NCBI GenBank assembly: GCA_010015805.1
Contig: ML978124.1
Coordinates: 1,984,001 to 2,048,000, forward strand
DNA from: Rhizodiscina lignyota
Lineage: Eukaryota
Reading direction: 5' to 3'
Length of the DNA: 64,000 nt
The notes under the pieces: generated by a model
What the model saw: only the letters and a program-made list of their open reading frames with translations
The model's database searches: none
Told to the model about the DNA's origin: nothing
Translations under genes and position numbers: made by a program
Shown: positions 1 through 64,000 of the stretch, one piece after another
Layout: each line of letters opens with the position of its first letter
Numbering within the stretch: position 1 is the stretch's first letter

Positions 1-586
1 AAGACGATACGTGGGGAGAGTGGTAGGCTGCTCTCTTGTGCTATTTGGTCTTGTAAGCATTGGGCAGGGCGAAGGCGTCTTGATATTAATAGCACTCGTC
101 TAAAATGAATTTTCACCGCATTGCTCACATCGGATCCCTGATCAATCGGAGAGGCATGTGATTGAGGTGAATGGTGCAGGTGGATTTCCTATCCCTATCG
201 TAAAGCCTTTATTCCCTTGGGGAAGCCAACACCGCTAACGCTGAATAATGTCGCTCGTGTGTGTTCCGTTTAACTTAACAACCCTCGCAGCCCCAGACCC
301 AATCGACGAACCAAAGGAAAGCAGCGTGAAAGAAGATGGGGACAAGAAGCATGGGCAGAGCTTTCAGAAAGGGGCACGCGGCGTACGATAGCACTCCGAG
401 CTTGAAGTAGGCGCGAGAGCTGCGCAGGAGCAGTGTCTGCACGTCGCTGTTTTCCGAAAGAAAAGGGGGAGTATCAGCATAAGTGTGGAAAAGTGAAATT
501 TGGGTGTGGCTCGCAGTCTCCGAGAGATATCATGTTGCTTTGCTTGTGTTGCTGCAGATGTGAAGTGGAAGGCGGCAATGTTTCTT

Positions 587-1524
587 TTACTTTTGCATCA
601 TCAACTGCACGAACTCGTTGTCTGCTCTGTAGTTAGCATTTGCACGTCTCAAGCTCCTAGAAGTGCGATCCGTACAGTCAATCCTGCCATCACCATCCTG
701 GTCCGCCTCCCGGATCATCTCGTCGACCTCATCGTCGGTCAGCTTCTCGCCGATGCTAGTCATGACGTGACGCAGCTCGGCGGCGGAGATGAAGCCGTTG
801 TTGTCGCGGTCGAAGACCTTGAACGCCTCACGGATCTCTTCTTCAGAGTCGGTGTCCTTCATCTTACGCGCCATCATGGTCAGGAACTCGGGGAAATCGA
901 TGGTGCCGTTGTTGTCGGCGTCGACCTCGTTAATCATGTCCTGCAGCTCCGACTCGCTTGGGTTCTGGCCGAGCGAGCGCATCACTGTGCCCAGCTCCTT
1001 GGTGGTGATTTGTCCTGCGATTGCAGATGTCAGTTTTTTGGCTCATTCCTGATGGGTCTTGTGAGGTTCCGTGGAGCTGTGTCTCGTGCGCGCGGCTGGG
1101 GATTGATGTTGACCGGTTTGTGGAACGCAAGTTGGCAACATTGTATGAGACCAGGCAGTCGCGAAGGGAATTTGAATGAGATTGGCGAAGCAGAGTTCAC
1201 TCACCATCGCCATCTTTGTCCTGTATTGCAGGCAATTGCGTCAGCAAATGACATGGTAATACCAAGGGAAGTCGGGCGTTAGGCAGCAAGAAAGCTGGCA
1301 GCACATGTGTGATTGAGGTGACTTACAAAGAGGGAAAAGGCCTCCTTAAACTCGGACACTTGCTCTTCGGTGAGAGAATCGGCCTGAGTGGCATAGTCAG
1401 TGCTTCGATGATTTCATTGCTGCTGTATGCATGGTGGGGGAGAAGCGTCGCAGGGCAATTTTCAAGGCGGGGTACAGATCAAGGACCGGTGAGGACTTTG
1501 GAAGTGAGCAGGAGGGTTTACCAT
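587..1524 (-). CDS. cmdA: Calmodulin, 5 exons (1522-1524, 1327-1383, 1205-1220, 676-1014, 587-621)
   Basis: Spliced translation [49 protein letters not shown]...[18 protein letters not shown]; four EF hands; GT-AG introns at typical fungal positions. Confidence 0.98.
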
Positions 1525-1910
1525 TGCGAAGAAGGTGTCGCGGGGAGTGTGTGAAGTTGTTGGAGGATTTGGCGCGTGTTAGAGGGAGATACGGTGGAGT
1601 TTGTGGGTGTATGTGGTGTGAAGAGGGCGGTAGGGTGTTTTGTGGTCAAGCAACAGCGGGAATGAAGGGGAAGGCAGAGCTGAGACGACCGTACGTCAGG
1701 TGCTAGGCAACAAGTGGCTTAGCGCAGCGAGACAGAGCCGCGGTCACGTTGCAAGGCGAAGCAGCAACCTTGAATGAGATACTCCGTACAGCTGTAGGGA
1801 CGACTGGCAACCGCGCAATCACGAGCTGCTCTTTCACGAGGCGGCGGCGGAGGTGGTGAAGAAAGAGAAAGCACACTCTTGCAGAGAGCGCCTTGCTCTC
1901 TGCCTGCGTC

Positions 1911-3227
1911 ATGTGGCGCGACAGGACCAACCTGTGAGATATTTTCCATGCCTGGGGAAGGCCAGCAATGGGCGCAGCAGCTAACTGCAGGCAGCTTCAT
2001 TTCCTACCGCCAATCGTATGCTCACCACCCGGCGAAGAAGTCTCGCTATGCCGGGCCCTCGTCGAACGGCTATGGAGACCAGTCTTCCCTTTCGGAGGAC
2101 CGCCGCGGCCTCCTGTCCGCTGGAGCCTTCGAGGACGATGGCGATGCCATCATCGAGATGGACCTCCTGCCGCCCCGGTGGCTGGACATTCAGGACGAGG
2201 TGACGGAGCATCTTACCGAGATAGCGAAGAAGACTAGGCAATTGGAGCAGCTGCACCAGAAGCACGTGCTGCCCGGCTTCGATGACGAGGACGTTAAGAA
2301 AAGGGAGGAGAGGGAGATTGAGAAGTTGACGCAAGAGATAACGAGAAGCTTCCACTCGTGCCAGACAGCAATCAAGCGCATCGATGGGATGTTGCGCGAG
2401 AGTCAACAGCAAGGGAACTTAACGAGCGCAGACGAGACGATGGCGAAGAACTTGAAGATTTCGCTGGCCACAAGAGTTGGTGAAGTCAGCGCATTGTTCC
2501 GGAAGAAGCAAGCGGCGTATTTGAAGAGTCCGTTCCCCGCGAAAGAATCATCTTGTTGAGACACTGTGCTGACATGGTAGTAGAGTTACGTGCAATCAGC
2601 GGCTTCGCTTCACCTCTCCCCGGTGCCTCCACACCCGTACAAAACCCCTACACCGACCCTTCTCTCATGGACTCCGAAGTCGACCGTACTATCTCCCTTA
2701 ACGCCCTCCAACAGACCGCGCAAAAGCGGGAGCAGAAGCTCATCAGTAACCCCAACGAAACAATCATCGCGCAGCGTGAGCGCGAAATCGAGGACATTGC
2801 CACTGGCATCATCGAACTATCAAACATCTTCCAGGAGCTGCAAACCATGGTCATCGACCAAGGGACAATGCTAGATCGCATCGACTACAACGTGGAGAAG
2901 ATGGGCGAAGAGGTCAAGGGCGCCGAGAAGGAGCTGAAGGTTGCAACCAACTACCAAAAGAGAAGCGTGAAGAGGAAGATAATGCTGTTATTGTTGCTCT
3001 GCATAGTTGGATTGTTCATTGTATTGGGATTGAAACTTGGAACAAGAGGTGGAAGAAAAGAAACTAGCAGCCCCCCGACTGAAAATCCACCAGTCCAGCC
3101 TCAGGGTGTTCCGGGTGACGGAGCTCCTTTTAAAATGCCTAGAGCATCATCGTTCGACTTTCGAAATGAGAATGTCAGGCACAGGAGGGATTGGCGGCGC
3201 AGGAAACGGGAGTATGACGATCGATAG
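1911..3227 (+). CDS. TLG2: Qa-SNARE syntaxin Tlg2/syntaxin-16, 2 introns (~1934-1994, 2528-2583)
   Basis: N-peptide MWRDRTNL, LPPRWLD, SNARE motif (EREIEDIATGIIEL...DQGTMLDRIDYNVE) and C-terminal TM helix. Confidence 0.93.
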
Positions 3228-3484
3228 CGGTTTTCGTTTTTGTATGAATATGCGTGCTTTCTCTCCAACGGTTGGGACTGATGAAATTACATTGCTTCGT
3301 TTGCTCCTCATGTTCCTCGGCCCAGTTTGGGTTGTTGTACCGCAAGAACCTGTCATAGAGCGGCTGAATAGCCCCGGTGGCCTTCTCGAAACTGTAGAAA
3401 TTCCTCCTCGGTCACTTTGCTAGCGACATATGACGAAAAGAAGGTTGCTCCTTTTAACATGATAGTGGAAGTCCCGTCGATCAT

Positions 3485-3808
3485 TTACCGATAGTCAAAA
3501 CACAGCTTTGCGCCCTTTTCCTCCCACATTTTCAAGAAGTCGATCGGTTTATCTACTTTCGCATCGCTCCAACACAGCTTTATTCCTTTCTTGCCTTTAT
3601 GCTGCTGCGCTGGCAAGATGGCGATCAGTTCATCTAGTTCATCGCTGCTCAAGTCCCCGTCATATGGGACTTTCCATTCTTCCGACGTGTCGCGCTCGCT
3701 CGCTCGTTCCGACTGGACTTCGTCCCTCCTAGCCTTGTTGGCTACTGGAGCGGCGGCGACGGTGATTATGGTGAGCGCAATGGCGAAGAGGCAGACGAGA
3801 AGCTTCAT
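3485..3808 (-). CDS. Small secreted protein (~107 aa), unknown function
   Basis: Signal peptide MKLLVCLFAIALTIITVAAAP, dibasic RR, TATATAAA ~100 nt upstream (3908-3915). A possible intron at 3420-3488 could extend the ORF to a stop at 3353. Confidence 0.65.
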   Translation of the reverse strand: MKLLVCLFAIALTIITVAAAPVANKARRDEVQSERASERDTSEEWKVPYDGDLSSDELDELIAILPAQQHKGKKGIKLCWSDAKVDKPIDFLKMWEEKGAKLCFDYR

Positions 3809-4942
3809 GATTCGTTCGTTGTCTATCAATTCAACCCCACACGATTTGAAATTTGAAATAGATGATGGGGAAAAGTTCATTCTTAGCTAGGAGTGCGCCT
3901 GGAGCCCTTTATATACTCTAGGATCTTACTCTCATGCTCAGCGAAGGAAACGTTGAGCACAGCAGACGAGCGAAAGCGAATCTCGATGTTGATTTTTGAA
4001 ATGAACCGATTTGGTAGGTCATGCTGTTGAAGTGGAGGAGGCTCAGACACCGTTGGAACTTGCGGTCTCGACGATTCTGCTTCGTTAGTTTGGCTCCACC
4101 AAGGAGGAACAAACAATAGGTCCCAATATCTCAAGACTTATATTGAATTTCATTCATCTATATAGTGCAACAATCGGCGAGAGCGGCGATGCAGATGAAG
4201 AATGAGGGAGGAAACCATTCTACGAAAACGCTACCTACGTTATGCCTGTGCAGTGCCCAGTTTCTGTGGGGACACACTCAATTTCTAGTTAGCTAGTACC
4301 AATCTTTGGGTACGCTTTGTGTACCGCTACCGGGCATATGAGCAAACGTGTAGGTGCGGTCAACCCAGAACTTAGTCCGAGTTCTTCGTATTCCGTACTC
4401 TTGTAAATGCTTTCGTATTGCGGGGATTCCGTTCGCTGGATAATCTCCAAGTTATGGAAAACTGTGTGTCTGCTGATACTTACCGTCCAGCTTGAGGGAC
4501 GGTTCATTGGCTTGACCAATCGACTAGTTTCAGGCATCTGCAAAGGGCAGCGCGCATGAAACCTAGCATTGATTTTAACTTTTCAATATCGTCAGGGAGT
4601 CGCATATGGAGCCGGAGACTTCGTCAAAGGTCGAAAATCCACGGCTATGAGCGAAATGTGGAGGTTGACTAGGCGTCGTTAGAGCTACTGAGCTGACTAT
4701 TAATCGCAGTCAATTCTTACTATTTCAGAGGTACACATATAGGATTATGGTCGTCGCACTGGCGTTTGTTACGGACGAAGCGGTCGCGCGACGAGCCATG
4801 ATTGATGCGGATACATGTCACTCGAAAAATGCATGAGATGGGTAATTATATGCCATTCAAGGGTCTCTGGGGCAGTTCAGCAATGGTGACAGAACAATTC
4901 ACTATCGCTCTACTCACCTTCCCTATTGTCTCCAAGCAGTTG

Positions 4943-6322
4943 TCATTTGATATAGGTTCCATACTTGGCAAACTCCTCATCTGCTCTCAGCCTTTCGATA
5001 TCTTCATCTCTCAAACAAACCGCCATCGCGACTTCACTGTCCTGGCGCTTGGGTAGCATGTACATCAAACCCTCGACTGGAACAAATTGCGGTCTGCGCA
5101 CCGCTTCTGGCTGTCCCAAATCAAGGCCGAACTCAAGCTCGTAGCAGTCCAGCTTCACCCATGAACTGAGGGCGATGTCTGTAGAGTAGTCCATGTCTGA
5201 TAAGAATGTCCTGTTCTTGTCCTTCGAGGGGCGGCTTAAGAAAGTCGCCAAGGAGCGAGTATTGTATGCGAGTTGCGATGTCTTTGGGTCGACAGCTGAG
5301 CGAAACTGTGATGCGATAGCACCCAATGATTCCTCAACCAACTTTTGGGTCGGATATATGTGATAAGTCATGTTCTGCACCAGTCCTGGAAATGTCTCTG
5401 GAATGTTCAGGTAGCGTCGCACATTGACAGCTCGGGCGAATATAGTTTCAGCAGCAGGATCTAATCGTGGAAGTCGGGCACGAGTAACAGACTGCCAGAT
5501 TAACGCAGTGAGAGCATCGTCAGTCGAGATGTAGCCTGAAGAACGGGGAACAGTTTCCATGGCAAGAGATTTCAGAGCGATGAGCGAGTCTTCACGGAAC
5601 GCAAAGTCGACCCAAGAACATTTCGGAAGGTCAGTGGCCTCATTGGGACTGGAATGAGATGGGTTGGGTTTCCTAGATGGAGGACCAAGCTCTGGGCCTG
5701 GTTGATAGGGATCATTCAGTAATGGGATGATATTGTGCCGGGGAAGGTTGCCAGTTGAGAGCTCCTCGTTTGTGAAAGCCTCATTGCAGCAAGCTTTCGA
5801 AAAGAGATGGATAACGTGACCTTGGGCTACTCCATCCATCGTCTCATGCGCAGCGAGGAATGTAAGCAGGAGAGCACCGGCGATGAAAGTGGCCTGGACA
5901 AGGAAGACCGGACGTGATGTTTCTTTAGATCCATCTGGAAGAGTCTTCCGTGGTGCGACGTAGCCTTCGTCTAGCATTCTCATGGGGAACTTTGCCCGCC
6001 TGAGCGCGTCCATCGTTGGTATTGAGGCATCGTTACTGAAATCTCTGACGATCAGAGGAGGAGTTTTCTCAAATGATTTGATCTTCGTCTCTGTGCTGCC
6101 TCCGTCTACAGCGTCTGTAACGATCTGACCAGCTACCCATGGAAAACTCGCGGACAGTCTTTCTAGACCTTTCGTTAGCGTGTTGATGATTACTGAGTGT
6201 GATGAAGTATCGGTCAACGCAAAGCAGAGGCATATCTGGGTATAGATCGGGACTGGTAACAAATGTTGTTCCAGAGTGCTCAGCTGCACGTCCAGGTCAT
6301 CTAGAGAAGCAGAGCCACTCAT
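4943..6322 (-). CDS. Trichothecene 3-O-acetyltransferase-like (Tri101/Ayt1, BAHD-type transferase), intronless
   Basis: HETMD (HxxxD) motif, ISTDDALTALIWQ, ARAVNVRRYL, LSSW and LEFGLDLGQPEAVRRPQF, all typical of the Tri101 family; ATG at 6322. Confidence 0.88.
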   Translation of the reverse strand: MSGSASLDDLDVQLSTLEQHLLPVPIYTQICLCFALTDTSSHSVIINTLTKGLERLSASFPWVAGQIVTDAVDGGSTETKIKSFEKTPPLIVRDFSNDASIPTMDALRRAKFPMRMLDEGYVAPRKTLPDGSKETSRPVFLVQATFIAGALLLTFLAAHETMDGVAQGHVIHLFSKACCNEAFTNEELSTGNLPRHNIIPLLNDPYQPGPELGPPSRKPNPSHSSPNEATDLPKCSWVDFAFREDSLIALKSLAMETVPRSSGYISTDDALTALIWQSVTRARLPRLDPAAETIFARAVNVRRYLNIPETFPGLVQNMTYHIYPTQKLVEESLGAIASQFRSAVDPKTSQLAYNTRSLATFLSRPSKDKNRTFLSDMDYSTDIALSSWVKLDCYELEFGLDLGQPEAVRRPQFVPVEGLMYMLPKRQDSEVAMAVCLRDEDIERLRADEEFAKYGTYIK

Positions 6323-6576
6323 CTTAACAAGTATTCCCAATTTGGCGTAAGGCTTACACGCTTCCAAGAAATGGCCCGGATACCTTGCGGTACCTTACGA
6401 GAGGAAATCCGGAACAACTTCGTCGGAGCTGGTGCCAAGGTAGCGCCACATCCATGCCACTCCGCCGGGAGAGGAAGCTCGGCATCCATCTCAGGCACGG
6501 CTGCCGCTACGTCAGTCCGTTAAACGTTGGCAACATCGAAACACCATCATCCGCCCATATTGGCAGCATAGTCAAG

Positions 6577-7284
6577 ATGGGTAAGCGCGTCGTCACCCTC
6601 TGCAAATTCGTCGGGACCGTGAGCTTGGGCTTGCTCACTGTATGTTTCCCTCCCTCGCCTTGTTCTCGATATCATTGTCTTTGAATGGTGCCTGTGCTGG
6701 CATCAGCTATCGCACCTCTTGAAGCTTTGCAGGATACTAATTCGTGGTCACAGGGTCTCTCATATACACTCTCAACATCCACTTTACCAGCGTTGCTAGC
6801 CCTTCCAACAGCTCCAACAGCATCCCGAGCATATTCCGCACTCAAGAGCACAGCGCTTCGGCATTCTCGTCTTCTGACGAACATATCTATCGCCTCCCTC
6901 GCCTTCGCCTATATCCTATCCCCACCAAGAGCGAAGCACCCTTACCTGCTTTGGACCGGACTTATCACTGGTCTTGGCTCTTTCGGTGTTGATTACTTCT
7001 TTCGAGGCACAGCGGACGTTCTCCCAGTCACATCGTCAAGTAGAGCTGAGTTCAGAGATGGAAGACAGACCGTTGTGCTGGATGCGGATGAGGAGATGGG
7101 TGTCAAGAGCGTGAGCAGCGAGAACGGTGAGACAAGTGGCAGCGAGCACGACGAAGAGGAGGTCAACGGAGAGGAGCTGAGGCGGGCGATGGAGCGGTTT
7201 CGGACTGTACAGGGAATAAGAGCTAGTGTCAATGGGCTGGCATTTGTGATGGGCGTTGTTGGGATTTGGGGAGATGGATTTTGA
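6577..7284 (+). CDS. ATG33: Atg33/Scm4-like mitochondrial outer-membrane protein, intron 6640-6753
   Basis: CKFVGTVSLGLLT|GLSY, KHPYLLW, VNGEEL and C-terminal MGVVGIWGDG typical of the family. Confidence 0.75.
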
Positions 7285-7416
7285 AACTGGCAACATGGTC
7301 TGCCCTTACATACGGAGTGTAACGGAAATGTACTCTTCTCGGATCAATGATAACGATGCTCTGCTCTATAAATTGAATAACATTCCAAGAAACTCGTGAA
7401 GCTCTTTCTAAAGGAT

Positions 7417-8740
7417 CTATTGCTGCTTCCCAAACCTTGGTCCGTCTCTCACGACGCCCCTTGCCATCTGCAACTGTTCATCCGTCCTGCAGACCAGGAC
7501 CTTATGTCTTGCCTCCTTGTCCGAAATGTCCACAACGACGTCTTCCTTCTCCGCAGCATGCACGTTCTTCTCTCCATCGAGGCCAAACCCTAAGCATTCG
7601 AAATGCGCTATGACCGCATCTCTTAGCTCTGCGCCCTTCTCTCCAATGCCCCCAGCAAACACCATCGCATCGACCTTGCCGCCAAGCTTAACATAATATC
7701 CTGCCACAAAGTTAAGGATCCGATCGACGAAAATATCAAACGCCAGCTTGCACATCTCATCGCCTTGTGCCGCTTTCGTTGAGATTTGACCAAAGTCTGT
7801 GGTCCCTGTCAGTGCCTTCCAGCCGCTCTCCTTGTTCAAAATCTCCTCGGCCTCCGTAAGTCGCATGCCTTTCGCAGCGTTATGGCTCAATCGCCCTGCG
7901 TGATGCGTGTAGTGGAAAATGAGACTCGGATCCACACTGCCTGAACGTGTGGCGCCTGGTAAACCAGCCAGCGGTGTCAAACCCATGCTGGTATCATAGG
8001 AAAGCCCATTTTTTACGGCACATACAGAGGCACCGGACCCAAGATGGAGCGCGATGATGTTAAGTGAGGATAAAGGCTTATCGAGGTACTCAGAGATTGC
8101 GGAGACGATGAAGCCATAGGACAGACCATGGAAACCATATTTTCGGAGCTTGTTCCTGTTTGCAATTTTCGGGTCAATGGCCTGCGCAGTGATCTGCTTG
8201 GGAATTGTGGCGTGGAATGCAGAGTCGAAGAATGCAATGTTAGTTGCGTGTGGAAGATGGTCATGTATGGCACGAACAAGTGACAAAGCGGCGGCATTGT
8301 GTCTTTTAATCAGTTAGCACACACTGAATACATAACGGCTGACGGAGGGTCAGTACTCACAGCGGCGCCAAATCACTCAGCTCTTCCAGCTTTCCATAGG
8401 TGTCCTTGTTGATAATCTGCGCTTCTGAGAAATCACCTCCATGAACAACACGATGGCTTGCGAATTTGATGCTCTCTTTGTCCTTCACTTCGGGCAATCC
8501 ATCATCATTCAGAAACCGGTCAAGCAGGTCTTTAAAAGCGCTTCCTTGGTCGTGCACATCTGTGACATCTTCGCCTTTGATCCTCACGTCGCCACGGTTG
8601 TACTTGAGCTTCGCTGGTGGCGCGGTGAGACCATCGATCTGGGCCTCTGCTAATTGGATTGGATTGGGCGAGGTGGATTTGTAAACTGAGACTTTGAGAG
8701 AAGATGAACCGGCATTGATTGACAAGATGATCTCCGACAT
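7417..8740 (-). CDS. ackA: Acetate kinase, intron ~8303-8360
   Basis: ILSINAGSSSLK, HRVVHGG, LAPL|HN, KYGFHGLSY, HLGSGAS, TSMGLTPLAG, FAGGIGE. Confidence 0.96.
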
Positions 8741-10154
8741 GTTGCACGGATCAAGGCCTTGTTGCAACTCAGCCAGCAGATCGCAACGAATACGAGAAGT
8801 CGCTGGAGCTCAGGCGTTCACATGCGAGAGACTGTGATAAATGAAGGCGCCATCAAACTCTTTAAGTGAAGTTGGAAATGATCAAATCTGAAGCCAATTG
8901 GAGGGAGACCTGCATGAAGTTTCCAGATCCGAAGACCGGAGGATCCGGTAGGTTAAATTAGTGGTGCAGAGAGGCAAGGCGCTGGCATGATCATTCACCT
9001 GTGATGGGGTGACTGAAAGCTCCAATCGCCGCTACCTCATGCAGGGGACCGCTCAACGTTGAAGCGCAAGCATCCAGCATCGCGGCAGCACCGTGAAGGC
9101 TTGGTCAATTGAGGAATTGGCATGTTTGCCTCCTATTAAAGATTAGATGGAGCTCGTGTCGGGAAAGAAACGCAATTCGTGATTGATGTCACTTGTGCTG
9201 GAGACGACGTTGAGTTCGGAGACCGTGCGCTTCCAAGGTTCCCAGAGTTCACTGCACATCACCTCAATGAGCATCAACATCAGAGCACAAATGTTTTGGT
9301 TGATGGAAGAGCAAAATCATCGCAATTCGCTATCTGATGGAGTCTTTGGGGGCACGTGTGGCTAATGAGTTTGTGGAAAGAGCATAGTACATACTTGGAA
9401 ACAGCGGAAAATTCACGCTATGTCCAGAGCACCTTCTCCCGAGTTCGCTGCACTCGCATCGCTTTCCTCAGAGATGAAGAGGATCAACTCAAGAGAGAGT
9501 GGCCTTGTCCAATCAATCAATTGTTGACGTTGATGATCTGAGGACTCGACGAAGTGCGACTTCCTCTGAGCTTGCGATCACATCACGGCGATGGGTTTTT
9601 GAGCGAGAGCAAAGGGGATATTTAGAGAAAGAGTTTCGGAAACCTCACATGTCGACTTGTTCTTTCGTCGATTAAAGCTGTGATTGGTAAGGAGCGGGCC
9701 TTCTGATTGGACTACGTGAGGCTCTGTTGTGGTTTGTTGCGCCTGCGCGACTTCTACCTTCTCACGATCTTGCCTCCATGCCCCTTATGCCTTCCTATTC
9801 TTCAAAGTCCTTGAAGAAGGCTTAGTGCCTTGGTGATGGAATCTGCCCGGCAATTGTATAAGTTCCCTGCCCTCGCAGTTTCAAACGATTCTTCTTTTCC
9901 TCAACATCAATCAAAGCGAACATTTCTCAGCAACAGCATCTCTCACCGCGAAGACATCTGGTCAGCCTCTCTTCACTCCACTCCTCTTCCATTGATATCT
10001 TTGCTAACATCTTTTGTCACAGATAACCTTGATCTTGCTCTTGCTTTTGCCTCTGCTTGGCTCTGCTCCTAGCATGTAAGTCTCATCACTCTTCTCAGTT
10101 CGACACATTGCTAACGTCTCCACAGCTTTCGCAGTTAGCTCAAACACCGCAACC

Positions 10155-11291
10155 ATGGTCAATCTCATCATCACTCTTGCCTCTCTGGCCGCGTTTGGCA
10201 TCACTTCCGTCACTGCCAACAAGGAAACGGTCAAGCTCAAGCTCGACCTCTACACCGGTGCCTTTTGCGACGGCCAGATGAGCCCAATGGAGAAGGAGAT
10301 CAAGGAAAACAAATGCGTCGATTCCAATCACCCGTTCCAGAGCTTCAAGTACAAGCTGCGTGATGATCACGTGTACAACCGCGACAAGAAGGAGTGCCGC
10401 GTCGAAGTCTACCAGAAGTCCGATTGCGACGGCATAATGTTCCTTGTGCCGAACTTCGATCCCCAAAATGACTTTGGCCCTTGCCAGCAGGATCTGGTGA
10501 CCCAGGCCCTCCAGTACCCCCAGAACAAGGATCTCGTCAACTTCTCCTCTTGGAAGCTCATCTGCGGGGAGAAGCCAAAGTCATCGTCAAAGCCTGTCAC
10601 CACTTCCTCGTCCTCCGTCGACCAGACTTTCACAGTCGTCCAAATCCACGAAACCAAGCAGCCTCTTGTTGCCCACGACTTGCCGGTCTCTGTCACTGCT
10701 ACTCACGTGTACCTCCCTGCCGAGACGTCGCACATCAACATTGGGCCTCAGATGACGACCCTCAGGCCCGCCGAAACGTTGGTCTCTGTCATGCAGGATC
10801 AGAGCAGGATCACTGAGAGCGCCACGACAACACTGTACAAAGAGGAGACAACAATGGTGTCCGAACAGATATCCTACGTCCGCCCGACAACGTCAATCAT
10901 CAGCCAGGCACCGGACACAACCATCGATGAGCACGTGGTATCCTCTGTGACTGTCGAGGCCGAAACCAGCACCGTCTCAGAGGACACTACCGTCGTCCAG
11001 CCAATCACCACTGTCGTCACCATGTCCGAATCCACGACAGTGTCTCCACAGTACACCATCGTCACCACAGCAGCAAGGCTCCACGCCCGTGACGTCACGC
11101 GCGGCCCTGTCTCTGCTTCCTTTGTAACAGAGATGGACAAATATGACATCACTGAGTTGGAGCAAGATCTGTCTTCCGCCTTCGCCGATGTCGTCGGCTT
11201 CACCGGAGACTTTGTTGAGGACTTGAACCGTGCCATTCAGGAGATCCAGGAGGACTTCGACGAGTTGGACGAGGCGTCGGCGTCCGACTAG
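10155..11291 (+). CDS. Secreted protein: signal peptide, 6-Cys domain, Thr/Ser/Val-rich stalk, acidic tail
   Basis: 378-aa ORF, good start context (GCAACCATGG), strong coding-like codon bias, hydrophobic N-terminus; two apparent 5'UTR introns (9961-10022, 10076-10125). Confidence 0.8.
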   Translation: MVNLIITLASLAAFGITSVTANKETVKLKLDLYTGAFCDGQMSPMEKEIKENKCVDSNHPFQSFKYKLRDDHVYNRDKKECRVEVYQKSDCDGIMFLVPNFDPQNDFGPCQQDLVTQALQYPQNKDLVNFSSWKLICGEKPKSSSKPVTTSSSSVDQTFTVVQIHETKQPLVAHDLPVSVTATHVYLPAETSHINIGPQMTTLRPAETLVSVMQDQSRITESATTTLYKEETTMVSEQISYVRPTTSIISQAPDTTIDEHVVSSVTVEAETSTVSEDTTVVQPITTVVTMSESTTVSPQYTIVTTAARLHARDVTRGPVSASFVTEMDKYDITELEQDLSSAFADVVGFTGDFVEDLNRAIQEIQEDFDELDEASASD

Positions 11292-11454
11292 TAGGTCAAT
11301 TTGCGGTGGTTGTCAGCGATGTCGTCCTTGATTCTCAGACAGGGTTGTCTCTTCCTCCGCTGACTGCGGACATTAACATGTGTAGCCTTTGCTTTGTGCT
11401 TTTGACTTTCGTCTGGTAGTTTCAATACACTTTTTCTTCACTTTACCAAGACCC

Positions 11455-12850
11455 ATCTGTACCTGCCTGCCTGCCTGCCTGTGTGACTAGTACATTTAGC
11501 TCCCGCACATAATCAAATCGAAGCTCAACCGTCATGCGCAAGCTGGGAGCTGAGCAACTTGGCTGAATTTAGGCAAAGTTGGGTTGATGTGTCCAATCCG
11601 CAAGAGGAGCTCCCCCAGATAACCGAATCGAAACTCAAGCTCCACGCGCAGACGTGAAGCTGAGCGAGACTCGAATGTACTTAGTCAGCTTGAGGTCGAG
11701 GGAGTTTCTCCATTCTGGCAGATCTCGGTCTATGTGTCCAAATTCCGAGTCGAGCTCCCGCGAAAACCCGAATGAAAGCATAGCTTCTACGCGCAGACGT
11801 GAAGTTAAGGGAGTGTACTTAGTCAAAGCAAAGCTGGGCGTTCATGCGAAAGCTTGATATCGAGGGAGTTCGCTGAATTCAGGCACAGCTCGGTCGATAT
11901 GTACAAGTCGTAAACTGAGCTCCCGCAGATAATCGAATAGAAGCTCAACTGCCACGCGCAAATAGGTGCTTTAACGAATACACTTAGAAGTCGAGCGTCC
12001 GCGAATGATCGAATTGAAGCCGGTACCTTAGTAAAGCGCCGTACGTAGCGCGAAGTCTCTCGAAGGTGCATAGAGGCAATAGGTTAATCTCTGCGCATGG
12101 TATGAGTGGGGTAAAAGAATGTAAATTCAGTAGAGAGGCTAATCTCTGCGTATAATGCGACTTGTCTCGAAGAAGCTGAACTGGGCAAAGAGGCCAATCA
12201 TAGCGTATAGTTCGATCTCGATTGAAGGAAGGTAAATGCGTAAATAGGCGACCCTCCGCGTAGAGTGCGAGCTCAGTGAAAAGAAATAGGCCAAGTAAGA
12301 CAAACAGCCTCGGGATATAATACAAGCTTTGTGAAGAAATCTAACTCTAAGTTAGAGTAATACCGTCTTTATCTGTACGAGCTGTAAATTGTATAGCCAT
12401 GTTGATTTAAAGCGATGCTCTACCTACTTGTGCAAGTTACAAGTTGCGAGTGTGTCTTTAACCAGGGCTATATTTGATTTGTCCGTGCGAGTTGTATGTT
12501 AGACGCCTGACTCCAATCCAACCGATGCTTGGTTGCCCGCGCAAGCTCAAAGTTGAACGCCTGCATTAAACCCAACCGATGCTTGCTCCACCGGTTCGAG
12601 TCCAATATTGACACACTATGCTCTTAGCGAACAATTGCAAGATCAGCCGATGCGAGCTCTAAGTTCCAAGCCCGCTCTCAATCAAACTGTTGTTGGACCT
12701 GAAGGTGTTGGGTGGAAGTTCGAAGCCTGCTCTCAATCGAGCCGCTGTTGGATCTGCCAGTGTTGGGGCGAGGTTGAAAGCCTGCCTTCAATCGAACCAT
12801 TGCTTGGCCTGCCTGTGTGAGCTGTAAGTTGCATGGCTGCTTCCAGTCAA
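11455..12850. repeat. Degenerate 55-nt-period tandem array, ~24 units
   Basis: tcaatc at 12678/12733/12788; agg(c/t)taatctctgcg-like blocks at 12081/12136/12191/12246; taatc(a/g)aatcgaagctcaac-like blocks at 11510/11620/11765/11930. Confidence 0.85.
11462..11481. repeat. (CCTG)5 microsatellite at the left edge of the 55-nt array
   Basis: cctgcctgcctgcctgcctg read directly. Confidence 0.85.
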
Positions 12851-13566
12851 TATGTTTGTTGTTCTAACCATCCGCAGGGAAATGCCTCGAGAATGACGAC
12901 TGCCCAGGTTTAAGACCGACAAAATCCATGGCTTCGGCGATATGGCTGTGAACAAATTTGGATATCGGCGCGAGCGGACCGCGTCTGTTTTCAGCTTCAC
13001 GCGGCAAGCGCGCGCTTCATCGTCCTTTTTCCTCAGAAATGCCGAAGAGCGAACGACGGCTGCGCAACGCGGCCGTCGATTGGAGAAAGCCACAAAATGC
13101 GAGTCACTCCTTAGGGCCACGCCGTCGTCATGACTGCTGCTTATGTTGCATACGACGCTCTCGAGGCTTCTGCGGCTGAGCCCAAGCTTTTTTCATTGGT
13201 AGATCTCTACGAGCCGTGCCTGGAGACAGGTTCGCGGTCTTGCGTTGCGGCGTTTGTCGTTCGAGTATCGCGGCAAGCGAAGATTGCTGCTGCCTTCGGT
13301 GTCGAAGTGACGACGAAGGTAGATGAGGTAGGGAGTATATAAGTTCGACGTCGGTCTCATATTGTAGATTCATCAGAACAACAAAAGAGCCTTCAGCTTC
13401 ACATCATTCGTCAGTTCGGAAGTAATCGACCGATTGCCTTGTCAGCTTCGTGTCTCATTCAAGTAAAAGATACATCTAAACGGCTAATTGCGATCGGAAT
13501 ATATATTTTCAGCCCTTTACAGAGCCTTTGTCTGTTCCTTTAAACCTCAATCTCCACTATTCAACA

Positions 13567-14787
13567 ATGGCGTCCCCGAAAATCGCGATAATTGGCGCTG
13601 GTCCGGCAGGTGTCACTCTTGCTCGCATTCTATTGCAAAACAACATAAAAGATATCACGATCTTCGAACAGGAAAAATCTCGCCACCATCGCACTCAAGG
13701 TGGCTCGCTCGACCTGCACCCGACGACTGGCCAGCTTGCAATCCAGGAAGCCGGCTTGTTCGATGAATTCCAAAAGTACGCCCGCTATGAGAGCGAAGAC
13801 TTCATCCTTGTGGACAAGACTGGCAAGCGCCACATCGAGATCCTTGACCAGGATACTGGGCGTCCGGAAATCGATCGAGAAAAGCTCCGAATGATTTTGC
13901 TGGACTCTGTCCCGGACAGCATCATCAGATGGGACACGAAAGTTAAGCGCGTGGAGGTCGGAACCCTTGAGCTTGCAGACGGGACGAATGAAACCGGATT
14001 CGACCTTATTGTTGGCGCAGATGGGGCGTGGTCGAAAGCGCGGGCCTTGCTGTCTCACGTAGGCCCATTCTACTCCGGCATCAGCGGCTACGAGATGATG
14101 TTCCGCGACGTGGACAAGAAGCACCCTGAAATCAGCAAGATGGTCGGCCGCGGTTCATTCTTTGCCCTTGGCGGCGATGGCCGCTGTTTGCTTGCGCAGC
14201 GACAAGGCGACGGCAGTTTCAAGCTCTTGACCGCAGCCAGCAAGGCCGAGAACTGGGTCTCTGATATGGGATACGATCCGGATGACACTGAGAACGTCAG
14301 GAAGATTCTACTCGAGGACTACAAAGACTGGGCTCCGGAACTGCGCAGGCTGATTGAGCTCGGCGACGATGACTTCTGGTATCGCCCGTTGTACATGCTC
14401 CCTGTGGGCATGGAGTGGCGCCACAAAGCCGGCGTGACCCTTATTGGCGATGCAGCGCATCTGATGACTCCATTCGCTGGAGAGGGCGTTAATAACGCAA
14501 TGGCCGACGCGCTGAGCTTAGCAAAATGCATCATCAAAAACCCAAGCGACCTTGGTGCAGCATCTCTGGAGTATGAGAAGGAGATGTTCCCCAGGGCTGA
14601 GGACACGATGGCGAGGACCTGGAGGAACCTGCAAGATCGGTTCATTCAGGAGGACTCGGCAGAGCGCGCAACGAAGATGATTCAGCGTATGATAGAGAGG
14701 AGAAAGAAGGCGTTGGCAGCTCAGGCTGCAGAGAAAGAGGCACAGAAGGAGCTGGTGACTTCTAAGGAGGTGATGGAGGCAAAATAG
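13567..14787 (+). CDS. FAD-dependent monooxygenase, Tet(X)-like group A flavoprotein, intronless
   Basis: IAIIGAGPAG, GGSLDLH, RPEIDREKLR, DLIVGADGAWS, LIGDAAHLMTPFAGEGVN; TATATAA near 13337. Confidence 0.9.
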   Translation: MASPKIAIIGAGPAGVTLARILLQNNIKDITIFEQEKSRHHRTQGGSLDLHPTTGQLAIQEAGLFDEFQKYARYESEDFILVDKTGKRHIEILDQDTGRPEIDREKLRMILLDSVPDSIIRWDTKVKRVEVGTLELADGTNETGFDLIVGADGAWSKARALLSHVGPFYSGISGYEMMFRDVDKKHPEISKMVGRGSFFALGGDGRCLLAQRQGDGSFKLLTAASKAENWVSDMGYDPDDTENVRKILLEDYKDWAPELRRLIELGDDDFWYRPLYMLPVGMEWRHKAGVTLIGDAAHLMTPFAGEGVNNAMADALSLAKCIIKNPSDLGAASLEYEKEMFPRAEDTMARTWRNLQDRFIQEDSAERATKMIQRMIERRKKALAAQAAEKEAQKELVTSKEVMEAK

Positions 14788-14980
14788 CATGCTTATTGGC
14801 GAAACATTACTGTTCAGAACATTGGGCCTGGAAAGTGTTGAGCGTACTTTTGCTGTCTTTTCTCCACTCCAATCCTGTTCATCCTCCATACAATATGCTA
14901 GTTTGCTTCAAGACGGGTCGGGCGATGAAGGGGTTTCATTGTTCTTACTAGATACACCTTGCTCAATTCATGTACCGTTC

Positions 14981-15016
14981 CAGCAAAACTAAGACCAGCA
15001 AAATTAAGACCAGCAG
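14981..15016. repeat. 15-nt tandem duplication
   Basis: cagcaaaactaagac cagcaaaattaagac cagcag. Confidence 0.6.
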
Positions 15017-16597
15017 TACTGGAGTCGGATCTGTTAATTGTAATCTTCTCATGGTTCTCACGTCGGCAACTGCCTCCTTCGGATCGGAACAGCTTCGGAG
15101 AGTCACATGCCAGACATGATTAGCATTGGAGCCGAGAGCTTTCCAAGCTCTCAATAGTCTTGATGTCTCTTGTCATTCTGGTTCACAAAAGAGACCGTGA
15201 CTTCGTCTACCTTGCACAAAGGCTTCGACTTTTACAGTCTGCAACTCGCTGAAGACGCCCCTGAGTGCATCCGGCCAGTCACTGCAGGACAAGACGTACT
15301 GTGGCGCATGACTCGAAGACAAGAGATCTTACATCGTAATGTCACGACGGACACCCGAAACATCGCAGTTCAACATAGACTCTAGTCCATTTGATAGGCT
15401 AGAAACGGCTGAAAGCATGAATTGGGCGTGTTCGCCGAGGAGAGATGCACGATACCGCACAACCCCACGATTTCTTGTCCGGGGTTGGTCGACCGTGAGT
15501 CGTAGTTCATGCAGCTTGGTACGCAAGTTCTGGAAGCGTGGAACGAGAGAAGTGTGAGTGGGTCTCTTGCTTAAATGACATCGAATAGAAAGGTCTGTTT
15601 CCGACGGCCTTTTGCCACGGACTGGAAGCAGTCGGACATGAACCCGTACCCCAGGGCCCTTAGGAAGAAAAGAAAGAAGACGATGCTCTCTTTGGCCTTG
15701 TGTCAGTGCCTTTGCATCTCTGCTGCCGGGATGGCGCGGCTTGACAGTTCTCGATGGTGATTGGACGTCAGTCAAGGTCGGCGGCTATCTCTCTCGCACG
15801 AGGAGACGGCGTGCGCACGCCGTGCGACGACGAGAAATGCGACATTCAGGCCCAAATAAGATGCCTCGTTGCGGTGTGAGAGGTTACGCGTGATCGTCGT
15901 CGACATCAGAGCAGGCCGGTATCAGGAAAGCAGCGTGATCATGACAGAGCACGCTTGTCATAATGAGCGCGGAAGAGGCGCAGGCCGCGCTAGCAGAAAA
16001 GTAGGTGGTCGAGGTGGTCGAGGTGGGCATGGGAGCGGGTGAGCTGAGTGTGCGGGCCGTCTTGGAGGCCATCTTGCCAACCCTGACTAGATACAACACT
16101 GTACCTCATCAACACCGGCTTCACATCTATTCTTCCATCTGCACCTTGAAGACTCACTGCTCGCTCGCGCGTTGACGGGGTGCACTGCGAGCGTTGACGG
16201 AGCGGTGTCTGCCAAGGCACACATCCCTACTGCGAGTCCGAGCGCCCCAAGACCTGCTCCTTTTGGCTCCCGACGACCTGAACACCTCCACCGACTTCAC
16301 GCTCCAGCAGCCCCAAGTCGCTCATTGCCTTGCTACTTCGCATCAGTCACTATCGCCCGCTGTTTGCCGCGCCTTCGATTCGTCTCCCGCCCTTTCGTCC
16401 TCTTCCATTGTGCCCTTTACCGCCTTTCCGCGCGCACGGCAAGTAGAAGCGCCGATCCAGGAGTCACAGTAATCACTCCACGAGCACGCCCGCATAGCGA
16501 CGGGAAGGCACTTCCAGGCGCGACAACGCAAGGAGCAGTGCTGCTGCTTGTATCTCGCGCTCTCTGATCCGCCTTGAACAGGCGTTCAGTGCCCCAC

Positions 16598-18641
16598 ATG
16601 AGCCACGAGAACTCTGCAGGGCCGTCTTCCCAGCTCCCAGGATCAGAAGGAGGTCAGTATTGCGACACCGCGAATCCCCCCTCCTGTCACGCCCGCTCTT
16701 TCATTGAAGAGGCATCCGTCTGAGTAATTCCATATGAACGGAGTGTCTTCGCACTCAAATTATGCCACGACACCTCGCGCGCCGTTGCTGACAAGGCTAT
16801 CTTGACTTAGACCTCCCGAATCAACAATCCCAGACCGGCGGCTCTCTACAGCCACTCCAGCCACCTACGCGCACATCTTCACGAGGAAATCGATCGCTTG
16901 AGGAAGGAGACCAGAGAAGATCGGCCTCATCGTCATCGCACAGTGGAGTGGATGCGGACGGTCGCCCGCGAAAGAAGCGGTCACTGTTGAGTGTACCACG
17001 TCGTTCCGGAAACACAAATGAGGATCCTGGATCAACAGGAACAGGACTGAGCGGCGCAACAGCGAACGAATCAGTCGGCGATAATTCGAAGGGCAGCATA
17101 ACCGGCAAGCGACGCGCTGGTAGTACAGCGAGCAGTAATCGCTCGCAAAACAGAAAGATGACGACCGAGAAGCCGACTCAGTCGTCGCCAGCGACTGGTT
17201 CGCCAACAACTCTAACAGAGAACAAGGCACGCAAGAGTGGACTGTCAGGCTTCTTTGCAATGCTCTGCTGCCAAACGCCACAGGATGCAAACTACGTCGG
17301 CGAGGAAGGTCCGGACGAAGCGGCAAAGACTGCGAACAAATTGCGGGCCCCGCGAACTAAGCAGCCAACGCCTGCCGCGCAGAAGCACGATGTGAGCGCT
17401 GCCGAGTCGAGTACGGCGGACTCGAAGGATCCTATGGATGAGAAAGCGGCAGACTCTGCGTACGCGCCGAACGCTGGACCTGCAGTAGACAAGCCTATAC
17501 AAGGCGATGCTGCAGCCGACCGACCAAGCCAAGAGATGAGACCAGACTCAGCATCGCAACCTACAAGGCAGTATTCGAACCGCGAAACGAAGCAGCTCCC
17601 GGAGCCACCAGCTGCGGGAGCATCAAGCCAGCCGAAACTAGACACTGCTGCAAGCACTCTGCAGCCAAATGGGCAAGAGACGATCAGCCCGCAAGTTGTA
17701 ATTCAAGGTCCTACACCAGTGGAGTCACCAGATGAGGAAGTCATTCACGATCGAGGACCATCACAGGAACAGCTAGACCACGACATTGAGATGACAAATG
17801 CTGGTGTCTCCGTGCCAATCTCGAGCAATGATGTTCCTTCCGAAGAGCAAACTGCAGCTGAACCCTCGAAACGAAACTCTCAAATCATCGGCATACCACC
17901 CCCTCCGCCTCTCGACAAGAGACAGCAGCAAGTTGCTCAGCAGTCGCCAGAGCTCCAACCGCAAGCAGGTCACGAGCAACAAAAGTGGTTGCTACCAGAG
18001 ATAAGACCAGAATTTGAAGGGAAGAAGTGCTTGGTCCTAGACTTGGACGAGACACTTGTGCACAGCAGCTTCAAGGTGAGTTCCCCGTCAGACACTACCT
18101 ATCGTAACTAATAGCGCACAAAGATTTTGCACCAAGCCGATTTCACGATTCCTGTGGAGATTGAAGGACAATACCATAATGTGTACGTCATCAAGCGGCC
18201 TGGTGTTGATGCTTTCATGAAAAGAATCGGGGAGCTTTATGAAGTCGTCGTATTTACTGCATCTGTCTCCAAGGTAAGCCAGCAACAGCAGAGGAACACG
18301 ACCTTGGTGTTAGCATTAACAGTTTATAGTACGGAGATCCTCTGCTCGATCAACTCGACATTCATGGAGTTGTCCACCATCGTCTCTTCCGCGAGTCTTG
18401 TTACAACCACCAGGGCAACTACGTCAAAGACCTCTCGCAAATTGGCCGTGACCTGAAGAGCACCATCATCATTGATAATTCGCCAACTTCCTACATCTTT
18501 CATCCCCAGCACGCCGTTCCGATCAGCAGTTGGTTCAGCGATGCTCATGACAATGAACTCCTCGATCTAATTCCTGTTCTCGAGGATCTGGCTGGATCTC
18601 AGGTTCAGGATGTCAGTTTGGTTCTCGACGTCTCATTATAG
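16598..18641 (+). CDS. PSR1: Psr1/Psr2-like HAD-family CTD small phosphatase, 3 introns
   Basis: [54 protein letters not shown]; internal LCC; introns ~16653-16810, 18076-18123, 18273-18329. Confidence 0.92.
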
Positions 18642-20265
18642 CGAACTTTCTTCTACTTTCGAATGGCAACTTGGAGCGGTTCAGCGTGTATTGTCTAATT
18701 CCCCTTCATGGCGAACGACTACGAGGACCGCTCGGCGAGAGTGATCGGTCAACGGACGTGCGACGGTCGAAGAATTGCCGGTCGTCGCGATGAGTGGGGG
18801 CTTGGGGTACTTTCGATTCGAGGGACTCGACTGGACCGAGGACGACCTATGCATATCAAAATTGTATTACAAAAGTTATCTTCGCCGTCCCGAATGGAGA
18901 CGTTAAGACTGATTGTGGACTGGACACGGAGATGGGCTGGAGAGGATTAAAGCAAAAGCAAGGACTGTCTTTTCTTGTGGGCCGGCGTCTGATCCTACAT
19001 CTGCGCCTTCCAAGCCGACTCCCAAGTTGATTTTCGCCTGCATACGGGATCTGTGTTCTCGTCTTCCACGGGTCGTTTATGTTGCTTTCTGCATTTCGCG
19101 GTGCGCTTGCGCTTCTCCTTTGTTGTGCGCAGGCTGCATCCTCCTCTTTAAAATATATATATATATATTGGTCTTTTGCCGTGCACATTTGTCATTGTCA
19201 ACACTCTTTCCTTTGTATCCTAAGTTTGTAATGGGAGGCCTGAAATCGCTCCCAACACATACCTTATACTCTTCTTTCAAGGCTGCAATTGCTGGATCGC
19301 GTCTCGTCAATGGGTCGAACGGAAGGCGAGCTCTTTTTGGATAGGACTCTGGGGTGGTGGAGGTAGAGAGTGGGACACTGGATGTCTATCGTGAGATTTT
19401 TCCTTTGTCATGGGCCGGATGGTCTGCGCGGCCTCGATGAAATCTGGGACATATTTGCATAGCCTAGCACTCGTAGTCAGGAATCAAGACAATGTCCTTA
19501 AACGACTATCTATCTCCATCTCAAAAAGTGACTTGGCTTGGGGGTCGGGGTCGGCGAATACGGCAATATAGTGCGCTGTTTTTGTCATGCCCGACCGCAT
19601 CGCTTCCATCGGAGACGCCTGTCAGCAATCTTTGCCCAAAGCGACCAGAGGTTGTCTTCGTCTTTGCACTTTTCGACCTCTTGTAGGACTTGAATGGAGT
19701 CTTTCCAGGCTCGGTGATCTTCCGAGAGCGCCTGTATTTGCGTTAATTCCGAGCACAGTTTTGGGGTGTATTGCGATGTACGAAGCGTGATGATGTAAAT
19801 CGCATACCGAAACCAACCACAACCCTGCGCTTCTAATTAAAAGTAAGGTTTAGATCCAACGCCGAGCCGCAGGGGTTTCACAGGGCAAGTCTTTCGTGTC
19901 TTAACCGTGAAGAGTTTAGTGAACGACGGCCAATGCCCCAAGCAGCGGCAAGCATCCCTAAGCACGGGCGAAGCATGAGACTTGTTCATGGCTGAGCCAC
20001 ACACGCAACAAAAGATCTGCCCACGCCAGCCTTGCTTCCGACCTACATACACGACCCTACTCTTTACCTCTCTCAGTCTCACCATCCGCTACCGAGCCAC
20101 CTTCTGACTACATTTATTACCGGCCCGCATCATACAAAGCCAACCTCCTCGCCCTCAACTTTTGCGCTCATATGTGGGCGACACTACACCGCGTCACCCC
20201 CGTGCCCCCTACGTACCAGCTACCGCCCTCACCCCGTCTTACGACCGCATCCTCAAGAAGTCAAA

Positions 20266-22233
20266 ATGTCAAGTTGTAATAACACAGTGGAGGAGAATGG
20301 CGACAAGATGGGTGGGTCCAGTGTCGGAGATTTAAAACTCAACAGACGTGTGCTGATTGTCCAACAGTGTCCAAGGAGATACCTCTTTTTGGGAGCGTCA
20401 CCTTCCACCACCTTGGCCTCGCCATTTCCGCAGCATTCGGCCTGGTAGCCTGTATAATCGCCTTAGTGCTCATAATACAACATGCAACACACTACTCGAA
20501 ACCGTGGGAGCAGAGACAGTATGTCCATCTTCACCACCTCCCTTTTTCTTGGCACCGGGAAGACGACAATTTCTGTGCGCAACCAAGGCTGACAAGACTT
20601 CTCTAAACAGTATTATCCGTATTCTTCTTATGATCCCCATATACGCGATCGTCTCCTTCCTATCCTACCTCTTCTACAAATACGCGATCTATTGGGAGGT
20701 CATCCGAGACTGTTACGAGGCCTTCGCGATCGCATCCTTCTTCACCCTTCTCTGTCACTACCTCGAGCCCACTCTACACGAACAAAAGAACTACTTCCGC
20801 CGCCTCCAACCGCGTAACTGGATCTGGCCTGTTCCGTGGCTCCAGAAATGCAGCGGTGGCCAAAATCGTGGACCGTTCAGAGTCCCGCGCAGCGGGCTGA
20901 CATGGTTCAACATTATCTGGGTTGGCGTCTTTCAGTACTGCGCGATCAGAGTGATATTCACCTTTGTCTCGCTGATCACGCAATTCCTCGGACGTTACTG
21001 TGAACCTTCTCTTAGTCCAGCATTCGCACACATCTGGGCTACGGTATTCGAGGGTGTGGCGGTCTCCTTTGCGATGTACTTCCTCATCCAGTTCTATTTC
21101 CAGCTAAGGACCGATTTGGCACCCTACAAGCCGTTCATGAAAATTTTGTGTATCAAGTTGGTCATTTTCTTTTCTTTCTGGCAAACGGTAAGTTCGGCCT
21201 CTCAAAGCCTGAAGCGCGGCGCAAAGCTAACGAATGAACACAGTTTTTGATAGGGTTTCTGGTCGGATCTCACGGCCCCTTACAACCCACAAAGCACATC
21301 GCCTACCCTGACCTCAATACTGGCGTTCCGTCCATGCTCCTCTGCATTGAGATGGCCTGCTTTGCAATTCTCCACATCTTCGCTTTCAGTTCTAAGCCGT
21401 ACAATATTTCAAACCCTGCGAATGCAAGCGATCCAAGCATGAAGTACCATGGCTTCTTCTACGCCCTGATTGATGCATTCAATCCCTGGGATATCGTCAA
21501 AGCACTTGCGCGAAGCATGAGATGGCTCTTTGTTGGCTACAGGAAGAGAGAGAATGACGAGAGCTATCACATGAAAGTAACGAAGCCGGGAGATAGCGTA
21601 GACGATGTATACAACGGTCCGACATTTGCTGGGAATGGGGAGCCAGCGATGCAATATGGAGTTACGAAGCCACGGCCATCTGGAGCTAGCGATGGGAAAG
21701 ATCCACACGACGACATGACCGGCTTGTTGAGCCATGCGCAATCGAATCCGAGCGCCATACCTGACCTGAGAGAGCATCCGGCCTACAGGCCTGGAATGGG
21801 CTCGTATGAGTCTAATGATTCTGATCTTGGCCTGAACCAAACGCTTTCGAACTATGATCAGTACGGCTCGTCGTATCCGCCTTCGTACCCGCCTTCGTAC
21901 GAGCCCTCAATGGCAGGCCGCGACCCGAGTCCGTATCGATATGACCCACCACCACCTCCGATCCACTCGCACAACTCATCTGGCCCAGCGAGCAGGACAG
22001 GCAGCTCTCCGGTGGTAATCAGCCCGCTGGTAGACCAGCAGCCGCATATGGCTCAGGGCGGAGTGGCAGCACATCCGTTTGCAGGGGTTAGCCGGCCACC
22101 ATATGCTTCTGAGGAAGACTATGCTCAGGTGGATACGGGATATCATGCTACAACAGCGGCACCTTCGTCAGGACCGCTGCCGCAAGGAGGGGAGTGGAAC
22201 ATGTGGCATGGTGCTGGTGCGCCGCCTAGATAA
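20266..22233 (+). CDS. OSTalpha/TMEM184 (Hfl1-like) multi-pass membrane protein, 3 introns
   Basis: HATHYSKPWEQ, IIRILLMIPIY, RDCYEAFAIASFF, KILCIKLVIFFSFWQ, LLCIEMA; long disordered C-tail. Confidence 0.9.
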
Positions 22234-23323
22234 CGGAGTTACTTGGTTTGAATGATTTTATGACTTTACTGCTGCGATTTTGGGTTCTGGGCGTCTCTCG
22301 TGGCTCTATTGCTCTGGTGTTGGTGGGTCTGATTTGATTTGTTTGATATCCTGGGTTCGATTTGTGCTCTTTGTGCGACCGATACCTGACGGACAGCCGG
22401 GGGTAGCTTGGGGATGTGTTTCTGACGTGTTGATGGAAAGGCAATGCATTCGATGTATGAAACCTGAAGTGTAGCAGTAGCTAGCTAGTTGAAGAAAAGA
22501 CTTGATCTCATGTCTGGAACTCACTTATTTGTCAAACTATCCTGCATTGTCAATGGTTGTCACCATGAAACCGCTGTTCAAATAATGTGTGAAATACAGT
22601 CGTTCTTACGCTTGTGTAGATCTACGCTCCAAGGTCGCCAAGTCGCAAGGTCCTTCTCTTCCGCTCACAATGTTCCACATAAATCAATGCCTTGACAATG
22701 TCAGAAGTCACTGCACCGCCACCTCTACTTCGTAGTACTGATCGGCTTGGAGCCAAGCTGAGAGCGGGTTTACATCATCCGTCCTAGGACAAAGAAACCT
22801 GCTGTGTCTTAACATTTGCTTGCGGAAGGTAGAAGCGCCTCCCATCGAGCGCCCTCCTGGAACGGTACCAGTGACAGTTCTTTGAATTTCGCTCGCTCTC
22901 TGATCATGCTGACATCTGCTACAATTTCGTCCGTCGCATCTTGCAAGCTCTCTTATTCCCCCATCTCATTTTGATGTAATTCATTGCTTCATGCTGCGGT
23001 CGCCATCCCACTGCACCATTTTCTGATACCGTTCGTCTTCTGACAAATACAAGCTGCGCCAGTGTGAGTTCTGGCCTTGTTACACGAACTAGAGCTCCGT
23101 TCATGGTCACATCTCTACGGAGATGGCGTTCGAAGAGCCCGAGTAATGCACAGTTTGGACATTCGAAGGCGCACCTCTACGAACCGAACGGCATTTCGCT
23201 GCGTATAGTACATGTTATCCCACAAAATGAAAAGCTGAAGGAGCTTCCATCTTGTGCATTTCGCTTTTTCTTGTTTCTCTGAAACTGAAAACCTTCATTC
23301 CTCTCCAATCTACTTTCGAGACA

Positions 23324-24098
23324 ATGGGATCCACACGTGGGTATGTTGCTCTTCTTGGATTTTGCCGCGGTTTTCAACTGCTTCACAGTGGACGGCACCC
23401 CAGCCGAGGATAAGGGACACTATGTATAGCAGCCTTGCAACATGCTTCTTGGAGCAACATCAATGTTTCGCCCGACAAATCGAACAATTGCTTCAGGGCA
23501 AGGCTCGCTAGCAACGACTCCGGGTCACGGTTCTGAGGAGCCTCGCGACATTTGCCTTCCCAACAGTCTTTGCCAACTCATGTTCATTGACAACCACGGC
23601 GCGGGACAGTATGAGTACTGGCCCGACGGTTGTAAATCCAGACTTGGGACGGACGCTTAAAGGATGTTTGCGGATCGGACGTAAGAGACACATGAGAGAC
23701 ACTCAGGGACGACCGCCAACGAGAGCTGCGATGCTAGTGAGCTGAGGTAGGACAACTTACAACTGACACCCTGTGTAGACTCCTGGAACACGATTCGATG
23801 GCGTTGCGCCGCGAACACTACCGATTGCTGCTCGGACTCTGGATCACATCCAGACAGAGTTGAGCTACGGCTTATTCTATCTCCAACTCCTACGGCTATA
23901 GCACCATTCACTATAACTCTAACGGCGACGCCATCGATTGCGCCGACTTGCGATTCCAGGCTGTCCACAGGGGACAGGCCAATTCTTTATTCTACACCAT
24001 GTCGGGCACAAGGACTTCCGGATCTGTGACTCAGCCACATCAAAGCCGAACTGGAAGCATTTGTGAGACCAGCGGAACTGTCAACTGAACAGAAATGA
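23324..24098 (+). pseudogene. Decayed Cys-rich single-pass surface-protein gene (Mid2-like architecture)
   Basis: Fragments CFTVDGT..YV*QPCN, DICLPNSLCQ, YWPDGC, QTWDGRLKDVC, intron 23681-23750, LTPCVDS..RWRCAANTTDCC, Thr-rich stalk, AEL motifs; internal stops and frameshifts. Confidence 0.6.
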
Positions 24099-25006
24099 CA
24101 TGAGGAATTATTGCCTTGTGTACTTGAGTTCCATATCTGTGTAGTCGATATAATATAGTGCACTCGACTTTATCGTTCTCAACGGATTTCCCGTCTCAAC
24201 CGCTATCAGACCATATACCACGCTTATCCGGACCGTCCGGTCCTCGCTGATTTCCAACACAATCCAGAGGAATCCCTTCTCGACAGCCTGGCTCTGCAAA
24301 ACAGATTGATAGATAAGCACTGTTCTCGAACAAGCCTTCAATACACTGTATGGCTTGTCGAACCCATCCATTCACTTCATCAATGCACAACATCTGCTCG
24401 CAAACTGGACTAGCCCGACGGTTATTCGTAGACGTCGTAGCACCAGAGATCGCAAACTCCAGCTCTCTCTATCCAACAATTCTACATGCCATCCCTCCGC
24501 TATGATCACGCTCAAGTTAGTACTCTACGGCTCCTACTCAAGCTGCGTGGCAAAGCGACTAAAGGTGGTAAAACAGGAAGAGGAAGACGGTGATGAAGAG
24601 TAGGAGGAGAGCGATTGAGTGATAGCGAGAAGTGACGGATGTTGGACTGTGAAATTCAAAAGGACGCGCTGGAAGTTGACGCGCCGCCGAGATCGAATAG
24701 GAGCGAGAGACCATGAACGTAGCAGGCACATGCGTGACTTTTATGTTGTCAATATGTCTTTAATTTACTGAAGTCTTTACTCGTTTAAAGTGAAGATTAT
24801 TCTTCTGGGCAAGCTTTTACTCCGTAACGTGTAAGTCTGAAAGTTCATGCGGCAAAGTTTAGAAGTTGTTCGCAGCTTCCCACCTACTCTAGGCGTTTTC
24901 AGTCATTACCGACGTACCGCATTGACAACAAATACGCAAAAAAGAGTTACTTGTTTTATTTTTATCACGGCCACCTAAATAAATAAGAAACCAAAACCAA
25001 AAGAAA

Positions 25007-25097
25007 AGGACACGCCGAGGATCGAACTCGGAACCTTCCGCGGCTTCTCCGTGCAAGGCGTGTGAAGCGGAAATCATAACCATTAGAACACGCGTCC
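25007..25097 (-). tRNA. tRNA-Val(CAC) with 18-nt intron
   Basis: GGACGCG/CGTGTCC acceptor stem, TCCGC-TT-CAC-A-[intron]-C-GCGGA anticodon arm, CCGAG-TTCGATC-CTCGG T arm, followed by T-rich Pol III terminator. Confidence 0.88.
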
Positions 25098-25313
25098 TAA
25101 AAACCAATGAAAATTTTTTCCAATGTTGAATATTATCAATGCAACTTAGGCAGTTGGCAACTTTCTAAGTCCGATGCAGCAGGGCAGGTCATTCGTTGTA
25201 ACTACCGTTGCATCTTCTGTTTATCCACCAAGGCACATCAAGTTGGGAGTTGCAATTGCACTCCCGTAGTTTCGGAGGAAATGTAGCCGCGATGCATCGA
25301 ATCAAAAGCGCCC

Positions 25314-25466
25314 AATTCGATCCTCGGTCAAGTAACACGTAACGATATAGGACTTAGTGTTTAAATAGAACTATTGTAGATGACTTGTATCTTAAATAAA
25401 GCTTCGAATTCGATCCTCGGTCAAGTAACACGTAACGATATACAATTAGGTGTTGAAAGAGAACTA
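25314..25466 (+). repeat. 93-nt-period direct duplication with exact 36-nt core
   Basis: aattcgatcctcggtcaagtaacacgtaacgatata at 25314-25349 and 25407-25442, then diverged similarity. Confidence 0.9.
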
Positions 25467-26148
25467 CCTAAGCAAGTTGCCCCGTATATCTGTGTTATAT
25501 TAAAGCCAGCAAACCAGTTTGAAGAGCTAAGTTAAATACGTATTTTTTTGTTTTAGGTAGGGTGTCCGGGTAGGTACCCAGGTACCATAACAACCTATTC
25601 ACGCAACTAATCGGGCTTTGACTTTTAGATCATTCTGCACGTTTATAAAGATCCCCTTTCATCATGCGTACACCCGCTTTAATTTTAATGTCTTTAGGGG
25701 ACAAAGGTTGCTTGATTTGAGATCTTTGCCAGATCGTGCTTCGTCGTTACAAATTTTTCATTTATCTCTACGGAGAAGTTCCGAAGAAATCTGTTACGCG
25801 GGCATAGGCCTCAGACATCTATGGCGAATATGCCCTCCCGATCGGCCTGCTTCGCTATCATGCGGCGCTCAAGGACGTTGCAAGGGTCACTAGTAGACGC
25901 GGATGCTGAATTCCCTTGTGATTATGGCTTTAGCCTTACGCAATAAATAAAGAGAGATACAGCAGTCTAAGAAGAATCACAAAGAGAAATCATTGGCAGA
26001 GAATTTCTTCTCGATAAACTGGAATGGGCCTCAGATCGAATCGATCACATACATACATTCAAGTTGGCCAACCGTTAAACGCTATCAATTTCGTCGAACA
26101 TTATGCATTGCTCTCCAGTACTTTTAACACAATTCGATCACCACTCCT

Positions 26149-27589
26149 TTAGAATCTGGCTTCGACCTTCTGCTCAACATCTTGCAGCGCAAAATCACTC
26201 CTCATGGACTTGCTCCGAACTCTGTCGGCCTCTTCCTTTGTGAAGCCCTTGGCCACAACTGCTGGATTGTATCCCAGCCCAGTGATCTTTGCAACCTCAG
26301 CATCAGACACCTTGGGCGCAGGCCTGCCATCAGCGCGCTTGTACACGCTGCAGACTACGGCGCCACCCAGGCCCAGATTGTGTTGCAAGCAAGCACTCGT
26401 ATTCTCCACCGCACGGTTCGTAGCCCATCCACGGAGATGCCAGACCAGTTCAGCACACTGAGCGATACCAGAAGCACCAAGAGGATGACCCTTGCTGATC
26501 AGACCTCCAGACGGGTTGATGAGATAGCGGCCACCAAACGTAATGTCGCCACGGCGGACGAGCTCGTGCGCCTTACCATGCTCGCAGAGCCCAAGGGCAT
26601 CTATCGTAACCATCTCGTTTGCAGAGAAACAGTCGTGCAGCTCGACAATCTTGATCTGGTCAACACCAACATTCGCCTCCGACAAAGCCTTCTGGCATGC
26701 CGTCTTGGACATGTCGTAGCCGACCAGTTCAATGCTGCTCTTGTTGAAAAGCTTGGGGCTGTCGGTAGCAAGGACTTGACCGGCGATCAGGACGGCCTGA
26801 GACTTGAGTTCAGGACGGGCGTCGAGGAAGGCTTGAGAGACGAGAACGGCAGCTGCACCACCGTCAGATGTTGGGCAGCATTGGAGTTTCGTGAGAGGGG
26901 CGTGGATCATGTTCGACTTGAGTATTTGGTCGAGGGTGTATTCATCTTGGAACTGGGAGTACGGGTTGTTCTTGCTGTGTGCGTGGTTGATGCGTCCAAT
27001 CTCTGCAAAATCTTCTGCTTTTGCACCGAACCTATCAAGTAATGCGTCAATACTTTCGGACTATCAATGGATCGGGAGAGAATTCAGCTCACTTCTCCAT
27101 ATACTCTCGTCCAGCGTTGCCGAAAAGCTGTGCAGCACCGGGAGCATTTGTGATACCTCGAGTCTCCTTCAGGACGAGATTCGAGGTGGCGGTCGGATTA
27201 CTCCTGTCCTGGAAGAAGGTCTGAAGGCTTCCTGGGAACATCTTCTCGAAGCCGACGACGAGCACGCAGTCTGCGGCACCGTGGCTGATCATCGTCTTGC
27301 CCATGTACAGTCCGGTCGAGCCAGTCGAGCAGTTGTTATTAACATTGTAGATGGGGATCTGGGTCATGCCGAATTGGTAGAAGACGCGCTGGCCGCAGGT
27401 GCTGTCGCCATAGCAGTAACATGCGATACCTTGCTCAACATCATCGTAATTAATCTTAGCGTCCAGCATGGCCTTGACACCAGCTTCAAAGCCCAGCTCC
27501 GTGTAGTCAATCTTGCCACGGGGCTTGACGAACTTCGTCATGCCCACCCCCAGCACGTAGACTGGCTGCGCTTGTCTGTTCTTGCCCAT
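26149..27589 (-). CDS. SCP2-type thiolase (sterol carrier protein X thiolase domain), 1 intron ~27034-27092
   Basis: VYVLGVGMTKF, NVNNNCSTGS, QCCPTSDG, ELHDCFS, NPSGGLISKGHPLGA, QHNLGLGG; ends ARF. Confidence 0.93.
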
Positions 27590-29040
27590 CTTTGCGGCTT
27601 ACTCTGTGGGGATATGGCACGGTAAGGACGGAGAGATGAAATTTGTTGAAGACGAGATGATGCACAAACGAAGAGAGCACGGTCAAGTCGATTACAGCTT
27701 CGATTCAAAGAAATAAGAACAGCAGCGGAGGTTAGGATGATATTCGCCCCAGCCCACCGGCAAAGGTGGACGTCTCTCCACATGCGGCGTTTCGATTCCC
27801 CAGATTGCCGCCTCGACCGTCGACGCGACCTCGGCTCTGGATTGGGACGAACACCCACCGGCAAAGTTCTGCCGCCTGTTGGACGGTCCTTATTCGGTGG
27901 AATTTACGACCTCCACTGGCCACTTGAACTCTCCATCATGATTTCAAAATTAATAAAGACTGGAGAACTTGGATTTTCTTTCGTCGTCTTTTGTAATAGC
28001 GTTTTTGAAGGCAGAGTATCAACTCTAGAAATTTAGGGGACCTCGGAACGCATACTCCTGAGACACTACTTTTCACAAGTCCCCGCGCGAGAGTAGCCCT
28101 TCTTTTCTGATGTTCTACCAATAAGGTCGAGCCAATTTATCGTCGTGCTGTCTAAGTGGTGCATTTGCCATTTAATGGCTAATTGCTCGTTTGTCTCAGG
28201 ATTAAGACCACTCCCAGACAGTCCTACTAGTTATCAATTATATGTATCCAGCCTTGTAGCTAATTGCCAAATTGAATCGTTTGGAGTGAAACTCTTTTGC
28301 ATTTGTATACTAATCACACCTTTGGCTCCTGAGGAGGTGCTATCTTGATGGATATCCAATTGCCGAAATGTGCCGCGCTATACCGGAGGAACGATGCTAG
28401 GCTCGTTGATACGTATTTGTAACCTGGAAGCATGTTCTCGGCGAATCGTAAATATATTGCTATTAGGCCTTCACGGAAGCTAGTGTGACAAAGAATAGCA
28501 CTCTCTCCCAGGTCAATTACTGCAACATAATTATAAGTATTGTCTTAGAAGGTCTAGTAGAGACTTTCATAGTACATTTTCCACAGACTTTACGACAAAG
28601 TCTTAGATTTTCTTTACAATTAATTGATTATCTAAGAGATAAGTTGTTCGATAATAAGACCCAACCTCTACACTATCAGCATGTGTGGCAGCACCGAAAT
28701 GTTTGCGTTGGCAAGTGCAAGAAGGCATTGGGAGCCGGTTCAGGGTTGATATTGGCACTATAGGCGCTCAATTCTACGAACAATAGCGGTAACCATAAGG
28801 AATAGTTTGAAATAGAGATTTGAATTCTGCTTCCACCGGAATTGCTATATTGAAGGACGTTGATGTTCCATTCATAGCACTGAGACGGATCAGGAACATA
28901 GTGGGCCCGTGTGGCTGGGTGGCTTGGAAGCTTGGCGCGCCTCCAGCTTCTCTTCCTGGAAGTTCGCGAAGTGACGCGATGCCCAGGCACAACTTTAACA
29001 ATTCCCCTCCAACCTTCAACCTTCCTCCACACATATCACA

Positions 29041-30571
29041 ATGGAGGTTCATACGGCAGCGCCTCTTTATTCCTCAAATGGCTTCGGCCAGTCTGAGGCT
29101 TTCAACTCAACCGACGCGGGCGCAATGGACGTCGATGAAATGGACATCGATCTCACTGGCGACCCGGAGCTTGTTACTCGAGAAGATGCGGCCATAACGC
29201 AAGTAAGTTCGCCTTCTTTTTACATATTTCAGCTGCTTCTTAGCTAAAACAGGAACAATGTAGAGCTTTGGATCAGAACCACCGATCACCGGAATCAGTC
29301 CTGCCGCCGCCCTTTCCGCAGAGATGGAAACCGACGCAGCTCCAGACAAAGTCTTCATTTGGGGATTAGATGATCTCACTACCGAAGACATCGAACGCTT
29401 CGTATCTGAATACTATCCTACAGAGCACTTCGTCAAGGTCCAGTGGATAAACGACCAGTCTGCGAACATCATCTACACGGATTCAGAAGCTGCTACACAA
29501 GCACTCATAGCCTTCACGGATGACTCCCAAGTGGATCTAGCATCGATACAGCCTCGGGAGGCGCGTCGAGCAAAGCCACTTTCATGGCGAGACACACCCG
29601 GCGATTGGACGGTTCGGCAAGCTACAGTCGCAGACAAGAAGGTGCCGCGAGCGCGCGAACAGAGTCGGTTCTATCTGATGAATCCAGATAAGGACCCAAA
29701 AGAGAGGAGAGAACGGAACGACGCAAGGCGGGATGAGCGAGGTGACTACAAGCGAAGGAGATTCGATGATCGGGAACATCGACGAAGGAGGGATGGAGAC
29801 AGATTCGATGTGAATATGTATGACGATGATGCCGGAGAAGTGACATACTCAAATCGATCGACATCCGCGGATGGGCGGAAGCCTCAGCGGAGGGCGAGAC
29901 GTGGCAGCGATGATCTGTTTGGTGGCAAAGCAGCGGGCAGGGCAGGTGGACGTCTACGAAATCGCAGTGCGTCTCCTTTGAGGGATGGCGATGGCCGCAT
30001 GGGCTTTGAGGACGACCAACCAAGGCGCCGGACAGCACGTCAACGAAGCGTAACACCAGAACATTTGCGCAGACCTGTGGACAGAGATTACTCTCAGTCG
30101 AATACCGGCAAGGAGCTCTTCCCCGCCTCAGGGACTACTTCTGGCCTCACGGAGTCTGATGGAGCTGCTCAGGAGTTATTTCCGAACAAGTCGTCCCCTG
30201 TCAAAGCACCCAAGGAGCTTTTCCCGCACAGGACGCCTATCAGTAACCATCGTCGAACAGCAGCTTTCGATGCGGCAGACGAGACTTCGAAGTACTCCAA
30301 ACCTCGCAGTTTGGCGGAGAGAATTACCGGCGGACCTAGAAGCAACGTCCATGATCGGCCGGTATCAAGGACTAGGCGAGACGAGGAGCAAGGTTTCGAT
30401 ATACGTGGAGCTGCAAGCCCAGGCTTTAACATTCGAGGTGCAGCTGCTGATGCATCGAGCGTTAAAGAGCTCTTCCCGCTCAAGGCCGGACCAAACGCGG
30501 GAAAGGAACTATTCGGGGAAAAGATCAAAGGACGAGGCGGGGCGAGGAGGAAGGCCGAGGACATGTTTTGA
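29041..30571 (+). CDS. NCBP3: Nuclear cap-binding protein subunit 3-like, intron 29203-29263
   Basis: PDKVFIWGLDDLTTEDI, VQWINDQSANIIY, SRFYL; R/D-rich region and repeated KELFP motifs. Confidence 0.82.
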
Positions 30572-32161
30572 GCATATCGTCGCGTGCTCAAGAAAAGCAG
30601 AGTCATTGACGTGCATGATCAGCATTTACAGACGCACTTCGGTACCGCAAGAGCTTCATCGGGGGATTCTTTGCTCAGAGCAGGGGAACTAGCGGGTATA
30701 CCATCGACTTCTTGTTTCCATTAGACTTTGCGTCGGCTAGCCACGAGCGATCGTAGCGAAAGCGAGCCCTGGATGCGGTATGCATCAAAATGAAAATCCC
30801 ATGAAATTACCTATTGCTTCTGACTTGAGCAAAAATGGTCAGAGAAGACTTTGCACAAATTCTGCAGGTAGAATGACGGGTTCAGTATTTGCACCGCGGC
30901 GGGAATAAGCAACAACCAGACGCGGCAATTCACCGCCTTACGAAAGCAGCTGGCAGCGCTCAACGTCTTCAGCTCGTCCAGTATGTATCTGGCTGATGAA
31001 GATTCGAATGTGGATCCCGCCGCGTCCACAAGAGAGGCTTGCGATGCCCTGCAGTAGGGTAAGAATGTGGAGCCCGGCTCGTCGAGCGCTTCTTACGTGC
31101 CCTATCAGCCAATTCTAGGCACTGGAGGCGAGATTTCGTGCATCACAAGCTTCACATCACGGCCGCTCTCTTTCCGTATTGTATGAAGCAGCGCAACTGC
31201 AGCGAATGCAGTGCCAGGATGCGCATCGAGTGCGTGCAGGAGGGCAAAAACCGTGAATGTCAGGCCGCAGCAGCTCTGGCAGCCCTGGTACGCCGCTGCA
31301 CGCCACACCACGCGAGACAAGCACATCGCCGTGCTACTCATTCACGAACGTGCTCGGCGTGCAATTTCTTCGGATCACTTCCCGAATCGACCGCGTGCGC
31401 AGTTCGTCTGAATGCGCTCGAATCGAGGGTCCATCGCCGATGCGGCCACGAGATCTTGTGCGACGCTGTCTATACGGCTCGAACATCTGCCTTCTGGCCT
31501 GCAATTGGGCGGCGAGGATAGAGGGGAGGCGCAACGGTCAAGTACGTAAACGAGCAACGGTCACGCTTTGCCGCAAGCAATGCCCGTGCATACTCGATGT
31601 CGTCTTTTCTTTTTGCGCGGGGCGGCTCCGGGGGCACGGTCGAGCCCTGTCCCTGATGTCAATTTGCAATGGGACCCATGGGGGGCAGTGGCATGAAAAG
31701 CTGTCCGCCGCTCTCGATGACAATCAGAGTGCTCATCCGACGCCGGTAATTCATGCCAATTCAGGCCGTGTTGAGGCCGTGACCGTGTAGTTCGTAGCTA
31801 CACTGCGCGCCTGCTTATCGGCCGCGAGCGGCTTCAACTTGGCATTCCTCTCCTCTCAACCTTCTCTGCAACCGACACTCTATCTCAACTCGCCAATTGG
31901 ATAACCTTGGCCAATCTCCAGCATCGTCTCCCGTTCTGCCCTTTCGTCAATTGTATTAGCCTCCTGTGCACCCGATCAAGGTGCCCCCGGGCTGGACGAC
32001 ATACACCTCGCCTTAGGGCCGATACTAGCCGGAACGGTGTGAGAAGGCCAGCCAACCCGCCACCAGCAATTGCAGCCGTACCTGGATCGCGTCTATATCA
32101 CTTCGCGCCATTCCTCCGACTTTTATTTTTGCAGGGGAGAAGCTATCATTAACGTAGGGCG

Positions 32162-35100
32162 ATGAAATACGGGCAGACGCTCAAACAGCGCTCAATACTC
32201 GAATGGGGCCATTGTAAGTTATGAAGGGACCCCGTAATACTGCCTTTCATGTGACGCTGACGAACGGCGACAGACAACCTCGACTACGATGAAGTCAAAC
32301 ATCTCATCAAGGAACATACATCACCCGGCAAGGGCAAGGCTGTTTCAATTCCCGGCCGAGGCAATGTGAGCGAACGCGACTTTGAGAGCTTGCTCTTCAA
32401 TGTCTTGCGCGATCAATTCGTTCGAATTGAGCTCTTCGTCAAGAGCAAAAATGGGGAGATTGAGCGAAGACTAGGTGAGCTCACATCGAGAGATCGAGAT
32501 TCTCTAAACTTTCAACTGACTTTCATTTCGTGATGTAGATCATCTCTCGCGCCAAATCAGAGTATTCCGCAACCAAATCCACCTTGAACAGTCCTCCAAC
32601 CTTCCCATCCGTCGTCTCGAACGATATGCCAGAATAGAGTCGGACATACTCAGAGCTGGTCAAGAGATTCGGTCGCTGTCTCGATTCGTGGGGGCACAGC
32701 GTCTGGGCTTTCTGAAGCTTCTGAAGAAGTATCGGAAGTGGACGGGATCTACAAAGCTCCCCGAGCGATTCAAGTCTGAAGTTCTCGACCAGTCTCTTGT
32801 TCTTTCGAGGCATAATCTTGATGCTCTGCTGGATCACTGGGCAGAAGTACTGCATGCGTTTCGTGCGCCCTTCGAGGCTTTGACCGCGAAGAATAACCCT
32901 TTGAGGAGATTCTCTAGTGTTAGGCCTCCAGGGGGGCGGGATGCTTCATCGACTATAATCCAACAATTGCAATATGCCTCGAGCAATCAGTCGGAAGTAG
33001 ATTTTGACACTGCTTTCGTTACGCTACCCATCGGAGACGCTGGTCAAAAGGCTGTATACTGGATCCACCCCGATCAAGTAGTCGAGATTACAGTGTTACT
33101 CCTTCAATACCTTCGTCTACTCTCGCCAAAGGGCGGACCGTCAGGCTCGAGTGCTCCCCAAAGCGCCAGAGGTTCGAGAAAGTCGTCAGTGTCCAAAGGC
33201 ACCCTGTCTAGACATGACTCGATTTCCTCGCCAGATGCAGAGATCGATGCTGGTTTGTGCATCATCGACGATATAGACGATTTTGCCCAAAAGCAGAGCA
33301 GCAGTACCTACAATGAAATACAACACCCCGCTAGTGGAAGCAAGGCACCAGTTGGCCGCTTCAGGTGGACGTCGAAGAGCGACGCAGTCTTCGTCCTCAA
33401 GTCTGTGCAACAAGGTGCCGTTGACTTGCCGTGCGGATACAGGGCAACGAGATTGAAACGAAAATATCTCGATGACTATCTTGATACGCGACAACCTTTC
33501 ACCAAGACCCGTCGTGCGTCAATTCCTGCTGATGATGGAAATTTGGAGGCAAGGCAAAGCAGTCCTGAAGCTCTCAATCAAGCGAGAACATGGCTTGAGA
33601 AGAATGAGAGGGTGAAACCACTTGCCACTGTGGCCAGCAAGAGAACAAGGTTCACGGGTCTTATGAATGAGCATTCTCATGGACAATGGGCCGTGCTGGA
33701 CCAGAACATCTACATGGCTCCAGCTGCTCCAGCTCAGCTCTGTGGAAATGAATGGACAGTTCATTGCCGCAATGAGGGCACACACTTTCCCTACGCCGTG
33801 CTGCAGGTTAGGCAAGAAGGTGTACTTGCCATGGATCTTATTGACCTGCTTGATCGGAACTATTTGGTTCGTCACGAACGATATGATATGTCCGTTGTTA
33901 TAAGCTAATCGAACTGAATAGACTGAACGTGTCCGCGGCTTTAGCCTCGAGGCTCAAGCTGTCTGGACGTCATGCAAGCCTACCTCGATGGCCCCACCAT
34001 CATGGGTAAGTTCAAACCAGCACGAAAAAGCTCATTAGGGTGCATTCTATAAACTAAGCCAGTACAGCTCCCACTGCTCGAGCGAGACATTCGGAAACTT
34101 CCTACAAAGGAGGCCCCACAGAGACCACACTCGATCGTAGCATTCTCACAATCGGATTCTGTTTCTGCGCCATCAGATCTTGATGGCGCTGGAGATCTAA
34201 GCAGTAGCACTGGAGGTCGTCCAACCTATTCTTCACAAACTTCCTGGAATCCATCAACCGGAGCGCAGGCGGGAGAGTCAAGCTCATCCACTCCAATCAT
34301 TGCTCCAAAGGAGAAGCCGAAGAAGAAGAAGAGGAAATTGAGGCTACCTCCAGAGATTCCCAAGGAGGCTCCAATTGAACAGGGATATTGGAACGAGTAC
34401 GACTTCCCAGACGAGGAAGAAGACAACAGCGCATACGTGCTTTATGTCGACCCCAACGCTGCAGTTGGGTATCCCGGCCAGGAGACGTTAGAAAAGATTG
34501 TCCATTGGATACGCAATCCTTTCAAGCATCCTGATGAAGAACGACAGCTGCTCCTGAGTCCTACCGAAACCCTTGACATCTCCCCAGGATCACCAGGCGG
34601 AGACGACGAAGAAAGCTCGTCTGATGAAGCGAGTCCCACTGTCAAAAGGAGAAGCTATGGCACGATCGTTTCTATTCCTAGTCCTCCACCCGGCGAGGAG
34701 GATACCTCGTTTTTCACCCACTTGAACCCTTTCGCCCAGACGAAGAAGATGAAGAAGGTGAAGCTACGACGCAAGTCTGCCCACCAGCACCAGCACCTTG
34801 ACCCCTTCACAGCAGAAATCGAACGCCAGTTCCTTGCCCGCGAGTCATCTAAGCTGCGCACTTGTCTCACCTCACTCGCCGCATCCGTCGCCATCCTTGT
34901 CGTTGTTTTCGTTCTCGCGGCCACGGGACGCCGCAGGCAGCTCGGCACGGTCGACGAGGGCATCATGTTCGGCGTCGTCACCAGCCTGCTATTCGCGATG
35001 GTCGGCGTCGGCTACATGCTGAGCCTGTCCTGGGACGGCTGGGAAGGCGAGGATAGGGGCAAGCATTTGACGAGGAAGCGCATCATTCGGGCTGCCATTG

Positions 35101-35162
35101 GCATCTTGTTCATTGCGATTTGCGTTGCGAATGGGAGCCTGATTGCTTTCATGGTGGCTTGA
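32162..35162 (+). CDS. SPX + VTC domain membrane protein (Vtc5-like), 4 introns
   Basis: MKYGQTLKQRSILEW|NLDYDEVK, GFLKLLKKYRKW (SPX); YWIHPDQ, FPYAVLQVR, ERVRGFSLE (VTC); YWNEYD; three C-terminal TM helices. Confidence 0.85.
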
Positions 35163-35711
35163 CAGCCCTTTGGTTCATGAGTATTTCGGGTTATGACCAT
35201 AGCATTCTTAAGCGGCATCGCTGCGGGGTGTAAATGCATTCGTGATGATCACGGCCTTGGGTGCTGAGCGTAAGATAGGATATCGGGAATTTGAATTGCT
35301 TTCCTCAATCTTGACTGTGTTAATGTTCTTTGCTTTCTAAAGTTTAAATGATGGTTGTATGGCGTCCAACACAAGTGAGTCCCACTGCGAACGCCACAAC
35401 AATACCTCATATTCGAATCGTGCGCGGGACAACAGCGTCGGAATTTCGACGTAGATCTAATATAGCAGATGGTATTTGCTCGCACGCTGTGAGTGGAACT
35501 AATGATTGGAGTAACACGGCATGTCTTTCGATGAATCCCATTCAAAACTGCCAGAAACTATATTTGCAATACGCCAGCCGAACAACATGATTTCGAGGCA
35601 CAGAATTTCGCTTCTTAAGAGACAAGCCACCGCAACCGAGTACCTCGAGTAGGCAGATAATAAAAGGCCATCACAGAAGCGACCGGGATCGTTCAAGTCC
35701 AATATCAGGCT

Positions 35712-37214
35712 TTACGCAGCCACAGCCTCTACAACCCTCGGCGCCTCTGGCTGGACTGCAGCCTCGACCTGACCGACACCATGGCCCTTCCAATCAGGAA
35801 GGCTAGGGTGTACACCAACTCTCTCCTTGCTCAGAAGGTCAACCAACAACGGGCTGGGCTTGCTGTCCCTGCCCGGACTGAAAACTGCCTGTGACTTCCT
35901 GAACGCTTTCACCGCATCCATGTACTTGTCAAACAGGTACGCCGAGTCCAAGGGCCCACCTTTCGCTTCAGGATGGAACTGTGCGGAGAAGATGGGACGA
36001 GAGGCGTGCACAATGCCTTCGTTCGAGGAATCATTCAGGTTGACAAAGTATTCCTTAAAGTGGGATGGGAGAGTTGTGGCGTCGACGGCATAACCGTGGT
36101 TTTGGGAGGTGATGTGGCACTTCCCAGTCGTCAGGTCGAGGGCTGGAATGTTGTGCGCGCGGTTGCCGTATTTGAGCTTGATGGTTTTGGCGCCAGCAGC
36201 GAGAGCAAGTAGTTGATGGCCCATACAGATACCCATTATCGGAACCTGAGATGTTTCCATGAGCCTCCGGAGGTTGTAGACAGTGTCTTGGCAGTGAGTT
36301 GGGTCACCGGGCCCGTTGGAAATGAAGACACCGTCGAAATGGTGAGCAACTTTGTGGATCGGGTAGTCGTACGGGAAAGCCGTGACACTAGCACCACGGT
36401 TGACCAAACTGCGGAGGATGTTCTCTTTCACACCACAGTCGATCAAGGCGACGTGCAATTCCCCGGCAGCAGACTGAACATGGAATGGAGCCTTTGTGCT
36501 GACACGGCGGACCAGATTGATAGCCTCAGGGTCGACATATGCCTCATCTTCATCCGCATCATACTCCTCACCAATGGTGATACGAGCCAGGGAAGAACCT
36601 TGCTCTCGCAGAAAGGTGACAATGGCACGAGTGTCCACACCGGAGATGGCAGGGACGCCCTCACGAGCGCACCACTCGCCCAGACCCTCGACGGCTGTCC
36701 AATGGCTGTGTTTCTCTGCCACATCTGCAACAACAATACCAGCAGCCTGTATGTTTGGAGACTCAAAATATCTGAGCAGGCCGTGCTCGTCACGGGCGGA
36801 GGAGGGCACGCCGTAGTTGCCAATGAGGGGTTGAGTGAATACAAGAATCTGTCCGCGGTATGAAGGATCGGTCATCGACTCGGGGTAGCCAACAAGAGAT
36901 GTGGTGAAGACAGCCTCTCCGGAGATGTTGGAGTTTGCACCAAAGGACTTGCCATGATGGATTGGGCCTCCCTACAGCAGAGTGTCAGCATAGAGGGCTC
37001 CAATGGTTAGCAGAGTATGCTAGCGTACCTTGATAGTGAGAGTAGCCCTTTCACGCGAAATATTTGTGGACTTCCTCGGACCAATGGTGGAAGGAGAACG
37101 GACAGCGTTGGTCTGGACTGTCGCGAGCGTGCGAGCTTGAGTAGAGAACCTGGATGCCTTTTGTACGGTAAACGCAGGCCTGAACATGACAGGCTTGATG
37201 GCAGCCGCAAACAT
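35712..37214 (-). CDS. CPA1: Arginine-specific carbamoyl-phosphate synthase small chain, intron ~36973-37029
   Basis: Mitochondrial-type presequence [49 protein letters not shown]. Confidence 0.97.
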
Positions 37215-37263
37215 TGTGATTATTCAGGGGTGAAAGTGTTGTAGAGTATTGGAGGATGATCGT

Positions 37264-37542
37264 TTAGTACGGTTGGGCCTTCCACAGGTGGTCTGCAGCG
37301 GTGAAGAGTCAGTGATAGTCATAGGGCGTAGCATCGCGAGTCGAGTATACCTGAGATGTAGTCCTGCGACAAAACAGTTAGCATTATGATTCTCAAGAGG
37401 CCATGTTCTCAGATGAATTGCAAGAGTGGGGAAGGGAATTGTCGTCCCCGTGGAGTCAATTGACGACGGTTTCAACAAAGATAAGCGAATTGATACCGGG
37501 AGTGCTCACCTGGGAAGTGAAGATGGTCTGAGCAGCACGCAT
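37264..37542 (-). promoter_or_regulatory. Arginine attenuator peptide uORF, exons 37510-37542, 37351-37363, 37264-37292
   Basis: Spliced 75 nt = MRAAQTIFTSQ|DYIS|DHLWKAQPY*, matching the fungal AAP core FTSQDYxSDHLW. Confidence 0.95.
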
Positions 37543-38003
37543 AAATGCGGCGATGCAGAGATTGACGGAGCGGAGATGAAATTAAGAGCAGCAACTGCTC
37601 CTAAAATTGCATCAGACTGTCGTTGAGGGGGCAAGGTGGAGGGCGAAAAGCTCAGAGCGTGCTCGTGGGCAAAAAGAAGTCTGGCGGGGCGGCATGAAAA
37701 GAGCTCGGCGAGGCTTGCCCACATCAGGCATAGCTATGACGCGCGCCCAAAATTTCTGCGATGAGCAAAACAAAATCTGACCAAAAGCTGAGAGTAATTG
37801 GATCTGCACGTGATTGTATTCGATATTATCCAGAGCACTCCAGGGCCAGATGGCTTTGAATGTGCAGCTTAGCCGCCAGTGAAAAGCCTTCACAGCACTT
37901 CTAGGAGCAGGACTTCCTGTCATTATCCGTAATTCACTCGTGGCGATTGGAGAAATGAAGCAGATGAATAGGTAACAGAGATAGAGCTGGGGGTATCATT
38001 ATT

Positions 38004-39124
38004 CTACTGTAACTGCTTTGTCCTGCTCTTCAGCCTCCTAGCCAACTTTTCAGCTTTTACAGCTTGTGAATAGCTCGGAAGGGCGCCCCTTTCCGCCTCC
38101 AAATGTCGCCTGAGCCCATCCTCCGTTACCTCGTCGAGCATGAACTTACCAAGCTGCCCTCGTTGCCATCTTTTTATCATCCACATTGCGGAAGCATCGA
38201 TTTCGAGATCGCCTCCCTTCCGCAAGCGTCCCGTCTTCTTTGCAACGCTCTCCAACATTCCCATGATATCATTTGTGGGACCCGAGTAGTCGTTGTATAT
38301 CGTCGGATCATTTCGATTCATGTGGAACAGGAGGAAGTCCGCAAGCGTGACGGGTGAGATGATTGAGTCCTTGACGCTGCCACATAGTGCAAGCTTCAGC
38401 ATAGCTTCAGCGTCAGGCACATAGGGGATGAAGACACCAGGAGTATCAAGTAGATAGACATCCTTTCTGCCGCTCTCCTCATCCCCCTCTAAGATTTTGA
38501 CGCCGGTGCCAATCTTTCGTGTTATGCCTGGCTGTGCACCCGTTGATGCCGCCTTGCCTTTGCCTACGCCGACCTTCCGGAGGCTGTTCAGGAGCGATGA
38601 TTTTCCGACATTGGGCATACCAACGACCATCATACGTGAAGGCATGAATGAGTCAGACTTCTGTACAGACTCTTCAACGCGCGATAAAATGCGTTTGGCA
38701 TCTTTTTCGTGTTGAATGGACGAGAAGACAACCGGGGTCGGATCGTGCCATTGCCGAACGATACGCTCTGTCTGGGAGCCGATGTCAGCATGGGAAGCAT
38801 ATGTGACGTGTAAGTGTAAGTGAACGGGATCGAACAGACTTCTGTTCCCCCTGGCCTGAGCTTGCGCAGGGAGTTTTCTTCGAAGCATAAGTCTTGCTTC
38901 GTATATACAATCAATCTCTCTCTTCCCGCGAGTGCACTTTCGAACAGAGGATTCCGCGATGTGAGAGGAATTCGACAGTCGCGGCATTCAATAACAAGGT
39001 CGACTGAGCCGAGCATAGATTTCATCTTCTCCAGCCCACTTCTATGATGGCCCAGGAAGTAGGACCTTGGTAGCGAGTCCGTGGCACTGAAGACGGCGCG
39101 TGGTAAGAAAGTTCTGCTGGCCAT
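38004..39124 (-). CDS. MTG1: Mitochondrial ribosome assembly GTPase (RbgA/YlqF family), intron ~38772-38839
   Basis: DLVIECRDCRIPLTSRNP, YTKQD, VVGMPNVGKSS, GAQPGITR, LLDTPG (circularly permuted GTPase). Confidence 0.93.
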
Positions 39125-39704
39125 GGTTGGCTGGGTCGTGCGAATTTGTCCATGGCGTATAAAAGACCAAGATGGCTATCTCTGGGGCGCGTCTGACATT
39201 GTCAAAATGAGCCCACGACCTCCTGGAAATGGCATGAACGAAGCTTGCAGATACAGAATGTTCTCCGTAACGCGTACAAATGCCGGATTAGAGCCGTAGG
39301 GCTGAGCACGTGCGCGTGGTGATGAGCGGCAGCATGGTGACCTCATTTCTCTTAGCATTCGAAATCTTCCAAGAGATGCGAACCAACGCGTGCCGAAGAT
39401 AGTGTCAATCACTGGGCAATATCTCCTTTCTTTCGCTTCAGAGAGTCGCGATCGTCGGAAGATGAAGCGTCTCGGCATCGCGTGTTCACCTTTACGTGGC
39501 CTTCTAATTATATAAAGACCGTGAATATCATTGAAGTGAGATATCTCGTAGAACCGTCCTAATGCCGATAATATTAAGCTCTCATCTGTTTGAGTGTTCG
39601 GAAGACCTGCATGCGTAGTCCATACTCAAACTTCAACATTTCTGTCTGCAGCTCCAGATCGACCTTTCTTCTAATCCTCTCCTTTCCTATTTTGCGCGCT
39701 TTAG

Positions 39705-41766
39705 ATGACAGTCTCATGGAAACTTTCATGGCCTCAGGGCCTCAGAGCTCTGTTTTCCACAGGCGGAGTTCTCCAACCATTTCGACTCCTCGAACAAGAT
39801 CTTCGTAACATTCCGAAGCGTTATGTTTCTGATTGGACAACTTTCAACCAATTAGTCTTCGCCAGCGCGGTGTATGTCTTCTTCACGAACCTACTTCCTG
39901 GCATTACATTTGCGAGCGATCTCTACGTTCGGACTGGAGCCAGTTGGGGGACGATAGAAGTTGTTTTCAGCACCGGGCTTGTCGGTATCGTCTTCTCACT
40001 GTAAGCCATCTTTTGACAATGGTTGTGCTCTCATCCCTGTTTGTAGCATATACTTCCAGTCTCTCACTTGAATTTGGTTCAACTCTTATCCCGTAGTATG
40101 CATGCGAAATTATAGCTAACAGTCTCAGATTCTCCTGCCAACCACTTACCATACTCGGCGTTACGGGACCGTTCTCAGTGCTCGCGGAAAACATCTACAT
40201 GCTATGTGTCGATTCGTTCAAAGTAAGGCCTATCCATGTATCTTCCTTCAAGCACCGCTCACTATTCTCCAGATCCCTTTCCTCCCTTTTATGGCTTGGT
40301 CTCTCATTCACGCCGCCTGGATGCACTATCTTCTCGCCATCTTCAACGCCCATGATTGGACGATGCGATACGTGACGACGTTCAGCACAGAGATCTTCGC
40401 CCTTCTCAATAGTATCATCTACTTCCACAAAGCGATTCAGGAGTTACAACGTGCACATGATGAGCTCTCTTTTGCCGCATTCCTGTACGCTATCATCGGC
40501 GCTATTGGGACCTGCATTCTTGCCGTCTTCCTTTCGTACGCGGAACATTGGGAGCCATTGTTCCACAAATACATCCGCATGGGCCTCCGAGAATACGCTG
40601 CAGCAATTTCGATTATACTCTTCATCGGTATGCCGCACATTGGGGAGTTAGCCACATTGGATCGACAAACTCTGCCAGTTTCGTATCATTTCCAACCATC
40701 CAGCCCTGACCGATCTGTCTTTTTTGTGCGCTTCTGGCAACTCCCCGTGGGCTGGATACTTGCAGCTATTATCCCCGGAGCAATTATTACCTGTCTGTAC
40801 TTCTTTGACCACGAAGTAAGCAGCATTATCAGCACTATTGACCGCTACGGAACCCGCAAGCCTAGTGGCTTTGCATGGGATATTGCGCTTCTCGGTACCA
40901 CAACAGCGATATGTGGCATTTTAGGTATCCCACCAGCGAATGGGCTTTTGCCACAGGCGCCATTGCACTCGGAAAGTCTGATGTACAGGGAAAAGGAGGC
41001 AATTGCCTCCCCTCCCTCCAACGACAGCGATCGTGCTAATGTAGATTCTCCAGAAATGAGAGTGCGCAATCGAGTCTATGAACAACGTTGGAGTCACTTT
41101 CTACACGCCGCAGGGATACTGGTTTTTGTTTCTCCGCCTTTCATGCATGTTCTTGGCCTTACACCGACTTCTGTGCTTGCCGGTCTGTTTCTGTTCATGG
41201 GTGAGCATTCACTCTCTCTCAAACCAATCTTAATGCGAACGTTCTACATGCTCACACCTCAGTCCGAGCTACCTTCACTGCCTCCTGCCATCAAACGCCG
41301 CTCGTACATTCCGATACATGCGTACACATTGACACAGATTATCCTGACAGTGGTTATATTCATCGTAACACTCACGAAAGCTGGACCGGCCTTCCCAATC
41401 ATCATCATTGCACTAGTTCCAATACGGCTGAAGGTCATGAACCACATCTGGAATCGAGAGCTACTGCGTTATGTTGACGCTTGGGCATGCTACGAGGGGA
41501 CTCCGGAGGATGAAGAAGACGAGAAGGCGAGATTGAGGAATGGCGGTGTTTGGGGACATGAGATAGAGGACAGAGATGGGACAGGCGCATGGGGAAGTTC
41601 AAATGGTGTTTTGCGATCGCTGAGAAGGAGCGAGGAGGCGGTGGTAGAAGATGAAGAGAAACTTTTAGGCGTGGAGGCGGGACCGAGTCGGGGTATGAGG
41701 TTGGAACCGAGGACTGGGCTAATGAGAAGAACAAGTGCTTCGATTTTTGAGTTTAAAAAGGAGTAG
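39705..41766 (+). CDS. BOR1: Bor1-like borate/HCO3- (SLC4) transporter, 2 introns
   Basis: YVSDW, FFTNLLPGITFA, QPLTILGVTGP, PPANGLLPQAPLH, VYEQRWS, VLAGLFLFMG. Confidence 0.88.
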
Positions 41767-42907
41767 ACTATCTGAGTGCTAGTTTCTATTATGAAGGCCA
41801 ACGCATTTGGTGGTACTACGAAGGAGCTAGTTTCTTGTGAGCGAACAGTCGACAGAGCTACCCTGTTACAGTCGCCTTTAGTACTTCTAAGAAGCTTCTG
41901 CATATTGGTGAGTTTTCATCCGAGGCTGTTAGGGAGGAGCTTGCCAGGCCTGACTTAGAGGATTTGCTTCTCGTTATCGCGGAAAGGGGACGTCGCCGCG
42001 GGTCTCATACTGTTACGAGACGTGTAACTGCTTCGTAGACCCATCAGGCACCCCCTGTAACGGTGAATTTCCGGATAGAACTAACAGCCTCAGCTCTAAT
42101 GTATTTAAAAGCTCTGGTGTTGCAAGTATGACATGGCGCACACGAAACCCTTCCAGGCTCCTGCTGTAGAGAAGATCGCATTGCTTCGTCCGCTTTGTTT
42201 GCGTTGTTCGAAATCGAAGCGCATCGCGGCCATTGAGATGAAGAGCGGCACTTGAACAAATATTCACCTTCATCAACAGAGGCAGACGAATATCACCATT
42301 GCAAAGTGATGGAGATGGAGTATAAACAATCACACCAACCTGAAGTTCAGATTTAGGGATCGCAAAACACGACGGCCCAAATGGACATTGGCTACATATG
42401 GGGTGCGATGCATGGCCAAGCGTTAAAGGTCCTGGCCTTGGCCTTATTTATATTAGAATTCAAACGTACCCATTCGGCAGTCTGCCTGAGTTGCACTGTA
42501 TGTTAGAAAGGACGCGGAAAACAAGCTCTGTGGCGTCGTCGCAAAGTTTCGCTTTCGTCATGGCGTGGCTCGTATTTCATCCGAACGTTCGTTTACGGCC
42601 GATGCACAGTCGTGCTTGGTGGTGGAGGAAGGTCCACTACTCTGAATCCTGCCGCGGGGCGTTATGAACGGCCGAAGCCAATTTAGACGACACGAGATAA
42701 GTATGCAGGTATATTAATTACATTTCCTCGTCTGTTCGTGTTGTCAGAGCATTCAAGATCAATTTTCGAGCCCGTTTCGTTGAAGTCTATTCGAAGACAG
42801 CATTTGTCTCTAGAAAAGGATCACAACGACATCACTATAAATCCAGCGACTCACAGTTCACCTCATTCAACCCTTCTTAAAGGCCTAAACAAAATCAGAC
42901 TCAAAAA

Positions 42908-43522
42908 ATGACATCTCTCTTTCTCCCCCATCCAGCCTATGCCGAGGAACAGGAGCATGCTCGCACGATCCTCACATTCCACGTCCTGCGCTCCGGTTTC
43001 GTCGCGGGCGCAACTGTCTCACTCATGACTGCAACCTCATCCCTTCTGTTCTCCCGCATCCGCCACCAGACTCCCTTATCCCTCTCATCCTTTGGCAGGA
43101 CATCGCTCATCCACGCCGCCAGGGGCGGCCCAATCGGTCTGGCGCTTATCGGCATCGTGCTCGTTCCGTACATGCACGGCCGCGAGGAGATCGAATGGCA
43201 GGACCGCTCCTGGCGGCTGCTGGAGAACCGCGGGCAGGTGGAGTGCGACTGGTGGCTGCTTGGAGGGTCGGCGGTCGGCGCTGCTGCGGCGCCATTCGTG
43301 CTTCGCCGGAATGCGGGGGCTGTGGCTGGGAAGGCCATTCAAGGTGGCGTGAAGAGCATCGGCACTGCTACCGCGGTCTCGGGAGGAGCAAGCTTGGGAA
43401 GTGTTACTGGGATGCTGGCGTATCTGGCGCGACCTGGAAGTCCGTCGAGAGGGGGGCAGGAGATTGTTGATGCCTCTCGTGATGTGGCCAAAGAGGGGAT
43501 CGAAGTGGCCAAAGGGAAATGA
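42908..43522 (+). CDS. Conserved fungal hypothetical membrane protein
   Basis: 204-aa intronless ORF, AAAAATG context, TATAAA at ~42836; PHPAYAE and GREEIEWQDRSWRLLENRGQ; hydrophobic segments. Confidence 0.8.
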   Translation: MTSLFLPHPAYAEEQEHARTILTFHVLRSGFVAGATVSLMTATSSLLFSRIRHQTPLSLSSFGRTSLIHAARGGPIGLALIGIVLVPYMHGREEIEWQDRSWRLLENRGQVECDWWLLGGSAVGAAAAPFVLRRNAGAVAGKAIQGGVKSIGTATAVSGGASLGSVTGMLAYLARPGSPSRGGQEIVDASRDVAKEGIEVAKGK

Positions 43523-43794
43523 GGGGAGTTGGAAGATATGGATGTTTATTGCGCCTGTATGCGGAAATATGGAGTTTCTAAGGCACGGCTCACCACTCAA
43601 AGCATCGCCGCCTTGTACGCGGCAATTAGGACTCGACTCGACCTGTTGCATGACGCAGCATATGGAGCGTCTCAAATCAGCAGGTTGAGGAGAGGATTGG
43701 TTCGGCGAGCCACAATTGACCTTCTGTAAGAGTGATTTGGCTTTAGCCACGCTTATTCTAATTGGTATCAATATCCTGTACGATAGTAACGCCG

Positions 43795-45516
43795 TCATGA
43801 AGACATGTACACAACAGAGAAGCCTATCCAGCTTCCAACTACCCCAACCGCAGAGTAAGAACTCGTGAACATGAGCGGCAAGAACTCGTACCTCTGACCA
43901 AAGATGAGATGGTGGACGAGCGAGCAGTAGATGATGAGAGGAATTGCTACGGCGATGTAGAGCAGTGAGAAGCGGTCGAGTAGGAAGATACGATGATGTG
44001 AAGAGCTGGAAACGATCAGTATTAGTGCACAGCAGGTTAGAGGGAGTGTAATGAAATGAGGATGAGAGACTTACGCAGGGGCTAGACGGTCAAATGCGAT
44101 CAGAAATGCAACCAGCCAGAAGACAGTGTACACAGTCTTCACAGGGAATTCGTGCACTGTAAACAGCAGTGGGAACAGACTCACGTGCCCTGCCACTGCC
44201 AATGGTCTAAACGCTCCCAGGTATCTCCGGTCCTTCAGCGCTAGTAGACTGAACGGAATGATAACGAGAAGAATGGCCTTCTCGTGCACATGCCAACCGA
44301 ACAAAAACGATGCGTAGCCGCACATTGTGACCGCACCTACAAACGTGTCCCAGTCCGGCTTGACGAAGAGTTTCGCCAGAGGGATAATTTGGAAGAATAG
44401 AGTGAGGTAGAACGTCCATATTGGAGGTATGTCCGGCAGAACGGCGAAGGAGGTATCTCCAACAAGTCCACGAGTCACGCTATTCTTTGCAGCTTCATCG
44501 ACTGGAATGCCGAGATATGGACCAAGTATGATAAGTACTCGGTCGGTGAACGAGTACATAGACCATACATTTGGAGCCCAGTATGCATGGCATAGGCCGC
44601 GTGAGAACGGAAACAATCTGCTTAGCAGCTGTGGAATCTGGCCCCATAGTGCAAAGGGACCAAATGCAGCGCCGAAGATGGATATGATACCGATCCCAAG
44701 CTTGATACAATTGCCGAATTGGATTGCAAAGATGGAGCGTGGGTGGAGGCAATACACGCGCAGGAGGTAGACAAAGTATGCTGGGGCCAGGTAGAGATAG
44801 ATGTGCTTGAGGCACAGTAGAGCTGCAAAGAAGAGGCCAGAGAGGAGAAGGGTCGACTGCTTCCGTGCAAGAACAAGGGAGAGCACCAAAATGCCGTAGA
44901 GAAAGCCATTGTACTGGAAATGGATGTGGTCAATGATGAGAAGACCAGGCGAGAGCAGTACGGAGAGGGCCGCTGCATGGGCGGTCTTCTTCGTTGGCGA
45001 CGTGTCGATATACCTGGAGAAGGGTGAGCGAGAATCTATATTGACAGTCTACAGCGGATAAATGTACTTCTGCAACGCATATATGAGAACGAACTCGGTC
45101 GCAATGACAGTCGACCGTTGGAAGAAGATCGTCTGCCAGCTGTCATAGCCGAGGTTTTGGATGTTCAGCATCTCTGGATCCGCAAAGCGTGCTGCCTGCG
45201 AGAGGATCCATTCGAAATACGCAAAGAACGGGGGGTAGTCGAGAGTCCATTCTGATGTTTTCTTATGGTACTGTGAGCACCAGGCCGTGGGTCTTTCGAT
45301 TGCTCCTTACCTCGTAGTACCACTCTTGGACCGGGAGAGAGTTTGTGATGGCGAGCCAGTTCCGGTGGACTTCAAAGTCGGTCGATTTGCTACAGCCTCG
45401 AGTAAGTCACGGCGTCTGACAGCGATGGGCAGCGCATACTAAGCTGGAAAGAGCAGAATCTTAAGGGCGGCGGCCAGCACAGCACACTGTGCTATCGAGG
45501 GGTACAATTCCGACAT
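43795..45516 (-). CDS. ALG8: Dol-P-Glc alpha-1,3-glucosyltransferase Alg8, 4 introns
   Basis: [71 protein letters not shown]. Confidence 0.95.
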
Positions 45517-47246
45517 TGAGGCATCTGAATCGGGGTTGTTGGAATACTTCTTGCCCCGATGGTGCACGGCGGGCATAAGCTGGTGGTTGCGGGATCCCTG
45601 CGCACGATGATAGGCTTGAGGGAGGTTGCTTGCAGATGTCATCTCGCTCTCCTGTCCTGTGTCACGGGGAGAGCTGCGGCTGGCACGTGTGGTGGCGCGC
45701 CAGCTTAGCCTGGCCCGAAAGCGGGAGCCTCATCAAAAGATACGGCGATCCGAACTCCCCTTTTGAAATTCGCCGCGGCCCTCATGCGCTCATCTCAATA
45801 CCGCTGCCACCGTGCCCCGGCCTCGACGGCGCTCGTCTGCAGCTCTCCATCACGCTGCGGAGCTCCGGCCGATCGCTGGGCCTGCGCGCTGCCTCTGCGA
45901 GCGCGCACTGCGAGGCCCGCCGGCAGCGTGGCGTCCAGCCCTGCGCCGATTCGGGGAAAGCGCAAATTGGCTAGTCAGGTACCCGCCTAGCCCCCAGACG
46001 CTGGGTGGGTACGGGTGCATCGTAGCGCATTGCTGGGTCGCTGCACGTCCCCCGGACAAGATGACTTTGAGGCTCCCTCGCTCTCCGCGACGTCGTTGGT
46101 TACAGCAGCACCAGACGGCGTCCGCGCGTTTCGCATGACGCGATGCAGCATCGCCTCGCGCCTGGCATCTCGAGTACTCGCTGCTCTTGTTTCGAGCAGA
46201 TGGGCCGCCGTGGCCACGACGCGCTGACGCCGGGTGGCAGTGACATGAGGACAGGAGTGCGGTACCTGAATTTCCATTTCCCAGGAGAGCCAGTCCCGCC
46301 CCGACTATTTTTACACGGCTTCTGGAAATGAGCATGTCTAGGGGTGGGCGGCGGTAAACCCACAACGGCCTAGCTGCCTCCTTTGCACGGAGATCGTACA
46401 TTATTCACCCACCAGCGCCATCGCCAACCTCTCGCTTCTTCTGCGCTCATTCTTGTCCTCCGTCGCCTCTTCACCACCATCCTGTGTGCCCTTGCACTTC
46501 TTCAGTCCTTTTTGCGCTTCTGCCTTTGCTTTCGCCGTCGCAAGTTGGCCCCTGTCTCGTGACGAGAGCAGACCGTCTTCGACACCTCCCATTCCTTTGT
46601 CCATTCTCTTCGCTCCTTTCGACTGCCCAGCTCCGCAAACACGCTTCCTCCCTCCGATAGTCGATAGTGACCTCAGTTACACCCTACTCGAGCGCATCCA
46701 ACACCTCCACCTTACAAATAATCGCCACTGCTAGCTTCTGCCAAGTTTAAACCTTGTCGAGCTCCCCTTTCTGTCTCACATAGACTACGCACGCGTTTTT
46801 GGCCTCTACTTTCCCCTCCCGGCAGCTCAACTTCACGCCAGACACGCGGACGAACAACTTCTGTCTCGATCCTTGACGCGACTGCGTTCACTCCGTTCGG
46901 GAATTGCCGTGTGAGCATCCGCAGTCTCGACACCAAAACAAATCTTGCATGTCTTGTAATTATCGGTAGGTCTAACAAAGAGCTTGTCATCAAGCTTTCA
47001 TCTCCTACATTCCAGAGGAAGATCAAAACTAATCCTCCAAAGGCTTTAGCGCAATACTTTTTAATCGAACACCTCCAACAGACATATCGTCGCATCTGTG
47101 TGCCTAGCTTCATCGCGCACTGCCTCTCGTTTACATCTTTGTAATCGTTCGTCCGGACACAGAGCCGGACCTAATACTTCGTCACCACGGCTGTGCTTGC
47201 TCAAGATCCGAGGGATAGTCTGTCCCTCCCACCTCATCTCATCGGG

Positions 47247-49802
47247 ATGCAGCATCAAGACGGGACTCCTACTGGTCCGAGTGCTGGGCGACTACCATCC
47301 TTTTCGAAACCCGCTGGTGGCGACCACACTGGTTTTTCACATGGAGCATATCATTCGAATCAGCCCTCCCTCACCGGCTACTCAGAACGTCATCCTCAGA
47401 GGATGAATGTTCCAAATATCAATACCGGACGGCTTGGACAGCCAAATCAAGGTGCTGGTGATATGCAGACGCCGGGCACAGCCTTCGATATGAATTTCAC
47501 ACCACTACTACCGTCGCAGCTGCTCATGGGTAGCCCATTCCAGCCTGGCTCTCCAAGTGCTTTCGCTTCTCCACAGTTCCAAAATTTCTCCAATTTTGGC
47601 CAAGGCAACGCGGCGCAGCAAAATTCACAGCACAACCAGATGGGAAGCCCCATGCAAGGTCATGCTCAAGCAATCTCTCCAACGAGCTTATATCAGAATA
47701 TGAATATGATGTCTCCAGCAGGGGCAAGCCCAACGAATTTCTTTGGGAGCCCCCAGTCGCCCACTGGGTACGGTGGCCTTGCTGGCCAGTCATTAGGCGG
47801 CCTAGGTGGACCGATGGCTGTTGCACCGGGCCTGCTATCTGGAACTAGCAGAACAGTGTATTTGGGCAATATTCCCCCTGAGACTTCTGCCGAAGAGATA
47901 CTCGGACACGTGCGTAGTGGTCAAATTGAGTCTGTGAGACTGCTGCCCGACAAGAACTGCGCATTCATTTCGTTTCTCGACAGCAGTTCCGCGACTCACT
48001 TCCACTCCGATGCGATTTTGAAGAAGCTGTCCATCCGCGGACAAGACATTAAGATTGGTTGGGGAAAGCCGTCCCAGGTTCCTACTTCTGTTGCACTCGC
48101 TGTTCAACAGTCTGGTGCTTCGAGGAACGTCTATTTGGGCAACCTGTCAGAGGACGTTACCGAGGACGAACTGAGAGAGGATTTGGGCAAATTTGGACCG
48201 ATCGACACAGTGAAGATTGTGCGGGAGAAGTCCATCGGATTTGTTCACTTCCTTTCGATCGGAAACGCGATTAAAGCTGTCGCACAGCTCCCTCAGGAGC
48301 CGAAGTGGCAACCTCCACGTCGCGTTTACTACGGCAAAGATCGATGCGCCTACGTTTCCAAGACACAGCAACAGAATGCTGCGCAGTATTTGGGCATAGC
48401 ACCTGGCTACGCTCACGTGCTCAATGGAGTTGATCGGGATCTCATCTCCAACGCACTCGCACAGCAGTCCGTTGCGGCTGCAGCGGTCGCTACGCAAGCT
48501 GGTGGCGTCAACAATCTTGGAAACAGAACTGTGTACCTGGGCAACATCCATCCCGAGACAACCATCGAAGAAATCTGCAATGTCGTGCGAGGAGGCTTAT
48601 TGCATCACATTCGGTATATTCCAGATAAGCACATCTGCTTCGTTACGTTCATCGATCCTACATCCGCCGCGTCCTTCTATGCTCTCAGCAACCTGCAGGG
48701 TCTCATGATCCATAACCGGCGGCTGAAGATTGGCTGGGGTAAACACTCTGGTGCTCTTCCTCCTGCCATTGCCTTGGCTGTGAGTGGTGGTGCGTCCCGA
48801 AATGTGTATATTGGCAATCTTGACGAGTCTTGGAGTGAAGAACGACTACGACAAGACTTTTCCGAGTACGGTGAGATTGAGCTGGTCAACACGCTTCGGG
48901 AGAAGTCGTGTGCATTCGTCAACTTCACGAACATCGCAAATGCTATCAAGGCTATCGAGGCTGTCCGAGGCCGTGAGGAGTACAAGCGCTTCAAGGTCAA
49001 CTTTGGCAAGGACCGCTGCGGTAACCCTCCTCGTCAGATGAATGTCAACGCACAGCAGCCTCAATCAGCCCAAGGCCCGAACTCGGCCGATGGGTTGCAG
49101 TCTCCATCACCACTGAATGGTCTCCCATCCAACCGCAGCCAGAACTCAGTCTCGCCAACGAACTCGGGCCAGATGCACCCGTCTTCATTCCAAGCGCCTC
49201 CCAACACAGCCGCATCGATCCTCAACACAGGTAACAACAACCCGTTAATGATGTACCTCAGTCAGCAGCAACAAGGGCCCCAGCAACCTTCGACCTCCAT
49301 CTCCGATTCCACGCTACCGACCCTCAATCAACCCTCGAACAACTTCTCCGCTGCACAAGCGGCCTTCTACTCAGCTGATGCAGCGCCTTCGTCGATGTCG
49401 CTGGCTGCTCCACATCACCAGCAGACGTCAGGTCATGGCTCGAGTGCGTCGTTCAGTCTTAGCAACGGCAGCAGTGGTATGAATGGCTATGGCGTGAACG
49501 GCACGAACGGTGCGCAGTCCAATGGCGCTACGACAATCGGAGGATTACTGGCGCCAAATAACGCGAGAGGAGCACATAATCGTGCAGTCAGCTTGCCGGT
49601 ATTTTCACAGCAAGTTCAAGGTGGACAGCCCCAACAAGGCCAGCAAGGCTTTGGTGGTCTGGGTGCCGGCTTGGGTGGCTTTGGTGCTGGCAGTAGCTAT
49701 GGTCTTGCTATTTCCGGAGACGGGCCTGGCGGTCTTCCTGGATGGGCTGAGGAAGACATGAGTGGGCCGACGAGCCTTGGGATGATGGGTGTCGGGGTTT
49801 AG
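47247..49802 (+). CDS. MRN1: Four-RRM RNA-binding protein Mrn1/Nrd1(Msa2); first ATG at 47247, possible ACG start at 47187
   Basis: [54 protein letters not shown]; low-complexity termini. Confidence 0.92.
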
Positions 49803-51335
49803 TGATCTGATTCAGTTTCTGTGGATGCTCTTCACTTCTCTGTACCTTCTTCACCTTTTTCTCTTCTTTGTTGCATACTTGGATTGTTTCTTGACTTTTG
49901 CAGACTGCGAAAATACCACGCTGCGAAGCGTCAATTCTCTGTTTTGCTTTTTGGGAACGCGGAAATGTACTTGGGTCTGGACCGGACTTGGCTTCGGGTG
50001 TGCTGGGACTCGCATCTTACTTTGATTGTAATTTTCCTTTCTTGTGTATGTGTTGTAGTATCTTGTCGATTTTGCCTTTTATCGGGCTGGGTTTAATACG
50101 CTCCTTACTCCACCCAGCCTTTTTCCTTTCTGCGGTTGTGGCTTTGGCTGGAGCTCAGGCTATTGTTTTTTGTTAGAAACACCGTAAGGCGTATGCTCAT
50201 GTGTTTGTACGGAAGACTGATACGGAGAGGAAGGAGAGAGGGCGCGCGAGCCGGGCAGAGGACAGGAGAGGCGAGAGCCGATATCATTCTCATCTTGATA
50301 CCCTCAATTTCACATCGCATCGGATGCTGGCAGCGCTGGGGGAAGGGAGTGTGCATCCGAAGAGTAAATGGATGGCAATTTACAGTCCTCACGGGGCTTT
50401 TTGCTCAGAGCTAGGAAGACTCAGCAGGAGTGTGGCGGGCCTGGAATATGGCCCGTCAGGAGACGTAATTGGATTTGAGAGCTGCGTCAAAAAGAGGAAA
50501 CGGAAAGATAGCAAACATAATAATAAAGGAATTCTCCACCAAGTTGTTCAACATTCTTCCATGAAGCTCGCACTATGTGCGGAGATTGACATATTCTCAA
50601 TCTACCTTCTTCCACCAAGCTGGGGTTGTGCGTGGAGCTTTGCTAAGTTGCCCAGCTCACCTTCTCCTGTCCGACTTGCGCTGTACGTACACGTTGGCCT
50701 ACTTACTTGCTTGCTCTTCTTCTACGGAACGATTACTGTGCGTGAAAGTTGGCCTATTTTCTCAGTTCACTGTCTTTTAGAGGGCTTGCAAAGTGCGGAG
50801 AGATTAGCCGATTGAGCCGGGTACCAGCTTTCTTCCTTTCGACTGGACGATGATTAACACAGAGTTCTATCTGATATACTATCAAATAACGGCCGATAGC
50901 TGTTGTAACATCTGTAACCAGAGGAAGCGCTCGAGGTGACATTGGAATGCACTGCCTGGTCCGGCAGTATCGTATTTTTGGTTTTATCTTTTATTTAGTA
51001 CAGTGATAGTAGTAATCATCGTCGTCAGTTTTGAGATGGCCGTTACCATTATCGAGTGATGGAGTTGAAGTGCATCGTCGAGTTCTGTTATTTTACTTAT
51101 CATCTGGAGTCGAAGCTCCCGTCTCCTTTTGCCGAATTTCATCATGGATGCCCCGGCCCCCGCGGTCGGCCATCGAGCCGAGACGTCGGTGATACATAGA
51201 CGCGAGCGACGAGACAGAATACTCAGAGCTTTTATCTTACATACAAGTGAATACCAATTGGTCCCCAATATCATATTCGCGCTTTCGCTTTGCATATTTC
51301 GCTCCTGTACACTATTCACGGGCATTTAAAAGAGC

Positions 51336-53027
51336 ATGGCATCCAATAGAAAAGTGTCGGTGGACGAGATAAGACAGCATGCATCTCCGGAGAGCTGCTG
51401 GATTGTGGTAGATGGCAAGGTGTGGGATATGACTGAATTTGCTCCTGATCATCCCGGGGGCGCAGAAAGTAGGTGTATCTCATTGTGGAAGACATCGGTG
51501 ATCAGGTGGAAGCTCTTGGAAGATGTCGAGTCTGAAATCAGTGGCCGGGACTGAAATCGTGCAATTGACTTGATTCATGATTGGCAATCCTGATACTTGC
51601 GGAAGATATTTGGTCGGAAAAGACAGAAGCTGAACATCCTCAAAGCAATACTCGAACACGCAGGCCGCGACGCCACCGAGCCATACTCTGCTGTTCATCC
51701 GCCATCATTACTACCAAAGAATCTTCCTCCCAACAAATTTATCGGCGTACTAGACACGACGACGGTGGATACGGAGTGGACGAAGCCGCCACCAAAAGCA
51801 ACCCCCGAGCTTACCCTCAACCAGGAGAAGCCACCTCTGCAAACGATCATCAACGCCAATGACTTCGAGACGGTCGCTTCCAAGACGTTCGGCGCCAAAA
51901 CATGGGCCTTCTATTCCTCCGCTGCAACGGACTGTATTACTCGTGACGCAAACCGCTCGACGTTCGACAGGATCTGGTTCCGGCCTCGAGTGCTCGTCAA
52001 CGTCGATCGTGCGGATACGCGGAGCAGGATCATGGGCAACGACGTCTCGATGCCGTTGTTCGTCTCACCGGCCGCGCTGGCGGGGATGGCTCATCCGGAG
52101 GGGGAAAAGGCGCTTGCCAGAGCGTGCAAGAGAAATGGCATGATCCAGGCTGTTAGCACGAACGCGTCTTTTCCGATCGATGAGATCGCGGACGCCGCGC
52201 CGGGTCATCCTTTCATCTTCCAGTTGTACGTTGACCGGAAACGCGAAAACTCTGCAAAGCTCCTGAAGATGGTGGAAGGGCTGGGCGTAGTGAAAGCAGT
52301 CATGTTCACCGTCGATGCGCCGGTGATCGGGAAGAGGGAGGCAGACGAGAGGGTGAGGGCAGACCTTAGCGTGTCAAGTCCGATGTCGAAGTCAAAAGCG
52401 TCAGAGGATAAGAAAGGAGGCGGAGTTGGGAGAACTATGGGGAGCTACATTGATCCAACGTCGACGTGGGAGACAATTGCATGGTTAAAGAAAACAACGA
52501 AGCTGCCCATAATCGTGAAGGGGGTCCAGTGCGCGGAAGATGCGAAGTTGTGTGTCAAGTATGGGTGCCAGGGGATCTTCGTCAGCAATCATGGAGGCCG
52601 GGAGCTTGACACCGCTCCTGCTGCGATCATGGTGTTGCTGGAGCTGCAGAAGAACTGCCCGGAAGTCTTCGAGAAGCTCGAGGTTTTCGTCGACGGAGGC
52701 ATCCGTCGTGGAACCGACATCTTGAAGTGCTTGTGTCTCGGCGCGACAGCGGTGGGCATTGGCAGGAGCTTTCTCTACTCGCTCAACTACGGGGAAGACG
52801 GAGTGGAGCATCTGATCGATAGTAAGTCGCATCGATTGTGCCAAAGAGACTGGAGCTGACTCGCCACAGTACTGAAAGACGAGTTGGAAACGGCAATGAA
52901 ATTGGTAGGGATAACAGATCTGTCACAGGTGCATCCAGGCTTGGTCAACACGCTTGACGTTGATCATCTCATTCCGACGACGGTGGGCCATCCTTACGCA
53001 CGATGGAGACCAAGAGCAAGGATATAG
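51336..53027 (+). CDS. CYB2: Cytochrome b2-like FMN alpha-hydroxyacid dehydrogenase, introns 51469-51645 and 52822-52869
   Basis: b5 domain CWIVVDGKVWD..HPGG..AGRDAT; IFQLY, TVDAP, IVKG, SNHGGRELD, DGGIRRGTD. Confidence 0.92.
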
Positions 53028-53495
53028 ATTTAGAGTAGATAATCATCATCATCACCTATCTGTGATGATCATCTACATCTTAAAATGTTGACGATGATCT
53101 GTTCATTTAAGAAAAAATAGCTCTCTCTATCAGATTGCTGTTCTGAGTGTGGACCACATCGCTCGCAAGATTCCATGTGTGCATTGTGTGTTGATCTTCG
53201 GAGAATGGCCTCTCATATATATATATTCTTGTTAAATGACCGTTAGGGTATCAAACTAAAGATAATAGTCACCGAGTCCACATCCACATACTCATCCATA
53301 CAGAACTTCAAAAGCGACCATCAGTAGAGAGAAAAAATATATGAGCGAGAAGACAAAATATGCAATGCAAATTCGCTTCCAACGCGGCAATCTCGAGAAG
53401 AAAAGGCAGGTGAGGAGAGCGCGTCCCTCCTGAGCCAGAGTGACCCACCAGCCAAACAGCTATTGATCCATTATCACCAAACATTACACGTCCAG

Positions 53496-56400
53496 TCAAC
53501 TGTGCGCAGCAGTAGCCTCGCCCTCGCCCGTATGCACTTCCTTCGCCTCGACAAACTCGGAGCTATCGGGGCTCGAATCCCTCCGCTCCGAGCCACTCTG
53601 CGGCACGTCCAATTCGCCATCTCTCTCCTCTCCCGCCTGCTCTTCGCCAGCAGCCTCGCCCTCTGGCTCCGAAGGGGCAATCCCATTCATCCTCTCCCAG
53701 ACCTCTCTCCTAATCCTCTCGTCTTTACTCTTCCTCAGTCTCTCCGCCTCCTCCGCGCCGCCCGTCTTCTTCAGCTTCCCCTCCTCTACGAACGAGCCAA
53801 GCTCGCGCTTGAACTCGCCTTCCTTCCGGCTCTCGAGTTCACGGAGGCGCGCCTTCTCCGCGCGCTCGATAGCCTCGAGCCTATTCTGGCTCGTCTCGTG
53901 ATTAGGCTGCAGCGCGCGGACTTCATTAAGTATGCTATCTTTCGCCTTGCGCGGATCAACCGCCTGGTCCATCTGCAGTCCCAGGATCTTGCCTGACGCA
54001 TTCCTACTGCCCGAGCCGGAGTTCTTGTTGCCTGCATTGTCGGCCATCTGCTGCTTTGTCGCCTCCTCGACGAGGCGGAGCGTCTGCACCGCCGTCTCGA
54101 GATCGCCCTCGAGATCGACGACCAGCTCCTCGTTCATGGTCAGCATGTCGCGCTCCTCACACACGTTCGCGAGCTCCTGCTCCCAGATCTTCGTCCAGAG
54201 CGGTTTCTCCTTGCGCACAAAGTCCTTCATCTTCTTGAGCTCGGCGGTCACGCTACTAATATCCTTCGCCACGTCTTCGAGTTGGCGAGGCAAAGGTCGT
54301 ACACCGCGCGAAACGACGTCCTTGCGCAGATCCTCGATGGAGTCGAGAACGCCGTCGACGCGCTTGACGATGTTCTCGCTGTCATCGGAGAGCGACTTCT
54401 TGCCCTGCGTAACGTACACGCGGCCGGTATCGCCGGACAGATCAGGCAGCGAGACCTTGATTGCCGTGGTCTTAACAGACGCGGCCTTTGTGCGGACAGC
54501 TGCCATGGAGGCATCGACGTCTTTGACGAAATTCGCATACGTCTGGCGCATGATGGCGAGGTCGCGTCGTAAGCGCTGTATTTCTTCTAGCGACGACTGG
54601 GTGTCGCCTCGTGGAGTACCGGAGCTCCTGAGACTGCCCGACGTTTGTAGAGGCGGGAGGTTTGACGCGCGTGCAGAAGAAGCTGGCGCAGGGCCTGCGG
54701 TTGCAAGGCTAGCGAGCTCGCGCGCTGTCTCCTGCTGACGGTCGGAGATGCGGTCAAACGCGGACTGCTGGTTGTCGATGCTGGTCTTAATGCCCTCGAC
54801 TACTTTCCTTAGTCCGCCGAGGCCATCGTCAATGTGCCGTTTCACCTCATCCAAGGCCTCGACATTCAGCACGAGCACAGAGCGGTCCTTGATGTCGTTA
54901 ATGTCTTCGAGTTCGTGGCGGACGCCACTGACCTGATCCTGGATGTAGATCTCCGGCAAGTCGACGCCGTTGTTGTGCGTATTCCACGAGAATTTCTCGA
55001 TAAACGCCAGTTGAAGACGTGCGATAGTGAGGTCGGAGGAGCCTTCTTCAAGCACTATCTTCTTGATACGTGATTTATACTGCAAGAAGAGGGTGAGTGG
55101 TTTGCCAGGCTGTGGGGAGTCTTCGGGAACGAATTGCTGAGTCTGAGGGGGAGGCGTTGGTGTCTTTGCTGCTCTTCTGGACCCACTGCGCGCTGGGATA
55201 GTTGCGAGTTGTCTCTCGATTGGAGTTAGCTCGCCGTTTGGCGATATAATCGTCATGCCTGGATCGGTGATTGGGCCAGAGAGCGTCGCACCCACCATGG
55301 GCTCATCCTTGGACCCTGACTCCCCCGTATACCTTGGTGGTGGAGCGCCATCCTCGGTTTTACGAGGTGGCATGTCATATGTAGTCTGAACTGGAGGCGG
55401 CTGAACCGGTCCTGCGGACTCTATCTTCTCTTCTAATATTCGAGGCTGCTGAAGAGTCTGCAATCGATTCGGCGAAGCTTCGGTTGGAAAACGATTAGAC
55501 GAATCTTTCCGTGCGTGTAAAAGGGAGCCTCTGGTTCTGACTGCATTCATCGACTCACGAACCTCCCGCCCACGATTGGGTATGGGCGAATTCTGTGCTA
55601 GTGGTATTACGGGCATTCCATTCGCAGATGCTCCTAGCTGCTGCTTTATCTGATATGTTGAGAATCTTCTCGATGCTCTCCTCTCCAAGTCTCCACCTCT
55701 CTGTAAAGCTAGCAGTGCGTCCTGCTGTTTCGGCGGAGGCGGTGGTGCAGGCAGGTCTGCGCTTCGCGAGCTATACGGCGTGCCATGAGCTGGAGGCTCG
55801 GGCATCATCTCTTCGGCAGGGTAGGGCGCAATGACCGGTATATTCTGCATCGTGTTACTGGACAAGGAAGAGCCATCAGAGCCGTCAGAATGAGCGTCAT
55901 TTACATTGTTGTTCTTGGATGCATCGTCGTAGCGGCTGCTTGGCGACGAGCGTCCATTATTGGCAGAGGATATTCGGGGAGGCAATTCTGGCACTGAATT
56001 ATCCAGACTGCCTTGCCTGCTACCGCTTTTGCCGCTGCTTGAACGCACGACACTGTCGCCTGTATTCGAACGGGATGGAGCTTCTCCCTCCCGCGGCGGA
56101 CGCTGTCGTATCCTTTGCTGCTTCTTTTTGAGGCCATGCAGAAGGTTTATAATGATGTCTCGTATTCGAGGGAGGAATCTGTCCAGACTCGACTGTGACG
56201 CTTCCTGACTCAAAGTTTCCTCCAATATACCTCGTAGCAGGTCTGGGACAGGCCCAAGGTCCGATGTGTCCACTCCGATGGCATTGAAAGCTCGACATGC
56301 AATGTTGAACTCATATCCCAATCGCACATAGACGTCCGAGACTTCATTTTCGGTGGCGTTGCCGCGCGACCATTGGGTGAGGGTTTCGAGAAGTTGTTTC

Positions 56401-56583
56401 GTGGCGACAAGGAGATGGGTGACGCTACGTTCGATGGTGGAGAGTTGTTGCTGAGGCTGAAGACATAGGAGGTTAGATTAGAGGTGCTAGGTTGGCTATA
56501 CTTATGGTGCATACTGTCTGTTTCTTCGACTGCGAAGAGCGGCCGGAGCCAGACGAGGATCGTTGCCCTGGCTCGTCGGCCAT
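53496..56583 (-). CDS. BUD6: Actin-interacting polarisome protein Bud6/Aip3, intron ~56457-56514
   Basis: STIERSVTHLLVATKQLLETL, LERRASRRFS, LTLFLQYK, LRKDVVSRGVRP, EKPLWTKIWEQEL. Confidence 0.93.
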
Positions 56584-57725
56584 GGCTGGCGCGTGAAGGG
56601 GAGATGTGGGGTGCAGTGGAGTGGAATGAGCGCTCGAACGCGAAGTGCAAATGCAAGCAAGTGTAGAGAGAGGAGCGCGGAGGGGCGCGGTGAGGGCGAC
56701 GTCCAGCGGCGAGAGTGGTTGCTGGGTGCTAAGGTCAACGGTGCTTCACGCTGGCGTTGGTGTGGAGCTTAGCGATGCACAAGTCGCCCGTTGCTCGTGA
56801 TGCACTTCGGGAGAGCCAGGCGCGATGCGGCTAGCCCCAAACCCCGTTGCCCCGAGCGCTGCTGCTCAACTTTTTTTGCTGCGAATTTCGTGCTCTCTTC
56901 ACTGCGCTGCCAATGCTCAGCGAGGGCGTGGAGGCCAGCGCTCGCCGTTGCCAGCAGCGCAGTGCAGCGTCACCGCACACTTTCACGCGGACAAGGCTGA
57001 TCAATCCCGCCCCAATGGAGCAGGGGGCTGAGAGTGAAGCTTTTAGCTTTTGCTCGGGCGCAGAGCCCATTTCACACTCATGCCTGGCACGGCCGCAGAA
57101 TTGGAGGGAACGGTGGTGCTTAAGCTCGCTGCAGGGGCAGAGCAGCAGTGCGTGCTACCTTTGTGATACTCTGGAAAATAAGAAGTGATGCTCCCTGTGC
57201 ATCCGTTTCACTCGGTGCTGTGGAGTGAGGCTGGCCGTAGTGAGGTGTCACCGTGGCTCTGCCGGCTGCGCTGATGCGCACACTCAATGTGACCGGCCGT
57301 CTCCCACGCACTCGCGCATCCGCCCTCGTTTTTGCAGCGCGTCCCACGAGTGCCAGTCTGCATTGTGCCAAAGCAGCGACTCTCATTGAAGCGTGAATAC
57401 GGCGTGGTTGTTGCGTGCTCTGGCCTGGGCTTGGCGCGGAAACGGCCGTCGACACTAGCGTCCAGCACCTCCCTTCAACCTCCATCCACAGAACGACAGC
57501 TCGACCGACCATCTCCCCAGTGCACGGGACCTTATCACCTCAATCCTCCGCTCCTCCCTCTACCTTCACTACACTCCTTTCCCCTTCTCTTTTCCGCTTC
57601 TTCTGCGCTCTCGACTCCTTTGAGAGCGAGCGCTTATCGGAGTGGCTTTGCGCAGAGGTGTTGCGCCGTGTGTGCGTCGCCCACGCTACCACCACCGAAC
57701 CCCCCGACCACCTTTCTCCTCGTAA

Positions 57726-60700
57726 ATGTCGACAACAACCGCCGCGTCCTCAGTAAATGGTGCTTCGGCCGGCAACAGCGCCAATTCGTCTTTTGCTTCG
57801 AGCGCAGGTGGAGGAAAACCGCAGTTGAAGATGACTGCAATGGAGGGCACGCGAAAGCAGGCTGGAAGCCCGACTGACCAAGCTCAGAGGTAAGACAGGC
57901 CGACTTGCCCTTCTCGAGCAATCTTCACCTCGTGTCGTGTCTCGACTTATACCTTGAGCAATTCACACGAAGTGTTTGCCAGACTTTTGGAGGGGGCTGG
58001 TCAGGCAACACTTCTACTTCACAACGCAAATCGCAATTTCAACCCCCAGCTGTTCTTTCTTCTCAGAACCACAACTTACACCCAGACTTTACAACACTCG
58101 ATCCTACGTTTTGTGTAATTCTGCACACACCGCTAACATGAGAAAACCTTATAGAAAGGCACCTCCTCAAGCCTGGAAAGGCCCCAATCCCATCACCCAG
58201 CGACCTTCCAATCCGACAACTGCCAATGGTGTTGCAGCTCCTGTGAAACAGCCTGCACCAGCAAAGATGGCACCGCCGGCGAAGAAGGAGTCCAATACCG
58301 GTGACAAGCACGCCAATGACAGGCTCACGTTCCTGCTGGCCAACTTAATGGTACGTTTACTCCAGCTGCTGCTCTGTTACGTGGTGCTGTTGTGCAATTT
58401 TCGGCGTGTAGGATTGACTTGACTGACATTTAAACACCTAGGGTCTTCAAGCTACCGTTACACTCCACAATGGCGAGCGGTATTCCGGCATCTTTGCTGG
58501 AGGCTCACCGGACCCTCCTGAGCCTCGTTATGTCCTCAAAATGGTCAAGCGCTTGGAATCGCTCGGCCAACAACAGTCGAATGGAGTTGCAGAGCTTTCT
58601 GATGAGTACATTGGACAAGGTGAAGATCACGTCATGGCTTTCGATTGCCAGGATATAGTGGATCTAAACGTTCCAAACGTTTCAATGGACCGCACCCGCA
58701 CTCGTGGTCAGAATGGTGTGTATAGCCAAACCTTGAAACGATTGATCTGTGAACTTACAAGCAAAGGCGTATCCAATGCATTTCGCACCGACGCCGACAT
58801 CTCAGGAAATGCCGCCGCTCGCGAGCGAAACCTCCAGAAATGGGAACCATCGGCTGACACTTCGGTTGATCTTTCCCTCGAGTCTTCTGGTGCCTCTGGT
58901 TGGGATCAGTTCGAGACCAACAGGAGGCTGTACGGTGTCGAGAGCAACTACGATGAGGAGATCTACACTACGAAGATTGACAAGTCGCATCCATTGTATG
59001 CTCAGCGAGCTGCAAACGCGGAGAGACTTGCTCGCGAGATCGAAGGCGGTACCGCTGCAAATGCACATGTTGCAGAGGAGCGTGGCCTGAAACCGGTCGA
59101 CGATAGCGGACTTGATGAGGAGGACAAGTAAGTGGTGCTCAGATAAGCATCTGTCCAAAACTGATGACTAACAATACCGTAGATACTCTGGTGTTCGAAG
59201 AGAGTACGAGCCTCTGCCAACTGGCAACCCTAACAAGTACACACCTCCTGCACGTCGACCTCCTACGGGCCAGCCAACTGTGCCGGGCCAACCTTACGAC
59301 CCTGCCATCATCCAAGCCTCCATTGCGAAACCTGCGTCTCCATCCGTACCGACAGAGACTGCCGATAGTAAGAAGGCGGAAGTGGCAGCAGAGAAATCCA
59401 CACAGGCCTCTGCACCGAAGGCAGCAGAGACAACCGCGGCAGGCAAGACGTCGAGCGCTGATCAGCTCAAGGCTGGTGCTTTCAGAAACGACCGCAAGGC
59501 TTCCGATTCTGGAAAGAAATCCAATCCCGAGAACGCCTCTGAGACTGTTGAGAAGGACCTGATGGACGCATTCAAACAGTTTGCGACCACTGAGAAAGCG
59601 CGAGTTCACAATCAGCAGAGACAGCGAATGAACCAGGACAAACAAATGAAGATCAATGATCTGAAGAAGTTTGCCCAAAACTTCAAGCTTAATACTCCTG
59701 TCCCCAACGACCTTGTTCCCATTCTTGCAAAGGACGAGAAGAAGCAGCAGGAGATCAGAGACAAAGCGAAGGTTGCAGCTGCAGAATCGAAGATGACTCC
59801 GCCGAAACCTGCAGCAGCTCCTGGACCTGTCGTCGACCAGAAGGGACCAAGACCGGGTGTGGCGAACCAGCAGACACCGATATCTCCTCAAGACCGCAAC
59901 CAGCCGCGTCGACAAGGTCCCCCACAGTACCCTCCATACCCGCGGGGCGGCGATCCTCGCGCCCAGGGACAGAACATGCCACCTCGTCAGCCTCTGTCAA
60001 CACGTCTTTCATACAACCAGCAGCAACTCCGAGCTGGCATCCCGCCTCAGAACATCCCTGGCCCAGCTCCCATCCAAATTCCTCAACAAGGTCCTCCTGG
60101 CTCGAACAGCGGCATGCAGAGCCCTAGCTCAAGCATCTCGACTCGATTCAATGTTGGTGCGCGAGAGTTCAAGCCGAACCCTGCGGCTCACACCTTCTCG
60201 CCCAGCGTCAATCAAAGCAATACTTCCAGCCCAGGTCGGCATGATTCCACCAGGCCTGCGTCAAAAGGAATCTCCGACTTCTTTGAGGGCCGCTCACCAC
60301 TGCCAGCGGACCAGCACCCGTCGTTGGATGGCGCGTTCAACCCGATCGATCGAATGATGAAGGAGGTTGCGGCAGACGAGAAGCTGTCCAAGGACTACTT
60401 CGTCAATGGAGGTATTCCAAATGCCTTCAAGACTCAGCCTGTCTGGGAGGTCCCAGAGACTAACCAGGACCTCACTTACGCACAAGCTCTAGAGAACGGC
60501 TCTAGAGGCATCCCTCCGATTACGTCGCCGCCTCACAGCATTATGCAGAGTGGTCCGATTCCTCACCAGCACCAACTCCCACTTCATCTACAGCAAAACG
60601 GACCGATGATCCAGCAGGGTCATACGCCGCATCAGACTCCTCGTAACATGCCGGTTCAGCCCCACCCCGGCCAGCCAGGACCTCACCATTTCGACGATCA

Positions 60701-61559
60701 CCGCATGCAGTACTCTCAGTCTCAATCTTCTGTTCATCCTTCACCTCGCGCCATGCCCCAGTTCATGGCCGTCAACAATGGCCAGCCCGTAACCGTGTAT
60801 CAGCAGCCGATGCCTCATTATGGTCTTTCACCATCTGGCCATGCGGTCGCCATTCGTCAGATTCCGCCGGGTGCCACGTTCGTTAACCCGCAAGGCCCCA
60901 TGATGGGTGGCCATATGATGTCCCAGCAGGCTTCCACTGGCGGATATGTGCTGCAACCGGGCATGCAGATCTACCAAGGGAGCCCGGCGCCTGGCCATGT
61001 CTATCCCCATCAGCATCCTGGAGGCCCTGGTGGACCGATGCAGGGTCCAACTGGAGTACCTACCGCGCCGAATGGATACCCATCTCCAAGACCACCAGCA
61101 CCGATGATGCAGCACCAAGGAAGTCAACAGGGACATGGAGTTCCACAAGGACCCGGTGGACAACAGATGATGTACATGCAGCAGCCCATGCATGGACCGG
61201 CGATGTTCGCTGGTGCACCCAGCGGGCCCAGTACGTCCTTCCCTCTCCCATACTTTTAGAACTTTAGTGTTATTAACCCGCAGTCAGTGGCCCAAATGAG
61301 AGGTCCGTTTCCGCAGCAACCCCACGGCCAGCCCCATTATGGGACGAGTCCACACCATCACCAGCAGTATCCTGGCGGTCCGGGCGGTCCTGGTCCTCAG
61401 CGGGGGACGCCTAGCGCTCAGTACGCGCAGCCGATGATGCCGCAGCATTCAATGGGTGGGATGCCTCAGCAACAGGGAGGTCCACCGCCGCCACAACCAC
61501 AACAGATGCCGGCGGCTGCGCAGATTGATACAGGTGCTAGCGGTGAGGAAGTGAAATGA
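57726..61559 (+). CDS. PBP1: Ataxin-2/Pbp1 poly(A)-binding-protein-binding protein, 5 introns
   Basis: LSm domain, FRTDADIS, LSmAD (WDQFETNRRLYGVESNYDEEIYTT), PAM2-like RFNVGAREFKP, Q/P/M-rich tail. Confidence 0.92.
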
Positions 61560-62956
61560 ACTACATTGGAATAGCTACTGCGACAGCGGTAGCATGGCTT
61601 TGAACTTATTTAGGCGGCGCGCGGCTTCGAAGGTTTTGAAGCTTTGCTTGCTTGCTTACAAACAAACGGACTTCTGGTTTTTGCTTGGACGGACATCGGC
61701 AGCAAGCTAGAGTGTCCTGTCACTCATACTCTTGCTCATGGCGATTACAACAAGGTTTGTCGCCGGGCTTTTTCTACTTCTCGCCCTTTTCGGTGGCGAT
61801 CTCTCAGTGTTCAAGCTAATGGAGCAAAGGTTCCATGTAGCAGACTGGCATCTTATATCTCGAGCTCACCCGGCATGGAAGAACAACTGTGTCGGAGGCT
61901 ATGGCAATGCAGTAGCAATGGCTAGAAAGTTTTCTGGAAGGAATCAGATTGTGGAGGAAGGTGAAAGAGCGTCGAAGGCAGCAGCGAGTTATCAGAGGTT
62001 TCAGCGAGACCTCTTTACCGAGTTCTCTTTTGTGGTTGTGGGCTGTGTGGATCGGTTGATACCAATACATACTCCAGCTGGCTGAATGGCAATGGAGAGC
62101 TGCCTGACTAGGTTTAGGGGATGCAAAATGGAAATTGACCAAGTGCCTATCTAACAATGCGTTTCCTTTTGCCGAGGTGATACTAACGCTCATATATCTG
62201 TCTGCTTCTATCACGCTCTTCTACGCGTTTCGCTTAGTATTTGGAGATGTCTCCAGCGCTTGTACTAACGTAACGCTCACATGGCGGGATGTAGCTGTCC
62301 ATACTGTTCACACGTATCTTCTTTCCTTGTTGGAGCTGTCCCAGCATGTGTTTCTCTTTGTCTCTTCTTAGCCTCTTTACGCTGCTCCTGATGCATTCAT
62401 GTCCTGCACGAAAGAGTATGGCGCTCAACATACTCGACCAAGGGTGACAAAATAACTGGGCACCGCAAAGGATATAACGCCTCAATGTGAGCAACTCTCG
62501 CACTTCAAGGTCAACGAAACTGTCCCTGAAAGCTTGGTTCTAGACTCTCCAGGGTATATACGACGATGACAGACCTTCGAAGAACTTGTACGCGCTCTTC
62601 GTCATAGGGCCTATCGATTATAACTATGCGGTGTCTTGAATGTTTGGGGATGCAAGGTTTTGTCGGCTCACAAATGATGGTCTACCATCATTGGAATAGG
62701 CACGGAATAGATGAGTTTCATTTCTACTCCGAGCGACGAACGCCTACTGACTTATCCCAGGTTTTTGTCCTTATCGTCCCCAAACAAAGTATCGCCGCTT
62801 CCAGACTTTGCTTCTGAACCACCTGAGAAGCTCCTTCATCCTGCCAATCCTTCGTCTTGAGGAGTAGTGTCGCTTTCCTTCGCAACCTCAGGCCTTCCAC
62901 CACAGCCCTTTCCCAGCTGTAAGGCGATCTTACGCTGGTGTAGCCTCACTTGGCGT

Positions 62957-63788
62957 CTAGATCCTCGAGCCGTCGAGCTGCGCAAAGGGAGGAACTCTGG
63001 CGTTGGTACGAGCGTAAGCCTTTTGCTGCATCAAGACCTGCCACAGGAACTCCTTCGGCAGCTCGTCCATCGTGTGTCCAAGCATCTTCCTGCCGCTCCC
63101 GTCTCGCATGTCATTCTCCCACGCGAACGCATCGATGAGGAGCTTGCACCATGGCGACGCTGTGGACAGTTTGTCAACCACCTTCGACACGTCTACGCTA
63201 TGGACAGCGCGATAGACGTCCTTAGCCACGCGCCGCAGGTAGAGAAGGAAAGTGTCGCGGAGGAGTTGGGGGACGTCATGCTCTTGCGCAAACACGTGGA
63301 GGTCGAAGAGTTCGTCATTTGGCATTGCGCCGTCGTCTGCGCCGTCGTCGGCCTCGGTGCCAGAGAGCTTTCGCGTATACAGCCACTCCAGGAAGTTCTC
63401 AAACGTCGTGACGGCGACTGTGGGCAGCTTGATCAATTTTTCTTCCGCTTCGACGAATGAGCCGTTGAAGGCATTTGCGAAGTACGCGGATACGGAGCAG
63501 AGGAAGGCCTTGTGCGCGTAATAGTTCGTCTCGCCTTCGACGCGGACTGCAACGACGTCGGCGGCGGCAGATCTTGTTCGTGTTAGCTTGACTGGATTTC
63601 ATTCAATGCGCTTGTAGGACGACTTACCTGAAGCTGGGTCGATAGGAAGAGGCGGTCGTTTTTGGCGGCGCGGAAGTCGTGGAGTCTGTGTTTCCTGAAA
63701 TAACTAAAGCCGGCTCTCTTCTGCAGCCATACGATTCGTGGCACCTACGGGAAAGGGAAGTGTAACCGCAGACCGAGCAATGATACAT
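62957..63788 (-). CDS. BTB/POZ-domain protein, intron ~63573-63627
   Basis: VVAVRVEGETNYYAHKAFLCSVSAYFANAFNGSFVEAEEKLIKLP..TFENFLEWLY..LHVFAQEHDVPQL. Confidence 0.85.
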
Positions 63789-64000
63789 CTTGCTAAGTGG
63801 TGAAGTGCAGAAGGGGTGTTGGGAAAGAGAATCGTGAAAGTTGCGAGAAATATATAGAAAAGAAGTATTGCACACAACCTTGAAGGTGTTGTGAGTTAAG
63901 CGAGCTTTGGAGTGAAGTGGACGTAGCGGCTCAACACCACTGTTCAGCTAATGTGTTGACTCTACGTCATAGAACAAGAAGAGAACATCAAAGTGTAAGC

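What the first reader, a model, noticed from the sequence alone, without database searches (positions are those of the whole stretch)
11455..12850. Cryptic ~1.4 kb array of length-locked but sequence-diverged 55-nt units
Seen: a TRYRAGYT-like anchor recurs at 12101, 12156, 12211, 12266, 12321, 12376, 12431, 12486, 12540, 12595, 12651, 12706, 12761 and 12816 (55-nt phase held to within 1 nt over 14 units). Left-hand units start at 11510, 11565, 11620, 11710, 11765, 11820, 11875 and 11930 and align to the right-hand units (taatcaaatcgaagctcaaccgtcatgcgcaagctg vs caatcgaaccattgcttggcctgcctgtgtgagctg). No two units are identical and sequence drifts along the array, yet indels are rare. 55 is not a multiple of 3 and no long ORF spans it. 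Inference: spacing rather than sequence seems constrained, as for a phased protein-binding or chromatin array, a precursor of fixed-length small RNAs, or the internal minisatellite of an old mobile element. This is the best candidate for an undescribed element here; no effector gene is identifiable.
Basis: partly seen in the sequence, partly recalled or inferred. Interest (0 to 1): 0.72.

Follow-up and report, generated by a model that had tools for sequence, protein, structure and literature searches.

The report
Fungal transposon built from 55-base blocks
This stretch is a worn-out leftover of a fungal jumping-DNA family whose copies are chains of 55-base blocks; it probably does nothing today, but the family gains, loses and swaps DNA almost only in whole multiples of 55 bases, which is unusual and not yet explained.

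Summary
The 55-nt period is real (z 16). The array is one of 35 dispersed, non-coding loci (167 units) in a fungal genome labelled Rhizodiscina lignyota. It is a mosaic: A/B/C units, a type II block and a locally expanded type III block. Such units join in register to the arms of an old 235-bp element with 27-bp inverted ends and a 5-bp target duplication signal, a MITE. The focal array itself has no MITE arms. Spacing is no better kept than in decaying MITE copies (81% vs 72-79% exact), and there is no ORF, Rfam match or covariation, so selection on spacing and an RNA role are unsupported. The odd part: 46 of 57 rearrangement offsets in the MITE lie within 3 nt of a multiple of 55, although its blocks show no significant likeness to each other. 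A genome-wide 55-bp step is hinted (7 of 13 unbiased duplications) but not reproduced (0 of 5, 0 of 1). The scan noted the MITE and another 55-bp array separately before, unlinked.

The parts
11462..11481 (+). (CCTG)5 microsatellite at the left edge; a local slippage of the end of the preceding, decayed unit (not expanded in the C1 and C3 loci that share this start)
11482..11646 (+). three 55-nt units, types A, B, A; the first unit is shared with the starts of the arrays on C1 (L003) and C3 (L004)
   Evidence: leave-own-locus-out profile scores 49, 51, 42 bits; best score elsewhere on this strand of the window 12.5
11647..11736 (+). two damaged units (C then B) with a net loss of 20 nt: first phase break
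   Evidence: B remnant 9 bits at 11682
11737..11956 (+). four units A, C, B, A; same order as the C8 array (L002)
   Evidence: 38, 52, 45, 56 bits; 77% identity to C8 over 131 nt
11957..12045 (+). broken zone with an out-of-phase A unit at 11978: second and third phase breaks
   Evidence: 25 bits; spacings 76 and 123
12046..12320 (+). type II block, five units in exact 55 phase (four score 20-39 bits; the first is weak)
12321..12485 (+). transition: one hybrid unit and two B-like units; unit 12376 is 78% identical to a unit of the co-linear C6 locus L067
12486..12870 (+). type III block, seven unit lengths (the unit at 12595 is degenerate); the six scored units have their nearest neighbours inside the array, so a local expansion
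   Evidence: (3 pattern matches in the genome, all here)
12824..12877 (+). 54-nt intron-like stretch (GTAAGT ... CTAAC ... CAG) overlapping the last unit; splicing untested
   Evidence: sequence directly
50571..50790 (-). second array of the family in this window: four type II units
62440..62647 (-). near-complete copy of the 235-bp TIR element (model positions 28-235 of 238)
   Evidence: 119 bits, E 1e-35
10155..11291 (+). upstream flanking ORF, 378 aa, no Pfam match (context, not part of the element)
13569..14787 (+). downstream flanking gene, FAD-dependent monooxygenase (context, not part of the element)
   Evidence: PF01494 E 1e-20

Best explanation
The array is a decayed, non-coding remnant of an old family of non-autonomous DNA transposons whose members are chains of 55-bp blocks. 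SHOWN: the block types are dispersed; the commonest member is a 235-bp MITE (27-bp inverted ends, 5-bp target duplication signal); A/B/C and type II blocks join its arms in register; blocks were duplicated and deleted in whole multiples of 55; copies have since decayed by ordinary substitutions and small indels. INFERRED: the family began as a 55-bp tandem repeat whose copies diverged almost beyond recognition; slippage or unequal exchange in register, seeded by short surviving likenesses, made ordered cassettes; a cut-and-paste transposase, not identified, spread them. The focal array joins a left cassette (as on C1, C3, C8) to a right cassette (as on C6), then expanded its last block locally and lost or never had the arms. 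The length lock is inherited from that in-register history, not kept by selection now.
For: Dispersal: pattern matches 21, 4, 30, 3 against 0 controls each; 35 loci, 167 units. Mosaic: 13 of the first 14 scored units are closer to a unit elsewhere than to any neighbour (1 tie), the last 6 are closer inside. MITE: 42 and 44 pattern matches vs 0 controls; 5-bp flank identity 0.47 vs 0.29 permuted in 23 anchored copies, p 0.0005, other lengths 2-10 not significant. Link: 13 of 34 other array loci hold a MITE piece within 1.5 kb, about 1 expected; 13 of 20 block-to-arm joins within 5 nt of one phase. Register: 46 of 57 offsets within 3 nt of 55n (after dropping 4 counted twice); at least 8 junction classes, several recurring at distant loci. 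Vestige: the longest exact internal word of the MITE consensus (8 nt) lies at lag 110. Neutral decay.
Against: The focal array has no detectable MITE arm or target duplication, so its membership rests on shared blocks. The MITE consensus has no significant 55-nt autocorrelation (lag 110 z 1.7) and its four blocks are not significantly alike to each other, apart from the inverted ends, or to A/B/C/II (z at most about 3), so common descent from one repeat is inferred, not shown. Junctions cluster near phase 52 (R 0.62), away from the best surviving likeness (phase 28-35). One 165-nt repeat includes 15 nt from outside the element (L173). Only 1 of 23 target duplications is perfect. No transposase gene was linked to the ends. 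'Closer elsewhere' is favoured by 147 outside units against 19 inside.
Confidence: 0.62

Rival explanations
1. A ruler mechanism: in this lineage some replication, repair or element-encoded process duplicates and deletes DNA in steps of 55 bp regardless of sequence; the arrays and the MITE are only its most visible products.
For: In unbiased stretches, non-family, non-coding duplications fall within 2 nt of 55n in 8 of 16, 7 of 11 and 7 of 13 (about 10% expected; overlapping data, different filters). Two of them (L136, L150) have no second copy by the own-genome DNA search. At least four sequence groups without significant profile likeness share the 55 length. L173 repeats element end plus 15 nt of flank at exactly 165. 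Other fungi: 1 of 11.
Against: Not reproduced in the held-out 120 kb (0 of 1 non-coding, 0 of 3 in all) nor in 67 kb of masked flanks (0 of 5). Several unbiased hits look like distant family members (L161 carries an A-like motif, L169 is itself dispersed, L165 scores z 3-4 to type III). L136's second spacing is about 104. With the ORF filter other fungi gave 3 of 12, not significantly different at these numbers. The own-genome DNA search misses old copies (4 places for the focal array). Recurring junctions can be inherited.
Confidence: 0.18
2. The blocks were spread by rolling-circle transposition (Helentron/HINE-like central repeats); the TIR element merely captured some of them.
For: Head-to-tail clusters in one orientation; many arrays lack MITE arms (21 of 34); HINEs carry dispersed central repeats and microsatellites (PMC4067079, PMC7492417, passages); a (CCTG)5 sits at the left edge.
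Against: The common member has terminal, not subterminal, inverted repeats and a 5-bp duplication signal with no T-rich flanks, whereas HINEs make no target modification and sit in T runs (PMC4067079, passages). No shared 3' stem-loop end was seen in masked all-against-all comparison. The microsatellite is private to this locus.
Confidence: 0.1
3. The array is a functional phased platform (protein binding or nucleosome phasing; 165 = 3 x 55) kept by selection on spacing.
For: Nine or more block types keep one length, types I and II through offsetting internal gaps; arrays are mostly outside long ORFs (22 of 32); 165 is near fungal nucleosome repeat lengths (recalled).
Against: Spacing is no more exact than in decaying MITE copies; three phase breaks in this array; no preferred orientation to neighbouring ORFs; units are 63-71% identical to their type consensus.
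Confidence: 0.06
4. The units are RNA modules: hairpin precursors of fixed-length small RNAs, or intron plus micro-exon repeats.
For: The type I consensus has short inverted arms; the last unit overlaps a canonical-looking 54-nt intron.
Against: No pair of the proposed stem covaries beyond within-type shuffles; mean fold z -0.08 and -0.32 for the two strands in 131 units; no Rfam match at E up to 1; GT at the donor-like place in only 19 of 64 A units and 13 of 36 type II units, AG at the acceptor-like place in 14 of 36.
Confidence: 0.04

Closest known systems
Tandem-repeat-containing MITEs: DTC84 of the clam Donax trunculus and the pearl family (PMC3879986; abstract and Discussion read)
   Same: Non-autonomous element whose flanks act as a cassette for a variable number of ordered core-repeat variants; whole repeats gained and lost; short arrays dispersed through the genome.
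   Different: Core here is 55 bp, not about 160; at least nine block types, many without significant likeness; terminal 27-bp repeats and a 5-bp duplication signal instead of AA; no shared microsatellite module; fungal host; many arrays have no arms.
HINE / DINE-1 non-autonomous Helentrons (PMC4067079, PMC7492417; passages)
   Same: Dispersed short satellite-like arrays carried by a mobile element; a narrow range of monomer length across clusters; sometimes two repeat types in consecutive order.
   Different: HINEs have subterminal repeats, a 3' stem-loop, T-rich targets and no target duplication; monomers 140-180 bp vary freely within that range and are not locked to one step.
Fungal MITEs such as mimp of Fusarium oxysporum (name from earlier scan notes and recall; not read here)
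   Same: About 220-240 bp, about 27-bp terminal inverted repeats, no coding capacity, intergenic.
   Different: mimp makes a TA duplication (recalled); no block structure known to me.
Microhomology-mediated tandem duplication (PMC13167724; passages)
   Same: Neutral local duplications seeded by short likenesses, depleted from coding DNA.
   Different: The passages seen report mostly short units and no periodic length spectrum (term 'periodic' 0 times).
DNA transposons with 5-bp target duplications: hAT5, some CMCT lineages (PMC12730594; passages)
   Same: Target duplication length.
   Different: CMCT ends are CA..TG; here the ends begin CTCGAG; hAT5 is placed among animal hATs; no transposase link shown.

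Membership tests
MITE (235-bp element of this family) | terminal inverted repeats | tested here: met
   about 27 bp at both ends; 44 pattern matches vs 0 controls
MITE (235-bp element of this family) | target site duplication | tested here: met
   5-bp flank identity 0.47 vs 0.29 permuted, p 0.0005, 23 copies; 1 perfect, 2 with one mismatch; 4 of 28 within one mismatch vs 0.9 with looser ends
MITE (235-bp element of this family) | short, uniform length, non-coding, many copies | tested here: met
   223-251 bp in 28 copies; 5 of 52 unbiased 10-kb stretches hold a piece, roughly 300 in the genome
MITE (235-bp element of this family) | autonomous partner sharing the ends | tested here: inconclusive
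   four broken hAT-domain relics exist, none tied to the ends; other transposase families not searched
MITE (the focal array as an intact copy) | array bounded by the inverted ends and a target duplication | tested here: not met
   no profile match at 10001-14000; only match in the window is 62440-62647
Tandem-repeat-containing MITE (DTC84/pearl-like) | ordered core repeats between element flanks, varying by whole units | tested here: met
   blocks between both arms in L020 and L042, against one arm in L003, L015, L019, L040, L060, L093, L101, L115, L171; order shared between this array and L067, L002
Tandem-repeat-containing MITE (DTC84/pearl-like) | AA target duplication and adjoining microsatellite module | tested here: not met
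   2-bp test not significant; (CCTG)5 only at this locus
HINE / Helentron | no target modification, T-rich flanks | tested here: not met
   5-bp signal, flanks not T-rich
HINE / Helentron | subterminal inverted repeats and 3' stem-loop | tested here: inconclusive
   likeness stops at the inverted repeats in most copies; L093 and L115 share further 3' sequence with a small hairpin
HINE / Helentron | Rep/helicase partner | not tested
Structured or small RNA array | covarying stems or a known RNA family | tested here: not met
Structured or small RNA array | expression and phased processing | not testable with these tools
   no RNA holder listed
RIP-mutated repeat | strong excess of transitions, loss of CpA/TpG | tested here: not met
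   transitions/transversions 1.1-1.3; (CA+TG)/(AC+GT) 1.33 vs 1.25 in whole loci; TA/AT raised, 1.01 vs 0.72
Classical satellite DNA | long homogenised arrays | tested here: not met
   1-20 scored units per locus, neighbours 50% identical

The most novel reading that the evidence does not exclude
This fungal lineage has, or had, a 55-bp ruler: a process, possibly encoded by the element's own machinery, that duplicates, deletes and splices DNA in steps of 55 bp at phase-fixed points without needing homology, acting on the MITE, on several unrelated arrays and on unique DNA. No such quantised mutation process turned up in my nine literature searches.
Probability: 0.18. Interest if true: 0.8.

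Novelty: new variant of a known kind. Interest (0 to 1): 0.42.

Why it matters
As it stands it ties three things the scan saw separately (55-bp arrays, a 232-235-bp MITE, and this array) into one family, and gives a fungal case of a transposon acting as a cassette for tandem repeats, a route to satellites described mostly in animals. It also shows that 'length-locked but diverged' need not mean selection: a neutral yardstick from the same genome gives the same exactness. If the 55-bp step proves independent of homology, it would be a mutation process with a fixed ruler, directly testable with a second strain and a whole-genome length spectrum.

Tried and rejected
Coding origin, including a three-frame 165-nt repeat: 11-35 stops per frame across three arrays; unit order is not three-periodic. 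Hairpin RNA. Intron plus micro-exon array: splice letters not conserved. RIP as the source of substitutions without indels. Helitron 3' end at the CTAG of the first unit: likeness runs on past it. MITE interior as four visibly homologous units: not significant. Local, recent origin of the MITE duplications: neighbours 0.64 vs family 0.61, only 6 of 42 above the 95th percentile, 27 of 42 above the mean, so most are as old as the family and not independent events per locus. Relatives: one exact motif scan of metagenome contigs found 0; no family match in 80 loci of other fungi, all around one gene; no sister genome is held. Two covariance models were built and not used. A by-eye reverse-transcriptase-like frame beside the C8 array had no Pfam match. 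Literature: nine full-text searches found no description of this family or of 55-bp-stepped rearrangement; the library lacks most subscription papers and Repbase, and no supplements were opened.

Full report
Setting. The window is G000:C4:1984001-2048000 of a 33.4-Mb fungal assembly. A protein identical to the gene after the array is labelled Rhizodiscina lignyota. The array lies between an ORF without Pfam match (10155-11291) and an FAD monooxygenase.

The observation. The 55-nt period is real: z 16.0 at lag 55, 11.0 at 110, 8.8 at 165, against a maximum of 4.1 in 200 shuffles. No frame is open and Rfam gives nothing at E up to 1.

It is a family. A DNA search found four places. Short patterns found far more: 21, 4, 30 and 3 matches against 0 for each reversed control. 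Keeping one locus per place gave 35 loci with 167 units of at least 12 bits, 3 of the loci with a single unit. One further array lies in this window (50571-50790, minus strand). Units sort into types A (64), B (30), C (25), III (12) and II (36), each 63-71% identical to its own consensus; neighbours are 50% identical on average (86 pairs). A, B, C and III are clearly related (profile z 10-26); type II is not, on the same strand, except through the long C12 array, which scores z 15 to II and 5 to B. Types I and II sit in one phase where they meet.

The focal array is a mosaic. With profiles built without this locus, it reads A B A (C B damaged) A C B A, a broken zone, five type II lengths, a hybrid, two B-like units and a type III block. 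Of the first 14 scored units, 13 are closer to a unit elsewhere than to any unit inside and one ties; the last 6 are closer inside. The comparison favours 'elsewhere' by numbers (147 vs 19 units), but gaps such as 0.78 vs 0.55 are large. The left part follows the C8, C1 and C3 arrays; the right part is co-linear with a locus on C6 (L067). The type III pattern matches only here (3 matches). So cassettes were joined and the last block then grew locally. This is not gradual drift along one array.

The vehicle. With units masked, several loci still shared flanks. These belong to a 235-bp element with inverted ends of about 27 bp: 42 matches to an inner motif and 44 to the end motif, 0 controls. 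In 23 copies with both ends anchored, the 5 bases on either side agree at 0.47 against 0.29 in permutations (p 0.0005); lengths 2-4 and 6-10 do not. Only 1 of 23 is perfect, as expected for copies 25% diverged from consensus. It is an old MITE. Five of 52 unbiased 10-kb stretches hold a piece, roughly 300 in the genome. Thirteen of the 34 other array loci carry a piece within 1.5 kb, about 1 expected; 9 within 130 nt on the same strand; 13 of 20 block-to-arm joins are within 5 nt of one phase (the reference phase was taken from the first chimeras seen, and several joins may be one inherited subfamily). The focal array itself has no arm, so it is filed with the family by its blocks, not as an intact MITE. 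Four broken hAT-domain relics exist in the genome; none is tied to these ends.

Is spacing under selection? Measured the same way, exact-55 spacing is 87 of 107 in arrays and 46 of 58, 42 of 57 and 44 of 61 between 55-nt slices of 28 decaying MITE copies; the least favourable comparison gives p 0.18. So small indels are not purged in the arrays more than in the MITE. RIP does not explain the substitutions: transitions/transversions 1.1-1.3, CA+TG not depleted, though TA/AT is raised. The short inverted arms of type I do not covary and units fold no better than shuffles. Splice-like letters are not conserved.

What stays odd. Neighbouring MITE fragments are offset by multiples of 55: 32 of 42 within 3 nt (5.3 expected), 50 of 61 with more loci, or 46 of 57 after dropping four junctions counted twice (L075 and L185 overlap). 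The steps are +55, +110, +165, -55, 220, 275, 330. Of 37 abutting junctions 34 are in phase; they fall into at least 8 classes, several recurring at distant loci, and cluster near phase 52 (R 0.62). Neighbours are barely more alike than any two copies (0.64 vs 0.61), so most events are as old as the family and the classes, not the junctions, are the independent events. Yet the consensus has no significant 55-nt autocorrelation and its blocks show no significant likeness to one another or to the array types. The one vestige is that its longest exact internal word, 8 nt, lies at lag 110. One 165-nt repeat takes in 15 nt from outside the element (L173), and one nine-unit 55-nt array is made from a single MITE slice (L187).

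Genome-wide step? In stretches picked by round coordinates, non-family duplications of 40 nt or more fall within 2 nt of 55n in 8 of 16 (464 kb), 7 of 11 without an open frame (584 kb) and 7 of 13 outside long ORFs (two from one region); about 10% is expected; shuffled controls gave no events. Two are single-copy by a search that misses old copies. Against: the held-out 120 kb gave 0 of 3 (0 of 1 non-coding), masked flanks 0 of 5, and several hits look like distant family members. Other fungi gave 1 of 11 (61 clusters, 569 kb) and 3 of 12 with another filter on 31 of the 80 loci; all lie around one gene. This is a lead, not a result.

How it most likely works. An ancient 55-bp repeat diverged into blocks inside a non-autonomous transposon; in-register slippage or exchange added, removed and reordered whole blocks; transposition spread the cassettes; copies then decayed. 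Dispersal, ends, target duplication, register and decay are shown. Common ancestry of all blocks, the exchange mechanism and the transposase are inferred. I put this at 0.62, a sequence-independent ruler at 0.18, rolling-circle spread at 0.10, a selected phased platform at 0.06 and RNA modules at 0.04.

Known relatives. It works like the tandem-repeat-containing MITE DTC84 (PMC3879986; abstract and Discussion) and resembles HINE-borne arrays (PMC4067079, PMC7492417; passages), but fails the HINE target test and the AA test. Microhomology-mediated duplication (PMC13167724; passages) offers the step mechanism but no periodic lengths in what I saw. Neurospora mutation data show mostly short insertions (10.1101/2022.03.13.484164; passages). 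Five-bp duplications are known for hAT5 and some CMCT lineages (PMC12730594; passages). Nine searches found no account of this family (listings only). Earlier scan notes describe a 1445-nt 55-bp array and a 232-bp MITE in this genome separately; I did not confirm their coordinates.

Verdict. Real, non-coding, most likely inert; a new variant of a known kind, with one unexplained and testable feature. Interest 0.42.

Noticed in passing
window 62440-62647 (-): Near-complete copy of the 235-bp TIR element.
   Followed up: yes
window 50571-50790 (-): Second 55-nt array, four type II units.
   Followed up: yes
window 12824-12877 (+): Canonical-looking 54-nt intron overlapping the last unit; no ORF attached; splicing untested.
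   Followed up: partly
window 25170-25466: Non-coding tandem duplication with a 93-nt period, 77% identity; not a multiple of 55.
   Followed up: partly
window 41876-42006: Copy of another dispersed repeat, also seen duplicated at 165 nt in L154 and next to several MITE copies (L069, L100, L107, L111, L121/L122).
   Followed up: partly
L121 1501-3026 and L122 (G000:C3:2836219-2838443): Two same-strand MITE copies about 1.98 kb apart (near 36 x 55) enclose a 435-codon open frame with a GIY-YIG domain (E 6e-5): a possible composite element.
   Followed up: partly
L173 (G000:C10:218300-220300) 458-1179: Four-copy 165-nt repeat made of the MITE's right two thirds plus 15 nt from outside the element.
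   Followed up: yes
L187 (G000:C14:256400-258200): About nine 55-nt units made from one slice of the MITE: a minisatellite born from a transposon.
   Followed up: yes
   Followed up: partly
L169 1397-1640 and L123 1583-1814: A separate dispersed 55-nt array family with no profile likeness to the types here.
   Followed up: partly
L093 and L115, after the right inverted end: Shared sequence with a small hairpin runs on beyond the element end.
   Followed up: no
G000:C2:577526 and 595247; C18:70679; C28:747: Four broken hAT dimerisation-domain relics, the two on C2 in opposite orientation 17.5 kb apart.
   Followed up: no
L002 about 2040-2250: Frame that looked by eye like a decayed retroelement reverse transcriptase beside the C8 array; no Pfam match.
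   Followed up: partly
L048 about 2146-2618: Young inverted repeat, 96% over 106 nt.
   Followed up: no
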